From positions 812 through 64,811 of the forward strand of contig QZJN01000007.1 of assembly GCA_003599335.1 (NCBI GenBank): a stretch of 64,000 bases of DNA. Direction: 5' to 3'. The notes below the pieces were generated by a model. That model worked only from the letters and a program-made list of their open reading frames with translations. It did no database searches and was not told the origin of the DNA. Shown here one piece after another: positions 1-64,000 of this stretch (positions are counted from its first letter, which is position 1; every line of letters starts with the position of its first letter). Source of the stretch: Candidatus Parcubacteria bacterium. Lineage in GTDB: Bacteria; Patescibacteriota; Minisyncoccia; SURF-38. The position numbers and the translations under genes were made by a program.

Positions 1-86
1 TTAAGGCTCATGGTGGAAAAATCTGGGCAGAAAGCAAAGGACGAGGGAGGGGATCGACTTTTTCCATAAGCCTTCCAAGCAGATAA
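1..86 (+). CDS. sensor histidine kinase, C-terminal fragment (5' end lies outside the window)
   Basis: Frame 3 reads ...KAHGGKIWAESKGRGRGSTFSISLPSR then a stop at 84-86. This matches the typical end of a HATPase_c domain. Confidence 0.55.
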   Translation, partial: KAHGGKIWAESKGRGRGSTFSISLPSR

Positions 87-90
87 ATAT

Positions 91-1494
91 ATGCAATCAA
101 ACAGAATCTTCATAAAAGAAACCCCACATCACATAGGCAAAAAAATCGTAGTAAAAGGGTGGGTCAGAAACCGTAGAAATCACGGTAAAATTATTTTTAT
201 TGATCTTATTGATAAAGACGACATTCCTCTCCAAGTCGTCTTTACCCCGGGAATTAAAGAGTATTATGAACTGGCAAGCAAACTTCGCGGTGAAGATGTT
301 ATAAAAATAGAGGGCCTTATCAAAGAAAGACCGTCTGGAATGCAAAATGATAAAATACCCACCGGAAAAATAGAGCTGGAATCAGAAACCATAGAATTAC
401 TAAATAAATCAAGAGAATCTCTGCCAATACCGATTGATAATGACGGCTATGATATTAACGAAGAACTGCGTCTTAAAAATAGATATCTAGATTTACGACG
501 CCAACGTCTCCATAAAAACATAAAACTGCGCCATGCAATTTTACATTTTATAAGAAACTATCTTTCCGACAGAGAGTTTTTAGAAATCGAAACACCCATC
601 CTCACAAAATCAACCCCAGAGGGGGCAAGAGATTATGTGGTGCCGTCAAGATTGCAGCAGGGAAAATTTTATGCCCTTCCTCAATCTCCCCAACAATACA
701 AACAACTTCTTATGGTTGCCGGATTTGAGAGATATTTTCAGATAGCGAGGTGCTTCAGAGATGAAGATACGAGAGGGGATAGACAGCCCGAATTTACCCA
801 ACTTGATCTTGAATTGAGCTTTGTTGAACGAGAAGATGTAATGAAGCTGGTTGAAGATTTATTGATAGATATAGTTAAAAAAATAACTCCGGAAAAAACA
901 ATCCAGGAAATACCCTTTCCAAGATTAACTCACAAAGAAGTTATATCTAAATATAAAACAGAAAATCCAGATTTACGTAAAGACAAAACCAATCCAAACC
1001 TGCTGGCTTTTTGTTGGATAACAGACTTCCCGTTTTTTGAAAAAAATAAGGAAGGGGAATGGACTTTTACACACAACCCATTTTCTACGCCAATCCCGCA
1101 ACATCGAGAATGGCTACTAAAAAAAGATAAAATAAACGAAATAATAACCAGCCAATACGACGTGGTCTTAAACGGTTTTGAAATCGGAGGAGGATCAATA
1201 AGAAGCCACACAAAAGAAAGTCTAGAAGCAGTTTTTGAAATATTGGGACACAACAAAGAATCAATAAAAGAAAAGTTTGGTCACATGCTTGATTCATTTA
1301 CGGTTGGGGCTCCGCCACATGGAGGCATTGCTTGGGGCCTGGACAGACTTGTTGCCATTCTCACCAACGAACCAAACATAAGAGAAGTGATAGCTTTTCC
1401 CAAAACCGGCGATGCAAGAGACCCTATGATGGGCTCTCCTTCGGAAATTGATAAAAAACAACTAAAAGAACTGGGGATTAAAACAGATAAATAA
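91..1494 (+). CDS. aspS: aspartyl-tRNA synthetase (short form, class IIb)
   Basis: 467 aa. FRDEDTRGDRQPEFTQLDLE motif 2 region. GGGSIRSH and GLDRLV motif 3. Confidence 0.9.
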   Translation: MQSNRIFIKETPHHIGKKIVVKGWVRNRRNHGKIIFIDLIDKDDIPLQVVFTPGIKEYYELASKLRGEDVIKIEGLIKERPSGMQNDKIPTGKIELESETIELLNKSRESLPIPIDNDGYDINEELRLKNRYLDLRRQRLHKNIKLRHAILHFIRNYLSDREFLEIETPILTKSTPEGARDYVVPSRLQQGKFYALPQSPQQYKQLLMVAGFERYFQIARCFRDEDTRGDRQPEFTQLDLELSFVEREDVMKLVEDLLIDIVKKITPEKTIQEIPFPRLTHKEVISKYKTENPDLRKDKTNPNLLAFCWITDFPFFEKNKEGEWTFTHNPFSTPIPQHREWLLKKDKINEIITSQYDVVLNGFEIGGGSIRSHTKESLEAVFEILGHNKESIKEKFGHMLDSFTVGAPPHGGIAWGLDRLVAILTNEPNIREVIAFPKTGDARDPMMGSPSEIDKKQLKELGIKTDK

Positions 1495-1512
1495 AGAAAA
1501 GAAGTATAAGTC

Positions 1513-2214
1513 GTGTACGCCGTAAAGCTTGAAAAGTTTGAAGGGCCTCTGGAATTACTCCTTGAACTGATAGAAAAGGAGAAACTTAGTATTACCGAAA
1601 TTTCTCTTTCAAAAGTTACCGACCAATATCTCGGCCATCTTAACTCACTCACAGATGTTCATCCGGAAATGCTTGCAGATTTTTTGGTAATCGCCGCTCA
1701 GCTTATTTTAATTAAATCAAAAACCTTACTGCCAGACTTTTCCGTAAACCCAGAAGAAGAAAAGAGCGTTGCCGAACTAAAAAGGCGTCTTGAAGAACTG
1801 AAATTGATAAAAGATTCCTCTTTAACTTTGAGAGAAATATTAAAAAAGAAAAATTATATGTACGAAAGAAATCCAAATAAAATACCGACACATGCAGCAT
1901 TTGTAATGCCGGAAAGCTTAACAATCGAAAACCTAAAAGAAAACCTATTGAAAATGGCAAGACTTATAAACAAACCCAAAGAGTTAAAAAAGGAAACAAT
2001 GCGCCTGATTATATCCCTGGAACAAAAAATTGAGGAGTTAAAAACAAGATTTAGCAAAGTTATCAATAAATCTTTTGGAGAACTGCTCACGAAAGGAGCC
2101 TCCAAACTTGAAATAGTTGTCACTTTTTTAGCCCTGCTTGAACTTACAAAACAAAAATTCATAAAATTAACCCAGGAAAACCCGTTCCAGGATATTCAAA
2201 TAAGAAAAGCTTGA
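1513..2214 (+). CDS. scpA: segregation and condensation protein A
   Basis: GTG start. N-terminus LELLLELIEKEKLSITEISLSKVTDQYL is typical of ScpA. Gene is followed by scpB. Confidence 0.8.
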   Translation: MYAVKLEKFEGPLELLLELIEKEKLSITEISLSKVTDQYLGHLNSLTDVHPEMLADFLVIAAQLILIKSKTLLPDFSVNPEEEKSVAELKRRLEELKLIKDSSLTLREILKKKNYMYERNPNKIPTHAAFVMPESLTIENLKENLLKMARLINKPKELKKETMRLIISLEQKIEELKTRFSKVINKSFGELLTKGASKLEIVVTFLALLELTKQKFIKLTQENPFQDIQIRKA

Positions 2215-2813
2215 CCTCCATGAATGAAGAAAATAAAAAAAATCAGCTTGAAAGCCTTATTTTTGCCGCGACAGAGCCAATTTCTTACAAAAAACTGGCC
2301 AAGCTTTTAGATTTAAAAGTTCAAGAAATCAAAGAGTTGACGGAAAAAATCAACAACCAATATAAAGAATCCAACTCCGGATTGCGGCTAACTTTTAATG
2401 ATTCTGAAGTTCAAATGGTAACTTCTCCAGAAAATTCAGAGATTGTTAATGAATTAACCAAAAGCGATTTAAAGGAGGATCTGTCATTAGCGGCTCTAGA
2501 AACTTTAGCCATTATTATCTATAAGGGTTCACAACGAAAAGTTGATATTGATTTTATTAGAGGCGTTAATTCTGTCTACACCCTAAGAACCCTTCTAATA
2601 AGAGGGTTAATAGAAAGAGAATCGGACCCACAAGACGCGAGGAGTTTTGTTTACAAGCCATCTCTTGAATTAATAAAAAAACTCGGTATATCAAACACCA
2701 AAGAACTTCCAAACTATGAAGAAATTGTGAAAAAGCTTGATGAGATAAAACAAGAAACATTGCGGGTACAAACGGAATTTAAGCAAGACACAATAAAGCA
2801 ACCAAATGACTGA
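2211..2813 (+). CDS. scpB: segregation and condensation protein B
   Basis: LESLIFAATEPISYKKLAKLL winged-helix N-terminus. Start overlaps the scpA stop by 4 nt. Confidence 0.8.
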   Translation: MTSMNEENKKNQLESLIFAATEPISYKKLAKLLDLKVQEIKELTEKINNQYKESNSGLRLTFNDSEVQMVTSPENSEIVNELTKSDLKEDLSLAALETLAIIIYKGSQRKVDIDFIRGVNSVYTLRTLLIRGLIERESDPQDARSFVYKPSLELIKKLGISNTKELPNYEEIVKKLDEIKQETLRVQTEFKQDTIKQPND

Positions 2814-3702
2814 AGATAATGGAAAAATTTTAATTCTTATCAGCGTATTGATTGGGCTTATCTTTTTTACCTGGCAGGTTGGATCAAAAACCATCAATTC
2901 CCAAATTGCATCCCTATCTTATCTAACAGAAACAATCAATGATTTTTCTCAAAAAAATAATTTTGATGTCCCGGTAGAAATTGCCCTGGTGGTTGGCGCT
3001 GACCTGAAAACAATCTATTACACTAAAAACATAGACAAAAAAACTCCCATAGCTTCTTTGACGAAACTCATAAGCGCGATGGTTATAATAGACAATTATG
3101 ATCTGACCGACACCCTTGTCATACCCAGAGAAGCAATCGGTCTTCCCGAAACTAAGAGTATTTTTGGAGCGGGAGAAACAATGAGGACTTTTGATTTATT
3201 GGCCGCATTATTAATCGAATCAAGCAATGAAGCTGCTTATACTCTTGCATATAACTGGCCGAAAATAGAAGGCTCTCTTGAACAAAAAAAGACTTATTTT
3301 ATTGAAGCGATGAACAGAAAGGCAAAAGAAATTGGCCTCTTAGAAACTCATTTTTCCGACCCAGCCGGCCTTGATGACGACAATAGTCTATCAACAGCTT
3401 GGGATGTTGCCATTATGGCAAGACAGGCATTGCGTTACCAACTCATCCAGCAACTGACGACAAAAGAAACCTTTACCGCTTTCTCTATTGAAGGCAGGAG
3501 GCATACTTTTGAGAACTCAAACAAATTACTCACCGTTGTGCCGAATATTAAACTTGGTAAAACAGGCTTCACAGACGGGGCTGGCCCATCACTTGTTTTA
3601 ATAGTCAACCAAGAAACAAAACCAATAATTTTAGTCCTCCTCAACGCCCAAGATAGATTCCTGAATGCCCAAGAACTCCTTGAAAAACTTAACTTTGAGT
3701 GA
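2806..3702 (+). CDS. D-alanyl-D-alanine carboxypeptidase (serine-type, S11 family)
   Basis: N-terminal TM helix. SxxK (ASLTK), SxN (ESSN) and KTG (LGKTGFT) motifs are present. Confidence 0.7.
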   Translation: MTEDNGKILILISVLIGLIFFTWQVGSKTINSQIASLSYLTETINDFSQKNNFDVPVEIALVVGADLKTIYYTKNIDKKTPIASLTKLISAMVIIDNYDLTDTLVIPREAIGLPETKSIFGAGETMRTFDLLAALLIESSNEAAYTLAYNWPKIEGSLEQKKTYFIEAMNRKAKEIGLLETHFSDPAGLDDDNSLSTAWDVAIMARQALRYQLIQQLTTKETFTAFSIEGRRHTFENSNKLLTVVPNIKLGKTGFTDGAGPSLVLIVNQETKPIILVLLNAQDRFLNAQELLEKLNFE

Positions 3703-3736
3703 AAAAAGTAGTCTTCTTGTGCTAAAATAATCGTAT

Positions 3737-4792
3737 ATGGAAACGCTGTTTCAGATTGAGCGCATTTTGGTCGTGGCTTTTGCCAGCTTTATTTTGGCCG
3801 TTGCCATCGTGCCGGTTTTTACCAATTTTATGTATGCCAGACAGTTTGGTAAAAAAATACGCACAGATCAAAATTCGCCAATCTATCAATCCCTCCATGC
3901 TCAAAAAGCCGGCACGCCGACAATGGGCGGAGTTTTGGTTTGGGGGACGGTTACGCTGTTAATTTTATTCTTTGGTTTGATATCCCGTTTCTGGCCTGAT
4001 AGCTTTTTGGCCGAATTCAATTTTTTAAGCAGGTCTCAAACTTTTTTACCCTTTGGCATAATGGTCTTTGCCGGAATCATCGGACTGCTTGATGATCTTG
4101 TCGGAATTATTGGCAAGGGCTGGCTTGGGGGCGGTATCCGTTTTCGTCATCGCTTTATTTTATATGGAATTGTTGCGTCGGTTGGAGCTTGGTGGTTTTT
4201 CTATAAACTGGGGTGGGATTTGATCCACATACCGTTTCTGGGCGACTTCAATATTGGGCTTTGGTATATACCAATTTTTATTTTCATAATAATAGCTTCA
4301 TCTTTCTCGACAAACCAAACAGATGGCCTCGATGGTCTGGCTGGCGGGGTATTGCTTACAGCCTTTTTGAGCCTGATGGTCATAACCTTCGTTCAGGGAA
4401 GATATGATTTGATGGCCTTTTTGGCTGCCATAGTCGGTTCGTTATTGGCTTTTTTGTGGTTCAATATATATCCGGCAAGGTTTTTTATGGGAGATACGGG
4501 CTCAATGAGCATGGGGGCCGTTTTGGGCGTTGTGGTCATGCTTACAAATACAGCCTTGATATTACCGTTTTTTGGAATAATTTTGGTTTTGGAGGCTCTT
4601 TCTACAATTCTTCAATTGTTTTGGCGAAGATTTTTAAAACGTAAATTGTTTCTGTCGGCGCCAATACATCATCACTTTGAGGCAATTGGTTGGCCGGAAG
4701 CAAAAATCACCATGAGATTTTGGATTATCTCATTGGTGTTTTCAATTTTGGGCCTAACAATATTTTTCCTAGACCAACTAATAACTTTGTAA
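3737..4792 (+). CDS. mraY: phospho-N-acetylmuramoyl-pentapeptide transferase
   Basis: Polytopic membrane protein. NQTDGLDGLAGG and MGDTGS signature motifs. Confidence 0.9.
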   Translation: METLFQIERILVVAFASFILAVAIVPVFTNFMYARQFGKKIRTDQNSPIYQSLHAQKAGTPTMGGVLVWGTVTLLILFFGLISRFWPDSFLAEFNFLSRSQTFLPFGIMVFAGIIGLLDDLVGIIGKGWLGGGIRFRHRFILYGIVASVGAWWFFYKLGWDLIHIPFLGDFNIGLWYIPIFIFIIIASSFSTNQTDGLDGLAGGVLLTAFLSLMVITFVQGRYDLMAFLAAIVGSLLAFLWFNIYPARFFMGDTGSMSMGAVLGVVVMLTNTALILPFFGIILVLEALSTILQLFWRRFLKRKLFLSAPIHHHFEAIGWPEAKITMRFWIISLVFSILGLTIFFLDQLITL

Positions 4793-4794
4793 AA

Positions 4795-5913
4795 ATGTTA
4801 AAGACAAAAGCCATTGATATACCCCTGGCGATCACAATTCTTTTTGTGCTTTTGTTCGGATTATTAATGCTCGCAAGCGCCTCTTTTTCTTTGAGTTATA
4901 AAAATTTCGGCCATAACTATTACTATCTTAAACACCAAATTTTTTTTGGAGTTATCAGCGGATTAATTTTCTTGTTTATAGGATTTAAAACTCCTTATGA
5001 ATTCTGGAAAAAAATTGCGCCCGCCGCGTTTATCTTCAGTCTAATCTTGATGCTGCTCGTTTTTTTGCCTCATATAGGCCAGGAAATAAGAGGCGCAAAA
5101 CGCTGGCTGGAGATAGGCGGAATATCTTTTCAACCATCAGAACTCCTAAAATTGACTATGGTTATATATATGGCAGCCCTGTTTGCAAACAAAAACTGGC
5201 AAGCAAATTCTTTCCTTAGAGGCTTTGTGCCTTTCGCGACTATAACAGGAATTATTTCTCTTCTCTTAATATTTCAACCCGATGTCGGAACTTTAATAAT
5301 TTTAGCCTCCACTGCGACGGTGGTCTATTTTTTGGCCGGAGGAAAAATCCTTCATCTTTTACTACTTTTGGGAATTGGTTCGCTGGCCTTTTGGGGATTA
5401 GTCCACAACGAACCTTACAGATTAAACAGAATCCTGGCATTTTTAAATCCAAACATCGACCCTCAAGGAATAAGCTACCAAATAAGCAGGTCAATAATAT
5501 TTATAGGCTCTGGAAAATTACTTGGTTCTGGGATTGGCTCAGACCCATTGCAATATGAAAGATTGCCGGAAGCAATGGGGGATTCAATATTTGCTGTAAT
5601 AGGGCATGAGCTTGGATTTTTCGGCGCTATGGCAGTTGTTTTAGCCTTTTTATTTATCGGTTTACGGGGTCTTAACATAGCCAAGAACACAACCGAAACT
5701 TTTGGTCGTTTGGTCGCCGCTGGCATAACAACCTTTATATGTCTGCAGGCTTTTGTAAACATAGGGGCAATTTCCGGATTTTTACCACTTACCGGAGTGC
5801 CGCTACCCTTCATGAGCTATGGCGGGTCGGCACTTATGGTAGCTCTTTTCAGTGTGGGAATTTTACTAAATATATCTAGTAGTCAAAAATCTCTTAAAAA
5901 TGCCGAAGTTTAA
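4795..5913 (+). CDS. ftsW: SEDS-family peptidoglycan glycosyltransferase FtsW/RodA
   Basis: Multi-TM protein. RLPEAMGDSIFAVIGHELGF and GVPLPFMSYGGSA motifs. Start taken at the internal Met (MLKTK). The track ORF from 4690 overlaps mraY and is probably an artefactual extension. Confidence 0.8.
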   Translation: MLKTKAIDIPLAITILFVLLFGLLMLASASFSLSYKNFGHNYYYLKHQIFFGVISGLIFLFIGFKTPYEFWKKIAPAAFIFSLILMLLVFLPHIGQEIRGAKRWLEIGGISFQPSELLKLTMVIYMAALFANKNWQANSFLRGFVPFATITGIISLLLIFQPDVGTLIILASTATVVYFLAGGKILHLLLLLGIGSLAFWGLVHNEPYRLNRILAFLNPNIDPQGISYQISRSIIFIGSGKLLGSGIGSDPLQYERLPEAMGDSIFAVIGHELGFFGAMAVVLAFLFIGLRGLNIAKNTTETFGRLVAAGITTFICLQAFVNIGAISGFLPLTGVPLPFMSYGGSALMVALFSVGILLNISSSQKSLKNAEV

Positions 5914-7045
5914 ACTTTATAAAATAATGCTGACGGGCGGTGGAACGGGAGGTCATATCTTTCCTCTTTTGGCTGTCGTTCAAGAACTAAAAAGGGTTGC
6001 CAAAACAAAAGGCATCGTCAATCTTGAATTCGTTTTTGCCGGTCCGAAGATAAACGATAAACTATGGCTTGGCATTCTTCAAAAAGCCGGCGTAAAAGTT
6101 GTGAGTGTTAATGCCGGTAAATTAAGACGCTATTCTTCTTGGCAAAATTTTGTTGATCTTGCGATAAAAACTCCGTTGGGAATATTAGAAGCTTTATGGA
6201 AAGTTTTTTGGAACATGCCCGATATTGTTTTTTCAAAAGGCGGGTACGGCTCTGTCCCCATTATTATAGCCGCAAGTATATACAGGGTGCCGATAATAAT
6301 CCACGAATCAGACTCGGTGGCGGGATTAGCAAATAAAAAAGCTGCCAAATATGCAAAGTTAATAGCTCTTGGTTTTCCTGGAGCCGAAAATGACTTTCCA
6401 AATCGAGAAACCGTTACAACCGGGGTCCCAGTAAGAACTGATATAGCCGCCGGATCAAAAGAAATAGCCCATCAATTTTTCAGAATAAAAGGAGGAAAGC
6501 CAATAATTCTCATAATCGGTGGCTCACAAGGAGCGGAGGCGATAAACGATTTTATACTCAATAATCTTGAAGAATTATTAAGATATTTCGAGATAATCCA
6601 TCTAACAGGCGGTAAAAAATTTGAAACTCTCGGAGCCGAACTAAAGGCGAGATTTGGCCACATAGATACGGGCGGTTATCATCCTTACCCCTTTCTGGTT
6701 GAGGAACTAAAGGAGGCTTATGCTATCTGCGACATTGTTGTAGCAAGATCAAGCGCAACGGTAATTTCGGAAATAGCAGCGGTCGCAAAACCAAGCATAC
6801 TGATACCCCTGCCCGGCGCGGCGCAAGACCACCAAAGAATTAATGCCTACAATTACGCCAAGACCGGAGCGGCGATAGTAATGGAGCAACCAAACCTGGC
6901 AACACATCTTTTTATCGACGCCTTAAGAGAATCTTTGGAAAATAAAAAGCTTAACGAATCGATGATCCAAGCAGCCAAAAAATTCTCAAAAATAGACGCT
7001 GCCGAAAAGATTGCCGAAATAATACTTGAAAATCTAAAAACATGA
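5900..7045 (+). CDS. murG: UDP-GlcNAc:undecaprenyl-PP-MurNAc-pentapeptide GlcNAc transferase
   Basis: GGTGGHIFPLLAV N-terminal signature. Lies downstream of mraY and ftsW. Confidence 0.9.
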   Translation: MPKFKLYKIMLTGGGTGGHIFPLLAVVQELKRVAKTKGIVNLEFVFAGPKINDKLWLGILQKAGVKVVSVNAGKLRRYSSWQNFVDLAIKTPLGILEALWKVFWNMPDIVFSKGGYGSVPIIIAASIYRVPIIIHESDSVAGLANKKAAKYAKLIALGFPGAENDFPNRETVTTGVPVRTDIAAGSKEIAHQFFRIKGGKPIILIIGGSQGAEAINDFILNNLEELLRYFEIIHLTGGKKFETLGAELKARFGHIDTGGYHPYPFLVEELKEAYAICDIVVARSSATVISEIAAVAKPSILIPLPGAAQDHQRINAYNYAKTGAAIVMEQPNLATHLFIDALRESLENKKLNESMIQAAKKFSKIDAAEKIAEIILENLKT

Positions 7046-8565
7046 ATGCTTCTGCCCGTCAGCAGCCGATGATTCTTCCAAACCAAGCCGTGCGAGTAAG
7101 AATAGCCCCCTCGCCAACCGGCTTCATGCACATAGGAACGGCAAGAACCGCCCTGTTTAATTATCTTTTTGCAAAAAAACACGGAGGAAAATTCATCCTG
7201 CGTATAGAAGACACCGATGTATCTCGTTCTGAAAAAAAATATGAAAAAGACATAATTGACGGCCTGCAATGGCTTGGAATCAACTGGGACGAAGGAGTTT
7301 TAATAAATGGCGATTATGGTCCGTATCGTCAAAGCGAACGCCTGGAAATTTACGAATCCTACATAAAAAGCCTACTCGAAAAAAATCACGCCTATTATTG
7401 CTTCTGTGCTCAAGAAGAGCTTGAAGCAATAAAACAAGACCAAATGAGCAGGGGAGAAAGGCCTCATTATCCTGGCCGCTGCTCAAACCTCACAAAAGAA
7501 GAAATTCAAAAAAATCTCAAGATAGAAAAAGATTTTATAATCAGAATAAGAATGCCTCTAAAAAAGGTGTCTTTTAATGATTTGATAAGGGGTAAGGTTG
7601 AATTTGATACAGAATTAATCGGAGATGTTGCTATAGCCAAAAGTCTCAATCAACCTCTATATAATCTCGCTGTTGTTATCGACGATGAATTAATGAAAGT
7701 TAGTCATGTAATTCGGGGGGAGGAACACATCTCAAACACAACAATCCAACTAATTCTTTGTGAATATATGGAGTTTGATCCGCCTACATATGCCCATATA
7801 CCCTTAATTTTGGCCCAAGACAGATCCAAACTTAGTAAACGGCATGGAGCTGTATCCGTCACTGAATACAGGAAAGAAGGTTACCTGCCAGAAGCCGTTG
7901 TTAACTTTATGGTTCTTCTTGGATGGAATCCCGGAACAGAACAAGAATTTTTTACTTTAGATGAACTTATAAAAACTTTTGATTTACTCAAGGTTCAAAA
8001 AGCCGGAGCGATCTTCAATCCGGATAAACTTAAATGGTTTAATTCCCACTACATAAAAAATAAGGGTGTAAAAGAACTTCTTAATCTTTGCATCCCATAT
8101 TTTATTCAAGAAAAAATTCTGGAAAAAACAACCGGGGGGTTCAAAAATCCAAAAACAAAAGAGTTGGTAAAAGAAAGCGAGCTTGAAAAAATAATACTTC
8201 TTTTCAAGGAAAGAATGCGGGTTTTAAGCGAAATAACAAAACTAAGCGAAATATTTTTTATAGACCTGCCAAATTACGACAAAAATTTGTTGCGCTGGAA
8301 AGAATTAGATTTTAAAACCATAAAATCAAATCTCTTGAGCATCAGAAAGGCCTTAGAAAAAGAAGACTCTTCTTATTTTAATCGCGACTATTTGTCTTCA
8401 AAACTTTCTGAAATTACTAAAAAACAAGGAGTGGGGGAAACACTTTGGCCATTACGAGTGGCTTTGTCTGGACTTGAAGCATCTCCGGGGCCGTACGAAA
8501 TAATGGATGTTATTGGTAAAGAAAAAACAATAAGAAGAATTGATCATGCGATTGATATGCTATAA
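7042..8565 (+). CDS. gltX: glutamyl-tRNA synthetase
   Basis: RIAPSPTGFMHIGTARTALFNY (HIGH motif) and KLSKRHG (KMSKS motif). Confidence 0.9.
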   Translation: MNASARQQPMILPNQAVRVRIAPSPTGFMHIGTARTALFNYLFAKKHGGKFILRIEDTDVSRSEKKYEKDIIDGLQWLGINWDEGVLINGDYGPYRQSERLEIYESYIKSLLEKNHAYYCFCAQEELEAIKQDQMSRGERPHYPGRCSNLTKEEIQKNLKIEKDFIIRIRMPLKKVSFNDLIRGKVEFDTELIGDVAIAKSLNQPLYNLAVVIDDELMKVSHVIRGEEHISNTTIQLILCEYMEFDPPTYAHIPLILAQDRSKLSKRHGAVSVTEYRKEGYLPEAVVNFMVLLGWNPGTEQEFFTLDELIKTFDLLKVQKAGAIFNPDKLKWFNSHYIKNKGVKELLNLCIPYFIQEKILEKTTGGFKNPKTKELVKESELEKIILLFKERMRVLSEITKLSEIFFIDLPNYDKNLLRWKELDFKTIKSNLLSIRKALEKEDSSYFNRDYLSSKLSEITKKQGVGETLWPLRVALSGLEASPGPYEIMDVIGKEKTIRRIDHAIDML

Positions 8566-9862
8566 AAAAAATTTTATATCCGCCTTTATAATTTTTACCC
8601 TTTTTGTTTCGTTTTTTGCAACAACGGCTGTTTTTGGCCAGGAAGAAACCGAAACAAATACAGAAGAGGCGGACAACGGCCTCTCGGAAGAAAAACTTAT
8701 TGAACTTGAACAACTCCAAAAAGAACTTGAGGTAAAAGAACAAGAAGCAAGAGAGCTTGAGGAAAAAGCCGAGGAATTAAACCAATCAATAGAAGAAACC
8801 CAGAAACAAAAAGACAGTTTGACCAAAGAGATTCAGCTTTTAAATAGCAGGATCAATAAGCTTAACCTCGACATTAAATACACCCAAAACAGAATAAGCA
8901 AAACAAACCTGGAAATTAATTCCCTTGAATACAAAATAGAAGAAAAAATCTTTGAAATAGAAAATAAAACCAAGGCAATGACAAGCGTGATACAGTCTCT
9001 TTATGAAGCCGAACAAGAACAACCGCTAATAGCAATTCTTAGGAACGAAAGCATCTCTGATATGGTTGCACAGATAAATTATCTTTCAACCTTGGAAAGC
9101 CAACTCCTCGCAAATTTAAGACAACTAAAGGATTTAAGAGATAACCTGACTAACGAAAAAAGAAAGCAAGAGGGCCTTAAAACAGATCTTACAAAACTTA
9201 AAAATAAACTGGCCGATCAACAAAACGTTGAGGCATGGCAGAGGCAACAAAAGAATCAGGTCTTAAAAGACACAAAAAACCAAGAAAAAGAATATAGGGA
9301 TCTGCTCGTTGAAACCAATCAAAGACGAGAAGAAATAGCTAGGGAAATCTTTGAACTTGAAGAAAAAATAAGGCTAACAATAGACCCAAACGCAATTCCA
9401 ATAAAAAGACCGGGAGTTTTAGGCTGGCCGGTCGAAACCCACCGCATAACCCAAACCTATGGACCAACAAGCAAAACCGGCTTCAACAACGACTCGTATA
9501 ATTTTCATAACGGTATAGATATCGGTCTGCCTGCAGGAACGCCTGTTTTTTCAGCCGGCGAGGGGGAAGTTATTGCAAACGGAAATGTCAGCCCATACGC
9601 TTACGGGAGATGGGTTGCCATAAAACACCCAAATAATCTTGTCACATTATATGGCCACTTATCGGTCGTAAAAGTCTCAAACGGACAATCGGTCAAAAGG
9701 GGAGAGTTAATAGCTTATAGCGGCAACACGGGATTTAGCACTGGACCACATTTGCACTTTACTGTTTATGCCGGCGACACCTTCAAAACTGTTCAGCGGT
9801 GGTTTGGACTTTTGCCACTAGGCGGATCGGTAAACCCACTTGATTATCTAAATGGAAAGTAA
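8540..9862 (+). CDS. M23 family metallopeptidase with N-terminal coiled coil (EnvC-like)
   Basis: Signal/TM at N-terminus, a long E/K/L-rich coiled coil, and a C-terminal HNGIDIG...GHLS...GPHLHF LytM/M23 domain. Confidence 0.75.
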   Translation: MIMRLICYKKNFISAFIIFTLFVSFFATTAVFGQEETETNTEEADNGLSEEKLIELEQLQKELEVKEQEARELEEKAEELNQSIEETQKQKDSLTKEIQLLNSRINKLNLDIKYTQNRISKTNLEINSLEYKIEEKIFEIENKTKAMTSVIQSLYEAEQEQPLIAILRNESISDMVAQINYLSTLESQLLANLRQLKDLRDNLTNEKRKQEGLKTDLTKLKNKLADQQNVEAWQRQQKNQVLKDTKNQEKEYRDLLVETNQRREEIAREIFELEEKIRLTIDPNAIPIKRPGVLGWPVETHRITQTYGPTSKTGFNNDSYNFHNGIDIGLPAGTPVFSAGEGEVIANGNVSPYAYGRWVAIKHPNNLVTLYGHLSVVKVSNGQSVKRGELIAYSGNTGFSTGPHLHFTVYAGDTFKTVQRWFGLLPLGGSVNPLDYLNGK

Positions 9863-10577
9863 AAAATCTCCAAACAAAAAGATGAAAAATAAAATGCGCA
9901 AGGCAAGCGCGGGTCTTTTTGTTTTTATTATTGCTATTATTATTTTGTTTTTTATTGTTTTTTACCAAGAAGGAAAAAAACTTGAACCGGTTCCTTTTGG
10001 CCAATTGCCAGAAGCCGGGCTCACGCCACGCAATCCCTTTTATTTTATGGACATAATCACTGAAAATTTCCTGTTGCTTGTATACACAGATCCAAGAAAA
10101 GAAGCTGAAGTTACTTTTCGTTTTGCCAAGGAAAAGCTCGCAGAAATAAAGCAACTTGAAATCGTTTCCGAAACAGCCTCTTCGCTTGTTATACAGGAAG
10201 CCAGCAAAAAAGCAGCCGAAAAAGCAAGAAGGCTTTACGATGAATATCTCCTTATTGCTCACGAAAATCTTGTTAAATCAACTGGCAGCGATAAGACGGT
10301 ACGCGATTTAACATATGAATACCTCGATGAAGTTTTAAGCACAGAAGTTAAATCGGCAGATAATTTTTTCCAAAAAATATATAATAACCTGCCGGAATCT
10401 GTAAGAACTAAACTTTCGGACTTTGGAAATTGGATTGGGTCAAAATGGAATGCTTTTATAGGTTTTCTTGAAATCCAAAAAGCGAAATCAAAAGATTTTT
10501 TAAGAGGCTATCTCAAACAAAAAGCTTCAGATTATATAGATAATACCCTTGACGGCAACGCCACCACAGCTCAGTAG
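9852..10577 (+). CDS. hypothetical membrane-anchored protein
   Basis: Lysine-rich N-terminus followed by one TM helix. No recognisable motif. Confidence 0.4.
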   Translation: MESKKSPNKKMKNKMRKASAGLFVFIIAIIILFFIVFYQEGKKLEPVPFGQLPEAGLTPRNPFYFMDIITENFLLLVYTDPRKEAEVTFRFAKEKLAEIKQLEIVSETASSLVIQEASKKAAEKARRLYDEYLLIAHENLVKSTGSDKTVRDLTYEYLDEVLSTEVKSADNFFQKIYNNLPESVRTKLSDFGNWIGSKWNAFIGFLEIQKAKSKDFLRGYLKQKASDYIDNTLDGNATTAQ

Positions 10578-10585
10578 GGGAGGCA

Positions 10586-11560
10586 TTATTCTTTTAACGG
10601 ATGGTATTTTTGATGGGTTTTTTGGGCGTATCTTTGAGAAGGATGCACGTAACGAGTTGTGGTTTCAAGAGATTCGTGGCCCAATAAAATCTGTATAGCA
10701 GCCGGATTTGCTCCTTGTTCTGCCATATAAGTCGCAAATCCATGTCTCAAAGAATGGGCACTGGTTGGAACATTAATGCCAAGAATCTCTCTATATTCTT
10801 TAATTTTTTCCTGTAGATAACTCGCAGAAACATTTCTGTCTTGGGCTTTAAGACCCCGACCTTCATGAGGAATAAAAAGATACTCAAAATCATCTGTCCT
10901 CATTTTTAGATATTCATTCAGATATTTCATGGCTCTTGGCGTTAAGTAAACAAAACGTTCTTTTTTGCCTTTGCCGCGTATAAAAATTTTACCCTCACGA
11001 TCAATCTGTGATTTATTCACGCTCAACAATTCTGAAATTCTCATTCCGGTAGAAAATAAAACTTCAAGCATGGCTCTGTTACGCTTGGCAATAATTGTTT
11101 TTCTTTCAAGTTTAGTGGGGGATTCAACAAGCTTTCTTAAATCTTCAAATTCGGCGATTTTTGGGATTTTCTTTTCGGTTTTTATCAATTTTATATTTTG
11201 AGGACTTACTGGGGTTCGATAATCCGACTCAATCAAATATTTAAGGTAATTACGCAATGAAGAAAGGTGTCTGTTTATGGAAAAGCTTGAAAGACGCTTC
11301 TGACCCTTAGCTCCAGTCGTTGTTTCCCGATCCTGGGACACCAAATAGGCCTTATAAAGCTCGAGGGTTCTCTTGCTAACCATTTTAAAATCTTTTACGC
11401 CGGCGTCTTCAGATAAAAATCTTTCAAAAACTTTGAGATCGCGCTCGTAATTGTATACCGTTTCTGAAGAATAATTGTTTGTTTGAAGACTTAACAAAAA
11501 ATCATCAAGTAGGGGTAGGTTCATATCTTTAATTATAGCCAAACGACTATCTATCGCCAA
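10586..11560 (-). CDS. xerC: tyrosine site-specific recombinase XerC/XerD family
   Basis: HSLRHGFATYMAEQGANPAAIQILLGHESLETTTRYVH catalytic box. An Arg within the FSTGMRISEL patch is also present. Confidence 0.85.
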   Translation of the reverse strand: MAIDSRLAIIKDMNLPLLDDFLLSLQTNNYSSETVYNYERDLKVFERFLSEDAGVKDFKMVSKRTLELYKAYLVSQDRETTTGAKGQKRLSSFSINRHLSSLRNYLKYLIESDYRTPVSPQNIKLIKTEKKIPKIAEFEDLRKLVESPTKLERKTIIAKRNRAMLEVLFSTGMRISELLSVNKSQIDREGKIFIRGKGKKERFVYLTPRAMKYLNEYLKMRTDDFEYLFIPHEGRGLKAQDRNVSASYLQEKIKEYREILGINVPTSAHSLRHGFATYMAEQGANPAAIQILLGHESLETTTRYVHPSQRYAQKTHQKYHPLKE

Positions 11561-11620
11561 GTGTAAGAGATATTATACCAACCAATATCTATATTTAATT
11601 ATCTATCTATTTGCAACTAT

Positions 11621-11649
11621 TTGAGTTATCCCCCGCAATATAGTATAAA
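11621..11649 (+). promoter_or_regulatory. putative sigma70-type promoter (TTGAGT, 17-nt spacer, TATAAA)
   Basis: Hexamers sit in the AT-rich gap between xerC and the downstream small ORF. A strong SD (AGGAGGTG, 11664-11671) follows. Confidence 0.35.
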
Positions 11650-11678
11650 TTATTTAAATTTAAAGGAGGTGTTCCCTG

Positions 11679-12014
11679 ATGTTCCTTCGTAGAATCGGGT
11701 TTTATGGTGTCGTCGACGATACCGAAGTATTGGGCCATTTCGTGATTGTTGACGGTCTAATGCACCTGGTCGGACTAAACCAACAACTCCCCACCGAGAG
11801 ATGTGCGGTGGTTGATCCCAAAAATCGAGAAATTGTCGGCTATTGGGATCCAAAAGAATGGAAGTCAAATTTCTTTGTCCAATCAAAAAGCCAAACCCGC
11901 TACACGCTTTGTCGAATCCTTCCAAGCGTCGAAGAGGTGTCTAAACGTGAAAAACAATTTGACGAAGATTTCCTTCGTTCTCTCAACATAACCCCAAACA
12001 TAGAGCCGGAGTAA
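11679..12014 (+). CDS. hypothetical small protein (111 aa)
   Basis: Strong RBS. GC is locally higher than in the neighbouring genes. No recognisable domain. Confidence 0.4.
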   Translation: MFLRRIGFYGVVDDTEVLGHFVIVDGLMHLVGLNQQLPTERCAVVDPKNREIVGYWDPKEWKSNFFVQSKSQTRYTLCRILPSVEEVSKREKQFDEDFLRSLNITPNIEPE

Positions 12015-12045
12015 AAGCTCGTCTTACTTTGGCTCTATTTGTTTT

Positions 12046-12411
12046 TTAACGAAGATATTCCAGTTCGGGACAATTTTTTGCAGCCCTAAACCCGGCAGCT
12101 TCTGCAGCGGCTAAAGAATCAAATAAAACCTTATTTACCTCGCTCATTGCCAAAGCCCCCGGACAATCGGCTAAGTGGTATATTTTTGAGTTCTTATTAC
12201 CCACTATTTGGACCTGCGATGGAGCCTTTGCTTTAATTTCTGATAATTCCGGCGTTATCACCAAAAGGTCTGTTTTCTTTTGAAACCAAAAATTGACCAA
12301 CCCCCAAACCAATAAAACCGAAAAGAAAACAGCGAAAAATACCAAAACAGACTCTTTATTTTTAAATAGCCAGCTCTTGAATATAAGAAAATTCCGTGTT
12401 ATACTCCACAT
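12046..12411 (-). CDS. membrane-anchored protein with Ada-like metal-binding domain remnant
   Basis: N-terminal TM helix. C-terminus KIYHLADCPG...LFDSLAAAEAAGFRAAKNCPE resembles the Ada N-terminal Zn-binding domain (FYANASEALAAGFRPCKRC), but the four cysteines are not all present. Confidence 0.4.
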   Translation of the reverse strand: MWSITRNFLIFKSWLFKNKESVLVFFAVFFSVLLVWGLVNFWFQKKTDLLVITPELSEIKAKAPSQVQIVGNKNSKIYHLADCPGALAMSEVNKVLFDSLAAAEAAGFRAAKNCPELEYLR

Positions 12412-12461
12412 CGCCTAAAGCTTAATATTTTATATTTAGAGTTTAGCATTTAGCATACATT

Positions 12462-12734
12462 ATGGCACATAGAGCCGCTGCCGGTGCAGCAAAACAAGGA
12501 AGAGATTCTCAGTCAAAACGCCTCGGCGTTAAGCTTTTTGCCGGAGAAAAAGCCAAAAATGGAAATATAATCATCCGACAACGAGGAACAAAATTTCTGC
12601 CTGGCAAAAATGTAAAAATCGGATCAGACCATACCATATATGCAATAAAAGATGGGGTTGTTAAATTTGAAAGTAAAATAAAAAGCAGTTTCGACGGCAA
12701 TTCAAAACCGGTCAAGATTGTTCATGTGATTTAA
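12462..12734 (+). CDS. rpmA: 50S ribosomal protein L27
   Basis: [24 protein letters not shown]...[16 protein letters not shown]. Confidence 0.9.
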
Positions 12735-13176
12735 GCTCCTGTGCCTGAACAATAAATTTTACTTTAGCCTCCAATCCTTCTCCCAAATTAATAATCGCTT
12801 CATAATCTCCCGGCTCCTTAACTGTCGGGAATTTTATTTTTGATTTTTCAACTTCAAATCCTTTTTCTTTTAAGATTTTAGCAACGTCTTGAGGACCAAA
12901 GCCAGCGTAAGCATGACCCCCCTCCCCCACTCTTATTTTTGCTTCAAACTTAGATTCGCTAAGTTTTCTTTGAATTTCAATAAGATTTTGGTGCTTTATT
13001 TTTTTCTGCTCGTTTTGCCTAACTTGCTCTTTTTGCCACCGATCAACGGCAGATTGAGTTGCAATAAAGGCTAATTTTCTGGGTAATAAAAAATTTCTGG
13101 CGTATCCTTCACTCACGTCTTTTAAATCGCCCTTCTGACCAAGCTTTGAAACATTTTCCAGAAGTATAACCTTCAT
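12712..13176 (-). CDS. rplI: 50S ribosomal protein L9
   Basis: [37 protein letters not shown]-terminal domain. Confidence 0.85.
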
Positions 13177-13451
13177 AAAATCTCGAAATTTTTAAACTTA
13201 CCAACAGAAGCCATCCACTCAACGCCAACATCTTCAATGTGAGACCCCCTCGGTCCCCTCATAATATGATCGATCAACTGGCGGAGTTCTTCTTCTTTGG
13301 ATTCGGCAATTATCTTAACGGTTCCATCTATTTCATTTGAAACAACCCCGACAATCCCAAGCTCGTCTGCTTTTTTCTTCACAAAATCTCTGAAAAAAAC
13401 TCCTTGAACAATTCCTTTTATTGTTATGATAGCTCGCCTTGAAACCGACAT
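13173..13451 (-). CDS. acyP: acylphosphatase
   Basis: IKGIVQGVFFRDFV...GVVSNEIDGTV...GPRGSHIEDV. Start taken at the internal Met immediately downstream of the ctpA stop. Confidence 0.75.
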   Translation of the reverse strand: MSVSRRAIITIKGIVQGVFFRDFVKKKADELGIVGVVSNEIDGTVKIIAESKEEELRQLIDHIMRGPRGSHIEDVGVEWMASVGKFKNFEIL

Positions 13452-13455
13452 AAAA

Positions 13456-14694
13456 CTATAACCCCTTAACAATTTCCAAAGCTTTTTCAAGTTGAGGATC
13501 TTTCCCAGCCTCGATGTCTTCGTTTGTAAGCTCAACAGAAATATCTGGCTCAAGACCCTTATTAGAAATCAAATTCTTATTTGGAGTAAGCCAATTGGCG
13601 ATTGTGAGCTTCAAAGAAGTTCCTTCCTTCAGATCAACCAATTCCTGAACAGACCCCTTACCAAAAGTTTTTGTTCCAATAAGTTTAATTCCCCTAATAT
13701 CCCTCAATGCTCCGGCCAAAATTTCCGAAGCCGAAGCCGAACCTTCATTAACAAGAACAACAATCTTAAAATCTATGAGCTGACTATGCCCTTTTGAACG
13801 AAATACATTTTGCTCGCCATTGCCCAAATCCTCAATAACAACCGGTTCGTCCTTGGCAAGGAAAAATGAGGCTATATCAACCGAAGCCTCAAGAAAGCCT
13901 CCGGGGTTATTTCTTAAATCCAAAACAATCTTATCGCTCCCCGAAGCGAGAATCTGAAAAACTATTTTTCTGAATTCAAAAGGCAGCGTCTCTGAAAATT
14001 GGAACAGCTGTACGTGATTAACTCCTTCTTTAAACTCATAATGGGCAACGGGAATATTAATGACGGCCCGTTTTACCTGAATCTCAAGATCTTCAGAAAA
14101 ATCATCCACTCGCCTTATGGTCAGATTAACCGTTGTTCCCCTCGGCCCTCTTATTTTTTTAACAGCCTCCTCAAGAGTGATTCCGGCTGTTGATTGGCCA
14201 TTAATTTTTATAACTTGATCCCCGGGCCTCAAACCGGCATCCGCGGCTGGAGCTCCTTTCAACGGAGCAACGATGGTTAGGGTGCCGTCGCGTATATCAA
14301 TTTCAGCGCCAATGCCCTCAAACGTTCCGCTCACTTCTTCCAAAAACTGTTTTGTGCTTGTGGGAGTAAAGAAATTTGAATAAGGATCGCCAAGAGCTTT
14401 CACCAACCCGTCAACCGCCCCATAAACAAGCATTTGATAATCAAGGCTGTCTCGATCTACATATCTGTTTTCAATCGCCTCAAAAGCATTCCAAAAAAGA
14501 CTAAAGTCAACTTCGGCGGGCTTGCCAAGCTCTTTGTTTGCTATGCCTGTATAAACTATCCTTTCAGGAAAATAATTTCTGGCCGTAAAAAAACCGGCAA
14601 AAAATATTCCGCCAATCGCAATAATAAAAACGACCGTTTTCCAAAGCGGCCTCTGTGTTTTTAACTTATTGCTAAAATCATCAAAATTATCCAT
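13456..14694 (-). CDS. ctpA: carboxyl-terminal processing protease (S41) with PDZ domain
   Basis: N-terminal TM helix, a PDZ domain (GLRPGDQVIKING) and the S41 motif GSASASEILAGALRD. Confidence 0.85.
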   Translation of the reverse strand: MDNFDDFSNKLKTQRPLWKTVVFIIAIGGIFFAGFFTARNYFPERIVYTGIANKELGKPAEVDFSLFWNAFEAIENRYVDRDSLDYQMLVYGAVDGLVKALGDPYSNFFTPTSTKQFLEEVSGTFEGIGAEIDIRDGTLTIVAPLKGAPAADAGLRPGDQVIKINGQSTAGITLEEAVKKIRGPRGTTVNLTIRRVDDFSEDLEIQVKRAVINIPVAHYEFKEGVNHVQLFQFSETLPFEFRKIVFQILASGSDKIVLDLRNNPGGFLEASVDIASFFLAKDEPVVIEDLGNGEQNVFRSKGHSQLIDFKIVVLVNEGSASASEILAGALRDIRGIKLIGTKTFGKGSVQELVDLKEGTSLKLTIANWLTPNKNLISNKGLEPDISVELTNEDIEAGKDPQLEKALEIVKGL

Positions 14695-14760
14695 GGCGCA
14701 GTATTGTTATATCATAAAACCATAATATTTATAAGCCCCTATAAAGCGTTTATAGCCCTT

Positions 14761-15318
14761 TTAAGCACCAGCTTTATAGCTTTGGATCATCTGGTACCTT
14801 GCCCCGCCTCGGCTTAAAAAACTCTCCATTATTTCAAAAGATTTTACAGATATGGTCAAATTCAACGATTCAGATAAAACTTCCTTGGCCTCAAACTCTC
14901 CCCTGCCCATAATTCTTCTGCCAAGAGTAATGTGTGGTTTATAAGGATAATAATCCCTCTTAAAACGGATTCCGGCAAAGTTAAGTTTATTTTCGATTGA
15001 ATCATGAAGTTTCTGAAGTTCTTGAGGTGCTTTGACATGAACCCAAATATAACGTGGGTTTTTGGCTGTTGGGGCTAAGGTTATTTCTTCGAGTCTTATT
15101 TCAAAAGGCTCAATCCCCCTCCACGCTTCTTTTAGACAATCAATAACCTTAAGCAATTGTTCATCCACTAAATACCCAACAAAAACGAGGGTGATATGAA
15201 TGTCGTCTTTTTTTGTCCAACGAAAGGGCATGTCATGCCAGCTGGCGCACAAATCAAAAAGCTTTTCCCGAATCGCTTCTGGAAAATTAATGGCAATAAA
15301 TATCCGATGCTGATTCAT
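14761..15318 (-). CDS. thpR: RNA 2',3'-cyclic phosphodiesterase / 2'-5' RNA ligase (2H family)
   Basis: Two H-x-T-x motifs (HITLVF and HITLGR). Confidence 0.8.
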   Translation of the reverse strand: MNQHRIFIAINFPEAIREKLFDLCASWHDMPFRWTKKDDIHITLVFVGYLVDEQLLKVIDCLKEAWRGIEPFEIRLEEITLAPTAKNPRYIWVHVKAPQELQKLHDSIENKLNFAGIRFKRDYYPYKPHITLGRRIMGRGEFEAKEVLSESLNLTISVKSFEIMESFLSRGGARYQMIQSYKAGA

Positions 15319-15361
15319 TAATTTTTCTTTAACCCTTATTAATTTTTTTATGATTTAGGAT

Positions 15362-15377
15362 GTTAACAATTGTTAAC
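15362..15377. promoter_or_regulatory. perfect 16-bp palindrome GTTAACAATTGTTAAC (copy 1)
   Basis: Exact palindrome read from the sequence. It lies between the stop of the HTH gene and the start of thpR. Confidence 0.5.
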
Positions 15378-15411
15378 ATGCATACTTTAATAAATAAAGA
15401 AAAAACCATGC

Positions 15412-15615
15412 TTAAAGTTTGGGTAGTATAAGAGTTTTAAATCCGGCCTCGCCTCGCACGCGTAATTTCATCGGCAATTTATCCGTTGGGATAATAAATG
15501 ACCTTCCAACCTTATAAGCCGTGATGTCACCTCCTTTTATTTTTTTAAATATAGTTATGCGGCTTAAGCTTAGTGATTTTGCCAAGTCCGCAACAGAAAT
15601 AAAACCCTTATTCAT
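15412..15615 (-). CDS. small excisionase-family / MerR-like HTH DNA-binding protein (67 aa)
   Basis: ISVADLAKSLSLSRITIFKKIKGGDITAYKVGRSFIIPTDKL matches the excisionase-type helix-turn-helix fold. Confidence 0.6.
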   Translation of the reverse strand: MNKGFISVADLAKSLSLSRITIFKKIKGGDITAYKVGRSFIIPTDKLPMKLRVRGEAGFKTLILPKL

Positions 15616-15661
15616 AAATTTGATAGATTTTTACCTCAAAAGATTACCATGAACATCGCAC

Positions 15662-15677
15662 GTTAACAATTGTTAAC
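15662..15677. promoter_or_regulatory. perfect 16-bp palindrome GTTAACAATTGTTAAC (copy 2)
   Basis: Exact palindrome 47 nt upstream of the HTH gene start, also in front of the divergent def/fmt-containing transcription unit. Confidence 0.5.
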
Positions 15678-16041
15678 CTGCTTTAGAAAGGATACCATAA
15701 AAGAGATATTTCTTGATAAACGCCCCAATAATCTGTTTAATAGAATGACAACCAACATGCAGGAAAGCTTCAAAAAGATAAAATCGGTTATTTCTGAAAA
15801 AGACAAAAAATCCGATCAAAAAAAGAAAAAGCCGATAAGAGAGTTCCAGGCTGTTGTCGATGATTTACATGGTCTTTTTGGTTGGAGAAAAAAGCGCCCG
15901 TTTATGTACGCGATTGCTTCAAAAATGAAACGCCCGAGAGATCTTTTTGATCTTGGAAAAAACGAGGTCTTTAACCGAGGCCTTCGTGGAGAAAGGGCAT
16001 ATCGGTATATACTTGGGATACTAAAAATAAAGGGTAAATAA
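15670..16041 (+). CDS. hypothetical small basic protein (start uncertain)
   Basis: ORF directly upstream of def. Lysine-rich with no recognisable motif. Several candidate start codons. Confidence 0.3.
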   Translation: MLTCFRKDTIKEIFLDKRPNNLFNRMTTNMQESFKKIKSVISEKDKKSDQKKKKPIREFQAVVDDLHGLFGWRKKRPFMYAIASKMKRPRDLFDLGKNEVFNRGLRGERAYRYILGILKIKGK

Positions 16042-16042
16042 A

Positions 16043-16543
16043 ATGAGTGAAGTTAAACCAATCGTAAAAAACCCAAATCCTGTTTTAAGACAAAAGGCAA
16101 AACTCGTGCCTCCTAAAAAAATTTCCGAAGAAGAATTTACGGAAATCATAGGAAATATGAAATCAACCCTAAACGCCACTCCAAACGGTATCGGTCTTGC
16201 CGCTCCCCAAATAGGTCATTCTTGGAGAATTTTTATCGTAAAAATACCCGAATATGAAGGCGTATTCATAAACCCAGAAATTATGGATATAGGAAAAAGA
16301 ACAACCCTTCTTGAAGAAGGGTGCCTAAGCGTAACCGATACTTATGGCCCGGTCGCAAGGCCAAAAACAATAAAAATAAAAGCCCTGAACGAACAGGGTC
16401 TTCCTTTTAAAGTTCGCGCTAAAGGATTGCTGGCAAGAGTGATTCAACATGAGATTGATCATCTTGATGGAACTTTATTTATAGATAAAGCCGAAAAAAC
16501 CTATCGGGTTGAACGTCAAAACCAAATCACAGGAAATGAATAA
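16043..16543 (+). CDS. def: peptide deformylase
   Basis: GIGLAAPQIG, EGCLS and HEIDHLDG motifs. Confidence 0.9.
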   Translation: MSEVKPIVKNPNPVLRQKAKLVPPKKISEEEFTEIIGNMKSTLNATPNGIGLAAPQIGHSWRIFIVKIPEYEGVFINPEIMDIGKRTTLLEEGCLSVTDTYGPVARPKTIKIKALNEQGLPFKVRAKGLLARVIQHEIDHLDGTLFIDKAEKTYRVERQNQITGNE

Positions 16544-17495
16544 AACTTACGGAACAATTTTTATGGGGACTTCGGAATTTGCAGTGCCAATTCTTAAAAC
16601 TTTGGCAACTTCTGCATCGCTTAAAAAGGCTCACGTTGAAATTGTTGAAGTTATAACAACTCCCGACACAAAATCAGGCCGCGGTTTAAAACTCACTCCC
16701 CCACCGGTAAAAATCGAGGCAGAAAAGCTTGGTCTTAAAATAATTCAACCCCAAACACTTATAGAAAAAGAATTACCTAAAGCCGATCTGATAATTCTTG
16801 CGGCTTATGGCAAGATTCTCCCATCCTGGCTCATTAAACTCCCAACTAAAGGCGCTCTAAATATTCACCCCTCTTTACTCCCAAAACTAAGGGGCGCAAC
16901 ACCCATTCAAACGGCAATCTTAGAGGGTTGGGAACAAACCGGCGCTAGCCTCTTTGTGATGGATGAAAAAATAGACCACGGTCCCGTTATCGCACAAGTC
17001 AATTGTCCAACCGCAGAAAATGAAACTTACACTTCGCTTGAAAAAAAGTTGGCCGAGCTTGGAGCTAAATTATTGGAAGAAAGCTTGCCAAACTGGCTTG
17101 AAGGTAATATCACAGCGAAAACACAGGATGACTCGCAAGCGACACAAACGAGGTTAATTAAAAAACAAGATGGAAAAATTGATTGGAGCAAGTCAGCTAA
17201 AGAAATTGAAAGACAAATACGAGCCTTTGAACAATGGCCAGGTTCATATTGCGTATGGCGCATGACCGATGACAAAGAGTTAACTTTAAAAATTACAAAA
17301 GCAAATCCCTTATACCAACACATAAAAAGCACGCATGATACTGGGAAAATTATGTATGTAAACGGCAAAATTGGCGTGGTAACGGGAGATGGAATATTAA
17401 TGCTGGAACGGGTCCAACCTGCGGGGAAAAAAGAAATGAGCATTGAAGAATTTGCCCGCGGCCACAAAAACTTTATAAATTCAAGTCTAAACTAA
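16536..17495 (+). CDS. fmt: methionyl-tRNA formyltransferase
   Basis: IHPSLLPKLRGATPIQ formyltransferase core plus a C-terminal domain. Overlaps the def stop. Start taken at the internal Met. Confidence 0.9.
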   Translation: MNKTYGTIFMGTSEFAVPILKTLATSASLKKAHVEIVEVITTPDTKSGRGLKLTPPPVKIEAEKLGLKIIQPQTLIEKELPKADLIILAAYGKILPSWLIKLPTKGALNIHPSLLPKLRGATPIQTAILEGWEQTGASLFVMDEKIDHGPVIAQVNCPTAENETYTSLEKKLAELGAKLLEESLPNWLEGNITAKTQDDSQATQTRLIKKQDGKIDWSKSAKEIERQIRAFEQWPGSYCVWRMTDDKELTLKITKANPLYQHIKSTHDTGKIMYVNGKIGVVTGDGILMLERVQPAGKKEMSIEEFARGHKNFINSSLN

Positions 17496-17496
17496 A

Positions 17497-18111
17497 GTGA
17501 AAAACACAATTAAAGGAGTTGTTTTTGACGTTGGGGGCGTACTGATTAAAGAAACGGATAAACAGATTTATTCAAAAATCAGTAGGGAAATAAACATATC
17601 TCACAACAAATTAGAAGAGATTATCGAAAAAAATCTAAGTCCTATAGAGCGCGGATATTGTTCGATTTTGGATTTTTGGAAAAAAATATGTCGAGATTTA
17701 AGGATTAAAAAACCTTCGCCACAAAAACTTGCTAAGGTTTTTTTATCCCACTACCAACGGAGTGCGAAAATTCAAAAACAAGTTTTAGCGATAACGCTTA
17801 AATTAAAAAGGAATTATAAACTCGGAATAATTTCAAACACAATCAATGAACATGCGGCTATAAATAAAAAACGAGGTTTTTTCAAATATTTCCATGTGGT
17901 AATCCTTTCAAGCAAGGTTGGTCTAATAAAACCCGAGAGAAAAATTTATCAGCTCGCAGCAAAACTACTTCGTTTAAAACCCAAAAACATAATGTTCATA
18001 GACGACCAGTCAAAAAACATTGGACCGGCAAAGAAATTTGGTTTTGATGCAGTCAGGTTTACTTCGGTAAAAAACCTAAAAGCTGCCTTAAGGAAACGTG
18101 GAATTAGCTAA
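17497..18111 (+). CDS. HAD-superfamily hydrolase
   Basis: VVFDVGGVLI motif I, S/T motif II and a late DD motif. Confidence 0.7.
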   Translation: MKNTIKGVVFDVGGVLIKETDKQIYSKISREINISHNKLEEIIEKNLSPIERGYCSILDFWKKICRDLRIKKPSPQKLAKVFLSHYQRSAKIQKQVLAITLKLKRNYKLGIISNTINEHAAINKKRGFFKYFHVVILSSKVGLIKPERKIYQLAAKLLRLKPKNIMFIDDQSKNIGPAKKFGFDAVRFTSVKNLKAALRKRGIS

Positions 18112-18170
18112 AAATTAGAAGTTAATATATATTAACCTGCAAATTTTTACTAAATACCAAATACAAAAAC

Positions 18171-19331
18171 CTATCTACCCTTAATCACCAACAAATTTTT
18201 TCCTCCTTGTAGTAAAGTTTCTTCCGAGCCTGTCCAATCGTGCCAGGCTTTTTCAATTGTTTCATAAGAATACCTCAACCCCTCTCCTCTGATTGTCCCG
18301 GGGTCATTAGTTATAAACTCTTTAGTTGTATCATCGTACCCGGTTACAACAACAGTATGATACGGCGGGCCAGGCTGAACAAAATACGGATTGTTGAGCA
18401 GCTTCCCGGCGGCGGGCAAAATAACTGCATATCCTTTTACAATCGCAAGTTTAATATCTTCAAAATCTGCGTTATTTATAATTTCATAGTTTGAAATTCC
18501 ATAAAATCCTTCAAGCAAGCTTGCAACCTCTTTCATATCGGAATTAACATAATGCCCAAAAACTTTCTCTTCATATACAACCATCTTTAAAAGCTGATCG
18601 TCAATTTCGGCTAAGGGAATGGTTTTTTTTCCTTCAAAATACTTAACAGCCATCAAAATTGTTGCTTCCTCACAAGCCTCTTCATATGGATGGTACCACT
18701 TTGCAAATGGAGCCTGCACGGCAAAAGGAACCGAAATACTATGCCTAGCAGGAAGAACTTGGGCATCTAAAGACGCCTTGGCAACCTGACGCATTAAATT
18801 AATCTTAACCGGCTGCCCAACTTCAAATCCGTATAATTTGCTCAAACCGCCGTTTATCTCAAGGGCGTAGCTTGCGCTTTGAACCGGGACATACGTGGCC
18901 GGAGGCAAAGAAGAATCTTTTTGTGCCGGCAAGTTGTGGGCAATTTCAACAATTTTATCTTCGTTTATAAAAATAATATCAAGGTTTATTTTGGTATCTT
19001 GCATCCAAAAAGAATGCGTTCCCGCAGCTTCAAAGACAAAAAGCATTCCCCTATCGTCTGCTAAAGAGACTTGCCCGGAAAGGCCCTTGCTTCTCGTTTC
19101 TGCAGAACTTGCTACCCAGACATTAAACTTTTTGCCCGAAATTTCAACTTCTCCTTGAGCCAGGCTGGCAAGGTTATCTGTTGCTAAAACAGGCTTCTCG
19201 TTTACAACCTCTGGCGTACCAATCTCAATGGTACGTCCCGTTGAAGTAAAAAACTTCTCGTGGTTGTACACGAGATATAACTCTCCCGCCAAAATTAAAG
19301 CCAAAACGCCTATAAATATATTTCTAACCAT
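18171..19331 (-). CDS. secreted protein with DUF192-like N-domain and C39-like peptidase C-domain
   Basis: N-terminal TM or signal sequence. MLFVFEAAGTHSFWMQDTKINLDIIF resembles DUF192 (COG1430). C-terminal HTVVVTGYDD...ITNDPG resembles Peptidase_C39_2. Confidence 0.45.
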   Translation of the reverse strand: MVRNIFIGVLALILAGELYLVYNHEKFFTSTGRTIEIGTPEVVNEKPVLATDNLASLAQGEVEISGKKFNVWVASSAETRSKGLSGQVSLADDRGMLFVFEAAGTHSFWMQDTKINLDIIFINEDKIVEIAHNLPAQKDSSLPPATYVPVQSASYALEINGGLSKLYGFEVGQPVKINLMRQVAKASLDAQVLPARHSISVPFAVQAPFAKWYHPYEEACEEATILMAVKYFEGKKTIPLAEIDDQLLKMVVYEEKVFGHYVNSDMKEVASLLEGFYGISNYEIINNADFEDIKLAIVKGYAVILPAAGKLLNNPYFVQPGPPYHTVVVTGYDDTTKEFITNDPGTIRGEGLRYSYETIEKAWHDWTGSEETLLQGGKNLLVIKGR

Positions 19332-19528
19332 CTCTAAATATAGTTATAACCCAAATCTTTGGTTATTTGAAGTGGTGGCTACTATGATGGTAAGATATGG
19401 ACGGTTTAAAATTTCCAATTTCTAATTTCCAATAAATAACTCAATTTCTCAATTTTTTAAAAGTGTGAGGCTTAAACCGTTGAAAACCGATTGTAAATTG
19501 AGAACTGAAAATTGTAAATTAGTATTTT

Positions 19529-20623
19529 ATGAAACTTGCACTTTATCGCAAATATCGCCCTCAAACCTTTGAAGAAGTCGTTGGCCAGGAACCAATAGTA
19601 CAAACCCTTACCAATGCTTTAAGACTTGGACGTATTTCCCACGCCTATCTTTTCACAGGCCCTCGGGGTTCTGGAAAAACAACCCTTGCGCGTTTGTTTG
19701 CAAAAGCAGCCAATTGTTTTAGCCCAAAAGACGGCCTGCCGGATAATAAGTGCTTAAATTGCCAGCAATATAACGCCGGTTCTCATATGGATTTGATTGA
19801 AATAGACGCAGCTTCAAATAGAGGCATCGATGAAATGCGCGAGCTTCGCGAAGGCACGAAGTTTTCGCCCACCCAGTCAAAATACAAAGTCTTCATAATA
19901 GATGAAGTGCACATGCTTACCAAAGAAGCCTTCAACGCGCTCCTTAAAACTTTGGAAGAGCCGCCCAGCCACATAATCTTTATTCTTGCGACAACAGAAA
20001 TTCAAAAAGTTCCTCCCACGATTATATCTCGCTGCCAGCGCTTTGATTTTAAAAAACTAACTATTGATATTATTATCAAGCGCTTAACTAAACTGGCCAA
20101 GCTTGAAAATATCAAAATTGAACCAGATGCTCTGCGCTTAATCGCGGCCTCTGCCGAAGGGGGCCTGCGCGATGCCGAATCTTTGCTTGATCAGGCCGGA
20201 ATATTGAAAGATAAAACAATAACCAAAGAAGATGTTGAGATGCTTCTTGGACGGCTGGATATAAACCTTGTTTTGGAATTTATTGAATTGCTTTCAAAAA
20301 AAGACACAAAAGGAGCAATTCAATATTTAAACAATCTTATTAGTGAAGGCCACGATATAACCTTGTTTTCAAAAATGCTCGTTGAGTACGCCCGCAAAAT
20401 GCTCGTTGTAAAAATAAACCCTGAAATGCTTGAAAGCATTGCTCCAGAATGCGCCAAAGAACAACAAGAAAAATTAAAGGCGCTTATTGGCACTTTTGAG
20501 TTAAAAGAACTCCAAAACTTTGCAGAAATTTTTGTCGGAGCCAATACTCGGGCGCCCCGCATTCCCCTACCAATATTGGCGCTGGAACTTGCGGTTGTTG
20601 AATTTTTAAGCCCGAAAAGCTAA
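19529..20623 (+). CDS. dnaX: DNA polymerase III subunit gamma/tau (short, 364 aa)
   Basis: HAYLFTGPRGSGKTT Walker A, DEVHML box and SRC motif. The tau C-terminal extension is absent. Confidence 0.85.
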   Translation: MKLALYRKYRPQTFEEVVGQEPIVQTLTNALRLGRISHAYLFTGPRGSGKTTLARLFAKAANCFSPKDGLPDNKCLNCQQYNAGSHMDLIEIDAASNRGIDEMRELREGTKFSPTQSKYKVFIIDEVHMLTKEAFNALLKTLEEPPSHIIFILATTEIQKVPPTIISRCQRFDFKKLTIDIIIKRLTKLAKLENIKIEPDALRLIAASAEGGLRDAESLLDQAGILKDKTITKEDVEMLLGRLDINLVLEFIELLSKKDTKGAIQYLNNLISEGHDITLFSKMLVEYARKMLVVKINPEMLESIAPECAKEQQEKLKALIGTFELKELQNFAEIFVGANTRAPRIPLPILALELAVVEFLSPKS

Positions 20624-20637
20624 AATAAATTACTCTT

Positions 20638-20708
20638 TGCGGGATCGTCTAATGGTAGGACACCAGCCTTTGGAGCTGGGTATCTTGGTTCGAATCCAAG
20701 TCCCGCAG
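20638..20708 (+). tRNA. tRNA-Gln (anticodon UUG)
   Basis: Cloverleaf folds by hand. Acceptor stem TGCGGGA/TCCCGCA with U1-A72. Anticodon arm CCAGC-CTTTGGA-GCTGG. TPsiC arm CTTGG-TTCGAATC-CCAAG. Discriminator G. CCA is not encoded. Confidence 0.8.
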
Positions 20709-20712
20709 CAAT

Positions 20713-21495
20713 ATGCAACTTCTTAGTATCTTAGAACCACCTTCAAAAGAAGCACTCCAAGCTTTTGCCAAGAAAAGAAATATTGATGAGTATTTGGTAA
20801 AAGATTATCACCATCCGCAGGAAGATTTTTTAGTTGTTTCGGAAACCCCTCCTGTCTTTGTTGTTTCTGATGGTGTTACTTTAAACTTCAACAAACTGAT
20901 AGAAACCAAAACAAAATACCCAAACCCCTCCCCCGCCGGGGACGTTTCAAAAATATTTTGCCAAGCCGTTGTCCAAAAAGCCAAAGAAAAGCATGAAACG
21001 CTTGGTGAAGCTGACATTGCGGAAATATTTAAATACGCCAATAACGAAGTTGGAAAATACAACGAAAAAGTCGGCAAAAGCGATATTGCCGGAAACCCGA
21101 CTGGTTATTATGCCGCTACCGGCTCGTTCGTAATTATCAAAAACAATAAGGCTTACTGGGCTTCAATATGCGACTCTTACGTCGCTTTTTTTGATAATAA
21201 AATGAACTCTAAATTTATGTCTTCCGGCTCGTGCAGGCCTTACGCTGTTATCAACGGCGAGGAAAGAATGGTAAATCACGTAGAAAAAGGTGTCTTTAAT
21301 TTAGAAAACGGAGATTATATATTTGTCTTTACCGATGGATTTGCAGATTATGTTAAAAACAAAGATTTTTCAGAATTATTTAAAAATTGGGATAAAAACC
21401 TCAAAGAAAGCATCGCTGAATTTTCAAAAGAGATGAACCTGGCAGACCCCGAAAAATACGGCCACGAACGTTCGCTAATAGCCGTTTTGGTATAA
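20713..21495 (+). CDS. PP2C/SpoIIE-like serine/threonine phosphatase (putative)
   Basis: VVSDGVT and IFVFTDGFADYV motifs, then ERSLIAVLV at the C-terminus. Weak resemblance to PP2C. Confidence 0.4.
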   Translation: MQLLSILEPPSKEALQAFAKKRNIDEYLVKDYHHPQEDFLVVSETPPVFVVSDGVTLNFNKLIETKTKYPNPSPAGDVSKIFCQAVVQKAKEKHETLGEADIAEIFKYANNEVGKYNEKVGKSDIAGNPTGYYAATGSFVIIKNNKAYWASICDSYVAFFDNKMNSKFMSSGSCRPYAVINGEERMVNHVEKGVFNLENGDYIFVFTDGFADYVKNKDFSELFKNWDKNLKESIAEFSKEMNLADPEKYGHERSLIAVLV

Positions 21496-21502
21496 TAAAG
21501 AT

Positions 21503-22393
21503 ATGAACTGGGTTTTACTTTCTTTGCTCGCTCCCCTATTTTGGGCTGTTTCCAATTTTGTCGATAAATACATTCTTGGGAAATACACAAAGAGTATTTA
21601 TGATTTCCTTTTCTTTTCAACAATAACTAGTTGGGCATTATTTCTTATACTCTTCCTCTTTATAGGAATGCCCGAACTAACAATATACTCATGGATACCC
21701 ATCGCAACAGGCGTTATTCTTATTTATTCTTACGGTTTTTATGGAAAAGCGCTTGAACAAGGAGACACCTCATCATTAGTTATCCTTTTTAAACTCATCC
21801 CCGTATTTACAGTAATTTTGGCATTTATATTTTTGGGCCAAGCCTTATCAACTAATGAACTCATCGGGTTCTTTATTGTTTTAATCGGCGCAACCATGGT
21901 GTCGCTAGAAAGAACGAAAAGCTTTTTTATTAAAGGTTTTGGGATGATACTGATAGCAATCGTAATGTGGTCGGTGATGACGCTATTCATAGATTTTGGG
22001 CTGACCAAAATGTCTTTTTGGGATTATTTTTTGCTTGATAATTTGGGTTCGGCTCTCGCCGGGTTAACACTTTTTATTGTGCCGACCATGAGAAAAGAAG
22101 TAATAGATGGAATAAAAACGGCAACGGGCGGTAAATACTTTTGGTATTCGTGGAATAATATGTTGGACTTTTTTGGCCAAATGAGTATTAAAAAAGCTCT
22201 CGCAATTGCTTCATCTGCCGGGCTCGTTACGGTCGTTATGCAAGTACAATCTTTCTATGCAATCGTTATAGGGATATTGCTAACATTGTTTGTGCCGCAT
22301 ATCATCAAAGAAGATATTGCAGTAAAAACTTTGACCAAAAAAGTCATTGGGGCCGCAATAATGTTTTCCGGTGTTTATATATTATTTCGGTAG
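21503..22393 (+). CDS. EamA/DMT-superfamily transporter
   Basis: About ten TM segments in two repeated halves. Confidence 0.5.
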   Translation: MNWVLLSLLAPLFWAVSNFVDKYILGKYTKSIYDFLFFSTITSWALFLILFLFIGMPELTIYSWIPIATGVILIYSYGFYGKALEQGDTSSLVILFKLIPVFTVILAFIFLGQALSTNELIGFFIVLIGATMVSLERTKSFFIKGFGMILIAIVMWSVMTLFIDFGLTKMSFWDYFLLDNLGSALAGLTLFIVPTMRKEVIDGIKTATGGKYFWYSWNNMLDFFGQMSIKKALAIASSAGLVTVVMQVQSFYAIVIGILLTLFVPHIIKEDIAVKTLTKKVIGAAIMFSGVYILFR

Positions 22394-22465
22394 TATGATT
22401 AAACTTTAGAAAATTGTAAGGTAAATCCAAACAATATTAATCAAAAGCCAAAAAGACTATCTCTT

Positions 22466-24055
22466 ATGGAGCTATCTCCTACAGATCTTCTCTCAAAAGG
22501 ATACTTTCCGGAGGAATTGCCACCACCATTTCAAACCGTGGTATTGGGACAAAAGTTTTCAAAATTAGAGAAACAGCTTTCAAAAGTTACCAAAAAATTT
22601 AGGCAAGCTCATGCAAAGTCGAGTTGCATAAAATACACCGCTCCAAAAAGAGGTTTTTCGAGACGCAACTTTAATATTCCAAATCCTTTCCACTTTATAG
22701 AGCTAGTTAGATTACTAAACGACAATAAAACATCGATTTTAAAAATTTTAAAATCATCAGAGTATTCTATTTTTCTAAAAGAAAGGCTTAGGAATGACTG
22801 GAACGAATTTGCAAAGGATAGATTTGTAAAATCACAAGACTACATTTATGAGTTGAAAACTGATATAGCTCGTTACTTTCCAACCATTTATACTCATAGT
22901 ATTTCTTGGGCTATTCACGGTAAAAAAATTGCGAAGTCTAACAAAAGTAACCCGAGCCTCTGGGGCAATGAACTAGATAAAAAGGTAAGAAACCTGCAGG
23001 ATAATCAAACCATAGGAATCCCCGTTGGCCCTCATGTTTCTAGAATAATTGCAGAGTTAATAGGTTGCGAGGTAGATAAAAAGTTGAAAGAGTGGATACT
23101 TAAAGAAAATCTCGATGTTCTTGTTTTTAGATATATTGATGACTACTTTTTATACTTTTCAGAAGAAAGTACAGGAGAAAAAATCTTAAACTCGCTTCAA
23201 TCAATTTTAGACGATTTTAACCTAGAAATTAATCACAATAAAACTGAGGTAACAAAATTTCCCTTTGGTCTAGAGCCTAAATGGGTCAGCGACTTAAGAT
23301 CATTTACCATACGCAAAAAGAACCCCGAACAAATATTCGATATCATGGATTTTTTTAGCATAGCTCTTAACTACACTAACGAACACAAAAATGAATCTAT
23401 CCTAAAATATTCTCTAATAAAACTTCGTAATACAAAAATAATTGATCGAAACTGGGATTACTTCGAAGCTTGGCTACTAAAAATTCTTTTGTATAATACC
23501 AATGTTCTGCCAGAAATACTTAGTTTATTCTTATTAAACCAAGGTAAACTAAACGCAGATAGAATAAAGCAAGCAATTGAAAAACTAATTGTAACAAGCA
23601 TCAAAAAGAAAAATAACTACGAAATCGCTTGGAGTCTCTGGATTGCTAAATCTCTAAAGATTAAATTATCTAGTCAATTAGTTAGTGGGGTGTTTCAATT
23701 AGAAGATCCGATTTCAATTTTAATTGCATTAGATTTAATCAATTCTAATCTAATTATCGGAACCACTAAAAAATATCTCAATTCTTTAGGAAATTCTTTA
23801 AGTCAAAATTCTCTTTTTAACGAATACTGGCTACTAGCTTACGAAAGTAGCATTAAAGGATGGCTAAAAATACCAAAATTAAATTTGCAGAACGACGAAT
23901 TTTATAAAACTCTATACAAAGAAAAAGTGAGTTTCTATGACAGCAAAAAACAAATTTACTATGCTCCTTACAGCAGACGAAAAAAAAGAACTGCTAAGGA
24001 AAAGAATAATTTTATTGGTTTTACCCGCATATTTAAACGTCCATCTTTTTATTGA
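22466..24055 (+). CDS. stand-alone reverse transcriptase, AbiK/Abi-P2-like (abortive-infection class)
   Basis: RT motifs: APKRGFSRRNFNIPNP (motifs 1/2), DIARYFPTIYTHSISWAIHGK (A), GIPVGPHVSRIIAELI (B') and VFRYIDDYFLYF (C, YIDD). NLEINHNKTEV follows as motif D. A C-terminal helical extension of about 250 aa follows. No maturase or endonuclease domain. Confidence 0.75.
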   Translation: MELSPTDLLSKGYFPEELPPPFQTVVLGQKFSKLEKQLSKVTKKFRQAHAKSSCIKYTAPKRGFSRRNFNIPNPFHFIELVRLLNDNKTSILKILKSSEYSIFLKERLRNDWNEFAKDRFVKSQDYIYELKTDIARYFPTIYTHSISWAIHGKKIAKSNKSNPSLWGNELDKKVRNLQDNQTIGIPVGPHVSRIIAELIGCEVDKKLKEWILKENLDVLVFRYIDDYFLYFSEESTGEKILNSLQSILDDFNLEINHNKTEVTKFPFGLEPKWVSDLRSFTIRKKNPEQIFDIMDFFSIALNYTNEHKNESILKYSLIKLRNTKIIDRNWDYFEAWLLKILLYNTNVLPEILSLFLLNQGKLNADRIKQAIEKLIVTSIKKKNNYEIAWSLWIAKSLKIKLSSQLVSGVFQLEDPISILIALDLINSNLIIGTTKKYLNSLGNSLSQNSLFNEYWLLAYESSIKGWLKIPKLNLQNDEFYKTLYKEKVSFYDSKKQIYYAPYSRRKKRTAKEKNNFIGFTRIFKRPSFY

Positions 24056-24099
24056 CATAGCTCAATACTCTTCCTCTCCTAAAATCGTTCATTAACCCA

Positions 24100-24465
24100 A
24101 TGATCTCCACACGCATACTTATTTTTCACACGACACTCCTTATTGGTTTTATAACTGCCTCTGTGGCTTCGTCTGTTATAACAATGGTTTTTCCAGAACT
24201 TTTGCCCGGGAAATATCTTTTGTTTGGCGTGATCCTGCTAACCGGGCTTATCCTTGGTTCCTGGTCATTATTTCGCGGATGCCCTTTCACTGTGTGGGAA
24301 AATAAATATCGCGAACGCGAACGCCCCGGCTCGGCGTATCGCGGCCCCTGCATTGATAGATATATAAAAGAATGGTTCAACGTCCGCCTGCCCGCGCGAT
24401 TGAGCACATTTATACTTCTTGGCTTTCTCATCTTCCCCGCCATAACCGGCCTACTCAATTGGTAA
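24100..24465 (+). CDS. small membrane protein, DUF2784-like
   Basis: Three TM helices with a GCPFTVWEN...R motif. GC is intermediate between the host and the island. Confidence 0.4.
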   Translation: MISTRILIFHTTLLIGFITASVASSVITMVFPELLPGKYLLFGVILLTGLILGSWSLFRGCPFTVWENKYRERERPGSAYRGPCIDRYIKEWFNVRLPARLSTFILLGFLIFPAITGLLNW

Positions 24466-24528
24466 AACACATTCTCCCTCCAAAACAAAAAGCTAAAGCC
24501 CACCAACAACCTCTCAACAACATCGTAT

Positions 24529-24544
24529 GTTAACAATTGTTAAC
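24529..24544. promoter_or_regulatory. perfect 16-bp palindrome GTTAACAATTGTTAAC (copy 3)
   Basis: Exact third copy, at the left edge of the high-GC island. Confidence 0.5.
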
Positions 24545-24641
24545 GTAAGTTTTTTATTCAGGTTTTACTTTTTGTCTCTCCTCCCTCAAAACTCCCCTTT
24601 CATCTCGCCGCAATTTCAACAAAGACTGACAAAAACAAAAA

Positions 24642-24672
24642 GAGCCAATCCCTTTCGGAACTGGCTCTTTGT
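24642..24672 (-). terminator. rho-independent terminator hairpin
   Basis: AGAGCCA...TGGCTCT stem, with T-runs on the minus strand and a weaker T-run on the plus strand. Lies directly 3' of the minus-strand island gene. Confidence 0.5.
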
Positions 24673-24693
24673 TTGAAAGACCGATGTTGGAAA

Positions 24694-25779
24694 CTAGTTG
24701 GCGCCGGCCGCGGCTGCAGCCTGGTCCATTGTTTCTTCCGGAGTTTCCGAAAGATCCAAGGGCGGTGCAGTTTCGTTCGGCCGGAGACGCCGCGTGCGCT
24801 TGCCGGAGTTGACGTGATTCAGCAGCATTTGGTAAAGGATCTCACGCGCCTTGCCACTGGCCGAAGCCAGATTGACAATGTACGGATCGGTTACCGGGAA
24901 GAGCTTGATCTTGCGGATCAAATCCCTCTCCACAAAAAACCGCTTATCACGCCAGAAATCCTGGTGCCTCGAGAACAACGTTGCTAGGCAGATCAGGAAG
25001 GTGTTGCGCAGGTACGCGGCGCCTTCGCGAATCGTCACAATGCGGATACCCCAGCACTGATCGAGTATGTCAGAGAAGGTTCGTGCGTTCTCGCGCAGAA
25101 CATTCGGGCCTGTAACCTCCATGATTTTCTGGAGGCCACGAGCCAACTCGTCAGTTTTGCTCCCGCGGCCAGGGCCAAGGTGAGAGTGCAGCGCGCCAAC
25201 CGCCTTACAGAAAGTCAAGGCAGTGATCAACTCGCCGTGCTTCATCCGCTGGCTCCAGGAAATCTTGCCGTGCATGACGAACCCGCGATCGCGAGTCGTC
25301 AAGCTGAACAAGTGAGAGACAACAGGGAACTCGTGCTGGAGATTGCGGAGCAGAATGTTGGGAGAAAGCTTTGTCCGCTCGGTGTTGAGGATGCGGAAAC
25401 GGTCCCGTTCCCACTCCTCGGTTGTATTGAAATGAACCGTGCAGCCCAGGCGTGGCGACTTGCCAGTACCCAGCTGCATCAGACGCATCGCCGCGGTCAC
25501 CCGCTGCAGACCGTCGATGATGAAAACATCGTTCTTGAGGTAGAAAGCCCCGTCGCGCTCCATAAAATCCCCTCCCCGCATCCCAAGTTCAATGTCGGGA
25601 ACGGTGCTCTTTTGGAACGCTTCGATGAGCGTGTTGATTTTGGCCAACGGCAGAACCTCGCGCTGATAGGGAGCAGTCTGCAATTGGTGCAACGAACCCG
25701 GGTCAACCTCACCTCGGAGAATAATGTCTTTCTTCTCCTCGCTGAGAGCAGCCCGTACTACCTTAACTGAATCGCGCAT
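24694..25779 (-). CDS. ParB/Srx-fold protein with DGQHR/DUF262-like motif (IIDGLQRVTA)
   Basis: 361 aa, GC-rich codon usage. IIDGLQRV resembles the DndB DGQHR and DUF262 DGQQR(LTT) ParB-like motifs. The SD (AAGGAGG) sits 11 nt upstream. Confidence 0.4.
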   Translation of the reverse strand: MRDSVKVVRAALSEEKKDIILRGEVDPGSLHQLQTAPYQREVLPLAKINTLIEAFQKSTVPDIELGMRGGDFMERDGAFYLKNDVFIIDGLQRVTAAMRLMQLGTGKSPRLGCTVHFNTTEEWERDRFRILNTERTKLSPNILLRNLQHEFPVVSHLFSLTTRDRGFVMHGKISWSQRMKHGELITALTFCKAVGALHSHLGPGRGSKTDELARGLQKIMEVTGPNVLRENARTFSDILDQCWGIRIVTIREGAAYLRNTFLICLATLFSRHQDFWRDKRFFVERDLIRKIKLFPVTDPYIVNLASASGKAREILYQMLLNHVNSGKRTRRLRPNETAPPLDLSETPEETMDQAAAAAGAN

Positions 25780-25877
25780 AAAGCGACGATCCTCCTTGTG
25801 AAGATTGGCTTTGACTCCCTTATGCCATATTGGCTGGGATGGTAAGCCAATTTTTTTATATCAAACAAAAACTAAAG

Positions 25878-25911
25878 TGTCAAGCAATTTTCTGTCTCCC
25901 GTGGCTTGACA
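25878..25911 (+). promoter_or_regulatory. inverted repeat TGTCAAGC-N18-GCTTGACA overlapping a TTGACA -35 hexamer
   Basis: Exact 8-bp inverted repeat in the divergent promoter region between the DGQHR-like gene and the three-ORF unit. Confidence 0.35.
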
Positions 25912-25959
25912 GAATTATATTTTTATACAATAATCTTTCCAGACTTTAAGGAGGTACAC

Positions 25960-26295
25960 ATGGAGGAAAAGCTCTTTTTGCTCAAGAAGAAACACAAACA
26001 CGAACTGGCGGCCGTTCCCGGAGGAGACCACCCAACCTTTGATTCCGACGAGTTCGTTGTCGGCACATCTCCCGAAGAAGTGATCGATCGGATTTTCAAT
26101 GAGGAGAAAGCCAAACGCGACGAGTGGGAACGCAAGATGGAAACCGCGGAAACCCAGGATGTTGTAGATGACCCCATCGGAACTTTTCCGCCGGTTCTCC
26201 CCGTGCGCAAAGAAGAATGGAAGGCCGAGGAAGTGAAAGTTGATGGCTACACCATCATCCTGGAAAAACAACCCGAACCCTCTCCTGCGACCTGA
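25960..26295 (+). CDS. hypothetical acidic protein (111 aa)
   Basis: Strong SD (AAGGAGG) 7 nt before the ATG. GC-rich codons. No recognisable motif. Confidence 0.45.
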   Translation: MEEKLFLLKKKHKHELAAVPGGDHPTFDSDEFVVGTSPEEVIDRIFNEEKAKRDEWERKMETAETQDVVDDPIGTFPPVLPVRKEEWKAEEVKVDGYTIILEKQPEPSPAT

Positions 26296-26326
26296 TTTAA
26301 ATCGCTCTCTGAATCTGGAGGAAACC

Positions 26327-26545
26327 ATGGAAAATCGCCAGGTTGTTTTTGTGGAAGCGATTATCAAAGACGAAGAACTCAAAGCTGGCCAAAACCCGCG
26401 CATTCGGCCAAACGAACTTCTGGAACGTGGCCTTGAAGCTCGCCGCGCCGAGGGATGGTGCGATGTTTTTGCCCTTCCCTTGCCCACGCCCGATGGTGGC
26501 CAAAAATGGGCCATCGTTTTCCACCGCCATAACCATCTTCACTAG
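26327..26545 (+). CDS. hypothetical small protein (72 aa)
   Basis: GGAGG SD upstream. Same transcription unit as the preceding ORF. Confidence 0.4.
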   Translation: MENRQVVFVEAIIKDEELKAGQNPRIRPNELLERGLEARRAEGWCDVFALPLPTPDGGQKWAIVFHRHNHLH

Positions 26546-26642
26546 CCTTCGCAGAAAAGCTCAAAGCTTAGTACGCGAGGGCTTTTCTGTTTATTGACAG
26601 GATAACACTTATATGTTAATTAAGTTTTATACAGGAGGTGTC

Positions 26643-26936
26643 ATGTTTCAGTTCTTCAAAGACTGGCGACGCAGGTGGCGGGAGAAAAAGCGGCGACGGC
26701 TTTTGGACGAACTTGCGTGGGTGGAAAGTCAAATCTCCAGCATCACGCAGGAAAACGCCCAAACCAAAAAGCTCCATACGCGCCTGGCCGAGGAAAGCGC
26801 CGTGGTTTTTGACCAGGAGAGAGACTCTCGTTTTGCGGCTCGTTCAAGCGAGCGCGCCCAGAATGCAATCCTCCTTGGCCGGTACCAACGCGAAAAAAAG
26901 CTCATTGAGCGAGAGCTCGCTTCCCTCCCCGCCTAA
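26643..26936 (+). CDS. hypothetical basic/coiled-coil protein (97 aa)
   Basis: AGGAGGTG SD. Arg/Lys-rich N-terminus followed by a heptad-like helical region. Confidence 0.45.
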   Translation: MFQFFKDWRRRWREKKRRRLLDELAWVESQISSITQENAQTKKLHTRLAEESAVVFDQERDSRFAARSSERAQNAILLGRYQREKKLIERELASLPA

Positions 26937-26951
26937 AGCACAGCAGCAAAA

Positions 26952-26993
26952 GGCCCGGACCGATCTAACCAATCGCGCCGGGCCTTTTCTTTT
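26952..26993 (+). terminator. terminator-like hairpin GGCCCGG...CCGGGCC followed by TTTTCTTTTCTT (repeat copy A)
   Basis: 7-bp GC stem with a long loop and a T-run. Closely related to the copy at 28004-28046. Confidence 0.45.
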
Positions 26994-26994
26994 C

Positions 26995-27023
26995 TTGACA
27001 TAAGTAAATTATCATTTTATTAT
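26995..27023 (+). promoter_or_regulatory. sigma70-type promoter (TTGACA, 17-nt spacer, TATTAT)
   Basis: Near-consensus hexamers 42 nt upstream of the PyrD-like gene start. Confidence 0.45.
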
Positions 27024-27064
27024 CGCAACATCCTGAAAGACGGGAAAACTACAAGGAGGAGACG

Positions 27065-27988
27065 ATGGAGATCCCATCGGCAAAGTTCGGAGCTCTTGAA
27101 TACACGCCAGCTCTTTCCAACGGCGCAGGAATGATCAAAAAGCTTGAGGATGTGCGGGAAATGGCCCTCTCGGCCGCCGGCGCCATCGTCGTCGGCTCCA
27201 TCACCCTCAAGGACAGGCCTGGCAACACAGGCAACACGTTTTGGGTCGGCCAAACCGGCTCAATCAACTCGCTTGGCATCCCCAACCCCGGCAAGGAATA
27301 CTACCGGCAAAACATCCATTTGATGGTTGGTGTCGCCCATGCTCATGGCAAGAAACTCATCGTCAACGTGGCCGGCTTCCAACCAAACGAATTTGGCGAA
27401 CTGGCCCTCTTGGCCTTTGATTGCGGGGCCGACGCGGTTGAGCTCAACTTCGGCTGCCCCAACATCTGGGACGATGGCACCCAAAAAGGCATTATCAGCT
27501 TTTACCCGGATGTTCTGGGCGAATCGCTGGAAGCCGTGAGACGAGCCGTTGGCGTTGGCTCCAACATCATCGCTAAGGTTTCCCCTTTTTCCAACCCAAT
27601 ACAACTCAAGGAAATCGGCGGCGTGATCGTGAGCTCAGGAATCGTTTCGGCCATTACGGCCATCAACACCTTCCCCAACGCTTACGGCGAGTACGAAAAC
27701 GGCCGGCCGGTCATTGATCCGGGCGGAGGACTTGGCGGCTTTGCCGGCGCCGGGCTCAAACACATTGCCCTTGGTCAAGTGAAGCAGTGGCGCGCCCTGC
27801 TGCCTCCCGAAATTGCCATCATTGGGGTTGGCGGTATTTCCAGGGGCAAGGACATGGCCGAGTATTTCCGTCATGGCAAGGTTGCGGCCGTTCAGGTCGT
27901 TACGGCGCTTTTGCGCAAGGGCCACATGGACCCCAACGCCTTGAGCACCATTCTCATGGAATACGCCGAGCTGCCGGATGCAGCGTGA
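27065..27988 (+). CDS. dihydroorotate dehydrogenase-family (PyrD-like) FMN TIM-barrel oxidoreductase
   Basis: NSLGIPNPG, ELNFGCPN and C-terminal IIGVGGISRGKDMAEYFRHGKVAAVQVVTALL match class-1 DHOD signatures. SD AAGGAGGAGAC. Confidence 0.65.
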   Translation: MEIPSAKFGALEYTPALSNGAGMIKKLEDVREMALSAAGAIVVGSITLKDRPGNTGNTFWVGQTGSINSLGIPNPGKEYYRQNIHLMVGVAHAHGKKLIVNVAGFQPNEFGELALLAFDCGADAVELNFGCPNIWDDGTQKGIISFYPDVLGESLEAVRRAVGVGSNIIAKVSPFSNPIQLKEIGGVIVSSGIVSAITAINTFPNAYGEYENGRPVIDPGGGLGGFAGAGLKHIALGQVKQWRALLPPEIAIIGVGGISRGKDMAEYFRHGKVAAVQVVTALLRKGHMDPNALSTILMEYAELPDAA

Positions 27989-28003
27989 AGTTCCACAACT
28001 AGA

Positions 28004-28046
28004 AGGCCCGGAGCCAAAATTAACTTTTGGCGCCGGGCCTTTTCTT
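28004..28046 (+). terminator. terminator-like hairpin GGCCCGG...CCGGGCC followed by TTTTCTTTTT (repeat copy B)
   Basis: Same stem, and a partly conserved loop, as the copy at 26952-26993. It marks the right edge of the GC island. Confidence 0.45.
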
Positions 28047-28071
28047 TTTATTTAATTTTCGTACAATAACA

Positions 28072-28422
28072 ATGATGACCCCTCAAACGTGGCAAAAATG
28101 GTACACTCGCGTTATTGGAGTATTTTTTATACTTGTTTCAATTTCTCTTATCGCCGATTTTGCGCAATTTGGCTTCCGGCCAGAAACAATGCATAAAATC
28201 TTTCACGTTTTGCTTGGAATAATTATTGTAAAATTTGGCTGGAACAACGAGGCTTGGTGGAAGCCCTTTGCTTTGACCAACGGATCGTTTTTTACATTTG
28301 TAGCTTTGTCTGGACTAATCTTCCCAGATTTTGGTGGCTTGGATGCATTCAATAATCTTGATACAATCTTGCATAGTATAGTTGGCGTTTCAGGATTAAT
28401 AATTGGATCAATAAAAGGATGA
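28072..28422 (+). CDS. small hypothetical membrane protein
   Basis: Three or four TM helices. Low-GC (host-like) codon usage resumes here. Confidence 0.4.
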   Translation: MMTPQTWQKWYTRVIGVFFILVSISLIADFAQFGFRPETMHKIFHVLLGIIIVKFGWNNEAWWKPFALTNGSFFTFVALSGLIFPDFGGLDAFNNLDTILHSIVGVSGLIIGSIKG

Positions 28423-28841
28423 TTAAATCGCTTGGAAAACTTTTTATAATTATTGGCCTTGTTACTTTTGGATTTGTCGCTTTATTTTTCTGGCTTATAG
28501 GGCAAAGCGAAAATCTTGCCAATTTAAGTATCGGCACGGCATTATTTAGCACTGTGCTTATAGTTGTTTTTGCCGTTTCCGTTGCATTCTTCATCCTTGG
28601 TATGATTTTGTATTTTGTGGGCAAAAGGATAACTAGAAACCAGAGACCAGAAACCAGAAACCAAGGACGAATGCTTGCCTGCCGGGACGTTGGGATGGAT
28701 TGCGACCATATTGTTTATGGTAAAAACGATGCTGAAGTTTTGGAAAACGCCAAAAAACACGCGATTACCCACGGCTTCACGGAAAAAGATTTAACCGAAC
28801 AATTCCTTAATCGCCTTAAATCGGCAATCAAAGATAAATAA
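28419..28841 (+). CDS. membrane protein with C-terminal DUF1059-like Cys/His domain
   Basis: Two TM helices, then MLACRDVGMDCDHIVYGKNDAEVLENAKKHAITHGF. Contains a GAAACCA heptanucleotide repeat. Confidence 0.4.
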   Translation: MIKSLGKLFIIIGLVTFGFVALFFWLIGQSENLANLSIGTALFSTVLIVVFAVSVAFFILGMILYFVGKRITRNQRPETRNQGRMLACRDVGMDCDHIVYGKNDAEVLENAKKHAITHGFTEKDLTEQFLNRLKSAIKDK

Positions 28842-28868
28842 AAAACGCCAACATTGTAAAAAACCACA

Positions 28869-29459
28869 ATGGCTAAAATAAACAATAAGTTAATATATAT
28901 TAACTTACGTGATTTTTTCAAATCAGAAAAAAATCAAAACGAAATAATCACCTCTATAAAAAATGGCGGTATTATAATTTACCCAACAGATACTATTTAT
29001 GGCATTGGCTGCGATGCAACAAACAAAAAAGCTGTTTTACGCTTAAATAAGGCAAAACAAAGAAAGCCTGGCCAACCTTTCTCCCTAATTGCACCGTCAA
29101 TAAACTGGATTTACAAACATACAACCATAAAGAAGTACGCCATAAAATATTTAAAGAGATTGCCTGGTCGCTATACATTCATTCTCAAAGCCAAACCAAG
29201 TATTAAACATTTAGTAACCAAAGGCGCTGTCGGAGTTCGTATTCCAAAACATAAATTTACGGATATTATCCGCAAACACAAAATTTTATTGATCACAACC
29301 TCGGTGAATTTATCCGGCCAGCCTCCGGCTAGAAGCGTGAGAGAAATGCCGGCTCGCCTTAAAAAAGCAGCTTCTCATATAATTAACGCCGGACAGTTTG
29401 GAGGAAAACCATCAACAATAATTGATCTAACCGGCCAAAAGCCAAAAAAGATTAGATAA
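28869..29459 (+). CDS. tsaC: L-threonylcarbamoyladenylate synthase (YrdC/Sua5 family)
   Basis: IIIYPTDTIYGIGCDATNKKAVLRLNKAKQRKPGQPFSLI is the YrdC signature. Confidence 0.85.
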   Translation: MAKINNKLIYINLRDFFKSEKNQNEIITSIKNGGIIIYPTDTIYGIGCDATNKKAVLRLNKAKQRKPGQPFSLIAPSINWIYKHTTIKKYAIKYLKRLPGRYTFILKAKPSIKHLVTKGAVGVRIPKHKFTDIIRKHKILLITTSVNLSGQPPARSVREMPARLKKAASHIINAGQFGGKPSTIIDLTGQKPKKIR

Positions 29460-29467
29460 ATCAAAAA

Positions 29468-29495
29468 GCCCTCGATGAGGGCTTTTTGAGTTTTG
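29468..29495. terminator. bidirectional rho-independent terminator
   Basis: GCCCTC-GATG-AGGGC hairpin flanked by A-runs and T-runs, between the convergent tsaC and GtrA-like genes. Confidence 0.6.
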
Positions 29496-29502
29496 TAAAA
29501 AT

Positions 29503-30144
29503 TTATCTTTTAAAGACTATAAACTTGTATCCCAAGAAATTCCACACAAGAGCTGCAAACGTTGCTATAATTGCCCCAACATTTGCCCAAACTTCAACCC
29601 TTAACCCCCCTTGTGGTCCCAAAACATTAACGACAAATCCGGCAACCGCAACATTAATTAAAAGCCCAATAATGCTTACCACCAAAAACTGAAAAAATTC
29701 TTTACCATGATGTTCATGTTCTGGAACATTTGAGCCGGCCATCGCATGCGTATCTCCGGCTTTAAACGTCCAAAACTTATTCCAAAAATAGCTATTTATA
29801 ACAGCGGCAGTGAATGCAATGGCTTTAAAACCCAAGAAAACTTTACCCGCAGCAATTGCAGAAGCAAATATCAATAAATTCAAAAGCCCTAAATCAATAA
29901 AAGTATTTAAAGCTCCAACAAGAGCAAATTTTGCCAACTGAGTCAAAACGGCCCATTTTGCCGAAAGCCATTCCGCAATATACATTCCAAAAGCCGAGAG
30001 CGCCGGAAAAACAATCGGAATCGCAATATTAAAATATGGAATTGGGATCTGAAGATTAGCATTGGTTGCAATAACCAACCAAGCAACAACCTCACCAATG
30101 ACGGCCGCGGCTATTAAATCATTTTTATGGACATTTATATTCAT
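29503..30144 (-). CDS. GtrA-family membrane protein with N-terminal extension
   Basis: FALVGALNTFIDLGLLNLL...NSYFWNKFWTFK...WNFLGYKFIVFK are GtrA-like repeats. Confidence 0.55.
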   Translation of the reverse strand: MNINVHKNDLIAAAVIGEVVAWLVIATNANLQIPIPYFNIAIPIVFPALSAFGMYIAEWLSAKWAVLTQLAKFALVGALNTFIDLGLLNLLIFASAIAAGKVFLGFKAIAFTAAVINSYFWNKFWTFKAGDTHAMAGSNVPEHEHHGKEFFQFLVVSIIGLLINVAVAGFVVNVLGPQGGLRVEVWANVGAIIATFAALVWNFLGYKFIVFKR

Positions 30145-30153
30145 ATCTATCTT

Positions 30154-30624
30154 TCACTTATTAGATTTTATTTCGTTAACCTTTTTTCTAACTTCATGGG
30201 GATCTGAAATATGACTAAATGCAATCTCCTGGATTGAAGTCCCGGCGCTATTAAACAATACCGCACCCGAACCAAATAGAAGTTTTTCAATAAATCCCTC
30301 CTTAACCATTATATCAGTAAGTTTATCAAATTCTATCTCAACAAGATGGGTATTAAGGAACTGAAAATAAGAGATAACGCGTCTGTCTGTAACAATATAC
30401 ACATAGGCTGCCTGTAAATACAGGCTATATAAAAATAAGACCAATGCCACGAACAAACCAATCGACATGCCAATAGCATCACCGCTTAAACCCAAAAGGA
30501 AAATGCCAACCCCAAGCACAGCCCAAAAAAAGGCGTAAGCTTTATTAATACCCCAAACCCCAATAAGCTTCTCCCCGGCCGAAAGATTTTTTTGCGCCAA
30601 TGTTTGACGCCTTGTTTCAAACAT
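30154..30624 (-). CDS. membrane protein with bacterial PH (bPH_2/YdbT-like) domain
   Basis: Two TM helices, then YVYIVTDRRVISYFQF...LVEIEFDKLTDIMVKEG. Start taken at the internal Met next to the stop of the upstream gene. Confidence 0.45.
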   Translation of the reverse strand: MFETRRQTLAQKNLSAGEKLIGVWGINKAYAFFWAVLGVGIFLLGLSGDAIGMSIGLFVALVLFLYSLYLQAAYVYIVTDRRVISYFQFLNTHLVEIEFDKLTDIMVKEGFIEKLLFGSGAVLFNSAGTSIQEIAFSHISDPHEVRKKVNEIKSNK

Positions 30625-30628
30625 AAGT

Positions 30629-33043
30629 TTAAGACTGGGATTGTGTCTGCTGGACCGTTGAGGTTGCGGCCTGCAATTTATCCCAGATCTCACGCTCAAC
30701 AACATCTTTTGGACGACCGTATTTATTTAAAGCATACGCCCTAACCCTATCAATCCATTGAAGATCCGGTTTTGGCAAAGGAAGAGTTTTCATATTAAAC
30801 GGCTTTGAAGTCTGGCCGCCGATTATCATTTTTATATAAGCGTTGTAGTTATCAATATTTATAAGATCGTTTGAGGAAAAAACAGGCTCCATTTGTTTAG
30901 AAAGAAAATCTCCATCTTCCGGCCCAACACGAAAGGCGACGATCGTGCCAACGTTGCCAAAAACGGCATCGCGAATGTTTTGCGGAAGTTGAGCTATGAA
31001 TTGATGCGCAACAGTGAGGCTTAAACGATATTTTCTTGCTTCGGATAAGATTGAGGCAAAAGAATCGGTTGTAAAATTCTGAAACTCATCGACATAAAGG
31101 TAAAAATCCCTTCTCAAGGATTCAGGAATGTCTCCCCTGCCAAGGGCAGCCATCTGCAGCTTTGAAACCAAAATCAAACCAAGCAAGTGGCTGTTTACCT
31201 CGCCGATTTTCCCCTTGGAAAGATTTGCCAATAAAATTTTCCCCTTGTCCATAATATCTCTGAAATTAAATGCCGAATAAGGTTGGCCGATGATATTTCT
31301 CATGGCCGTGTTTTCAATAAACCGACCTAATTTTGAAATAAGATATCCCAACATTTCGGAACGATGAAAATCCGAAGTTTGAGCCATTTCTTTTTCCCAG
31401 AATGATCTAACCAAAGGATCGGTAACTTTCTGAAGTTTTACTTTTACAAATTCTTTGTCGGTAAAAATCCTTGGAATTTCAACTATAGTTCCGGGGCTTT
31501 CTTTTTCGGCGGCCAAAGTAAGCATGGCGTTTCGCATATTATGCTCAAACAAAGGCCCTGTCATTTCCGGTGGAAACAATTTAAGAAAAATTGCTATCAT
31601 TTCCTGAACCGCCAGATCTTTTTGATCTTCGGTCTGCCATTCAAGCATGTTTAGACCCATAGGCCGTTCGGTAAAACTTGGATCGAAATAAACGACATCA
31701 TCAAGCCTCTCTTTGGGTATATAGCTCAAAACCGTATTAACAAGCTCTCCATGAGGATCAATAACCGCCACGCCATGACCAGCTTCGATGTCTTGCTTTA
31801 TTAAAGAGCCTATAAAATTTGATTTACCGGTGCCGGTCTGACCGACTATATAAAGATGCCTTCTTCTGTCATCGGGAGACATTTTTACGAGCCTTGTTGC
31901 GCCACGATAAACATTTTCTCCAAGCACCAACCCTTCCTGGGGAAGATTAACCGGTGGCTCTGCCGGTTTAGATTTTAACCAGGCAATTTTCGGAACGCTC
32001 ATGCCGGGCGGAGGAAAATGGAACAAAGCGGCAAGCTCGGAAGCACTCAGAAACAAAGACTCCGCTTTATTGAAAAGCCTAAAAGAATAATTAAAAGTGA
32101 ATTTTTTTAAAGAAGAGCCGGAAATCCTCCTTACTTTAAACGAATTAAGCCCACTTTCTTGAAATTGGGCAAAATAATCTTCCAAATTGGCAACTATCGT
32201 TTGCGCCTGAACTTGAGTCGGGGCCGAAACTATAAGCCTAATATTAGCTTCAAAATTAACCTGACTGCCCTTTTTATTTATAAGCTGGGCGCTTTCATCG
32301 GCAACAGAGGCTACAAACCTCGGAGCTTTATCTTTTTCACTTAAAGATTTTCCGCGCAGAGCATCTTCTAAGCTTAATCCCTCTGCCAACTTCCTAACGA
32401 TCGATCTTGCTTTCTCGTTTAAGGAAGTTGCCCCTTTTCTCAAGACTATCTGATAACTTGCTCCCTCTCCCTCTTTTGCAAGCTTTGTAAAAATATTCGT
32501 CAGGCTCGGCAAAGGATCGGAGCTGAAGCGAGAAACATCCTTAACCGGCAATACTGAATCCCGCGATAAAACAATATATGAACCGGCTGTTGAACCTTGG
32601 GGATGAAAAATATTATAATCATCAATCGGCTCGACATAGGCTTCCGGATAAAGAGCCTGAATTTGTTTCGTTATGGCCTCTTCTAATTCTTCGGGTGTTG
32701 AAACATAAAATCTTATTTCCTCTCCTATGTGATGAACAGAAATTTCAAAAGCCAAAGCCGGCCATCTTAACTTTTTACTACGTTCCAAAATTCCTGCCAA
32801 AGAAGCGAAAAATTGTTCTGCCACGCCGGAATATTCCTTGAATTCAGAGGGGTGAACATTTGAACTTTGGGGTAAAGTTACCAATAGTAATTTTGTGTGC
32901 AATGCCCTAAGCGTCTGATTTTTTGACTCCCAACGAAGCCAAAAAAGCCAAAGAATCAAAATTAAAATTAAAAAAACAAAAAATGCGGCCGCCCCGCCTA
33001 TAAGACCGGCTTGAGAAATTTTTGCCAATAAAATCGTTTCCAT
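30629..33043 (-). CDS. TraD/VirD4-like type IV secretion coupling ATPase (AAA-like, DUF87-type)
   Basis: 804 aa. N-terminal TM helix, Walker A LYIVGQTGTGKSNF and Walker B LYVDEFQNF. Domain organisation resembles T4SS DNA-transfer coupling proteins. Confidence 0.5.
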   Translation of the reverse strand: METILLAKISQAGLIGGAAAFFVFLILILILWLFWLRWESKNQTLRALHTKLLLVTLPQSSNVHPSEFKEYSGVAEQFFASLAGILERSKKLRWPALAFEISVHHIGEEIRFYVSTPEELEEAITKQIQALYPEAYVEPIDDYNIFHPQGSTAGSYIVLSRDSVLPVKDVSRFSSDPLPSLTNIFTKLAKEGEGASYQIVLRKGATSLNEKARSIVRKLAEGLSLEDALRGKSLSEKDKAPRFVASVADESAQLINKKGSQVNFEANIRLIVSAPTQVQAQTIVANLEDYFAQFQESGLNSFKVRRISGSSLKKFTFNYSFRLFNKAESLFLSASELAALFHFPPPGMSVPKIAWLKSKPAEPPVNLPQEGLVLGENVYRGATRLVKMSPDDRRRHLYIVGQTGTGKSNFIGSLIKQDIEAGHGVAVIDPHGELVNTVLSYIPKERLDDVVYFDPSFTERPMGLNMLEWQTEDQKDLAVQEMIAIFLKLFPPEMTGPLFEHNMRNAMLTLAAEKESPGTIVEIPRIFTDKEFVKVKLQKVTDPLVRSFWEKEMAQTSDFHRSEMLGYLISKLGRFIENTAMRNIIGQPYSAFNFRDIMDKGKILLANLSKGKIGEVNSHLLGLILVSKLQMAALGRGDIPESLRRDFYLYVDEFQNFTTDSFASILSEARKYRLSLTVAHQFIAQLPQNIRDAVFGNVGTIVAFRVGPEDGDFLSKQMEPVFSSNDLINIDNYNAYIKMIIGGQTSKPFNMKTLPLPKPDLQWIDRVRAYALNKYGRPKDVVEREIWDKLQAATSTVQQTQSQS

Positions 33044-33056
33044 TTATCTAGGAATT

Positions 33057-33242
33057 TTATTTGCCCTTATGTTGTTGCTCAATAAGAGCGTCTCGCAATT
33101 CATTTGTAAGCGTATCGTGAAATTTATCAAGCAAAAAAGGATCGTTGATTTTTCTGGCTTTTTCAACAGCTTTAGCCAACCCTTCTTTGAAAGCCATTTC
33201 AACCAATTCCTCAAGTTGAGCCTCCCACTGTGGTTGTTCCAT
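33057..33242 (-). CDS. possible small helical protein (61 aa)
   Basis: ORF just upstream of the ATPase gene and co-oriented with it. No clear RBS. Confidence 0.25.
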   Translation of the reverse strand: MEQPQWEAQLEELVEMAFKEGLAKAVEKARKINDPFLLDKFHDTLTNELRDALIEQQHKGK

Positions 33243-33346
33243 ATATATCTACATTATATATCAAATCCGAAACAAATGGTTGTTGAAAATATCGCTTCTG
33301 ATTGGGAAGAAAATGAGATACAATTAGACTATCTGACAAACTGAAT

Positions 33347-34912
33347 ATGAAACGTTCATTGTATTGGAGTTTCTTAATCGGAATTGTGGTTCTTGGGGCT
33401 TTCTTTAGATTTTATAACCTTGATTCCATACCTCCTGGGCTTTACCCAGACGAGGCAATAAAAGGAAACGAAGGATGGCAAGCCGCCAACAACGGTGATT
33501 TTAAGATTTTCTATCCCGACAACAACGGCCGAGAAGGTCTTTGGATAAATTTAATAGGCATCTTCTTAAAAATATTTGGGCATGACATTGTGTCAATTCG
33601 CCTTCTGCCAGCCCTTATCGGCACTCTAACAATTTTAGCCATTTGGCTTTTAACCAAAGAATTATTTACTCAAGAAAGAATTGCTCTTTGGTCCTCCTTT
33701 TTCTTGGCTACTGGTTTTTGGCACATTAACTTCAGCCGAATTGGATTTCGTGCCATACTTGTTCCATTTCTTTTAAGTCTTACTTTTGGATTTCTGCTCA
33801 AGGGCCTTAAGACAAATAAATTCTGGCCTTTTGTCTTGGCCGGGATTTCCTTTGGAATTGGCTTTCATACATATATAGCTTTTCGTTTTATTCCTCTTTT
33901 GCTTATAATTTTTCTGCTTGCATGGTGGTGGCAAGAAAAAGGATCTCTAAAACCTTCCGGCTGCAGCCTGTGTTTTAAAGTTTTATTATTTTTAGCGGTA
34001 ACTTTTATTGTTGCTCTCCCCATAGGACTTTATTTTCTGCAAAACCCGCAAGATTTTTTCGGAAGAGCCACAGACGTATCAATCTTTTCCTCGTCAAATC
34101 CGCTGAAGGCTTTTGTTTGGAGCACGGTAAAAACACTTGGCCAATTTAATATTGTAGGTGATCACAACTGGAGACATAATTATTCTGGCAGGCCGGAATT
34201 ACTTATACCGGTTGGAATATTTTTCTTAATAGGCCTTCTTTCAACCATAAAAAGACTCCTAAAAAGAATCCCGGATCAAACGCAACCTCTTAGCACCCAC
34301 GCATTTTTGCTTTCCGGTTTTTTAATAATGATGCTTCCGTCAAGTCTTACTTCAGAAGGCGTGCCTCACGCCTTAAGAACCATTGGCATGATTCCTTTTG
34401 CAATGATCTTTGCCGGTGTTGGATTTGAGGCATTTTATCAATGGCTTTTATCTTTACAAAAAAGAGGCATGGCTTTGCTTTCCATAAAAATAACAATGGT
34501 TGTAATTATAATCGCAATCGCCTCTTTTGAATTCCATAAATACTTCCTCAATTGGGCTAAACGAAACGAAGTAAAAGACGCTTTTTCAAATTATTTCGTG
34601 CAAATTGGAAGAGAACTTAAAACTCAACCGGCTGATTTTACAAAATATGTCATTGTTAATCAGGGTGGAGTTTTGGTTAACGGCGTGCCAATGCCGGCGC
34701 AAACCGTAATTTTTGAAGCTCACGATACTCCAAATGTTGTTTATATAAACGAAGATCAAATACCATCGATAAAGCTTGACGATAAATCTGTCATTATTCC
34801 TCTTCATTTCAACAAGGAGATACAAAAAGAAATGGAAAATATTTTTGGCAAAATTTTCATAAGAACAACATTAAATAACGTTTTTGTAGTAAGCTTACCA
34901 AACGATAAATAA
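33347..34912 (+). CDS. GT39/GT83 (ArnT/PMT_2-like) membrane glycosyltransferase
   Basis: Multi-TM. N-terminal loop YPDEAIKGNEGW... is typical of lipid-carrier-dependent mannosyl or arabinosyl transferases. Confidence 0.6.
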   Translation: MKRSLYWSFLIGIVVLGAFFRFYNLDSIPPGLYPDEAIKGNEGWQAANNGDFKIFYPDNNGREGLWINLIGIFLKIFGHDIVSIRLLPALIGTLTILAIWLLTKELFTQERIALWSSFFLATGFWHINFSRIGFRAILVPFLLSLTFGFLLKGLKTNKFWPFVLAGISFGIGFHTYIAFRFIPLLLIIFLLAWWWQEKGSLKPSGCSLCFKVLLFLAVTFIVALPIGLYFLQNPQDFFGRATDVSIFSSSNPLKAFVWSTVKTLGQFNIVGDHNWRHNYSGRPELLIPVGIFFLIGLLSTIKRLLKRIPDQTQPLSTHAFLLSGFLIMMLPSSLTSEGVPHALRTIGMIPFAMIFAGVGFEAFYQWLLSLQKRGMALLSIKITMVVIIIAIASFEFHKYFLNWAKRNEVKDAFSNYFVQIGRELKTQPADFTKYVIVNQGGVLVNGVPMPAQTVIFEAHDTPNVVYINEDQIPSIKLDDKSVIIPLHFNKEIQKEMENIFGKIFIRTTLNNVFVVSLPNDK

Positions 34913-34925
34913 GTTAATAATAAAC

Positions 34926-36794
34926 ATGAATAAAAAATTTACATACATAGCGGTAGCATTAATTCTTGGCGTCATGGGCGCTTTAGCCATTGGCAGCTTC
35001 TGGAATGATGCCGTGACAACAGATGAATCTCCTCACACCGTTGCCGGTTATACCTATCTTAAATTCAAAGATTTTAGGATAAACCCAGAACACCCCCCGC
35101 TTATGAAAGATTTGGCCGGCTTGCCTTTACAATTTCAAAATCTTAATTTCCCGACAGAACACCCCGCATGGAAAGATAATGTAAACGATCAATGGTGGCT
35201 TGGACCGGTATTTCTTTATGAGTCAGGAAACAATCCTGATAAAATTATCAGATCAGCAAGATTAAGTGTGGTTATTTTTCTCTTTCTCTTGGGATGGTTT
35301 GTATTCCGCTTCGCGCGAAGCACATACGGAACAAAGGTTGCCCTAATGAGCCTTTTCTTGTTTGCATTCTCGCCTACTTTTTTGGCTCATGGGCGCTATG
35401 TAACAACGGATGTCGGAGCAACCTTGGGTTTTTTTATAGGAATATTTTATTTTCTAAGGTATCTCAAACAAAGAACAAATAGAAGTATGGTCGCGGCCGG
35501 TATAGCTCTTGGCATAGCGCTGCTTCTAAAATTCTCAAACTTTTTACTAGTGCCGTTCATTGGCCTCTTGGCGCTGATAGCCTCGTTGATAAATTGGCAA
35601 AAACCAGACCCTCAACAACAAATGACCGCTTTCAAAAATTCAAGGCAAATTGGCTTTGCTCTGCTTGGGATATTCGCAATCGCGGGAATCCTTATATGGA
35701 TAGTTTACGCTTTCCACGTTTGGGGCTATCCGCCAGAAAGACAAACGGCTGATATGGCTCATAATCTTTCCTCTTTTGGTTCTCGTTTCCTCGCAGATAC
35801 AGCTATAAAATTAAGTGAAATTTCAATTTTAAGACCCTTGGCCCAGTATCTCCACGGACTTTTGATGGTTGTACAAAGAGCAAGCGGGGGCAACACGACT
35901 TATTTTCTTGGAGAAGTGTCTGCCGCTGGGTGGACTCATTATTTTCCCGTTGTCTACCTGATAAAAGAACAGGTCGGCCTGCACATTCTTACAATCATAG
36001 CTTTCCTAACCTCCTTAGGAGGACTTTGGATCGCCTGGAAAAATTTACCCAGGAGAAAAATTGGCTTTTTGTGGGCGCGATTCAAAGAATGGTTATTAAA
36101 CTACAGAAATTTCGTTACTTTGACAGGTCTTTTATTTATCGCGATGTACTGGATAAATTCGATGACCAGTAATCTTAATATAGGCGTAAGACACGTTCTG
36201 CCGACGTTTCCGTTTATATATATGCTTGTTAGTTATCAAATCTTTAAATGGCTTGAAACGACAAATGTAAAAATAGAACCGAAAAATCCGTTTCATATTA
36301 TTACTGAATTTTTCCGCTCTTATCTTGCGACAGCCATCAAGGGAGCTTTTGTTGCTTTCATATTAATCTGGTATTTGCTCACGGCGGTTTTAACTTATCC
36401 TTTTTATCTTTCATATTTCAACGAACTTGTCGGCGGACCAGCCAAGGGATATCTTTACGCCGTTGACTCAAACCTTGATTGGGGTCAAGATCTAAAACGG
36501 CTGGCTGATTTTGTCGAAAAAAACAACATAGATAAAATACGAATTGATTACTTTGGAGGCGGCTCGCCTCGATATTATCTTGGCGATAAATTCATTCCCT
36601 GGCAGCCTTCAAAAGGAGAAGAGCCCGGCTGGATAGCCGTTTCTGCAACATTACTAATGGGTCAAACTGGAAAAACAGCGCCTGGTTTTATAAGAAACCC
36701 CCAGGATGAATACACTTGGCTTTTAAAACACAAGCCTGTTGCTCAAATTGGATATTCAATCTTTGTATTTAACATCCCCAAAGAAAAGCCTTAA
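34926..36794 (+). CDS. second ArnT/PMT_2-like membrane glycosyltransferase
   Basis: Multi-TM with the DESPHTVAGYTYL...EHPPLMKDLAG loop motif, followed by a large C-terminal soluble domain. Confidence 0.5.
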   Translation: MNKKFTYIAVALILGVMGALAIGSFWNDAVTTDESPHTVAGYTYLKFKDFRINPEHPPLMKDLAGLPLQFQNLNFPTEHPAWKDNVNDQWWLGPVFLYESGNNPDKIIRSARLSVVIFLFLLGWFVFRFARSTYGTKVALMSLFLFAFSPTFLAHGRYVTTDVGATLGFFIGIFYFLRYLKQRTNRSMVAAGIALGIALLLKFSNFLLVPFIGLLALIASLINWQKPDPQQQMTAFKNSRQIGFALLGIFAIAGILIWIVYAFHVWGYPPERQTADMAHNLSSFGSRFLADTAIKLSEISILRPLAQYLHGLLMVVQRASGGNTTYFLGEVSAAGWTHYFPVVYLIKEQVGLHILTIIAFLTSLGGLWIAWKNLPRRKIGFLWARFKEWLLNYRNFVTLTGLLFIAMYWINSMTSNLNIGVRHVLPTFPFIYMLVSYQIFKWLETTNVKIEPKNPFHIITEFFRSYLATAIKGAFVAFILIWYLLTAVLTYPFYLSYFNELVGGPAKGYLYAVDSNLDWGQDLKRLADFVEKNNIDKIRIDYFGGGSPRYYLGDKFIPWQPSKGEEPGWIAVSATLLMGQTGKTAPGFIRNPQDEYTWLLKHKPVAQIGYSIFVFNIPKEKP

Positions 36795-36892
36795 CTACTT
36801 GAGCTTATAATGTTTATATATTTCATAAACTTTTTTCAAAAAAGTTTATTCTTTGAATTTCAAACGACTTCCTTTAGTTTTTCCCTTCCGCC

Positions 36893-37678
36893 TTATTTGA
36901 GTTTATAGTAAGCCCTTTTAGGTATTGTAAGATCAATGTAATCGAGTTTTGATCTGTTTTCTTTTACCTGCGTTTTGAGCAATAAATCCAGATCTTCAAA
37001 TCTCTGATTAAAATCTAAATCCTTATCAACCCTTACTTCCCACCCCTCATAGGTTTTAAAAACAAGACTTTCTCCAAATTCAACTCTCTGGACCTGCGCG
37101 TTTAATCTTTCATTAATACTGTCCCTAAAAGATATAACGCCGGTAACTAAATTTTTACTGAAAAGACTAAGGCCCTCGTGTAAATCCTGACTCACATTTA
37201 CAGGCACGACAAGACTACCCTGACTATAAGGGGCATCCTGATAAATAACCCCCTCTGCGTCAGAATAAAAGCATTTATTTTGGGCATTGGAACAAACTAA
37301 AAGCACCGGCCTTCGCTCTTTAAAAACAACTGAAATTTTATCAGGAAATTCTTTTTTTACCGAAACGTTTGAAATAACAGGAAAACTTTTAGTTATGAAA
37401 TCGGCCAACTTTTCTTCAGAAAAAAAGATGGAGTTTTTACCACTTACAAAAAGAAGGACTTTTTTATCCAAATAATTATTTATTGCCGATAATAAATCTT
37501 CGGTACCAAGTTGTTCGTGCCCAGATAAAACAATATTTGAGATGTTAAACCAATCTGAAAATAAAGCTATATAGCCGACAAAAAAAGCTAACAGAAGAAA
37601 GATGGCGGAAAATATTAAAAGCTTACTTTTGAATTTTTTTTTCTTAAGATATGCATTTTCCCAACGGAGCGAATCCAT
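36893..37678 (-). CDS. ftsQ: FtsQ/DivIB-like cell-division protein
   Basis: N-terminal TM helix and a POTRA-like region (FNISNIVLSG...ISVVFKERRPVLLV). Confidence 0.45.
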   Translation of the reverse strand: MDSLRWENAYLKKKKFKSKLLIFSAIFLLLAFFVGYIALFSDWFNISNIVLSGHEQLGTEDLLSAINNYLDKKVLLFVSGKNSIFFSEEKLADFITKSFPVISNVSVKKEFPDKISVVFKERRPVLLVCSNAQNKCFYSDAEGVIYQDAPYSQGSLVVPVNVSQDLHEGLSLFSKNLVTGVISFRDSINERLNAQVQRVEFGESLVFKTYEGWEVRVDKDLDFNQRFEDLDLLLKTQVKENRSKLDYIDLTIPKRAYYKLK

Positions 37679-37687
37679 CTTGTTTTT

Positions 37688-38818
37688 TTATTTATAAATA
37701 CGCTTTAAAAGAGGATTAATACGACTAACAACCTCATAACTTATTGTATCAATTTTTTCCGCCAATTCTTCCGCGGAAATAATTTCATTCAAATCTTTTC
37801 CTATTAAAGTGGCTGTTTTTTCCAACCCGGCCTTTGAAATATTTGTAACATCAACCATAATCATATTCATACAAACCCTACCTAAAACTTTAGCTCTTTT
37901 TCCAGAAATTAAAACCTCCCCAACCGAAGATAACCCTCTATCATAACCATCCCAATAACCAACGGGTAAAACTGCCACCTTTGAATCTTTTTTTACTTTT
38001 TCAGTGAGATTATACCCCACAAACGAACCTTTCCTTAATTTTTTTACTTGAGCTATCTTAACTTTCCAACTCAAAGTTGGTTTTAAAAACAATCCATTTT
38101 TTCTTTCAACAAATATTTTAGTCTCTTCTGATGGCCAAAGACCGTATAAACTAATACCCGGCCTTATAAGATTAAAATGACTTTGTGGAAAAACAAGAGC
38201 CGCCGCAGAAGCTGCGCAATGGATAAATTTGGGATAGAAACCTCTGGCTTTAAAAATATTTACGGCTTTTTCCAGATTATTAAGTTGTTTTTTTGCATAT
38301 ACCAAATCCGAAGCGTCTTCTGCGTTTGCGAAATGGGTAGATAAACCCTCCAAAGATATGTTTTTATTTTTAACAAACTCTTCTAAAAAATCAGCAATAT
38401 CTTCAAACGCTATTCCCTGCCTGTTCGTCCCTGTCTCAATTTTTAGATGAACCGGAAAAATAACATTTTTTTTCTTGGCAATTCTGCCAAATTTTATCAA
38501 AGACTCTAAATTATATATAACGGCGCGAAGATTATATTCAAAAAGATACTTTAAATCTGAAATCGGAACATAACCCAAAATAAGAATAGGTTGTTTTATC
38601 TTTGCAAGACGCAGTGCAACGGCTTCCTCCATAGAATCAACCCCAAACCAATTTGCTCCGCCTTTTAGAAAAATCTTAGCCGCACCAACAAGTCCATGAC
38701 CATAAGCATTGCTTTTTACTATAGCCATAAGCTCGCTTTTTGGAGCGAGCTTTCTAAAACTTTTAACATTATGAAGTAAGGCTTTAATATCAACCTCTAC
38801 CCACGAACGAGTTTCCAT
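37688..38818 (-). CDS. alr: alanine racemase
   Basis: AIVKSNAYGHG PLP-lysine motif. Confidence 0.85.
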   Translation of the reverse strand: METRSWVEVDIKALLHNVKSFRKLAPKSELMAIVKSNAYGHGLVGAAKIFLKGGANWFGVDSMEEAVALRLAKIKQPILILGYVPISDLKYLFEYNLRAVIYNLESLIKFGRIAKKKNVIFPVHLKIETGTNRQGIAFEDIADFLEEFVKNKNISLEGLSTHFANAEDASDLVYAKKQLNNLEKAVNIFKARGFYPKFIHCAASAAALVFPQSHFNLIRPGISLYGLWPSEETKIFVERKNGLFLKPTLSWKVKIAQVKKLRKGSFVGYNLTEKVKKDSKVAVLPVGYWDGYDRGLSSVGEVLISGKRAKVLGRVCMNMIMVDVTNISKAGLEKTATLIGKDLNEIISAEELAEKIDTISYEVVSRINPLLKRIYK

Positions 38819-38823
38819 TTCTT

Positions 38824-40086
38824 TTATCTAGTCTTAATCTCTTTAAAAGAAAGATAGGAATGCAGAGCTTTTGGTATTTTTATTGAGCCGTCTTTTTGTT
38901 GATAGTTTTCAATAATTGCAATAAGCATTCTCCCAATAGCAAAAGCTGTGCCATTAAGCATGTGAACAAGTTTATTTTCCTTTCCGTCTTTGTATTTAAT
39001 GTTTAATCTTCGCGATTGAAAATCTGTTGTATTGCTACAAGAATGAGTTTCACGATAAACGTTTTGCCCAGGCATCCAAGCCTCAATGTCAAAAGTCGCG
39101 GCAGATGGGGCCGATAGATCGGCCGTACAAAGCTCAACAACACGATAAGGAATTTCAAGTTTTTGCATTAACTCCTCTTCACAGGATAAGAGTAGTTTAT
39201 GTTCTTTTTCAGAATCTTCTGATTTTGAAAAAATAAACATCTCAACCTTATCAAACTGATGCACCCGCAAAATTCCCTTGGTGTCTTTACCGTATGAGCC
39301 AGCTTCTCTACGAAAGCAGGTTGAAAATGCAACATAGCGCAATGGCAAATGTTTCTGATCTAAAACCTCGCCAGCATGCATGGGACCAATGCTTTGTTCT
39401 GAAGTTCCAACAAGATAAGAATTGTCTTTTTCAAGATAATACCGTTCGGCTCTATCTTTTTCTGTATCTACATATCCCATCGCCTGCATCATTTCTTCTT
39501 TGATAATAACCGGCGGCACAACCGGCATAAAACCTTTTTTTGAAAGCTCGTTCATTGCAAATTGAACCAAGGCAAACTCAAGTTGTACGAGTTCACTTTT
39601 TATATAACCAAAACGAGAGCCGGAAACCTTCCCAGCCCGTTCAATGTCTATAAAATTAGGCTCGGTTAGCGCCAGATAATCCTCTGGTTTAAATTCAAAA
39701 TCCGGCTTTTTACCCCATTCACGAATAACTTTATTATCTGTCTCGCTTTTACCAATAGGAACAGAGTCTAAAGGAATATTTGGAATTTTCTTCAGTCCTC
39801 TTAAGGCTTCGGTGTATTTTTTATATTGATCCTCATTATATTTAATATCATTTTTAAGCTTCCCGGCTTGCTCTAACATTTCTTTTGTTTTTTTATTTCC
39901 TGCCTTAGCAATTTCTTCTGAAACTTTGTTTAATTGCGCACGTTTATCTTCAAGCTTCTTTTTTAGCGCTCTTTCTTGTTGCAGCACCTCCTTTATCTCA
40001 ACGATGTCAATATCTTTAATCCCCCGGTTTTTTAAAGCGGTTTTTACTTTATCTACATCTTCTAAGATTAAATCTTTATTAATCAT
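38824..40086 (-). CDS. serS: seryl-tRNA synthetase
   Basis: N-terminal coiled-coil arm and class II motifs (FRREAGSYGKDTKGILRVHQFDKVE). Confidence 0.9.
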   Translation of the reverse strand: MINKDLILEDVDKVKTALKNRGIKDIDIVEIKEVLQQERALKKKLEDKRAQLNKVSEEIAKAGNKKTKEMLEQAGKLKNDIKYNEDQYKKYTEALRGLKKIPNIPLDSVPIGKSETDNKVIREWGKKPDFEFKPEDYLALTEPNFIDIERAGKVSGSRFGYIKSELVQLEFALVQFAMNELSKKGFMPVVPPVIIKEEMMQAMGYVDTEKDRAERYYLEKDNSYLVGTSEQSIGPMHAGEVLDQKHLPLRYVAFSTCFRREAGSYGKDTKGILRVHQFDKVEMFIFSKSEDSEKEHKLLLSCEEELMQKLEIPYRVVELCTADLSAPSAATFDIEAWMPGQNVYRETHSCSNTTDFQSRRLNIKYKDGKENKLVHMLNGTAFAIGRMLIAIIENYQQKDGSIKIPKALHSYLSFKEIKTR

Positions 40087-41542
40087 TTTTTTCTTTGAAA
40101 TATGGGAATATTGTTGTTTCGCGGATTGATTTATCCATTAAAACAGAGAATACGCGCTCAGACATTCCAAAACCGGCAGTTGGAGGCATCCCGTATTCCA
40201 GAGCTTCAATAAAAGCTTCGTCCAAAATCTGGGCCTCTTTGTCGCCGGCTTCACGAAGTTTCATTTGCTCTTCAAATCTTATGCGCTGATCAATTGGATC
40301 ATTCAATTCTGAAAAGCCATTTCCAATTTCTGAACCGCCGGCCATAATTTGAAAACGTTCAACTTGTTTTGGATTTTCAGACCTTCTCTTGGAAAGCGGG
40401 GAAACTTCAACCGGATGATGAATAATAAAACAAGGTTGAATCATTTTTGGCCTTACCGTTTTTTTAAAAATTAAATCTGCAAGCCTACCCCATCCCAATT
40501 CTTTATCTGCCTCAATTTTTAAAGACTGAGCTTTTTTGAGCAAATCTTCTTTTGAAGCCTTATTTAAATCAAGGCTTGTTTCTTTTTTGAAAACATCAAA
40601 ATAATCAATACGCGGCCACTTTTCTCCCCATTGAATTTTTTTACCATCGTATTCCGATTCCCCACGACCCAAAATTTTCTGCGCCAACTCCTTATAAAGC
40701 TTTTCCGTAAGCTCCATCGCATTATTATAATCCGCGTATGACCAGTAAAATTCCATCTGGGTATATTCTTGAAGATGCTCGGCATCAATGCCTTCATTTC
40801 TAAAAATCCTTCCTATCTCAAAAACTTTTTCATATCCGCCAACAATTAACTTCTTAAGCGGGAGCTCAAGAGAAATCCTAAGATAAAAATCTCTATTCAG
40901 GGCATTATAACGAGTACTAAAAGGCTCGGCGTCCGCACCCCCCGGAATATCTTCAAATACGGGCGTTTCAACCTCTAAAAAACCTTCTTTTGTTAGAAAA
41001 TTCCTAACGGTCTGCCAAAAAATATTTTTCTTCCTGAATAACTCTTTTGTTTCGGGATTTAAAAGCAAATCAAGATAACGACGCCTCATCCTTTCTTCAA
41101 AATCTTTCAGGCCATACCAAGTTGTCGGAACCGGCCTTATTGTTTTGACCAAAACTTTGTAATCCGAAACGTCAAGGCTCTTTTCGCCTCTTTTTGTTGT
41201 GAGAGCACTGCCATGAGCCTCGATAAAGTCACCAATATCAATAAATTCTTGCAGTTGCTTAAATTTTTCTTTACCTAATTTTTCTTCTTGGCAATGAAGT
41301 TGCAACTTGGAATCACCCCCCTGCAAATCCAAAAAAAGTAATGACCCATGCTCTCTTCTTCCAATGATCCTCCCGGCTAAAACAAGGTTTGTTTTGGCAT
41401 TTTCAAACTTATCGAATCCTTCTATAACCTCGCGAATATTGTGAGTACGAGAAGTTCTTGCCGGATAAGGATTAACCCCGGCTTTTTTCAAAGACTCAAG
41501 TTTTTCTATTCGCATCCGGCGCAGTTCTTCAATAGAAGCCAT
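40079..41542 (-). CDS. lysS: lysyl-tRNA synthetase (class II)
   Basis: OB-fold anticodon-binding N-domain, then FLEVETP...FRNEGID...EFYWSYADY class IIb motifs. Confidence 0.9.
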   Translation of the reverse strand: MASIEELRRMRIEKLESLKKAGVNPYPARTSRTHNIREVIEGFDKFENAKTNLVLAGRIIGRREHGSLLFLDLQGGDSKLQLHCQEEKLGKEKFKQLQEFIDIGDFIEAHGSALTTKRGEKSLDVSDYKVLVKTIRPVPTTWYGLKDFEERMRRRYLDLLLNPETKELFRKKNIFWQTVRNFLTKEGFLEVETPVFEDIPGGADAEPFSTRYNALNRDFYLRISLELPLKKLIVGGYEKVFEIGRIFRNEGIDAEHLQEYTQMEFYWSYADYNNAMELTEKLYKELAQKILGRGESEYDGKKIQWGEKWPRIDYFDVFKKETSLDLNKASKEDLLKKAQSLKIEADKELGWGRLADLIFKKTVRPKMIQPCFIIHHPVEVSPLSKRRSENPKQVERFQIMAGGSEIGNGFSELNDPIDQRIRFEEQMKLREAGDKEAQILDEAFIEALEYGMPPTAGFGMSERVFSVLMDKSIRETTIFPYFKEKND

Positions 41543-41581
41543 ATTATAGATATTATAGATAAAAAAGCTTCAATAATCAAA

Positions 41582-41602
41582 AACGCTCGTAGGCCGAGCG
41601 TT
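41582..41602 (-). terminator. rho-independent terminator after greA
   Basis: AACGCTCG-TAGGC-CGAGCGTT hairpin with a flanking T-run (an A-run on the plus strand). Confidence 0.55.
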
Positions 41603-41623
41603 TTTGATTATAATTAAAGAAAT

Positions 41624-42088
41624 TTAGGAAATATTCCCGATTGTGTATTTTATTACACCCGAAGGAGTTTTTATTTCAACGACGTCTCCAACTTTTTTAC
41701 CAAGTAATGCCTTGCCTATTGGAGACTCATTTGAGATTTTACCCTGCAAAGGATCGGCATCTTCAGAGCCAACTATGTGATACGTTTTTGTTTCGCTGCC
41801 AGATTTAACTTTTATCGTTGATCCAATTTGAACCTTACCGGTTGGCTTTGATTTTTGTATAACAACCGCTCGTTTCACTAAATCCTCCAACTCATAAATA
41901 CGGCGCTCGTTTTGATCTTGCGCCTCCCTCGCCTCCATGTATTCTGCATTCTCGCTTAAATCACCGAGTTTTTTAGCCTCCTCAATCCTTTGAGAAATCT
42001 CCTGACGCTTAGAGCTCTTTAAAATTTCAAGCTCGTTCTTTAATTCCTTAAGCTTATCAGCCGATATGTATTCTGCGTTTTCCTGCAT
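41624..42088 (-). CDS. greA: transcription elongation factor GreA
   Basis: Coiled-coil N-domain (LGDLSENAEYMEAREAQ) and an FKBP-like C-domain. Confidence 0.85.
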   Translation of the reverse strand: MQENAEYISADKLKELKNELEILKSSKRQEISQRIEEAKKLGDLSENAEYMEAREAQDQNERRIYELEDLVKRAVVIQKSKPTGKVQIGSTIKVKSGSETKTYHIVGSEDADPLQGKISNESPIGKALLGKKVGDVVEIKTPSGVIKYTIGNIS

Positions 42089-42147
42089 AATTATATATTA
42101 AGCCTCAATAATAGAGGCCCACATAAACAAAGTCAATGGTTGATATT

Positions 42148-44103
42148 TCATTGTCCTTGTTTTTGGTACTCGTCAAAATACCACCTCAATATCTCACGGG
42201 CTAATGGAACTGCCGATGTTGGACCATCGCCTCCACCCTCAACAACCACCGTTAAAACCAGGGAGGAATTTTCCGTAGGAGCAACGGCATTCATCCAACT
42301 ATGAGTCCTGGAATTACCAGGCCCAAATTGAGCCGTGCCGGTCTTACCGGCGGAAGAGAACGGCAAAGAAGAAAAAGATGCGGCTGTCCCATAGGCGGTT
42401 GTGCCCGACATTCCTTCCATTACAACTTTCAAATTAGATTGGTTAAAGCTAACACTACCAATCACCTCCGGCTCAATTTGCTCCACGGTCCCAAGTTTAT
42501 CGTCGACTAAAGATTTTAAAATTGTTGGCTTAAATAATTTTCCATCTGCAACCAAAGCGACAAAAGCCTTAGCAAGCTGCAGAGGTGTCACAAGTAAATC
42601 CCCCTGACCGATACTAACATGATAGGTATTGCCTATATTCCAAGGGCCGGCATTGTTTTTATTAGCTGCCTTCCAGACTGGAGTTGGGACTAAACCACTG
42701 GCTTCGGCTGGAAGATCTATATCTGTTAAATAACCAAAATCAAACAATTCAAGATATTTTTGTATCCTATCAATCCCCAATCCTTTTACGTCGCCATAAC
42801 CACCACCTATGGTATAAAAATAAACGTCAACCGAATTAGCAATGGCTTTTACCATATCAACGATTCCATGCACCTTCCAATCCTTGAACACAGATGGATT
42901 GGAAGGATTATAAGGATTTGGTATTACTATCTGACCACCGGCGTAAATTGTTTTTTTTGGGTCAATAATATTCTCTTCAAGAGCCGCCAAGGCTATAAAT
43001 GGCTTTATTGAAGAACCGGGAGGATAAACCCCAGAAATAGGCCTGTGAAAAAGAGGTTTGTTTTTATCCGAAACCAAAGATTTAAAACCTGAAACGCTTA
43101 TACCAGACGCAAATAAATTATTATCAAAACTCGGCCAACTAACTAGAGCTAAAATTTCTCCACTTTGAGGGTCAATTGCAACGGCTGCGGCGCCGTCAAC
43201 CGACGACACCCCACCCAGGGAAGTTTTAAATTGATCGTAAATCTTTTTCTGAAGATTAACATCAATACTCAAAACAAGATTTGGTCCACTGGCCGGCAAA
43301 GATATTAAATCTTCTTTTTGGATATGTCCCCTGGCATTAACATTGAATCGTCGCAAACCGGCAGAACCCCTCAAAATCTCATCATAAAAAAGCTCAACCC
43401 CGGATTTCCCAACATAATCGGTCGGAAAATATTTTCCGGTTTTAAGTTCTTGTTGATTTACCCTGCCAGTATAGCCCAAAACATGAGCCAACTCGTATCC
43501 AAATGGATAATATCTAACAGAACCCTTTTCCAACCTGAAACCCGGGAGATCAACAATCTGGCTTTCAATCTTCAAAATTTCTTCATGACTCAAGCCAAAA
43601 GCCAAAGGAATTGGCTCGGTTGAATTGTAGTCAAGATTGCTGAAAAAATTTATCAATAAACCCCTCTCCATCTTCAAAGATATTTCGAGAAAATCAAGAA
43701 TATTTTTGTTTTCGTAGATATTTTCTGGCAACAATTCTGGTATCACAACCAAATCAAAATTGGGTTTATTTTCAACTAAAGGTATAAGATTTCTGTCGTA
43801 AATTATCCCGCGAGGAGCCGCTATTGGGTAAACGCGGCTGGCATTTTTTTCGGCTGCCAAAATATATGCCGAACCGGATTCGGCTTGTAATTTTGAGGAG
43901 TAAATTATTAAGCCAAAAGAAACTATCAGAAATATAATGCCTAGTATATAGAAAACAAAATCTGGTATTGCCGATTCTAATTTATTTTCCAAATAGGCTT
44001 TTGGGTTTTTGGGATCATTATATAAAGGAGCATCTGGGAGTATTTCTTCCGGTTCAATGACAAAAGCATTATTACGTTTGATTTTAAACTTTTTACCAAC
44101 CAT
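42148..44103 (-). CDS. mrdA: penicillin-binding protein 2 (transpeptidase)
   Basis: N-terminal TM helix, SxxK (GSSIKP), SxN and KTGTA motifs. Directly downstream of mreBCD. Confidence 0.8.
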   Translation of the reverse strand: MVGKKFKIKRNNAFVIEPEEILPDAPLYNDPKNPKAYLENKLESAIPDFVFYILGIIFLIVSFGLIIYSSKLQAESGSAYILAAEKNASRVYPIAAPRGIIYDRNLIPLVENKPNFDLVVIPELLPENIYENKNILDFLEISLKMERGLLINFFSNLDYNSTEPIPLAFGLSHEEILKIESQIVDLPGFRLEKGSVRYYPFGYELAHVLGYTGRVNQQELKTGKYFPTDYVGKSGVELFYDEILRGSAGLRRFNVNARGHIQKEDLISLPASGPNLVLSIDVNLQKKIYDQFKTSLGGVSSVDGAAAVAIDPQSGEILALVSWPSFDNNLFASGISVSGFKSLVSDKNKPLFHRPISGVYPPGSSIKPFIALAALEENIIDPKKTIYAGGQIVIPNPYNPSNPSVFKDWKVHGIVDMVKAIANSVDVYFYTIGGGYGDVKGLGIDRIQKYLELFDFGYLTDIDLPAEASGLVPTPVWKAANKNNAGPWNIGNTYHVSIGQGDLLVTPLQLAKAFVALVADGKLFKPTILKSLVDDKLGTVEQIEPEVIGSVSFNQSNLKVVMEGMSGTTAYGTAASFSSLPFSSAGKTGTAQFGPGNSRTHSWMNAVAPTENSSLVLTVVVEGGGDGPTSAVPLAREILRWYFDEYQKQGQ

Positions 44104-44626
44104 GGCTTTTATTTTTTTTAATCAGTGGTTTGCCAGCGATAAAAAAATCTGGCCAAAAAAATCCTGCAACCAAAAGAATAGTTGAGTTAATCAAAGCGGT
44201 CGGTAAGACAGAACGCAAAAACCTCTCCCAAAATCCCCCAACGGCAAAGCTTGAAAACCCCAAATAATTATACAGAGATGATAAAAGTAGGAATAATACG
44301 AATGCAGAAAAAACTAAACTAAAACCCACTATTCCGACTGTCAAAAAATTCCTTTCGCCAAAAAATTTCTCAACAAACCAGCGAAGAAAAAAGAATGAAA
44401 GCAAAACCGAGACCGTCACAATGCCAAAGGGCAGGCTTGAAAAAATATCCAGCAAAATAACGCCGACCAAGACAAGCAATTCCGGGTTCTTTACTTTTGG
44501 CCGAAGGATAATTATTGTAAGCGCAAGAAAAAAAATATCGGGTTTCCAAAATTCAAATTGATTAATAAAACCAACTTGAATAAAAATACTAGCAAATATA
44601 AGAAAGGTTATGAAAGATCCACTCAT
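44093..44626 (-). CDS. mreD: rod shape-determining protein MreD (putative)
   Basis: Small polytopic membrane protein placed between mreC and mrdA. Confidence 0.5.
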   Translation of the reverse strand: MSGSFITFLIFASIFIQVGFINQFEFWKPDIFFLALTIIILRPKVKNPELLVLVGVILLDIFSSLPFGIVTVSVLLSFFFLRWFVEKFFGERNFLTVGIVGFSLVFSAFVLFLLLSSLYNYLGFSSFAVGGFWERFLRSVLPTALINSTILLVAGFFWPDFFIAGKPLIKKNKSHGW

Positions 44627-45444
44627 TGAACTCCTTCTATAATAAGAACACTGCCGACAGAAGTATAATCAATAAATGGTTCAATAACAGCCTGTTGATA
44701 GATTTCAGAATCGATGTTTATGACTTGTTTTACTCTGCCTATTGGCAACCCCTGTATAAAAATTCCGTCAAGACCCGAGCTAATAACAACATCGCCCTCT
44801 TTTAATGATTGATTTTTGGGGACGAAATCAAAAATAAGCCCTCCGTGCAATCTTCCTATCACTATACCGCTCGCCGACTCTGTTTTTGCGCTAACTTTGC
44901 TTAAGGGATCGGAAAGAAAAATCATCTGACTTGTTTTATTATAAGTTTCACCAACCCTGCCAATAAGAATCTGGTTTTCGCCCAAAACATTCATATTTTT
45001 TTGAATTCCGTTATTGCTTCCGACGTTTAAAATCCCAAAATCAATAAATCCAATGCTATCATTGGCGATAACGCTGGCAACCATAGGAACAAATTTCAAA
45101 CTTTCATTAAGACCGAGCTGACTTTTCAGAAAATTATTTTCTGATTCAAGGGAGATAAGTCTGGCCTCAAGTTGGCCAACTTCTCCACGAAGACTATTTA
45201 ATTCCTGAACGGTCTGACTTGATTTATTTATCGAACCAAAGGCATATATTAAATTTGCAAACCAGTCGGTCAGGTGATTAATGGGTAAAATGAGAGCAAC
45301 CCCCGGCCTAACCAAAAAATCCTTAAAATAAAAACCAACGACAAAAACAACAATTATAACCAAAACAATAAATAAAGTATTCCAAAAACTCCATAAAGTC
45401 TTTGAAGATTTCAATTTAAAAGACTTGGTCATTTTATTACTCAA
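44623..45444 (-). CDS. mreC: rod shape-determining protein MreC
   Basis: N-terminal TM helix, a coiled coil and a beta-rich C-domain. Lies immediately after mreB. Confidence 0.7.
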   Translation of the reverse strand: MSNKMTKSFKLKSSKTLWSFWNTLFIVLVIIVVFVVGFYFKDFLVRPGVALILPINHLTDWFANLIYAFGSINKSSQTVQELNSLRGEVGQLEARLISLESENNFLKSQLGLNESLKFVPMVASVIANDSIGFIDFGILNVGSNNGIQKNMNVLGENQILIGRVGETYNKTSQMIFLSDPLSKVSAKTESASGIVIGRLHGGLIFDFVPKNQSLKEGDVVISSGLDGIFIQGLPIGRVKQVINIDSEIYQQAVIEPFIDYTSVGSVLIIEGVQ

Positions 45445-46471
45445 CGAAATTTAGGAATTTCCTGTAATAATCGAAGTTTTCCAAAACCAAACCCGTACCA
45501 CGAACCACGGAAGTTAAAGGATCATCGGCTATTTTAACAGGAATTTTTATCTCATGAGCAATAAGCCTATCGAGACCCCGCAACAAAGAGCTGCCGCCGG
45601 AAAGCACCATGCCTCTGTGCAAAATATCCGCAACCAACTCTGGAGGAGTATCTTCAATCGTATTGTGAATCGCCTCTATTATCGTTTTAAGGGATTTTGA
45701 GAGAGCCTGCTTAACTTGAGAGCTTGTAATCGTAACCTCCTTGGGCAAGCCGGAAACAACATCTCTCCCCTTTAGACTCATCTCCAAATCGTCGTTGATG
45801 TTAACAGCCGAACCAATTGCAATTTTAACTTCTTCAGCAGCTCTCTCGCCTATGTGCTGCTTAAACTGATCACGCGCATAATTTATAATATCTTCGTTAA
45901 AACGATCTCCGGCCACCTTAAGGCTGCGGATTGTCACCAATCCTCCCATAGATATAATGCCAACCTCTGTAGTTCCTCCTCCAATATCGGCAACAAGGGT
46001 GCCCACGGGTTCATCGATCGGGAGCCTAGACCCTAAAGCCGAGGCAACCAACTCTTCTATGAGGTAAACCTCCCGAGCTCCGGCATTAAAAGCCGCATCC
46101 TGAACTGCTTTTTTTTCAACTTCAGTGGCAATGGAAGGAATACCGACTATAACTTTTGGTCTTGGTACTAAAATTTTAAAATCCTGATGAGCTTTTCCTA
46201 TAAAATAGCGGAGCATCTGCTCTGTAACCTCAAAATCAGAAATAACGCCGTTTATCAAAGGTCGGGTTACGCTTATATGAGACGGCGTTCGTCCTATCAT
46301 TTTTTTTGCACCCTCCCCTATCTCAAGAACTTGATTCGTTTTTTGATTTATCGCAACGACCGAGGGTTCGGTTATTGAAATCCCTTTGTTTTTTATATAA
46401 ACAAGCGTATTGGCCGTACCCAAGTCAATTCCTAGATCTTTTGAAAATATGCCAAAGAAATTATTAAGCAT
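45437..46471 (-). CDS. mreB: rod shape-determining protein MreB
   Basis: DLGTANTLVY phosphate-1 motif, DIGGGTTE phosphate-2 motif and VLSGGSSLLRGL adenosine motif. Confidence 0.9.
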   Translation of the reverse strand: MLNNFFGIFSKDLGIDLGTANTLVYIKNKGISITEPSVVAINQKTNQVLEIGEGAKKMIGRTPSHISVTRPLINGVISDFEVTEQMLRYFIGKAHQDFKILVPRPKVIVGIPSIATEVEKKAVQDAAFNAGAREVYLIEELVASALGSRLPIDEPVGTLVADIGGGTTEVGIISMGGLVTIRSLKVAGDRFNEDIINYARDQFKQHIGERAAEEVKIAIGSAVNINDDLEMSLKGRDVVSGLPKEVTITSSQVKQALSKSLKTIIEAIHNTIEDTPPELVADILHRGMVLSGGSSLLRGLDRLIAHEIKIPVKIADDPLTSVVRGTGLVLENFDYYRKFLNFVE

Positions 46472-47762
46472 TTTTTACAGGTCTTTTGTTTTTTAGTTTT
46501 GTGAGATTTTTTATTAGAGAATTGACATTAATTAATTTAGGCTTGGCTTCTTTCCTTCCTTTCACCTCAACAAAAGAAGACCCCTTAGCAATAGTTTTGG
46601 GTCCAATAACAATTCTCAAAGGGATTCCGATCAAATCGGCTTCGGCAAGCTTTTCACCGGTAGAGAAACCGTCCCTGTCGTCGTATAAAACATCGATTCC
46701 CAACTCGGATAATTTTTTATATAACTGTTCCGAAGCTTTTTTTATTTTAGAACCCTCTTTGGAATTACCGCCAGCAAGAGCAATAAGATGGAACCCAAAA
46801 GGCGCCACGGAATCAGGCCAGGTTATACCCCTTTCATCATGATGAACATCGACAATGGTTCCCATAACTCTGGCGGGGCCTATACCGTAAGAGGCCATCC
46901 AAACAAGATTATTCTGACCAAACTTGTCTTTATATGTAAGCCCAAGATCTTTACTAAATCTTGTTCCAAGACGAAAGATATTACCGACTTCAACGCCCTT
47001 TGCCTCGGTAACCTGATCAGACCCCAAAGGACATTTATCGCCAGCTTTTAACTTGGCAATCTCTTTATTTTGAGCCCAACCGTGTTTGGGGCAATAAACT
47101 ATAGTGTCTTCACCATAAGGACTCAAAACCTGAAATTCGTGAGAATAATCCTTTGTAAAAGCTCCGCCCGAGGCCTCTATCATCAAAGGCTTCAAGCCGC
47201 ATCTCTTAAAAATCGAAAGATAAGCCTCGCCAACTCGTTTATAATATCTATCTAAATCTGAAGCATCTGCGTGAAAACTATATAAATCTTTCATAATAAA
47301 CTCCCTCGTCCTAACAAGCCCAGATTTAACACGCAGTTCATCTCTAAATTTAACTTGTATCTGATAAATCGCTTTGGGCAAATCCCTATAAGATTGAATA
47401 AAATTTTTCCCAAGCCAAGCCACAGCCTCTTCATGAGTCGGTGCCAACCCAACCATTCTCTGAGAATGATCCTTTAGTTGATACATTATTTCGTTTAAAC
47501 CCTTCCAGCGACCGGTCATATCCCACAATTCCTTTGGTTGCAGCACAGAAAGATGAAGTTCTGTTGCTCCAGTTGCATTCATTTCTTCTTTTATGATTGA
47601 ATTTATTTTATCCATTACTCTCCATCCTAACGGCAAAAATACGTAAACCCCCGCCATAAACTTACGGATAAAACCACCCCTTTCAAGCAAACGAGCATTA
47701 ACTGAAATTTCGTCCTTAGGCTCTTCTCTTGATACTTTACTAAAAAGCTCACTTTGTCTCAT
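46464..47762 (-). CDS. proS: prolyl-tRNA synthetase (short form without editing domain)
   Basis: N-terminus SELFSKVSREEPKDEISVNARLLERGGFIRK and class IIa motifs (FRDELRVKSGLVRTREF). Confidence 0.75.
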   Translation of the reverse strand: MRQSELFSKVSREEPKDEISVNARLLERGGFIRKFMAGVYVFLPLGWRVMDKINSIIKEEMNATGATELHLSVLQPKELWDMTGRWKGLNEIMYQLKDHSQRMVGLAPTHEEAVAWLGKNFIQSYRDLPKAIYQIQVKFRDELRVKSGLVRTREFIMKDLYSFHADASDLDRYYKRVGEAYLSIFKRCGLKPLMIEASGGAFTKDYSHEFQVLSPYGEDTIVYCPKHGWAQNKEIAKLKAGDKCPLGSDQVTEAKGVEVGNIFRLGTRFSKDLGLTYKDKFGQNNLVWMASYGIGPARVMGTIVDVHHDERGITWPDSVAPFGFHLIALAGGNSKEGSKIKKASEQLYKKLSELGIDVLYDDRDGFSTGEKLAEADLIGIPLRIVIGPKTIAKGSSFVEVKGRKEAKPKLINVNSLIKNLTKLKNKRPVKNA

Positions 47763-47774
47763 TGTTTTTTATGT

Positions 47775-48878
47775 TTAGAAAAATCTGTTTATGTCCTTTA
47801 TGGTTACAAAAATCATCAGTAAAATCAAAAGGAAAAATCCAAAAGCGTTTGCCCATTGTTCAACCTCTCTTTTTAGAGGTTTGCCTCTTAACTTTTCTAT
47901 TGCCAAAAAAAGCAGCCTGCCGCCATCAAGAGCCGGAAAAGGAAGAATGTTGATAAGAGCGATGTTCAAAGACAATATAGCAACAAGTTGAAGAATAAAT
48001 ACAAAACCAAGAGAAACCGTCTGGGCTGTTATTTTAACAATACCAACAGGGCCGGTAAGACTCTCCGACAACGTACCTGTTGTAAAAGCTTCTTTTATAA
48101 TCCCTCCTATAGCTCCTATAAAAACGGATAAAAGCCTTCCTGTTAGTTTTAATCCTTCCCAAGGAGCCTTATACCAAGGAGTTCTTATTAAAGCTGTCTT
48201 TAGCATTCCGATACCGAGAGCTCCTTCTCCCAAGGGAGGATCGATTCTCGGCGTAGCTGAAACAACCAATTCATCGTTCCCCCGCCTTATCTGTAAAACA
48301 ATTTCCTTACCAGCCTGAGCTTCAATGAAATTTCTAAATTCTGTAAGGGCGTCTTTGCGACCAAGCGCTTCGCTGGTTAAAAATATCTGACCTTGTGATT
48401 CGATTTGTAAAATTCCATCCCCGGCTTGAATACCGGCCAATTCCGCCGGAGAACCCTTTGCAACATCAATAACTGTAATCATTGGGTTTGATGCTCCGGG
48501 TGGTAATTCTCCCTCAAAACCACTCTGAACTCCAACCACCTGAACGGCCGTCAATAATAAATAAGCAAGCAATACATTCATTAAAACCCCGGCTGCCAAT
48601 ATAAGAGCCCTTTTTCTGGCCGGTTGGGCAGCAAAGCTTCCTGGTTCTTTTTGTTCGGAATCGTTCTCGCCAAATATTTTTACGAAACCTCCAAGCGGTA
48701 TAAGATTGAAAGAAAATAAAACCCCCTCTTTATTCCTTTTGCCAAAAAGTCTCGGCGGGAAGCCAAAACCAAACTCTTCAACCTTAACTCCGGATTTTTT
48801 GGCAGCAACGTAATGCCCCCATTCATGAACAAGGATCAAAACGGCTAAGGTTATAATAATGACGATTGTAGTCAACAT
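47775..48878 (-). CDS. rseP: RIP metalloprotease RseP (M50 site-2 protease)
   Basis: HEWGHYVAAK HExxH motif, a PDZ domain and the C-terminal LDGG motif. Confidence 0.85.
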   Translation of the reverse strand: MLTTIVIIITLAVLILVHEWGHYVAAKKSGVKVEEFGFGFPPRLFGKRNKEGVLFSFNLIPLGGFVKIFGENDSEQKEPGSFAAQPARKRALILAAGVLMNVLLAYLLLTAVQVVGVQSGFEGELPPGASNPMITVIDVAKGSPAELAGIQAGDGILQIESQGQIFLTSEALGRKDALTEFRNFIEAQAGKEIVLQIRRGNDELVVSATPRIDPPLGEGALGIGMLKTALIRTPWYKAPWEGLKLTGRLLSVFIGAIGGIIKEAFTTGTLSESLTGPVGIVKITAQTVSLGFVFILQLVAILSLNIALINILPFPALDGGRLLFLAIEKLRGKPLKREVEQWANAFGFFLLILLMIFVTIKDINRFF

Positions 48879-48880
48879 GC

Positions 48881-49447
48881 TTATTTTGTCGTTAATTCTT
48901 TTTCTTTTTGCTCAATTAAATCTTCTGTTTTTTTATTAAACTCATCAATGATTTTCTGAATTTGATCCTTGAACTTAAACCTCTCGTCTTCGCTTAAAGC
49001 CTTATCTTTATATAAAGCTTCAATCTGCTTATTGGCCTTTTCCCTTGCAAGCCTGATTTTTATTTTTGCCCCCTCACCGTAATCATGAACAAGCTTTATT
49101 AACTGGCCCCTGCGCTCTTGGGAAAGCGGCGGCAACGATAACCTGACGGTATCTCCGTCGGCTATAGGTGCCAATTGCAACTCTGATCTGCTTATAGCTT
49201 GGGCTATTGACGGTAAAACCGTCTTATCCCAGGGTTCAATAACAATTGTGCTTGGGGGAAGAATATTTATAGCGGCAACCTGTTTCAATGGCATCTTGCT
49301 CTGATAACAATCAATCATGATATTTTCAACGAGCGCGGGTGAAGGTCGCCCGGAACGGACTTGGCTCAATTCCTGCTTAAAATGTTCCATACCAGAAGAA
49401 CATTCTGCCTCGAGAACTTTTTTTATTTCATCAGCGGATCCCTGCAT
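48881..49447 (-). CDS. frr: ribosome recycling factor
   Basis: VRSGRPSPALVENIMIDCY matches the RRF signature. Start taken at the internal Met. Confidence 0.85.
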   Translation of the reverse strand: MQGSADEIKKVLEAECSSGMEHFKQELSQVRSGRPSPALVENIMIDCYQSKMPLKQVAAINILPPSTIVIEPWDKTVLPSIAQAISRSELQLAPIADGDTVRLSLPPLSQERRGQLIKLVHDYGEGAKIKIRLAREKANKQIEALYKDKALSEDERFKFKDQIQKIIDEFNKKTEDLIEQKEKELTTK

Positions 49448-50567
49448 AAATAATCTTGTCGTTATTATAATTAACAATTATAACGCCAACTCTTTTAGAT
49501 GTAGGCAACTGAACGGCATTCCAAGAATCTCCAGAATCTAAACTCCTATGAACCTGCGAACTTGCTCCAAGTAATATTAAGTTTCTGTTTTGGTTAGAAA
49601 AAGCAACGCTCTCAATCGGCAAAAATTGAGGAGGCACAATCGTTCTAACCAAAGACCAAGTTAAACCATTGTCTTCGGATTTAATTAAGCCAAAAGCCGT
49701 TCCGGCATAAACGGTTGATTGTAAAGATGGATGAAAAATAATTGTTTTGATATCTCTTGCCGAAGAAGAAAGTTTATTCAGATTGCTCGTAACCTCCGTC
49801 CATGTCCTGCCGTTATCGCTGGAACGAAATAATTTACGCTCATTTGTATAAACCAGCATGATACCGTTTTTCGGGTTAATCTCTATTGTGCTTATGGCGC
49901 CCGGAAACCATCTTAAAATTTTCCATGAAATTCCGTAGTTTTCGCTAACCAAAAATCCTCCCTGGGCTGTCCCTGCATACAAATCATCATTGAAAGGATT
50001 TTGAGCTAAAGAGAAAACTCCAATATTATTTACTGGCGCAAGATAGATTCTTTCAAAAAAATCCTTACCGTCCCACTTAATAATAGAACCAAGGCCATTT
50101 GAAAAAACAGCAAGATAAATGCTCCTTTGACCAGAATTCTTCCCAAAAACAAGCTTATAAACGGTTGATTCCTGCCCAAGCCCAACGGCTTCATTGCTAA
50201 TAAGCTTAAAAGTTTCTCCCATGTCTTCAGACAAATAAAGGCCCCTGCCAAGGAAAGAAACAAATATTTTTTTATCATTTTGATCATCAATGATGGCAAA
50301 TAAAAGATTATCTTTGCCACTGCTGATATCTGGCAAATTTGAAAGACCATTCCAAGTTAAACCGCCGTCATCTGATTTAAAAACAACCTGCGCTCCCTTT
50401 TGAGTATCACGCCCCAAACCAAAACCATCGGGTATCAAAGGCCCTGCGATTTTTGGAATAACAAAGATAACCACAATCACAACTATAAATATTATTATAA
50501 AAACTATTGCGGCCTGCATAATTATGTTTGCTGCCCAATGGGCAATTTCCACATTACTTTTTCCCAA
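49431..50567 (-). CDS. membrane-anchored BNR/Asp-box repeat beta-propeller protein
   Basis: N-terminal TM helix. At least six S-x-D-x-G-x-T-W-type repeats (SDDGGLTW, SEDMGETF, SENYGISW, SSDNGRTW, SEDNGLTW, SLDSGDSW). Confidence 0.6.
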   Translation of the reverse strand: MGKSNVEIAHWAANIIMQAAIVFIIIFIVVIVVIFVIPKIAGPLIPDGFGLGRDTQKGAQVVFKSDDGGLTWNGLSNLPDISSGKDNLLFAIIDDQNDKKIFVSFLGRGLYLSEDMGETFKLISNEAVGLGQESTVYKLVFGKNSGQRSIYLAVFSNGLGSIIKWDGKDFFERIYLAPVNNIGVFSLAQNPFNDDLYAGTAQGGFLVSENYGISWKILRWFPGAISTIEINPKNGIMLVYTNERKLFRSSDNGRTWTEVTSNLNKLSSSARDIKTIIFHPSLQSTVYAGTAFGLIKSEDNGLTWSLVRTIVPPQFLPIESVAFSNQNRNLILLGASSQVHRSLDSGDSWNAVQLPTSKRVGVIIVNYNNDKIIYAGIR

Positions 50568-51475
50568 CCAATTCTACTATTAACGTTTGTGGATTGAATA
50601 AGACCAATCAATTCTATGACCTCCTTAGCCCAAACAAAAAAATTATTGTTCAAAACTTTAGATAAAGAGTAAGAAAAACCTCTACTAAAGTCTTTAGAAA
50701 TACCCAACGAATCAAGTAATTGAAGATGAATCATATTGCAGACCAAAACCGATAATTCATTGCCGCTTTCTGATTCTTCTGCAAATTTTTTCCACTCATT
50801 CCAGGAAAAAACCTTATCTCCCGAAAAAACTGATAATAGCTCACTGATGATTTTTTCTCCTTTGCCTTCACTTAGCCAAGTTTTAAAATTAAAAACCAAT
50901 CCCGGTCTGCCTTGGACGAAAAGTTTTAGCAATGCCTTATTAACTTTTACATCACTGAAGTTATAAAAACCCGTCATCAAAGAAGAGGGCACCGATCCAA
51001 AAAAAGTGCTGGCTACACGAGAAATTATTGTATCTGGCAGTTTTTCAGGCTGACTTGTAACTAAAAAGAAATAAACACCTTCATAAGGCTCCTCCAGGGT
51101 CTTTAAAAGAGCATTTGCAGCCTCCTGGTTCAATAAATGAGCATTATCGATAAGTATAATTCTAGGACCACCGTAAGAGCTCTTAAAAGATAATTTGCGT
51201 TTTAAAAATCTTATATCCCCAATCTTTATCTCTTCAGAGGCTTCACCGATGAAAATAAAATCTTGATTTTTATCAAGACCAAATCGGCAAGAATTACACT
51301 TACCACATGGAGCAACCTTCTTTTTTTCTTCACAAAACATAAAAGTTGCCAATTCTTTAGCGACATTTTTTTTACCCACCGCCTCCGGACCTCTAAAAAG
51401 GTTGGCGTGACCAAGATTGCCTTGGATAAAAGCTTCTTTCAAAAAATTTAGTTGTCTTTCGTGCCCCACAACCAT
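50522..51475 (-). CDS. holB: DNA polymerase III delta-prime subunit
   Basis: ANLFRGPEAVGKKN degenerate P-loop, CGKCNSC zinc module, DNAHLL box and SRV motif. Confidence 0.7.
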   Translation of the reverse strand: MVVGHERQLNFLKEAFIQGNLGHANLFRGPEAVGKKNVAKELATFMFCEEKKKVAPCGKCNSCRFGLDKNQDFIFIGEASEEIKIGDIRFLKRKLSFKSSYGGPRIILIDNAHLLNQEAANALLKTLEEPYEGVYFFLVTSQPEKLPDTIISRVASTFFGSVPSSLMTGFYNFSDVKVNKALLKLFVQGRPGLVFNFKTWLSEGKGEKIISELLSVFSGDKVFSWNEWKKFAEESESGNELSVLVCNMIHLQLLDSLGISKDFSRGFSYSLSKVLNNNFFVWAKEVIELIGLIQSTNVNSRIGWEKVMWKLPIGQQT

Positions 51476-51533
51476 TTCGTTATTTTTTTAAACTTTTACA
51501 AAAGTTTACCTATCTAACTTTAACTCTTGCTTT

Positions 51534-52541
51534 TTACTTTTTAGACATAATCGAGCGCTTATAAATCTCCAGATTATCAAGAGCTAGTCCCGTACCCTTA
51601 GCCACACATAACAACGGCTCTGAAGCTATATATGCAGCCACTCCCGTTTCTTTTGTTAAAAGACTGTCTATATTTTTAAGCAAAGCGCCACCCCCCGAAA
51701 TAACCATCCCTTTTTCAATTATGTCTGCCGCCAATTCCGGCGGTGTCTTTTGCAAGACGTCCTTAACGGCTTTAACCATTTCATCCAACTCATCCTTCAT
51801 TGCTTCGGTAATTGAATTATTCGACACCTTAATTGTCTTAGGCAAACCATCGACCAAATCCCTTCCCCTGATTTCCGTAAACTCTTCTTTTTTGGAAGTC
51901 ATAGCCGATCCTATTGCCATTTTAATTTCTTCAGCTGTTTGTTCTCCTATAGCAAGACTGTGTTTTTTTCTTAAATACTCGATAATCGCCGCGTCCAATT
52001 TATTACCGCCGACTCGTTTAGAATTCCAGGCAACAATCCCACCAAGAGAAATAACAGCTATCTCAATCGTCCCTCCCCCTATATTCACAATTAAATTTCC
52101 GGAAGACTCGTTGATTGGCAAATTAGCTCCAATAGCAGCTAAAATAGGCTCTTTTACAACATAGGCCGCTTTTGCCCCAGCCTGCAAAGCAGCCTCGATG
52201 ACGGCACGCCTTTCCGTCGAGGTAATCCCGGCAGGAACCGAAATCATAACATCGGGCCTAAACAACCTAAATCTCCCAAAAGCTTTATTGATAAAATAAG
52301 AAAGCATCGCTTGAGTCATTCTATAATCGGCTATCACCCCATCTTTTAAAGGCTTTGTTGCAATTATAGAATCTGGTGTTCTTCCCAACATTTCTTTAGC
52401 AACATTACCAACGGCGAGAATTTTTTCATCATCAACACCGACAGCAACGACAGAGGGCTCGTTTATAATAACCCCTCTGCCCGGCACAAAAACCAGAGTA
52501 TTTGTTGTCCCCAAATCAATCCCAAGTTTACGTATAAGCAT
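51534..52541 (-). CDS. MreB-like actin homologue (second paralog)
   Basis: LGIDLGTTNTLVFV and NIGGGTIE motifs with end-to-end similarity to MreB. Confidence 0.8.
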   Translation of the reverse strand: MLIRKLGIDLGTTNTLVFVPGRGVIINEPSVVAVGVDDEKILAVGNVAKEMLGRTPDSIIATKPLKDGVIADYRMTQAMLSYFINKAFGRFRLFRPDVMISVPAGITSTERRAVIEAALQAGAKAAYVVKEPILAAIGANLPINESSGNLIVNIGGGTIEIAVISLGGIVAWNSKRVGGNKLDAAIIEYLRKKHSLAIGEQTAEEIKMAIGSAMTSKKEEFTEIRGRDLVDGLPKTIKVSNNSITEAMKDELDEMVKAVKDVLQKTPPELAADIIEKGMVISGGGALLKNIDSLLTKETGVAAYIASEPLLCVAKGTGLALDNLEIYKRSIMSKK

Positions 52542-52673
52542 TAAGATAAAACTTACTAAACAAAATAACCAATTCTCAAAAAATCCCTATAAAAACTTGA
52601 TTAATTCTACATCAACTCTTTGATTTTGGCAATTCCAAAAAGGCGGTGATACTATGAATCAAAACCCAAATCG

Positions 52674-54062
52674 ATGGATCAAAAGACAAAAAGAAAACTT
52701 AGAATACTAAGCCTTATATTATTCATTGTCGGCGGGATTCTTTTGTCTGGCTATTCCAGGGGGTATCGTTTTGATTGGGAAAAAGGAAAGTTGGTTCAAA
52801 CGGGCGGTTTTTTTATACAAAATAATCAAGAAAGAACAACCGTCAGCATTAATGGTAAAGACCAAAAAACAAACAAAAGAATCTTCTTAACCAAAGGTGC
52901 CTTGGTTGAAAACCTCATACCTCAAACATATGAAGTTTTTATTGAAGGCGATGGTTTCGAACCGTGGTATAAACAATTACCAGTTCATCCCGGATTCATA
53001 ACGGAAATAAAGTTTGTAATCTTATTTCCAAGAAATATAGAGTTGGAAAAAATAGACGATATTGAAAAAGAATTGGTTATAGTTCGAAATGACGGACTTT
53101 TTTATATAACTAGAGATAAAAACGGGTTATTTCTAAAAATCAACGAGCCCGATGGCAAGCATGCCATGATTATAAAACTCCCGAAATTCGGGTCCGATGA
53201 AAAAAACATATTACTAAAAGGAATGTCCTCAAGTAAAAATTACGCAGTTTTTGCAGACGAATCGACCGACCAATGGTTTGCCTTCAACTTAAAGGAACAA
53301 AAAATTGATATTCTGAGCGTAAATACCATAGACTCTTTTGCCTTTGATGAAAATGACAATCTATACATATTTAAAGACGGTAAGTTATACATAAAAAGAC
53401 CAGCCGATCAATCAGTCGCCTTATTCTTAGAAAAACAAATTTTGGGTTTTACAATTTTTAACAATGAAATTTTCTATATAAACAAAGCTTCTTCCAGTCT
53501 TGAAAAAATAAACAGAAACGGCAGAAACAATATTAAAATCGCAGATCTTGAAGTTAAAAACAATCTCCCAAAAACAATAAACGTTATCAATGAATCAACA
53601 ATTGCTCTTTATGGGGAAAACTCTGACTTTACGCTTATAGAAACAAGCCAATCAAGGGAAATGAAGAAAACACTAATCGACAAAGACATCCAGCAAATAA
53701 GTTTTGATAAAAATAAAGAGAAGATTGCATATATAAAAAAGATAAATGAAGTTTTTGAGTTATGGATTTATTATACAAAAAGTTTTGATCAACAACCCCA
53801 AAAACCAAAGGGTTCAAAAGAATTAATTTTAAAATCAACCACAGATATAGAAAAAATAGATTGGTTCCAATATAAAGACTTCTCACAACATTTGTTTTGG
53901 CTTTCAGACAAAACCATCAATATAACCGAAATAGATAACCGCGATAGACTAAACACCTATCGTCTGGCAACCGATGTCTCTGATTTCTTCTATAAACCGT
54001 CTGAACAAATTTTGTTGGAAATTAAAACAGATGGGATTTGGCAGGCCAAAATAAATCTCTAA
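52674..54062 (+). CDS. membrane-anchored PEGA-domain protein with beta-rich C-terminal region
   Basis: N-terminal TM helix. TTVSINGKDQ...YEVFIEGDGFEPW resembles a PEGA domain. The C-terminus resembles a TolB-like propeller. Confidence 0.35.
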   Translation: MDQKTKRKLRILSLILFIVGGILLSGYSRGYRFDWEKGKLVQTGGFFIQNNQERTTVSINGKDQKTNKRIFLTKGALVENLIPQTYEVFIEGDGFEPWYKQLPVHPGFITEIKFVILFPRNIELEKIDDIEKELVIVRNDGLFYITRDKNGLFLKINEPDGKHAMIIKLPKFGSDEKNILLKGMSSSKNYAVFADESTDQWFAFNLKEQKIDILSVNTIDSFAFDENDNLYIFKDGKLYIKRPADQSVALFLEKQILGFTIFNNEIFYINKASSSLEKINRNGRNNIKIADLEVKNNLPKTINVINESTIALYGENSDFTLIETSQSREMKKTLIDKDIQQISFDKNKEKIAYIKKINEVFELWIYYTKSFDQQPQKPKGSKELILKSTTDIEKIDWFQYKDFSQHLFWLSDKTINITEIDNRDRLNTYRLATDVSDFFYKPSEQILLEIKTDGIWQAKINL

Positions 54063-54065
54063 AAA

Positions 54066-54097
54066 AATAAAGCCGCTTTAAAGCGGCTTTATTTTTT
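54066..54097. terminator. bidirectional rho-independent terminator
   Basis: AAAGCCGCTTTAAAGCGGCTTT perfect hairpin flanked by A-runs and T-runs, between convergent genes. Confidence 0.65.
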
Positions 54098-54623
54098 AAC
54101 GCTTCGCCCACTGAGGAGCTCGTCTTGCTTTCTTAAGACCATATTTACGACGCTCCTTCATTCGCGGATCCCTGGTTAGAAAGCCTAACTTTCTTAGATA
54201 CCTTCTATATTCTTCGTCAACCTCAAGCATAGCTCTTGCAATACCGTGTCTCACGGCCTCTGCTTGAGAATTAATCCCGCCGCCTCTTACCTTAACCGAA
54301 ATCCCGAATTTTTCTTTTGGTTGCAAAGACTGCACCGGAGCTTCAACGGCTTCCTGCCAAACATGATAAGGGAAGTAGACTTTATAATCCTTATCATTTA
54401 CTTTTATTCCGCTGCCATTCAATTCCAACCTAACCCTGGCAACCGAGGTTTTCCTGCGACCAACAGCTTCAAAGTATTTTCTTTTATCTTGTTGTTCGGT
54501 TTTTTCTTTGGAATGAATTTTAACATCATATGTTTTTTGATGATGTTTTAAAGTCTGTTTTTTCACTTCTTTTGAAGCTTGTGGTTTTTTCTTTCCTTTC
54601 ATTTTTTTATTTATTAAAAACAA
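54096..54623 (-). CDS. rpsI: 30S ribosomal protein S9 with Lys-rich N-terminal extension
   Basis: C-terminus GGGINSQAEAVRHGIARAM...RKYGLKKARRAPQWAKR. A basic extension of about 45 aa precedes the conserved core. Confidence 0.85.
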   Translation of the reverse strand: MFLINKKMKGKKKPQASKEVKKQTLKHHQKTYDVKIHSKEKTEQQDKRKYFEAVGRRKTSVARVRLELNGSGIKVNDKDYKVYFPYHVWQEAVEAPVQSLQPKEKFGISVKVRGGGINSQAEAVRHGIARAMLEVDEEYRRYLRKLGFLTRDPRMKERRKYGLKKARRAPQWAKR

Positions 54624-54963
54624 TTTTTAATCTCTTCAATCTTTGCTTTTTCAACCTATTAGCTGGCAACATTCCGGCAACCGCGGTGTACAAAACCCTG
54701 TCTGGATGTTTTTCCAACAAAACTCTCAATGGAGTCTGCTTCATTCCTCCGGGATAACCGGAATAACGTTTATATTTTTTTTGATCCAATTTAGATCCAG
54801 AAAATCTTATTTTCTCAGCATTAACAATCTCAACCCAAGGTCCGGACTTTTGATTCGGAGTATATTTGGGGTCGCCCTTACCCATCAATAAATGCGCAGC
54901 TCTACTGGCGACCCTGCCAAGAATTTCCCCCGAAGCATCTATTTTGTGAACAACAGCATCCAT
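54607..54963 (-). CDS. rplM: 50S ribosomal protein L13
   Basis: ASGEILGRVASRAAHLLMGK and the following conserved residues. Confidence 0.9.
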   Translation of the reverse strand: MDAVVHKIDASGEILGRVASRAAHLLMGKGDPKYTPNQKSGPWVEIVNAEKIRFSGSKLDQKKYKRYSGYPGGMKQTPLRVLLEKHPDRVLYTAVAGMLPANRLKKQRLKRLKIVFNK

Positions 54964-54966
54964 AAA

Positions 54967-55314
54967 TTAAATAAGTTCCAAAATAACCATCGGAGCGGCG
55001 TCTGATTTTCTTACGCCAATCCTTATTATCCTCGTATACCCCCCAGAACGACTTGAATAACGTGGGGCAATATCTTTTATGAGTTTAGAAGTAACCCTTG
55101 GACTCAACCCCTGTAATATATTGCGCCGAACAGCTAAATCAGGACTTTTTGCTTTAGTAATAAACTTTTCGGCAATTGGAGTTGTAGCCTTGGCTTTTGT
55201 AAGGGTGGTTGTAATCCTGCCACGAAGAAATAAGGCTGTAACCAAAGCCTTTTTTAAAGCATTACGCTGATCTTTCTTTCTTGATAGTTTTTTACCCTTT
55301 CTTAAATGTTTCAT
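54967..55314 (-). CDS. rplQ: 50S ribosomal protein L17
   Basis: MKHLRKGKKLSRKKDQRNALKKALVTALFLRGRITTT. Confidence 0.9.
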   Translation of the reverse strand: MKHLRKGKKLSRKKDQRNALKKALVTALFLRGRITTTLTKAKATTPIAEKFITKAKSPDLAVRRNILQGLSPRVTSKLIKDIAPRYSSRSGGYTRIIRIGVRKSDAAPMVILELI

Positions 55315-55336
55315 TAATTTACCTTCTCAGCCTTAT

Positions 55337-56341
55337 TTATTCTTCGGTCAATCTAAGAGTTAGTCCGAGTTTACCCAATTCTTTTTTTATTTCTTTTAAC
55401 CCTTTTTCTCCAAGACCTCTTAATGCCTTTACATCTCTCTCGGTCCTTGAAACCAAATCATTAATATTATAAATATTAGCCCTACTCAAAGCGTTAAAAG
55501 TTCTGGGGGAAAGATTAAGGGAACTAACGTTTTGAGATGAATCCCCTTCTGGCTCTTCGGACTTTTCTGCTTCAGCCACAGGTTCTGCTAAAGGTATTGC
55601 CGAAGTAGTTTTTATGTTTTCCTCCTCAACTTTTTTTGGCTTGGAAGAAACTTTTGCCTCTATTCCAACTAAAAGTTCTTTGAACTGATCAACTAAAATT
55701 TGAACCGCCTGACGCAACGCTTCTTCCGGACTTATTGTGCCGTCTGTCTCCAATGTTAATCTAATCAAATTATAATCGGTTCTTTCTCCAACACGCATGT
55801 TTTCAATCTCATAATTAACCTTCCTCACAGGAGTAAAAATCGCATCAAGAGCAATAGTGCCTGTGGTCAGTTTTTCTTTACGTCTTTGTTCCGCGGTTTG
55901 ATATCCGATACCCTCTTCAACCTCAAGCTCCATCTCAAACTCTGCTTTTTTGTCTGTAAGGGTTGCAATATGAAGATCTGGGTTCATGATTTCGACTTGC
56001 GACGGGCACTGAATATCTCCAGCCTTAACCTCTCTTTCTCCCTTTACCTTTATGGATAATTTTTGCGACTGACCGCCAAAAAGTCTCAACCGGACCTGCT
56101 TTAAATTCAGCATTATCTCAACCACATCCTCAAGAACATGAGGAATTGTGGAAAATTCATGGCTTACGCCCTTTATCTTAACCATTGAAATGGCTGCTCC
56201 TCTTAAAGATGATAATAAAATCCTTCTTAGGGCGTTGCCGATTGTTGTGCCGTAACCTGGATATAAATTTTCTATCTCAAAAACAGCTTCGTTGTTTTTT
56301 TGAGATATCAACCTTGGCGGATTTGGTAATGTTATTAACAT
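55337..56341 (-). CDS. rpoA: DNA-directed RNA polymerase subunit alpha
   Basis: LYPGYGTTIGNALRRILLSSL N-terminal domain and a C-terminal alphaCTD. Confidence 0.9.
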   Translation of the reverse strand: MLITLPNPPRLISQKNNEAVFEIENLYPGYGTTIGNALRRILLSSLRGAAISMVKIKGVSHEFSTIPHVLEDVVEIMLNLKQVRLRLFGGQSQKLSIKVKGEREVKAGDIQCPSQVEIMNPDLHIATLTDKKAEFEMELEVEEGIGYQTAEQRRKEKLTTGTIALDAIFTPVRKVNYEIENMRVGERTDYNLIRLTLETDGTISPEEALRQAVQILVDQFKELLVGIEAKVSSKPKKVEEENIKTTSAIPLAEPVAEAEKSEEPEGDSSQNVSSLNLSPRTFNALSRANIYNINDLVSRTERDVKALRGLGEKGLKEIKKELGKLGLTLRLTEE

Positions 56342-56358
56342 AGTTTTTATAAAAATTA

Positions 56359-56988
56359 TTAGCGAGAATAATACTCAACTACAAACTGAAGGTTGGGGGC
56401 ATCCTGAACTTCCTCAAGATTCGGGGAGCCAACAACTTTGGCGACAAATTTATCTTTATCCATTTCAATCCACCCCGGAGGAGTATATCTTTTTAGATGG
56501 TTTCCAAGATCCTTAAATAAAGGAGAATTTTTGGATCTTTCATAAATACTTACCATATCCCCCTTCTTAACAGCGCAACTTGGCAGATTATTTCTCTTTC
56601 CATTTACCGCTATATGGCCATGAGAAACGATTTGTCTTGCGATGGTTCGGGAAATCGCCAAGCCAGATCTGAAAACAACATTATCAAGCCTGGTTTCCAA
56701 TTTTTGATACAAAGCCTGAGCCGTATTGCCGATAGCCTTTGAGGCTTCTTTAAAATATTTTTCAAGCTGTCTTTCGGGGATATTATAACCAAATCTAACT
56801 TTTTGTTTTTCTAAAAGATGAGAACCATAATCTGAAACGTTGAATTTCCTGCGCTTGCCATGAAAACCGGGCGGAGCTGGATTTCGGATCATGGCGTGTT
56901 TTTGAGAATAAGAACGTTCCCCCTTCAGAAAAAGGTTTTGTCCGACCCTGCGGGATAATTTTTCTTTTGGACCCAAAGCTGGACGCAT
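56359..56988 (-). CDS. rpsD: 30S ribosomal protein S4
   Basis: LSRRVGQNLFLKGERS N-terminus and an S4 RNA-binding domain. Confidence 0.9.
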   Translation of the reverse strand: MRPALGPKEKLSRRVGQNLFLKGERSYSQKHAMIRNPAPPGFHGKRRKFNVSDYGSHLLEKQKVRFGYNIPERQLEKYFKEASKAIGNTAQALYQKLETRLDNVVFRSGLAISRTIARQIVSHGHIAVNGKRNNLPSCAVKKGDMVSIYERSKNSPLFKDLGNHLKRYTPPGWIEMDKDKFVAKVVGSPNLEEVQDAPNLQFVVEYYSR

Positions 56989-56991
56989 ATA

Positions 56992-57435
56992 TTAAACTCT
57001 CCTTGTTTTTGGAGGACGAGGACCGTTATGAGGCATTGGCGTAACGTCCTTTATATAGATAATTTCAAAACCCTTATTGGCCAAAGTTCTTATCGCCGAT
57101 TCACGACCAGAGCCTATGCCTTTAACCAAAACTCCAAGCTCAGAAACGCCATCTTTTTTAGCTTTATCACCAACTATTTCGGCAACTTTTGAAGCCGCAA
57201 AAGGAGTTGATTTTTTAGTACCCTTGAACCCAGAGGCTCCGGCAGATGTACTGACAATAACATTTCCAGATTCGTCTGTTATGGAAATAATTGTGTTATT
57301 GTAGGTTGCAGAAACATGAGCGACTCCTCTTGAGACTCTGTGTTTTGCTTTAGAAGTTGCCGCGGCTTTTGGTTGACCACCCTCAACAACTAAAGTTTCC
57401 TCTTCGGCTTTTTTAATAATTCTTTTTTTACCCAT
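56992..57435 (-). CDS. rpsK: 30S ribosomal protein S11
   Basis: GVAHVSATYNNTIISITDESGNVI...TPMPHNGPRPPKTRRV. Confidence 0.9.
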   Translation of the reverse strand: MGKKRIIKKAEEETLVVEGGQPKAAATSKAKHRVSRGVAHVSATYNNTIISITDESGNVIVSTSAGASGFKGTKKSTPFAASKVAEIVGDKAKKDGVSELGVLVKGIGSGRESAIRTLANKGFEIIYIKDVTPMPHNGPRPPKTRRV

Positions 57436-57470
57436 AAAGTACCTAAATACTAAATTCTAAATACAAAAGT

Positions 57471-57860
57471 TTATGTCGGCGACGCTGCTGGTTTTCGCCC
57501 GGAACCAACCGTTTTTCTTACATTACCCCTGACAGTTCTTGAATTCGTTTTTGTTCTTTGTCCTCTGGTTGGTAACCTGCGAGAATGCCTCATTCCCCTA
57601 AAAGAAGTTATTTCCTTTAGCCTTTTTATATTCATTAAAACTTCCCTTCTTAAATCACCTTCAACTTTATGTTTCTTTTCAACAATTTCTCGAACTCGGT
57701 TAATTTCTTCATCGGTCAACTCTTTCGCTCGCTTATTTTTATCAATTTTAGCCTGAGATAAAATCTTCTCTGAAAGCGAACGTCCAATCCCGTAAACGTA
57801 AGTTAAAGCAACTTCCAATCTTTTATCTTCTGGTATATTTACACCGGCAATTCTTGGCAT
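57471..57860 (-). CDS. rpsM: 30S ribosomal protein S13
   Basis: MPRIAGVNIPEDKRLEVALTYVYGIG. Confidence 0.9.
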   Translation of the reverse strand: MPRIAGVNIPEDKRLEVALTYVYGIGRSLSEKILSQAKIDKNKRAKELTDEEINRVREIVEKKHKVEGDLRREVLMNIKRLKEITSFRGMRHSRRLPTRGQRTKTNSRTVRGNVRKTVGSGRKPAASPT

Positions 57861-57866
57861 GATTTT

Positions 57867-57980
57867 TTATCCCTGGCGTTGTTTGTGTTTTGGATTTGAA
57901 CAAATTACATAAACTCGACCCTTACGTCGGATGACTTTACACTTAGCGCATATTTTTTTAACAGAAGCTCTTACTTTCAT
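57867..57980 (-). CDS. rpmJ: 50S ribosomal protein L36
   Basis: [37 protein letters not shown]. Start at the internal Met of the longer track ORF. Confidence 0.85.
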
Positions 57981-58038
57981 AAACGATAATAATCGAGCCC
58001 TCATTGCGAGGACATTGTATGCAAATTGAACGGAAGTT

Positions 58039-58245
58039 TTAGAGACGGCGGGTAATGCGGCCCTTTGTTTTATCGTATTCGCTAAGCTCAACCTCGATTC
58101 TGTCGCCGGGTAAAATTCGGATTCTATACATCCGCATCTTCCCCGATAAATGCGCCAAAACTTCCTGGTTGTTGTCTAGCCTAACTTTAAAAAAACCAGA
58201 AGGCAAAGCTTCAACAACATCCCCAACAACCCTTTCTTTTGCCAT
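58039..58245 (-). CDS. infA: translation initiation factor IF-1
   Basis: S1-like fold: [46 protein letters not shown]. Confidence 0.9.
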
Positions 58246-58280
58246 TTAAATGCTTGTCCTTTTTAACAAAATTTCTGTAA

Positions 58281-60017
58281 TTAGTCAACCTCCACCTTTA
58301 TTTTATCCAGATCTGACGGGGCTTTTCCCGACCAGAATGGCCAAAGTGTTATTTTTGCCCTTTCGATGCCAGATTCAGAAGCCAAAATACTCCTTATTTC
58401 GGACTCATCCTGACCCAAAACCTTTTTGGCCAACTTATCAACCTCAACCCTGGAAGCAATCGTCGCTTTAGTCTCAACTGAAGCAGAAAATGTCTGCTTG
58501 CTCGCATCAAGTAATGGCTCCGAATACATAAACCCTTCGGTGTTTTCGATAAATGTTGCCTGGGTCAATTTAACAGCTAACCTATCGCCAACAACCTGCT
58601 CAAGGTCTTTTTCCCTAAAAGCCATAAGGCTTAAAGAACCTTTAACAACGGCTTCAAAATTCTGGGCTCTGGATCCCGCCTTAAGCGGGCTTCTGAATTC
58701 TTCCACTTTTTTAACTTTAGCCTCTGCTATTACTTTTAAATCGCTTGGGATTCTCGTCTGCCATTCTTGTTCAAGAATATCAAACACTCTCTGCTCAAGT
58801 TGCTGTCTGGCTCTGTTTAAATCTTCTTCTGTAACAACCGAAACTTCTCCAGTGAAGCCTCCCCCGATCGGTGAATTTGATTTTCCGTAAAATCCGTTGA
58901 ATTTGGGAGAACCTTGAAACCCGGGAATGCTAAACGTTGTCGGGCCTATATTATAAGATTCTCCCGTGCCCTCAGCGACAACTTCGGCATCAATCGAATT
59001 TGGAATTATTTTTCCCTCTTCAACTTTGGCTCCTGGAACAACTATCTGTTTGGTTAGACGGAAAATTTTGCCATCGGGCGAAAGAAACCTTGTGTTTGCG
59101 ACAAGCGTTTGCGGCGAAGAGCTATAGGCATTAAAAACCTGAATGATCCCCCTGGCACTTTCTTCAACAAACTGACGCCCGCTGCTTGGCAAAACCGCAG
59201 AAACTTCTCTTTCAAGCCTTAAATATTGGCCCGGCAAAATACTTTTATTTCCAGGCCCAAAGCTGACAACCTGCTTGGCAGCCGCTGAAGCCTCAACATC
59301 AAAAGAAATATTCTCAAACTGACGTTTTGGTGTGATAATAACTTTAGCAGAAGGAAAAACAAACGAGCTCGCAAGGACAAAAATAATAACAACAGCAACA
59401 AAAAAACCCAAAAGAAAAAGTAGTTTTTTCTTCCTTCCTTCGTTGTTCCCAACTGCCAAAACTTCTTCCGGTTGCCTATTATCTTGAAAATCTTCCATCC
59501 ATGAATCAACTTGAGCTTCTGGTTGAGGCTCTGGAATAATTTTTTCGGGTCCAGGCTCAATCTCTTTTACTTTAGGTTCAACGGCTTTTTTGGCTCTGGA
59601 AGAAATTTTCTTCTTGGGAACTTCTTCTTTTTTTACCTCAATTGTTTTACTTACCCTTCTTGGACCATCAAGACTCTGCTTCACTGGAGAAATATCCGAA
59701 ACTTTAAGCGAAGTTTTTGCCGCGAGAGTTTCAAAATAATCGCTCCCGGGACGAACTCTATTTAAGGGCTTAACCAAAAAACCGGCCTTGGCCACGGATA
59801 TTTTAATTGTTTCATCGTCAGTAACGACAACTATTTTTTTGCGGGCACTGATGGTTTTTTCTTTTAAAAGTCTTAAAGCAACTTCGCTTTTTAAAACCTT
59901 ATAACCCTCCGGTACAACAAGACGCAATATTTCCTCGCGGGAAGACAAAATCTCTTCAACCAATTCGGCTAAAGATGTATTTTCTAAAACTTCGATTACC
60001 TTATCTGGACTTTTCAT
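58281..60017 (-). CDS. hypothetical bitopic membrane protein (578 aa)
   Basis: Cytoplasmic N-domain of about 95 aa and a charged linker. One TM helix (LLFLLGFFVAVVIIFVLASSFVF) is followed by an extracytoplasmic domain of about 340 aa. Start overlaps the stop of the upstream FtsA-like gene by 4 nt. Confidence 0.35.
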   Translation of the reverse strand: MKSPDKVIEVLENTSLAELVEEILSSREEILRLVVPEGYKVLKSEVALRLLKEKTISARKKIVVVTDDETIKISVAKAGFLVKPLNRVRPGSDYFETLAAKTSLKVSDISPVKQSLDGPRRVSKTIEVKKEEVPKKKISSRAKKAVEPKVKEIEPGPEKIIPEPQPEAQVDSWMEDFQDNRQPEEVLAVGNNEGRKKKLLFLLGFFVAVVIIFVLASSFVFPSAKVIITPKRQFENISFDVEASAAAKQVVSFGPGNKSILPGQYLRLEREVSAVLPSSGRQFVEESARGIIQVFNAYSSSPQTLVANTRFLSPDGKIFRLTKQIVVPGAKVEEGKIIPNSIDAEVVAEGTGESYNIGPTTFSIPGFQGSPKFNGFYGKSNSPIGGGFTGEVSVVTEEDLNRARQQLEQRVFDILEQEWQTRIPSDLKVIAEAKVKKVEEFRSPLKAGSRAQNFEAVVKGSLSLMAFREKDLEQVVGDRLAVKLTQATFIENTEGFMYSEPLLDASKQTFSASVETKATIASRVEVDKLAKKVLGQDESEIRSILASESGIERAKITLWPFWSGKAPSDLDKIKVEVD

Positions 60018-61273
60018 TGTTTGCCTGATTGATTAAAAACTTGCAGAGCCTTACGTAAAATGATATCAGCTTGTGATGAAATATTATAATTACGGGTAAG
60101 CCATCTCACTGCCGAGAGTAAAGGAACAGCAGAAGGCCCCTCTAAACTCTCTGTTGAATCTATCACATCCTTTATATCCGATGGCAATAAAACTTCAATA
60201 CTTGGCTGTTTTGGAAAAGGAAGACCAACCAACCAAGAATTTTGTGAAAACATCTTTTTTACGAGACTAACCCTTATCCCGCCTCCGCACAAAAAAACTT
60301 TTTCGGGAAACCCACCGGCTGTTTCGGAAAAACCCTTAAGAGCCTGCACAACTGAATCTCTTAAAAGCTCCACTCTTCCCCTTATTCCATTTTCGAGTTT
60401 TCTTGTTTCAACCTGATCTAACTCCCCAAGCTCGTATTGAATCTTTTTTTGAACCGCTTCTTCAAAACTTAAAGAAAAAGTTTCCATAATGCCCTCTGTA
60501 ATCGCCTTGCCGCCAATCTGAGCCGATTGGATTCCTTCAATTATGGAATCCCTGGCAACAATAACATCCGTATTGGTCTGACCAATATCAATAACAATGG
60601 CCCCAAATTGAGTAAGGCTATGCTTCATCTGGGCGAGCGTCGTCGCAAAAACGCTCGAAACCAAACCTCTCGCGCTAAGTTTTAAAACTCCGACAATTTC
60701 ATCAAAAAAACCCTTCTGGCCTGAAGCAAGATAAAAAACCAAAAGCTTAACCTCTATCTCCGCCCCTTTAAAACCGATGGGATTAACAACATGATACCCG
60801 TCTATCTCCAGACGCTGTAAAGCCGCGCTTGCAATCACCGGCTTGAAAACACTTAAATCTTTTGCAACGGCGTTTTCAGATGCGTTTTTTAAAGCCCGTT
60901 CCAAAATACCCTGAAATTCGGCATCATAAATTCTCTCTTGGGGATTTTGACGCCTTTCCTTCCAAACATGTAAAACCCCCTTTAAGGTATCCCCGTTATA
61001 AACAACTATGCATTCGGAAGTTTTTGCTCTTGCAGCAGTTAATGCTTGGTTGATTGCTTTTTTTGCAACCTCTATTCCACCTTCAATACCTCTAAAATTA
61101 GAAGCTCCTTGTTGCTGGTTATAATATTCTCTTCCAATCCCAATGACATAGCCTATTTTTTTAACCTCATCCAAACTAACAACAACGGCCTTCACGGATC
61201 CTGAACCAAAATCCAAGACAATCACATGAGGTCCTCCAAATTTAGGTTTTTTTGCAAAGTCCCAAAACGCCAT
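60014..61273 (-). CDS. FtsA-like (FtsA/PilM family) actin-fold ATPase
   Basis: HVIVLDFGSGSVKAVVVS phosphate-1, IVIDIGQTNTDVIVA phosphate-2 and VFLCGGG adenosine motifs. Confidence 0.5.
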   Translation of the reverse strand: MAFWDFAKKPKFGGPHVIVLDFGSGSVKAVVVSLDEVKKIGYVIGIGREYYNQQQGASNFRGIEGGIEVAKKAINQALTAARAKTSECIVVYNGDTLKGVLHVWKERRQNPQERIYDAEFQGILERALKNASENAVAKDLSVFKPVIASAALQRLEIDGYHVVNPIGFKGAEIEVKLLVFYLASGQKGFFDEIVGVLKLSARGLVSSVFATTLAQMKHSLTQFGAIVIDIGQTNTDVIVARDSIIEGIQSAQIGGKAITEGIMETFSLSFEEAVQKKIQYELGELDQVETRKLENGIRGRVELLRDSVVQALKGFSETAGGFPEKVFLCGGGIRVSLVKKMFSQNSWLVGLPFPKQPSIEVLLPSDIKDVIDSTESLEGPSAVPLLSAVRWLTRNYNISSQADIILRKALQVFNQSGKQ

Positions 61274-61314
61274 TAGCTAAAATTAGTTATATTTTCATTG
61301 TAATGCCTATCTCA

Positions 61315-63054
61315 TTAAGGCTCAACAACTGCCCTAATTCGGCGCACCCCGGCGCTGGAAGATTCTTCCTTGGTTATTTTAAACCTCCCTATCTCGCCGG
61401 TTCTTTGAACATGAGGTCCTCCACAAAGCTCCTTGGAATAATCTCCAATAGAATAGACATTTACCTCGGGAGGGTACTTAAGTTTAAAAAAAGCTCTTGC
61501 TCCAGATTTTAAAGCATCTTCCAATTTCATTTTAGTAATAGTTATAGGCAAATCTTCTTTTATTTTTTTATTTACAATTTCTTCAATTTTTTTAAGCTCT
61601 TCGGCGGCAACTTTACGGTTAAACTTAAAGTCAAATCGAGTACGCTCTGGTGTAATATCCGAACCTCTTTGCTCGATTTCATCACCCAATATGTCGTGCA
61701 ACGCCTGGTTTAAAAGATGCGTTGCTGTGTGCAACCGGGTCACTTTTTGAAGCTCTTGCTCGTTGCCGGCCTTAAGCTCACCCGTATCCATAATAAGCCC
61801 GTGCCCTCCAAATTTTTTTTCAACTCCAGCACGAGAAATTTCCTGATGTTTTGCAAGTTCCTTTTCAAACTCCTCTTTCGAGAAATTAACCCCCTTCTCT
61901 CTAGCCATCTCCTCTAAAAGCTCAAAAGGAAATCCATAACTTTGGTATAGATAAAACGATTCTCTTCCGCCAATAACCTTATGCTGAGCCATTTTTTCAA
62001 ACTCCTTTAGTCCCCTTTCTAAAGCTGACCCAAATTTTTCCTGCTCCAAAAGCAACACTTCAATAATTTCTTTCTTATGCTCGGCAAGCTCTAGATAGTA
62101 GTTTTTATAAAACTTAATTACTTCCTCCCCCAACATTTCGTAAAGCTTTACATCCAATTTGTGAAGTTTTGCAAGTCTGATAGCACGACGTAAAAGTCGC
62201 CTCAATATATATCCAGCTTCAACATTTGATGGCCGCACGCCATCGGCTATCAAAAACACCGCCCCTCGCAAGTGATCTGCTAGGATTCGTCCAACTCGGA
62301 CATCCTCAACATTAATCTTTTCTATTAGGGATGCAAACAAATCCGTCTCAAAAATCGTACTTTTGCCCTGCACAACCATTGCTAATCGTTCAAGCCCCAT
62401 TCCCGTATCAACCCCTGGAATAGACAACTTCTCTAATTTTTTATTTGAATGTTGAAAGTGCTCGTTAAAAACGATATTCCAAATTTCAACTCCTTTTACA
62501 TAAATTTCCGTCGTTGGCCCGCAGGGTCCTTGATTACCCGTTGGCCCCCAAAAGTTGTCTTCTCTACCGGCTTTATGAATATCTTTTTCTTTTATTCCAA
62601 GCGACTTCCAAATTTCTGCAGATTCTTTATCTTCCGGGACATCTCTATCGCCTCCAAACACCGAAACATAGTCAATTTTTAAACCAAGTTCCTTAACTAT
62701 AAATTCATAGGCATACTCAATCGCTTCTTTTTTAAAGTATCCGCCAAAAGAAAAATTTCCCAACATCTCAAAAAACGTAAGGTGAGACTCATCGCCAACT
62801 TCATTAATATCTGAAGTTCTGAAAGATTTTTGGATAGAAGCAACGTTTTTGGAACCAAGAGGCTTGCCCAAAGTTCCATGAATTGAAGTTAAAGGGTCGG
62901 CATCACCGGTGTAATATGGCTTAAATTGCTGCATTCCCGCGGTTGTTAAAAGCACCGACGGATCATCGGGCAAAAGCGAACTTGAAGGCACAATAACGTG
63001 CCCTTTTTTCTTAAAAAAATCTAAGAATTTATTGCGAAGTTCTTGCGAAATCAC
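61315..63054 (-). CDS. alaS: alanyl-tRNA synthetase, truncated form (579 aa)
   Basis: N-terminus FLDFFKKKGHVIVPSSSLLPDDPSVLLTTAGMQQFKPYYTG and the class II core. Ends with the CGGPHV...GEIGRFKI editing-site segment. The C-Ala domain is absent. Confidence 0.8.
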   Translation of the reverse strand: MISQELRNKFLDFFKKKGHVIVPSSSLLPDDPSVLLTTAGMQQFKPYYTGDADPLTSIHGTLGKPLGSKNVASIQKSFRTSDINEVGDESHLTFFEMLGNFSFGGYFKKEAIEYAYEFIVKELGLKIDYVSVFGGDRDVPEDKESAEIWKSLGIKEKDIHKAGREDNFWGPTGNQGPCGPTTEIYVKGVEIWNIVFNEHFQHSNKKLEKLSIPGVDTGMGLERLAMVVQGKSTIFETDLFASLIEKINVEDVRVGRILADHLRGAVFLIADGVRPSNVEAGYILRRLLRRAIRLAKLHKLDVKLYEMLGEEVIKFYKNYYLELAEHKKEIIEVLLLEQEKFGSALERGLKEFEKMAQHKVIGGRESFYLYQSYGFPFELLEEMAREKGVNFSKEEFEKELAKHQEISRAGVEKKFGGHGLIMDTGELKAGNEQELQKVTRLHTATHLLNQALHDILGDEIEQRGSDITPERTRFDFKFNRKVAAEELKKIEEIVNKKIKEDLPITITKMKLEDALKSGARAFFKLKYPPEVNVYSIGDYSKELCGGPHVQRTGEIGRFKITKEESSSAGVRRIRAVVEP

Positions 63055-63059
63055 TTTGT

Positions 63060-64000
63060 TTATTTTAATACCATTGCCTGAGCTTCAAAATTCAACCCAA
63101 TTTTACTATTGTAACCTCCTTCCATCACTCCTCCGCCAAGTAGTTGATCCCCCTGATAAAAAACTAAAAATTGCCCTTCGGCCACTCCCCTTTGTGGCTT
63201 CTTCAAATTAACCTCAATACTTTTCCCTTTTTCCTCTACCCTGACTATCGCTGGTACATCCGGCTGTCTATATCTAATTTTAACATCCACCTCTAACGGC
63301 AATTTAGGCTCAACCCCAGAAACCCAGTTAATATTTATTAACCGGATTGTATCTTTGTATAAAATTGGGTCGGTTTCCTTGGCAACAATAAGCGTGTTTG
63401 TTTTATAGTCCTTACCAGCAACATACCACGGACCCGTACCGCCAATACCAACTCTCTCGCGCTGGCCGATTGTATAACCATTAAGGCCTGTATGTTCACC
63501 CATAACTTCTCCGCGATTGTCAACTATTACGCCCGATTTTAACTCCATAAACTTTTCAAGCACTTTTGGAAGTTCAATGTGCCCAACAAAGCAAAGACCT
63601 TGGGAATCTTTTTTATCTGCATTGAACAACCCATGCTCTCGCGCAATTTCACGAACCTGTGGCTTTGTAAGCTCTCCTATTGGAAATAAGGCATATTTCA
63701 GTTGCTCTCGAGTTAACTGACACAAAAAATAAGACTGATCTTTGTTGCTATCAACCGCCTTATAAAGTTTGTCGTCAATTTTTTTTACATAATGTCCGGT
63801 TGCAATAAAATCGTACCCAAACTCAATAGCTTTTTTTAGAAAAATACCAAACTTAATATGCTTGTTGCACAATACGTCCGGATTTGGCGTTCGTCCGGCT
63901 TTATACTCATCCAAAAAATATTGAAAAATTATATCACGATATTCCTGCTCAAAGTTAAATGTCTGAAACGGAATATCCAAATGCGCGGCAATCTGTAAAG
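63060..64000 (-). CDS. mnmA: tRNA-specific 2-thiouridylase MnmA (partial, N-terminus beyond window end)
   Basis: DKKDSQGLCFVG and downstream MnmA domains. The reading frame stays open to the window edge, so the PP-loop N-terminus is missing. Confidence 0.8.
   Translation of the reverse strand, partial: LQIAAHLDIPFQTFNFEQEYRDIIFQYFLDEYKAGRTPNPDVLCNKHIKFGIFLKKAIEFGYDFIATGHYVKKIDDKLYKAVDSNKDQSYFLCQLTREQLKYALFPIGELTKPQVREIAREHGLFNADKKDSQGLCFVGHIELPKVLEKFMELKSGVIVDNRGEVMGEHTGLNGYTIGQRERVGIGGTGPWYVAGKDYKTNTLIVAKETDPILYKDTIRLININWVSGVEPKLPLEVDVKIRYRQPDVPAIVRVEEKGKSIEVNLKKPQRGVAEGQFLVFYQGDQLLGGGVMEGGYNSKIGLNFEAQAMVLK

Follow-up and report, generated by a model that had tools for sequence, protein, structure and literature searches.

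A family of stand-alone DGQHR/DUF262-type ParB/Srx-fold proteins common to uncultivated phages and CPR bacteria, with a conserved leader hairpin in the CPR copies

DGQHR domains are defined by a QR pair, a DGQHR-type pentapeptide and an FxxxN motif (PMC4619093). DndB, which carries such a domain, forms homodimers, and these bind to palindromes in the promoter of its own gene (PMC4507180). DpdB, the ATPase partner of the DNA transglycosylase DpdA, is a homodimeric DGQQR ATPase that is stimulated by DNA; its helical C-domains have been modelled around dsDNA, and it has neither an EHxxP motif nor nuclease activity (PMC10164549). GmrSD, BrxU and SspE combine a DUF262 domain (PF03235) with a C-terminal DUF1524/HNH nuclease. 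DndB-like proteins bind ATP and GTP, and orphan proteins of the ParB-CTPase fold on mobile elements have been surveyed (Kaljevic et al., 2025; PMC12704722). In phages, ParB proteins activate T-dioxygenases, and for phage ParB176 it was found that mutating conserved residues of NTP binding and hydrolysis left function not markedly impaired (PMC13229309). Nuclease activity is possible in a ParB-fold domain alone, as in Osa, AtSrx and the ParB-like nuclease of P. furiosus (reviewed in PMC4619093). The abundance of orphan ParB-fold proteins on mobile elements is now recognised, and roles are known for almost none of them.

Here we analyse one gene in a 64,000-nucleotide stretch of a Candidatus Parcubacteria contig, which we call the window. 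NCBI annotates the gene as 'hypothetical protein' (locus tag C4553_01775). Our ORF check matched exactly a preliminary description of this DNA, which had taken the decapeptide IIDGLQRVTA as a ParB/Srx-fold signature, had named DGQHR and DUF262 proteins as the nearest families and had suggested that the gene belongs to a composite defence locus. The features that we assign to the gene and its flanks are collected in Table 1.

Table 1. Features of the gene and its flanking regions (positions are those of the window).
Feature	Position	Strand	Basis
Stand-alone DGQHR/DUF262-type ParB/Srx-fold protein, 361 aa	24694..25779	-	ORF, alignment, AF2, Foldseek, profiles
Predicted beta-hairpin ahead of core, residues 5-25	25705-25767	-	AF2 model
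ParB/Srx-type nucleotide-binding core, residues 27-145	25345..25701	-	AF2, Foldseek, phrog_1033, GmrSD_N
YQRE motif, residues 38-41 ('QR pair' of DGQHR domains)	25657..25668	-	alignment; definition PMC4619093
IIDGLQRVTA, residues 87-96	25492..25521	-	alignment, motif tests
FRILNTERTKLSPN, residues 128-141 (FxxxN motif)	25357..25398	-	alignment, motif tests
Predicted all-helical C-terminal domain, residues 146-346	24742..25344	-	domain-only AF2, charge
Invariant H322-x-N-S-G-K-R..RL motif closing the C-domain	24784-24816	-	alignment
Predicted disordered acidic tail, residues 347-361	24697..24741	-	AF2, charge
Two-stem leader hairpin	25807..25848	-	covariance model, folding, covariation
Promoter-like site: TTGACA 25883-25878, 17-nt spacer, TATAAA 25860-25855	25855..25883	-	read from sequence
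Shine-Dalgarno AAGGAGG, 11 nt ahead of ATG	25791..25797	-	sequence
Intrinsic terminator: 14-bp stem (6 G-C pairs), GAAA loop, T-rich tail	24629..24670	-	terminator analysis

Among 45 aligned homologues (47-68% identity), we found that Q39, R40, D89, Q92, R93, F128 and N132 are present in all 45, and that G90, L91 and R135 are kept in 44, 43 and 41 of them, respectively. The conservation of these residues indicates that IIDGLQRVTA is more than a chance match. All three DGQHR-domain motifs are present, with Leu instead of Gln at position 3 of the pentapeptide in the 43 homologues that keep L91. DGLQR is the counterpart of DGQHR, of DGQQR and of the GERR motif of ParB, and the FRILNTERTKLSPN segment resembles ParB box III, N..R..L(N/S)P. 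The equivalents of the phosphate-binding Arg and Asn residues of ParB (roles as given in PMC13229309) are kept as R40, R93 and N132; judging from the motif register, Leu91 would sit at the position of the catalytic Glu. Since Leu91 stands in place of this Glu and of the Gln of DGQQR and DGQHR proteins, this family may differ in how it hydrolyses NTP, and perhaps even in whether it binds it.

The predicted structure agrees with the motifs. The AF2 model of the whole protein has a pLDDT of 89.3 and a pTM of 0.80, and when it was compared with the PDB by Foldseek the top 13 matches were all ParB (including ParB-CTP), Noc, PadC and pNOB8 ParB-N (probability 0.91-1.0, and 0.98-1.0 for the best of them; E only ~1e-3). 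In a viral structure library there were 41 matches at E<=1e-3, and the best full-length superpositions (TM 0.45-0.58) were to proteins of 250-370 aa labelled as orphan 'sulfur modification protein', DndB-like or 'GmrSD N-terminal domain'. These models assign the N-terminal domain to the ParB/Srx fold. At the level of profiles, TIGR03187 (DGQHR) matches 31 of the 45 members (best E=3.3e-9) and GmrSD_N/DUF262 (PF03235) matches 29 (best E=1.1e-4), all under the respective cut-offs; the window protein itself scores 17.6 bits against TIGR03187 (E=0.0026; curated cut-off 58.85 bits) and 15 bits against PF03235 (E=0.027, residues 38-138; gathering score 33.2 bits). In PHROGs, phrog_1033, 'ParB-like partition protein', matches 26 of the 45 members and covers residues 46-143 of the window protein. 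The N-terminal half thus belongs to the DGQHR/DUF262 branch of the ParB/Srx fold on the basis of structure prediction, PHROGs, Pfam and NCBIfam, all below curated cut-offs, and the preliminary assignment of fold and nearest families is borne out.

The C-terminal half is predicted to be helical and basic. When modelled alone, the C-domain has a pLDDT of 92.8 and a pTM of 0.90, and its net charge is about +9 to +11; the last 20 residues of the protein carry a mean net charge of -4.2 across the family. No motif had been named in the final 200 residues, and we likewise could name none: a Pfam search of the C-terminal half gave no match, the C-domain model has no match in the PDB by Foldseek (best E=2.7), and when the PDB was searched at the sequence level, nothing meaningful came back for the protein, its family profile or the profile of the C-domain. 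The protein is not a GmrSD-type enzyme. The DUF1524/HNH signature is absent from all 45 members, as are the SspE nuclease motifs (patterns (E/D)HxxP, (ILV)(ED)H(ILV)xPQ, L(GA)NLxLLxxxN and NxxFxxKK, 0/45), and the C-domain has no nuclease-fold match. HD-domain and HNH identities, prompted by conserved His residues, were dropped; after H322 there is no space left for a His-Me finger. The protein shares the motif triad and the fold with GmrSD, BrxU and SspE, and BrxU and SspE are among its weak Foldseek matches; however, the nuclease motifs of these enzymes are missing from the family, and its members are never fused to another domain and have no defence neighbours. ParB-fold domains alone can cut DNA, so the label 'non-nucleolytic', which we use below, is not proven.

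The closest described proteins are DndB and DpdB. Like DndB, the window protein has a ParB/Srx N-domain with a QR pair, DGxxR and FxxxN, a C-terminal half that is helical and a similar length (~360 aa); residues 83-204, covered by the match to TIGR03187, reach into this helical part, and the best structural matches over the full length include viral 'DNA-sulfur modification-associated' orphans. In contrast to DndB, the pentapeptide is DGLQR rather than DGQHR, PF14072 is touched by only 1 of the 45 members (E=0.13), and there are no dndCDE or any other sulfur-modification genes near the family's copies. With DpdB, the protein shares a stand-alone domain of the ParB NTPase type followed by a helical C-domain that lacks EHxxP, and it would likewise be a helper that acts on DNA and is no nuclease; however, NF041060 is touched by only 2 of the 45 members (E ~0.1), and no dpdA or TGT-like gene was seen near the copies. 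The DpdB C-domain is said to be a homologue of SspE, but we detected no similarity between SspE and the C-domain of this family. The likeness of the C-domain to DndB and DpdB is suggested by TM values of ~0.5 to unsolved viral models.

Among solved structures, the best matches of the N-domain are the CTPase clamps ParB and Noc, and we therefore weighed whether the protein might be a partition-type, centromere-binding ParB of a phage-plasmid or a chromosome, as the PHROGs label of the nearest phage family would also have it. Membership tests largely refute this reading, which we regard as very improbable: PF02195 (ParB_N) matches 0/45 members, the ParA-interaction motif (L/F/I)G(K/R)G(L/F/I) is found in 0/45, no ParA-like cluster recurs near the homologues, and the protein has neither the central HTH nor the C-terminal dimerisation domain of ParB and carries Leu for the catalytic Glu of GERR. 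The gene is sporadically distributed and solitary in chromosomes, and tblastn found no homologue in 72,556 plasmids. A nearer parallel is offered by the orphans of Kaljevic et al. and the ParB activators of phages, since this family too consists of orphan ParB-fold proteins borne on mobile elements and found in phages. Like them, the protein probably binds NTP and regulates a DNA transaction, and is unlikely to serve in segregation. It differs from them in that the family has no link to a dioxygenase or any other modification enzyme, and in that the CPR cassette form with its structured leader has no described counterpart. The Kaljevic survey used PF02195 and TIGR00180, neither of which matches the family; thus the family was probably not covered by it.

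We found that the family comprises ~516 clusters at 50% identity, all with members of ~350 aa and no domain fusions. It is an undescribed family of stand-alone DndB/DUF262-type ParB-fold proteins, common to uncultivated phages and CPR bacteria; tblastn of 50,697 GenBank phages gave no match. In uncultivated phages and in prophages of Acidobacteria, the gene lies in recombination/replication modules, with exonucleases, annealing proteins (RecT, Erf, Sak4, Gp2.5), SSB, Holliday-junction resolvases and helicases as neighbours. In 17 phage loci a ParB_N+HTH gene overlaps the homologue upstream, and PD-(D/E)XK and AAA_24 genes lie downstream. Of the Saccharibacteria-type loci, 13 carry an HTH-like partner, and in 12 of these it follows the gene at a distance of 2-99 nt; the window copy and its closest relatives are without it. 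A seeming tandem paralogue downstream of the gene was a clustering artefact, and the gene in question belongs to an unrelated HTH-like family. In CPR chromosomes, the gene is solitary amid unrelated housekeeping genes: among 120 CPR neighbours no Pfam family occurs more than twice, and no partner recurs near these copies. Genes of the dnd, ssp, BREX or DISARM systems do not recur near homologues of the gene. Genes for dnaX and a TraD-like ATPase are nearby in a few loci, but the arrangements differ, and conserved synteny with them was rejected.

In the window, the gene lies 639 bp from a reverse transcriptase (RT) of the Drt4/Drt6 class that ends at 24055 (PADLOC: Drt6 E=2e-158, Drt4 E=7e-154), with a 121-aa membrane ORF in between (24100-24465, weak DUF2784 match). 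The surrounding island (24.1-28.0 kb) has a GC content of 47-58% vs ~38% for the background, the region is variable, and a tRNA-Gln gene is ~4 kb away. The preliminary description had this arrangement right, and its proposal of a composite locus holds in so far as the parts differ in origin (GC3 of 0.28 for the RT, 0.70 for the target gene and 0.32-0.39 for host genes). A functional composite locus with the RT has no comparative support, since in none of 124 loci does the gene occur together with the RT, with the membrane ORF or with any other gene of the island.

These data bear on the possibility that the protein is a single-gene anti-phage defence or exclusion factor, perhaps cooperating with the adjacent DRT. 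In this reading, the ParB-type domain would recognise foreign or modified DNA, which the protein would go on to nick or block, in the manner of a GmrSD, SspE or BrxU enzyme reduced to its sensor half. The proximity of the RT in a variable region speaks for it, as do the sporadic CPR distribution, which looks horizontally transferred with foreign codon usage, the precedent of ParB-fold domains that cut DNA unaided (PMC4619093), and the fact that the curated families closest to the protein serve in defence systems. However, at E<=1 no PADLOC-DB 2.0 family matches the protein, the matches to curated models all lie below cut-off, and the nuclease motifs and fold are absent as described above. The copies sit among housekeeping genes in CPR bacteria and in recombination/replication modules in phages, not in accessory hot spots, and the high conservation and uniform architecture of the family are unlike those of typical arms-race proteins. 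Drt4-type RTs are described as single-gene systems, which also counts against cooperation with the RT. A defence or exclusion role is unproven, and we consider it unlikely.

Upstream of the CPR genes we found a conserved hairpin with the layout GGCUU-AC-CA-UCCC-(loop with mini-hairpin)-GGGA-GU-CA-AAGCC. A covariance model of it, R1, matches the window leader (E=0.003), which was not among the seeds, and the window leader folds at -30.6 kcal/mol (z=-4.6). In the hairpin alignment, 93% of cells are paired (77% in shuffles), both sides vary in 10 of the 11 pairs, and compensatory cells number 45 vs 12.9 expected (0/500 shuffles). When 1.18 Mb was searched with R1, 25 of the 26 matches were on the sense strand immediately ahead of the gene; a search of 0.56 Mb of viral loci gave none near the gene. 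None of 4227 Rfam covariance models matches the leader even at E<=10 in a search of positions 24400-26100. The hairpin is therefore specific to the CPR chromosomal copies and is missing from Rfam and from the phage copies. It is asymmetric, with a bulge and wobble pairs, and G·U pairs outnumber A·C pairs by 9 to 4, which leans to RNA rather than DNA. A recurrent 8-mer, CCCAGCCA, was rejected as clade redundancy.

The transcript start predicted from the promoter-like site falls at about the base of the hairpin; the site was not listed by the promoter scan because the scan demands T at position 6 of the -10 box. The terminator begins 24 nt past the stop codon, and the gene is thus predicted to form a monocistronic unit of ~1.25 kb, from 25883 to about 24629. 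An own promoter with a conserved leader, the HTH partners in two lineages and the precedent of DndB, whose DGQHR-domain homodimer regulates its own gene through promoter palindromes (PMC4507180), would suit a DndB-style transcription factor that acts solely as a repressor, through a DNA operator, of its own gene or of its neighbours. We think this improbable, given that, in contrast to the DndB promoter boxes, the upstream regions of the family have no palindrome in common, that the element which is conserved is an asymmetric, bulged hairpin with wobble pairs rather than a dsDNA palindrome, and that no operon on which it could act is conserved downstream in CPR loci; it is not obvious why a pure autoregulator should persist without a target gene.

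In CPR copies the gene has a GC3 of ~0.70 vs ~0.47 for its neighbours, and in 26 of 29 CPR loci the GC-rich segment is limited to the ORF. Two observations make recent transfer from a GC-rich phage less convincing as the sole cause of this excess: the leader is specific to CPR copies, and gene GC3 is coupled only weakly to that of the host. Simple recent transfer leaves unexplained why CPR copies that share this leader persistently keep the excess. In the tree, phage and CPR copies are interleaved, and the CPR copies occupy many, unrelated insertion sites. In 3 of 60 loci (L020, L052 and L021), the unit is bracketed by perfect, locus-specific direct repeats of 36, 28 and 20 nt, respectively, which enclose 1.25-1.5 kb with the hairpin inside.

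A foreign-composition unit of exactly one gene with such repeats, scattered over unrelated sites and travelling with a conserved hairpin, might be a selfish mobile element in which a ParB-fold nickase/NTPase promotes insertion of its own cassette, perhaps by recognising the leader hairpin in single-stranded DNA. However, terminal inverted repeats are not above shuffles (median 13 vs 12.6 nt), which rejects IS-like ends, and no conserved element ends were found. Targeting of tRNA genes was rejected as well, with adjacency in ~6/60 loci vs ~3 expected. Each locus fetched holds a single copy, no degraded copies were found, the hairpin is single and on one side of the gene only, and its G·U excess favours RNA; a metagenome search for empty sites of the L020 and L021 insertions, a weak test, gave no matches. 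A selfish element is accordingly doubtful, and much the same weight is due to the broader idea of a new autonomous one-gene CPR element, in which a ParB-fold NTPase would recognise its own hairpin in mRNA or single-stranded DNA, either for translational control of a potentially toxic DNA binder or for cassette insertion with target duplications of 20-36 nt. If this idea were true, the uniform, host-independent GC3 of ~0.7 would reflect a nomadic life among CPR genomes and their phages.

The explanation that we favour, if only tentatively, is that of a stand-alone, non-nucleolytic, NTP-gated DNA binder of the DndB/DpdB type, native to phages and carried in CPR bacteria as an autonomous unit. 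The protein would consist of an N-terminal nucleotide-binding domain with three intact motifs, a basic helical C-domain and an acidic tail, with no nuclease domain. As in the DndB and DpdB homodimers, nucleotide binding at the ParB-type domain may control whether the helical domains bind or encircle DNA, and the protein would act on DNA without cutting it. Its native setting would be the early recombination/replication module of uncultivated phages, where the often coupled HTH protein could supply sequence specificity. In CPR bacteria, the gene would travel as an autonomous unit of ~1.25 kb that brings along a promoter, a structured leader, a ribosome-binding site and a terminator. This unit would have entered chromosomes at numerous sites unrelated to one another, and it may be of benefit to the host. 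The leader hairpin would most likely regulate in cis as an RNA element, serving as an autoregulatory operator or as a stabiliser of the 5' end.

For annotation, the lesson is that a DGxQR motif beside a defence RT is not enough to call a defence system. The leader motif is newly described and shows strong covariation, and it offers a direct experimental handle. The signature of single-gene mobility is unusually clean, with foreign synonymous-site composition in one ORF and perfect flanking repeats. The family is large (~500 clusters at 50% identity) and highly conserved, and it is invisible to Pfam, to PADLOC and to PF02195-based surveys; it also forms a link between uncultivated phages and CPR bacteria, a group with tiny genomes and poorly understood gene flow.

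The ORF that the preliminary description placed in the DGQHR/DUF262-like ParB fold is real, belongs to a Candidatus Parcubacteria metagenome-assembled genome, and encodes a protein identical to 'hypothetical protein C4553_01775'. We found that its IIDGLQRVTA motif (residues 87-96; window 25492-25521, minus strand) and its spacing from the reverse transcriptase (RT) are as described: the RT ends at 24055, 639 bp away, with a 121-aa membrane ORF in between. The window protein scores below the cut-offs of Pfam GmrSD_N (E = 0.027, 15 bits; cut-off 33.2) and NCBIfam DGQHR TIGR03187 (E = 0.0026, 17.6 bits; cut-off 58.85) and has no PADLOC match. When 45 family members were scanned singly, TIGR03187 matched 31 (best E = 3e-9), GmrSD_N 29 (best E = 1e-4), the DpdB model two and the DndB model one. 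The motifs that define the DGQHR domain, a QR pair, DGQHR and FxxxN (PMC4619093), are all invariant in the family, as Q39-R40, D89-G-L-Q92-R93 and F128...N132. An AlphaFold2 model (pLDDT 89.3, pTM 0.80) has its best PDB fold matches in ParB-CTP/CDP, Noc, PadC and pNOB8 ParB-N (probability 0.91-1.0, with modest E values of ~1e-3), and BrxU and SspE are matched weakly. In a viral structure library there were 41 matches at E ≤ 1e-3; the top full-length superpositions (TM 0.45-0.58, 330-410 aligned columns) are with stand-alone viral proteins, 250-370 aa long, whose annotations read sulfur-modification (DndB-like), GmrSD-N-domain-only, putative nuclease or occlusion protein. Since homologue profiles, motifs and fold agree, the earlier fold call was right, and the target is a divergent, unannotated family in the DGQHR/DUF262 branch of the ParB/Srx fold. 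That it is a partition ParB, the function named by phrog_1033 ('ParB-like partition protein'; 26 of the 45 members), is very improbable; ParB_N matched none of the 45 when scanned singly. Judged from motif register, Leu91 (43 of 45 members) would occupy the position of the ParB catalytic Glu and of the DGQQR/DGQHR Gln, and the likely equivalents of the phosphate-binding Arg and Asn of the ParB nucleotide pocket (roles from PMC13229309) are retained.

A nuclease reading of the C-terminal half found no support. Residues 146-346 modelled alone are all-helical (pLDDT 92.8, pTM 0.90), and no PDB fold resembles them significantly (best E = 2.7); the C-terminal half has no PDB sequence match either. 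None of the 45 members carries the GmrD/DUF1524 or SspE nuclease motifs. The folded part closes with the invariant H322-x-N-S-G-K-R motif, so there is no space for a His-Me finger. With a charge of about +9 the domain is basic, and a disordered acidic tail comes after it.

A word-indexed search returned 330 relatives, 47-68% identical along their whole length, for none of which a Pfam domain is recorded. When 1.84 billion representatives were searched exhaustively with a profile, 516 matched at E ≤ 1e-3, 357 of them at E ≤ 1e-30; all are proteins of ~340-390 aa with a single match over the full length, and no fusion architecture appeared among the best 150. The loci compared comprised 80 from species-representative genomes and 38 IMG/VR viral contigs, together with several metagenome contigs. 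Hosts are chiefly CPR/Patescibacteria (Saccharibacteria, Parcubacteria groups, Peribacteria), plus an Acidobacteriota clade; viral contigs carrying a homologue reach 193 and 241 kb, and none was found in 50,697 GenBank phage records or 72,556 plasmids. In the neighbour-joining tree, which is star-shaped, phage and CPR copies intermix.

To compare neighbourhoods, we clustered all ORFs within ~8 kb of the target against each other and found no family that generally accompanies it. In CPR chromosomes the adjoining genes are unrelated housekeeping genes (e.g. murJ, lepA, proS, dnaX, aaRS genes, secA, ychF); among 120 neighbours no Pfam family recurs more than twice and no defence gene recurs, so the defence-island reading found no support there. 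That the target acts alone as a single-gene defence or exclusion factor is unlikely. In the window and in L025, L032, L045 and L058, a TraD/VirD4-like ATPase lies within ~5 kb of the target, and clustering adds L014 and L030 (four to six other CPR loci in total); dnaX adjoins it in L125 and L048 and is ~4 kb away in the window. Because the arrangements differ, chance or loose regional synteny probably accounts for this nearness.

In the Acidobacteria prophage-type clade, genes are tightly packed around the target: a ParB_N+HTH_23 gene overlaps it upstream in 17 loci, and a PD-(D/E)XK nuclease lies directly downstream in 12, followed by an AAA_24/Sak4-type ATPase and a large helicase. These loci form a conserved Bryobacterales/Solibacter prophage family (L059, L063-L075, L079, L085, L105-L110, L122) with the apparent order serine-recombinase-like, 488-aa unknown, sigma-like, ParB_N+HTH, target, PD-(D/E)XK, AAA_24, large helicase, the serine-recombinase-like and sigma-like calls being made by eye alone. 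Viral flanks carry exonucleases, RecT/Erf/Sak4/Gp2.5 annealing proteins, SSB, Holliday-junction resolvases, a Dda-like helicase, methyltransferases and HNH endonucleases; the viral setting is thus a recombination/replication module. The target has a companion from an undescribed HTH-like family of 230-300 aa (weak HTH_3 match, E = 0.008) in 13 Saccharibacteria-type loci, 2-99 nt downstream in 12 and ~1.7 kb off in L076; GC3 is likewise raised in this family. The window has no counterpart, and neither the window copy nor its two closest relatives (67% identity) has any partner gene. A pure transcription factor, which such partners might suggest, ranks after the defence reading and is improbable.

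The preliminary description also proposed a composite defence locus at 22.4-28 kb. The RT is a full-length Drt4/Drt6-class (UG/AbiK-related) defence RT (PADLOC E = 2e-158) with GC3 of 0.28, below host GC3, and is therefore likely also foreign, from a source other than the target's. Parts of different origin were thus correctly anticipated, but not a joint RT-target system: relatives of the window neighbours (RT, membrane ORF, small ORFs, DHOD-like gene) occur in none of 124 loci. The compositional island (24.1-28.0 kb, 47-58% GC against ~38% background) is the only GC-rich segment of its kind in the 64-kb window. Its remainder (25780-28000) holds two or three small ORFs (C4553_01780-01790) without family match and a class 1 DHOD-like flavoenzyme (GC3 0.69, below PyrD cut-offs) with relatives in several CPR lineages and Terriglobia; these are independent passengers. 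Near-identical terminator hairpins (AAGGCCCGG…CCGGGCCTTTT) after orf107 and the DHOD-like gene suggest a common origin or a common host terminator type. A divergent near-consensus promoter overlaps the listed TTG start of a 129-aa ORF, whose true start is probably a downstream ATG (MEEKLF…). Since the RT never accompanies the target elsewhere and the other genes are independent, the stretch from dnaX/tRNA-Gln to 28.0 kb is best seen as a variable region where unrelated foreign genes have gathered, not as an assembled system.

Features of the target gene, its homologue loci and the island
Feature	Location	Strand	Remark
−35 TTGACA / 17-nt spacer / −10 TATAAA	window 25883-25878 / 25860-25855	−	promoter-like, from sequence
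Leader hairpin, two-stem	window 25807-25848	−	covariance-model match
AAGGAGG	window 25797-25791	−	read from sequence
Target ORF	window 24694..25779	−	361 aa
Terminator, 14-bp stem	window 24670-24639	−	terminator prediction
Two-stem leader hairpin	L007 7951-7978; L008 4442-4472; L045 7935-7966		20 more loci
Second leader type, apparent	L019, L021, L022, L025, L027, L028, L030, L037, L043, L044, L060		~60-100 nt upstream of target
36-nt direct repeat	L020 6718-6753 and 8233-8268
28-nt direct repeat	L052 3303-3330 and 4634-4661
20-nt direct repeat	L021 647-666 and 1916-1935
HTH-like partner	L026 9013-9789; L032 9080-9982; L036 9089-9865; L038 7035-7775; L042 9050-9742; L056 9050-9889; L058 9047-9742; L080 9014-9745		examples; others besides
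RT	window 22466-24055	+
Divergent promoter, TTGACA-17 nt-AATAAT	window 25906-25934	+
Terminator hairpins	window 26948-26988; 28003-28041		near-identical
DHOD-like gene	window 27065-27988
TraD/VirD4-like ATPase	window 30629-33043	−

In the window, promoter-like site, hairpin, AAGGAGG, ORF and terminator together make up a complete monocistronic unit of ~1.25 kb. Target GC lies a median of 7.8 points above that of the flanks in CPR loci and equals it in viral and Acidobacteria ones. The excess is located at synonymous sites (GC3 0.70 vs 0.47 for neighbours in 48 CPR loci; 0.70 vs 0.28-0.39 in the window), and in 26 of 29 clear cases neither edge of the GC-rich segment lies more than 200 nt from the ORF. 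In three loci, perfect locus-specific direct repeats bracket 1.25-1.5 kb units that hold no gene besides the target with its upstream leader, and in two of them the repeat takes in the tail of a host terminator. They resemble the footprint left when a single gene has recently inserted with a long target duplication. A self-mobilising element, to which such footprints might point, comes next after the transcription factor in rank and is likewise improbable; we found no terminal inverted repeats or conserved unit ends, no clear enrichment of tRNA adjacency, no disrupted target copies and, in metagenome searches (a weak test), no empty sites for the L020 and L021 insertions. CPR copies are 35-67% identical to each other and have a common CPR-specific leader, which means that not all of them arrived recently from the sampled GC-rich phages. 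Their GC3 (mean 0.73) depends little on host GC3 (slope 0.36, r = 0.33, n = 58) and is the highest among nearby ORFs of ≥150 aa in 46 of 58 loci; viral target GC3 follows background (slope 0.87, r = 0.75). The steady CPR value reflects either rapid cassette turnover among CPR genomes or selection on synonymous sites.

Reading the leaders by eye, we found an element that recurs 20-60 nt ahead of the start codon, GGnTn-GC-(U/C)A-UCCC-loop-GGGA-GC-UA-nAnCC. In 22 hand-picked instances, 92.9% of cells in the two-stem structure are paired vs 75.8% in shuffles, both partners vary in 10 of 11 pairs, and compensatory cells number 41 vs 11.7 expected (0/500 shuffles); sliding controls fall to 21-57% paired. 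Because these seeds were chosen by eye, the positional test is stronger: a covariance model built from them and searched on both strands of 1.18 Mb of chromosomal loci gave 26 matches at E ≤ 1, 25 of them directly upstream of the target on the sense strand, including non-seed matches in the window (E = 0.003), L013, L078 and L080; the sole off-target match has E = 0.23. No hairpin was found near the target in 0.56 Mb of viral loci, and Rfam gave no match. The window leader folds into the hairpin at −30.6 kcal/mol (z = −4.6), with the predicted transcript start at its base, and in L020 the hairpin lies within the repeat-bounded unit. G·U outnumber A·C pairs (9 vs 4), which leans towards, but does not decide for, a sense-strand RNA structure. 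By eye alone, a different CPR clade appears to have a second conserved leader type, …CATAAG-GCGC…GCGC-ACTGCT…CCCAACC-AGGAG.

Characterised relatives served as the mechanistic template. DndB forms homodimers and binds palindromic sites within its own promoter (PMC4507180); DpdB is a homodimeric ATPase stimulated by DNA, without nuclease activity, whose helical C-domains have been modelled around dsDNA (PMC10164549); and DndB-like proteins bind ATP/GTP (PMC12704722). By analogy, the most likely mechanism, put forward tentatively and ahead of the defence, transcription-factor, self-mobilising and partition readings, is that the target may be a non-nucleolytic, NTP-gated DNA-binding switch or clamp, because the pocket motifs are intact, the helical domain is basic, a nuclease signature is absent, phage copies are linked to recombination and replication, and two lineages have HTH partners. 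Taken together, the protein family is a novel variant within a known superfamily; as far as the searched literature shows, its leader hairpin and one-gene cassette behaviour are undescribed. NTP at the ParB-type pocket would gate DNA binding with no DNA cutting, and the leader hairpin would act as a cis-regulatory RNA.

Follow-up and report, generated by a model that had tools for sequence, protein, structure and literature searches.

A probable soluble dihydroorotate dehydrogenase, predicted to be horizontally acquired, with class 1A and class 2 active-site features in a Parcubacteria genome

What would a lone relative of dihydroorotate dehydrogenase (DHOD) be doing on a foreign-looking island in the genome of a Candidatus Parcubacteria bacterium? 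The question is raised by a pyrD-like open reading frame at positions 27065..27988 (+) of a 64-kb stretch of DNA from a 66-kb metagenome contig, hereafter the window, in which a preliminary description had seen an orphan flavoenzyme. We suggest that this ORF likely encodes a functional, soluble, FMN-dependent DHOD (PyrD) acquired by horizontal transfer, an activity predicted here from sequence, structural modelling and the genomic context of its relatives, and that its function is most likely an ordinary one, that of a pyrimidine-synthesis enzyme. Its active site, on the other hand, combines residues that are usually found in different classes of the family.

The reading frame is intact and full length, with an ATG start and 307 aa, and an NCBI/JGI entry labelled 'dihydroorotate dehydrogenase' has exactly the same protein sequence (100% identity). 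On the combined evidence of the ORF, profile searches, an AF2 model and Foldseek, we predict a soluble FMN-type DHOD belonging to what we term the 'Gly44/Lys25/Cys131' clade, and all 23 residues that are invariant in this clade are kept. The gene also appears well equipped for expression. A sigma-70-like promoter, TTGACA-17 nt-TATTAT (26995..27023, +), matches the consensus at 11 of 12 positions, and a Shine-Dalgarno element, AAGGAGG (27053..27059, +), can be read from the sequence 5 nt 5' of the ATG. Downstream, an inverted repeat forms the GGCCCGG...CCGGGCC stem of an intrinsic terminator, which is followed by TTTTCTTTT (28003..28048, +); the hairpin itself spans 28003-28041, precedes the T-run and folds with -30.1 kcal/mol (z -6.4). 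This terminator has a twin on the 5' side of the cassette (26948..26993, +), recognised from repeats, alignment and a fold of -24.2 kcal/mol, which terminates a 107-aa ORF at 26613-26936. Common to both is a perfect 19-nt 3' arm plus T-run, GCGCCGGGCCTTTTCTTTT; this 19-mer occurs in the window solely at 26975-26993 and 28030-28048, with a chance expectation of 0.12. The pyrD promoter sits within an AT-rich gap, immediately 3' of the upstream terminator. Taken as predicted signals, these elements would have pyrD driven by its own promoter, ribosome-binding site and terminator, much as the preliminary description had proposed for the near-consensus promoter and the terminator.

Membership in the DHOD family, also asserted in that description on the strength of class-1-like motifs, is well founded. 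The protein matches Pfam DHO_dh (PF01180) over residues 9-288 with 111.4 bits (E 6e-32; cut-off 27), and every quoted motif is present in the translation: SINSLGIPNPG at residues 66-76, VELNFGCPN at 125-133, and IAIIGVGGISRGKDMAEYFRHGKVAAVQVVTALL. The assignment to a class is less straightforward, as the query misses every curated DHOD equivalog cut-off in NCBIfam. Its best match there is the class 1A model NF002702, at 128.7 bits where 301 are required, followed by 125.2 bits for class 1B (NF005574; cut-off 269) and 53 bits for the best class 2 model (NF003652; cut-off 267). Other clade members fare similarly, with 127-205 bits on NF002702 against the same 301. The closest sequence in the PDB is L. 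lactis DHOD A, a class 1A enzyme (E 4e-23). A model built by AlphaFold on 35 clade members (pLDDT 94.9, pTM 0.93) retrieved exclusively class 1A DHODs among its top 50 Foldseek matches in the PDB, at a TM of ~0.86 and ~26% identity.

The clade is large. A word-indexed search returned 331 homologues, the best 120 of which are 40-62% identical to the query over ~300 aa and come from Patescibacteria, Terriglobia and others. An exhaustive phmmer search of 1.84 billion cluster representatives (E <= 1e-30) extended the clade to at least 317 clusters at 50% identity, mainly from Patescibacteria, with some Actinomycetota and Acidobacteriota. With L. lactis DHOD A as the reference for numbering, the equivalents of Asn67, Cys130, Lys164 and Asn193 are invariant in the best 120 homologues and those of Asn127 and Asn132 nearly so (at least 118 of 120), and the same six are kept in 134-136 of 136 further representatives. 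Cys131 of the query is the residue that aligns with Cys130, in 120/120 homologues and 135/136 further representatives. The position of the beta2 lysine, Lys43, is instead occupied by Gly (Gly44 in the query) in all 120 homologues and in 133/133 clade members. Right after beta1, however, the clade carries an N-G-A-G-x-x-K motif whose lysine, Lys25, counts among the clade-invariant residues; among 133 representatives, 130 have a basic residue at this position, which is Arg in 11 of them and Lys in the others. Of the key residues that a DHOD would be expected to show, the catalytic Cys and the Asn are hence kept, but the class 1 Lys43 is not, and a class-2-type lysine stands on the beta1 loop. 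This substitution of Lys43 by Gly, together with the beta1-loop lysine, is the unusual feature of the protein, and it had gone unnoticed in the preliminary description. The active-site loop of the clade also holds 4-5 additional residues after CPN.

Class 1A DHODs are fumarate-dependent homodimers, and this class, which includes L. lactis DHOD A (PyrDa), the trypanosomatid DHODH and yeast Ura1, provides the query's best match in both sequence and structure. The two have in common a length of ~310 aa, with no N-terminal extension and an alignment that begins at about residue 1 of both, the catalytic Cys in an xCPN loop, the four substrate Asn, Lys164, and a 'VIxPxxGxGG' insert before the GG motif. 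Unlike class 1A, the clade has Gly in place of the beta2 Lys43 and its lysine on the beta1 loop instead, and Ser194 is replaced by Thr in the query. Class 2 enzymes, such as E. coli PyrD and human DHODH, are quinone-dependent and membrane-associated. It is with these, whose reference sequences were checked against 1f76_A and 3u2o_A, respectively, that the clade shares the G-x-G-x-x-K beta1 loop: GAGxxK25 of the clade (GAGMIK25 in the query) aligns with AAGFDK100 in the human enzyme and with AAGLDK66 in E. coli, which places Lys25 on Lys100 and Lys66. The beta2 strand follows the same pattern, with Gly-Ser/Thr in both; VVG44S45IT of the clade aligns with human EIGSVT and E. coli EIG85T86VT, such that Gly44-Ser45 falls on Gly85-Thr86. 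In other respects the clade departs from class 2. Its base is Cys131 in a GCPN loop, where class 2 has Ser in SSPN; it carries the class-1A-type insert, absent from class 2; and the helical quinone/membrane domain, ~40-90 aa at the N-terminus, is missing from the query, which starts ~15 residues before beta1, whereas the human and E. coli enzymes have ~90 and ~55 additional N-terminal residues. Class 1B enzymes are NAD-dependent and pair PyrD with PyrK, an FAD/2Fe-2S subunit. The query resembles their PyrD in size, in the Cys base and in an Asn-Thr pair, but 1ep1_A has a beta2 lysine, Lys48 (GSIMVK48ATT), at the position of Gly44, and no PyrK-like gene is among the annotated recurrent neighbours of clade members. 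We had considered the Asn-Thr pair (N201-T202) as a marker of class 2 or DPD and rejected it, since the pair is also present in class 1B.

Published work on the two lysine positions gives this arrangement its meaning. In class 1A, Lys43 binds the 6-carboxylate of orotate (PMC4427443), and the class 1A enzyme of R. arrhizus loses its activity when the equivalent lysine is mutated (K45A), making the beta2 lysine essential there (PMC10395836); in E. coli, Lys66 and Thr86 form hydrogen bonds with the FMN ring (PMC8984913). We infer from the alignments that Lys25 may take over the job that Lys43 of beta2 performs in class 1. The residue pattern would make the clade an enzyme subclass, modestly novel, that stands outside the usual 1A/1B/1S/2 classification (PMC10395836). 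We found no prior description of this residue arrangement in the open-access literature, and literature searches returned no experimental data for any clade member.

An indication of function comes from the company that the relatives keep. We sampled 80 reference-genome loci with flanks of ~6 kb and clustered the neighbouring proteins without prior labels; a cluster found in at least three of the 80 loci was taken as a recurrent neighbour, and 20 representatives were annotated. One or more pyr/car genes (pyrC, pyrE, pyrF, pyrB or carAB) lie within 6 kb in 47 of the 80 loci. The top neighbour family is PyrC, present at 27 loci and within 300 bp at 22 of these, and two types each of PyrF and PyrE come next. 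These identities are backed by NCBIfam, with 310.9 bits for pyrC_dimer (cut-off 293), 250 for pyrF_sub2 (cut-off 111) and 130.8 for pyrE (cut-off 107); the PyrC neighbour thus passes a dihydroorotase equivalog and not a dihydropyrimidinase one. Parcubacteria-type loci show the linkage in six of ten cases, to pyrC, pyrE or pyrF. Among the closest relatives with usable context, two loci at 59% identity (L001 and L002) have PyrE directly upstream, and another at 59% (L088) reads OMPdecase-PRTase-ORF-DHOD. The order is pyrF-pyrD-pyrE in a Kerfeldbacteria locus (L006), and clusters of the form pyrC-pyrD-pyrF-pyrE occur in Saccharibacteria. In ten Actinomycetota loci the clade gene adjoins carB, and the cultured Patulibacter minatonensis has the order pyrC-like, carA, carB, DHOD, gmk, coaBC. 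The remaining recurrent neighbours are unrelated housekeeping genes. OMP decarboxylase and PyrE would be meaningful partners only for an enzyme that makes orotate, and so the most plausible reading of the clade is that it supplies the PyrD of its organisms.

The gene in the window has no such partners. A tblastn search seeded with more than 50 PyrC, PyrE and PyrF proteins from the relatives' neighbourhoods, together with carA, carB and E. coli PyrB, found no pyrB/C/E/F or carAB gene in the 64 kb (best E = 0.012), in agreement with what had been reported from inspection of the sequence. This orphan state is not unusual, as 33 of the 80 loci (41%) hold a clade gene that is equally solitary within 6 kb, and the solitary members include genomes of lineages that do have pyr clusters. 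As for a class 1B-type partner, nothing PyrK-like was found among the 20 annotated recurrent-neighbour representatives or adjacent to pyrD in the window, a result that stems from the annotation of these proteins.

We posit that the enzyme would catalyse the fourth step of UMP synthesis, in which (S)-dihydroorotate is oxidised to orotate. Homology suggests Cys131, in the GCPN loop, as the catalytic base that would take the C5 proton of dihydroorotate, with the hydride passing from dihydroorotate to FMN. The pyrimidine ring and carboxylate would be held by Asn68, Asn128, Asn133 and Asn201 together with the backbone of Leu70-Gly71-Ile72, and contacts to both the flavin and the carboxylate would come from Lys171 and Lys25, with Lys25 reaching in from the post-beta1 loop in the style of class 2. 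Electrons would then leave the reduced FMN for a soluble acceptor, for which fumarate or a small oxidant like it is the likeliest candidate; solubility of the acceptor is suggested by the class 1A fold, by a lack of recurrent PyrK-like partners and by the missing quinone/membrane domain. The remainder of the pathway (pyrC/E/F) would then be encoded elsewhere in the host genome.

That the gene lies on foreign DNA, as the preliminary description had argued, is borne out by composition. A GC-rich island of ~3.9 kb (about 24100..28050, no strand assigned) stands out in the 200-nt GC profile and in per-gene GC and GC3, at 44-63% GC within and 28-40% outside, and it breaks off sharply past the pyrD terminator, its 3' edge lying at ~28000; a range of 47-58% GC is also given for the island. 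The pyrD gene itself has 57.7% GC and 69.2% GC3, against 38.5% GC for the window outside the island and 32-39% GC and 28-38% GC3 for the flanking host genes. Besides pyrD, the island carries a DUF2784-like ORF, three small ORFs and a gene on the minus strand for a 361-aa CPR-family protein. The composition of the latter (56.5% GC, 69.6% GC3) is nearly the same as that of pyrD, which fits a co-transfer of the two from a single donor. By these compositional signals, pyrD is predicted to have arrived by horizontal transfer on this ~3.9-kb island, with a higher-GC organism, probably another Patescibacterium, as the source.

Some of the evidence runs against the main explanation, and it lends itself to other readings. 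The profile scores lie far under the equivalog cut-offs, and the beta2 lysine that is essential in class 1A is missing. Class 1A look-alikes that conserve the Cys have proved to be dihydrouracil oxidases (PMC10395836). In addition, the window holds no partner pyr gene, and the product may serve no pathway here. The last point leads to an unlikely scenario in which the gene is an intact, idle passenger in a host without pyrC, pyrE and pyrF, where the enzyme would have no pathway to serve beyond, at best, some minor part in redox or scavenging reactions. Such a scenario would agree with 64 kb devoid of pyr and car genes, with a recent acquisition whose composition is still unameliorated (69% GC3 compared with about 30%), and with the observation that nucleotide synthesis is often incomplete in the genomes of CPR bacteria (PMC8407418, PMC11974145). 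It agrees less well with a full-length ORF that keeps 23/23 clade-invariant residues under strong host-type expression signals. Moreover, the 64-kb window covers no more than a small fraction of the genome, solitary genes make up 41% of the clade as well, and 6/10 Parcubacteria-type loci are pyr-linked.

The look-alikes point to another scenario, which we regard as quite improbable: the protein could be a dihydrouracil/dihydropyrimidine oxidoreductase akin to fungal DHUO or PreA, with the loss of Lys43 reflecting a substrate that has no carboxylate. DHUO and the FMN domain of PreA/DPD do belong to the same superfamily and have the conserved Cys loop, and class-1A-like fungal dihydrouracil oxidases with the same Cys motif are an experimental precedent and are routinely mis-annotated as DHOD (PMC10395836). 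The residue that binds the carboxylate in class 1A (Lys43; PMC4427443) is Gly in all clade members, and there is a partial match to PreA (NF006183) of 77.5 bits. This score, however, is far under the cut-off of 335, and with a basic residue at the class 2 lysine position in 130/133 representatives the active site cannot be said to have lost its lysine. The clade also sits in an orotate-pathway context and not in a uracil-pathway one: the recurrent neighbours are pyrC, pyrE, carAB and the OMP decarboxylase gene, the latter of which needs an orotate product, and neither upp nor dihydropyrimidinase genes recur as neighbours across the 80 loci. The same context speaks against the suggestion in the preliminary description of a dihydropyrimidine or modified-base reductase, or of some nucleic-acid-modifying role, as clade relatives adjoin pyrE, pyrF, pyrC or carA-carB. 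A flavoenzyme of nucleic-acid modification or defence, such as a Dus-like base reductase working with the reverse transcriptase (RT) or the DGQHR-like protein nearby, seems to us very improbable. It would draw on a weak partial match to Dus (PF01207; 28 bits, residues 94-164) and on the adjoining genes, but the former is limited to the common TIM-barrel core, and the equivalogs give only 19 bits for DusB (cut-off 293) and 15 bits for DusC (cut-off 395). Regarding the latter, the preliminary description was partly right in placing the gene beside defence-type genes, since the upstream RT (22466-24055) is of the Drt6/Drt4 type (PADLOC, 526 and 511 bits). The RT is AT-rich, though, and its 31.8% GC, unlike that of the island, implies a separate history; the PADLOC defence models matched neither the DHOD nor any other island protein. 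The DGQHR-like protein owes its name to a faint resemblance that scores 17.6 bits (cut-off 58.85). Homologues of the 361-aa protein sit among housekeeping genes without a DHOD. Finally, no RT, defence or Dus-type genes recur beside clade members at the 80 loci.

If the gene is indeed a PyrD, what had looked like an orphan flavoenzyme beside defence genes is better described as a horizontally acquired pyrD. We also raise, more tentatively, the possibility that the clade represents an unrecognised class of DHOD, soluble and with a Cys base, built on a class 1A scaffold with class 2 lysine topology, and that it serves as the main PyrD in Patescibacteria and in some Actinomycetota and Acidobacteriota. 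Such a class could connect classes 1 and 2 in evolution, or it could have an acceptor of its own, and its scores below the cut-offs could cause pyrimidine synthesis to be systematically under-called in CPR genomes. On this tentative view, the gene of the window would constitute a mobile, self-expressed single-step module with which an episymbiont converts dihydroorotate to orotate. Biochemical confirmation would add a new variant to the 1A/1B/1S/2 scheme, would provide a natural test of a flavin/orotate lysine moving between strands, and would bear on reconstructions that score CPR pyrimidine synthesis as incomplete.

The island itself offers a few further observations on its provenance. We considered an origin from phages or plasmids and rejected it, as tblastn of the protein against both retrieved canonical DHODs only, at no more than 32% identity, and the whole island had no blastn match among plasmids. 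The three small ORFs (25960-26295, 26240-26545 and 26613-26936) and the DUF2784-like ORF had no Pfam or PADLOC match and no counterparts beside any homologue. Synteny was followed in metagenome contigs through the downstream Sua5/YrdC-like anchor, where the best relative is just 48% identical and no locus has three or more flanking genes in common. Around the island, neither an integrase nor long flanking direct repeats were seen; a tRNA-Gln gene is located 3.4 kb upstream of it.

We note that the dihydroorotate dehydrogenase-family gene of the GC-rich island, pyrD, is contained in a cassette of 1,055 bp, comprising promoter, gene and terminator, with a terminator hairpin on each side (26948-26993 and 28003-28048). 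The two hairpins share a perfect 19-nt repeat, one copy in each (26975-26993 and 28030-28048), that has no further copy in the 64-kb window. Their outer stems are identical, and the differences between their inner stems are compensatory. The twin hairpins could be the mark of a cassette-type insertion or of the duplication of a terminator, or terminators of this design could be frequent in the genome of the donor. In the loci of the closest relatives, L001 and L089, pyrD (8001-8954 and 172-1110, respectively) is also GC-richer than its surroundings, at 52% versus 43% and 41%. Members of this subclade may have moved from one CPR genome to another on repeated occasions, or a bias in composition may be inherent to the gene.

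The same foreign GC content as that of pyrD is seen in the island gene for a 361-aa protein (24694-25779, reverse strand), in which no Pfam domain was found and which gave a faint DGQHR/DndB-like match (17.6 bits). Its family is large, with at least 330 homologs, and widespread in Patescibacteria; identity ranges from 47 to 67% among the 119 non-self matches listed. In two other contigs the homolog lies among housekeeping genes, adjoining holB or dnaX. A second near-consensus promoter, TTGACA-17-AATAAT (25906-25934, forward strand), precedes the first of three small island ORFs on the same strand (about 111, 101 and 107 aa; all within 25906-26936), two of which overlap in different frames. None of the three matched families, defence models or the homolog neighborhoods.

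Directly abutting the island is a defence-type reverse transcriptase (22466-24055, forward strand; PADLOC Drt6, 526 bits, and Drt4, 511 bits), for which the NCBIfam Drt4 score of 249 bits lies below the cut-off of 450. Because its GC content (31.8%) is lower than that of the host, we suggest that it was acquired separately from the island. This gene, together with PP2C-like and EamA genes, separates the island from a tRNA-Gln(TTG) (20638-20709, forward strand) located 3.4 kb upstream; no integrase was seen, and hence tRNA-targeted integration is not evident. Some 2.6 kb downstream of the island, and host-like in composition, lies a gene for an 804-aa HerA/DUF87 and TraG/VirD4-type coupling-protein-like ATPase (30629-33043, reverse strand; T4SS-DNA_transf, TrwB and TraG-D_C matches), which may belong to a DNA-transfer system or be what is left of one.

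Among relatives, compact pyrC-pyrD-pyrF-pyrE clusters occur at five loci from Saccharibacteria and other Patescibacteria (L034, L039, L044, L045 and L086). Since pyrB was detected in only two of the 80 loci, and carAB only in those of Actinomycetota, many Patescibacteria may have genes only for that part of the pathway that leads from carbamoyl-aspartate to UMP.
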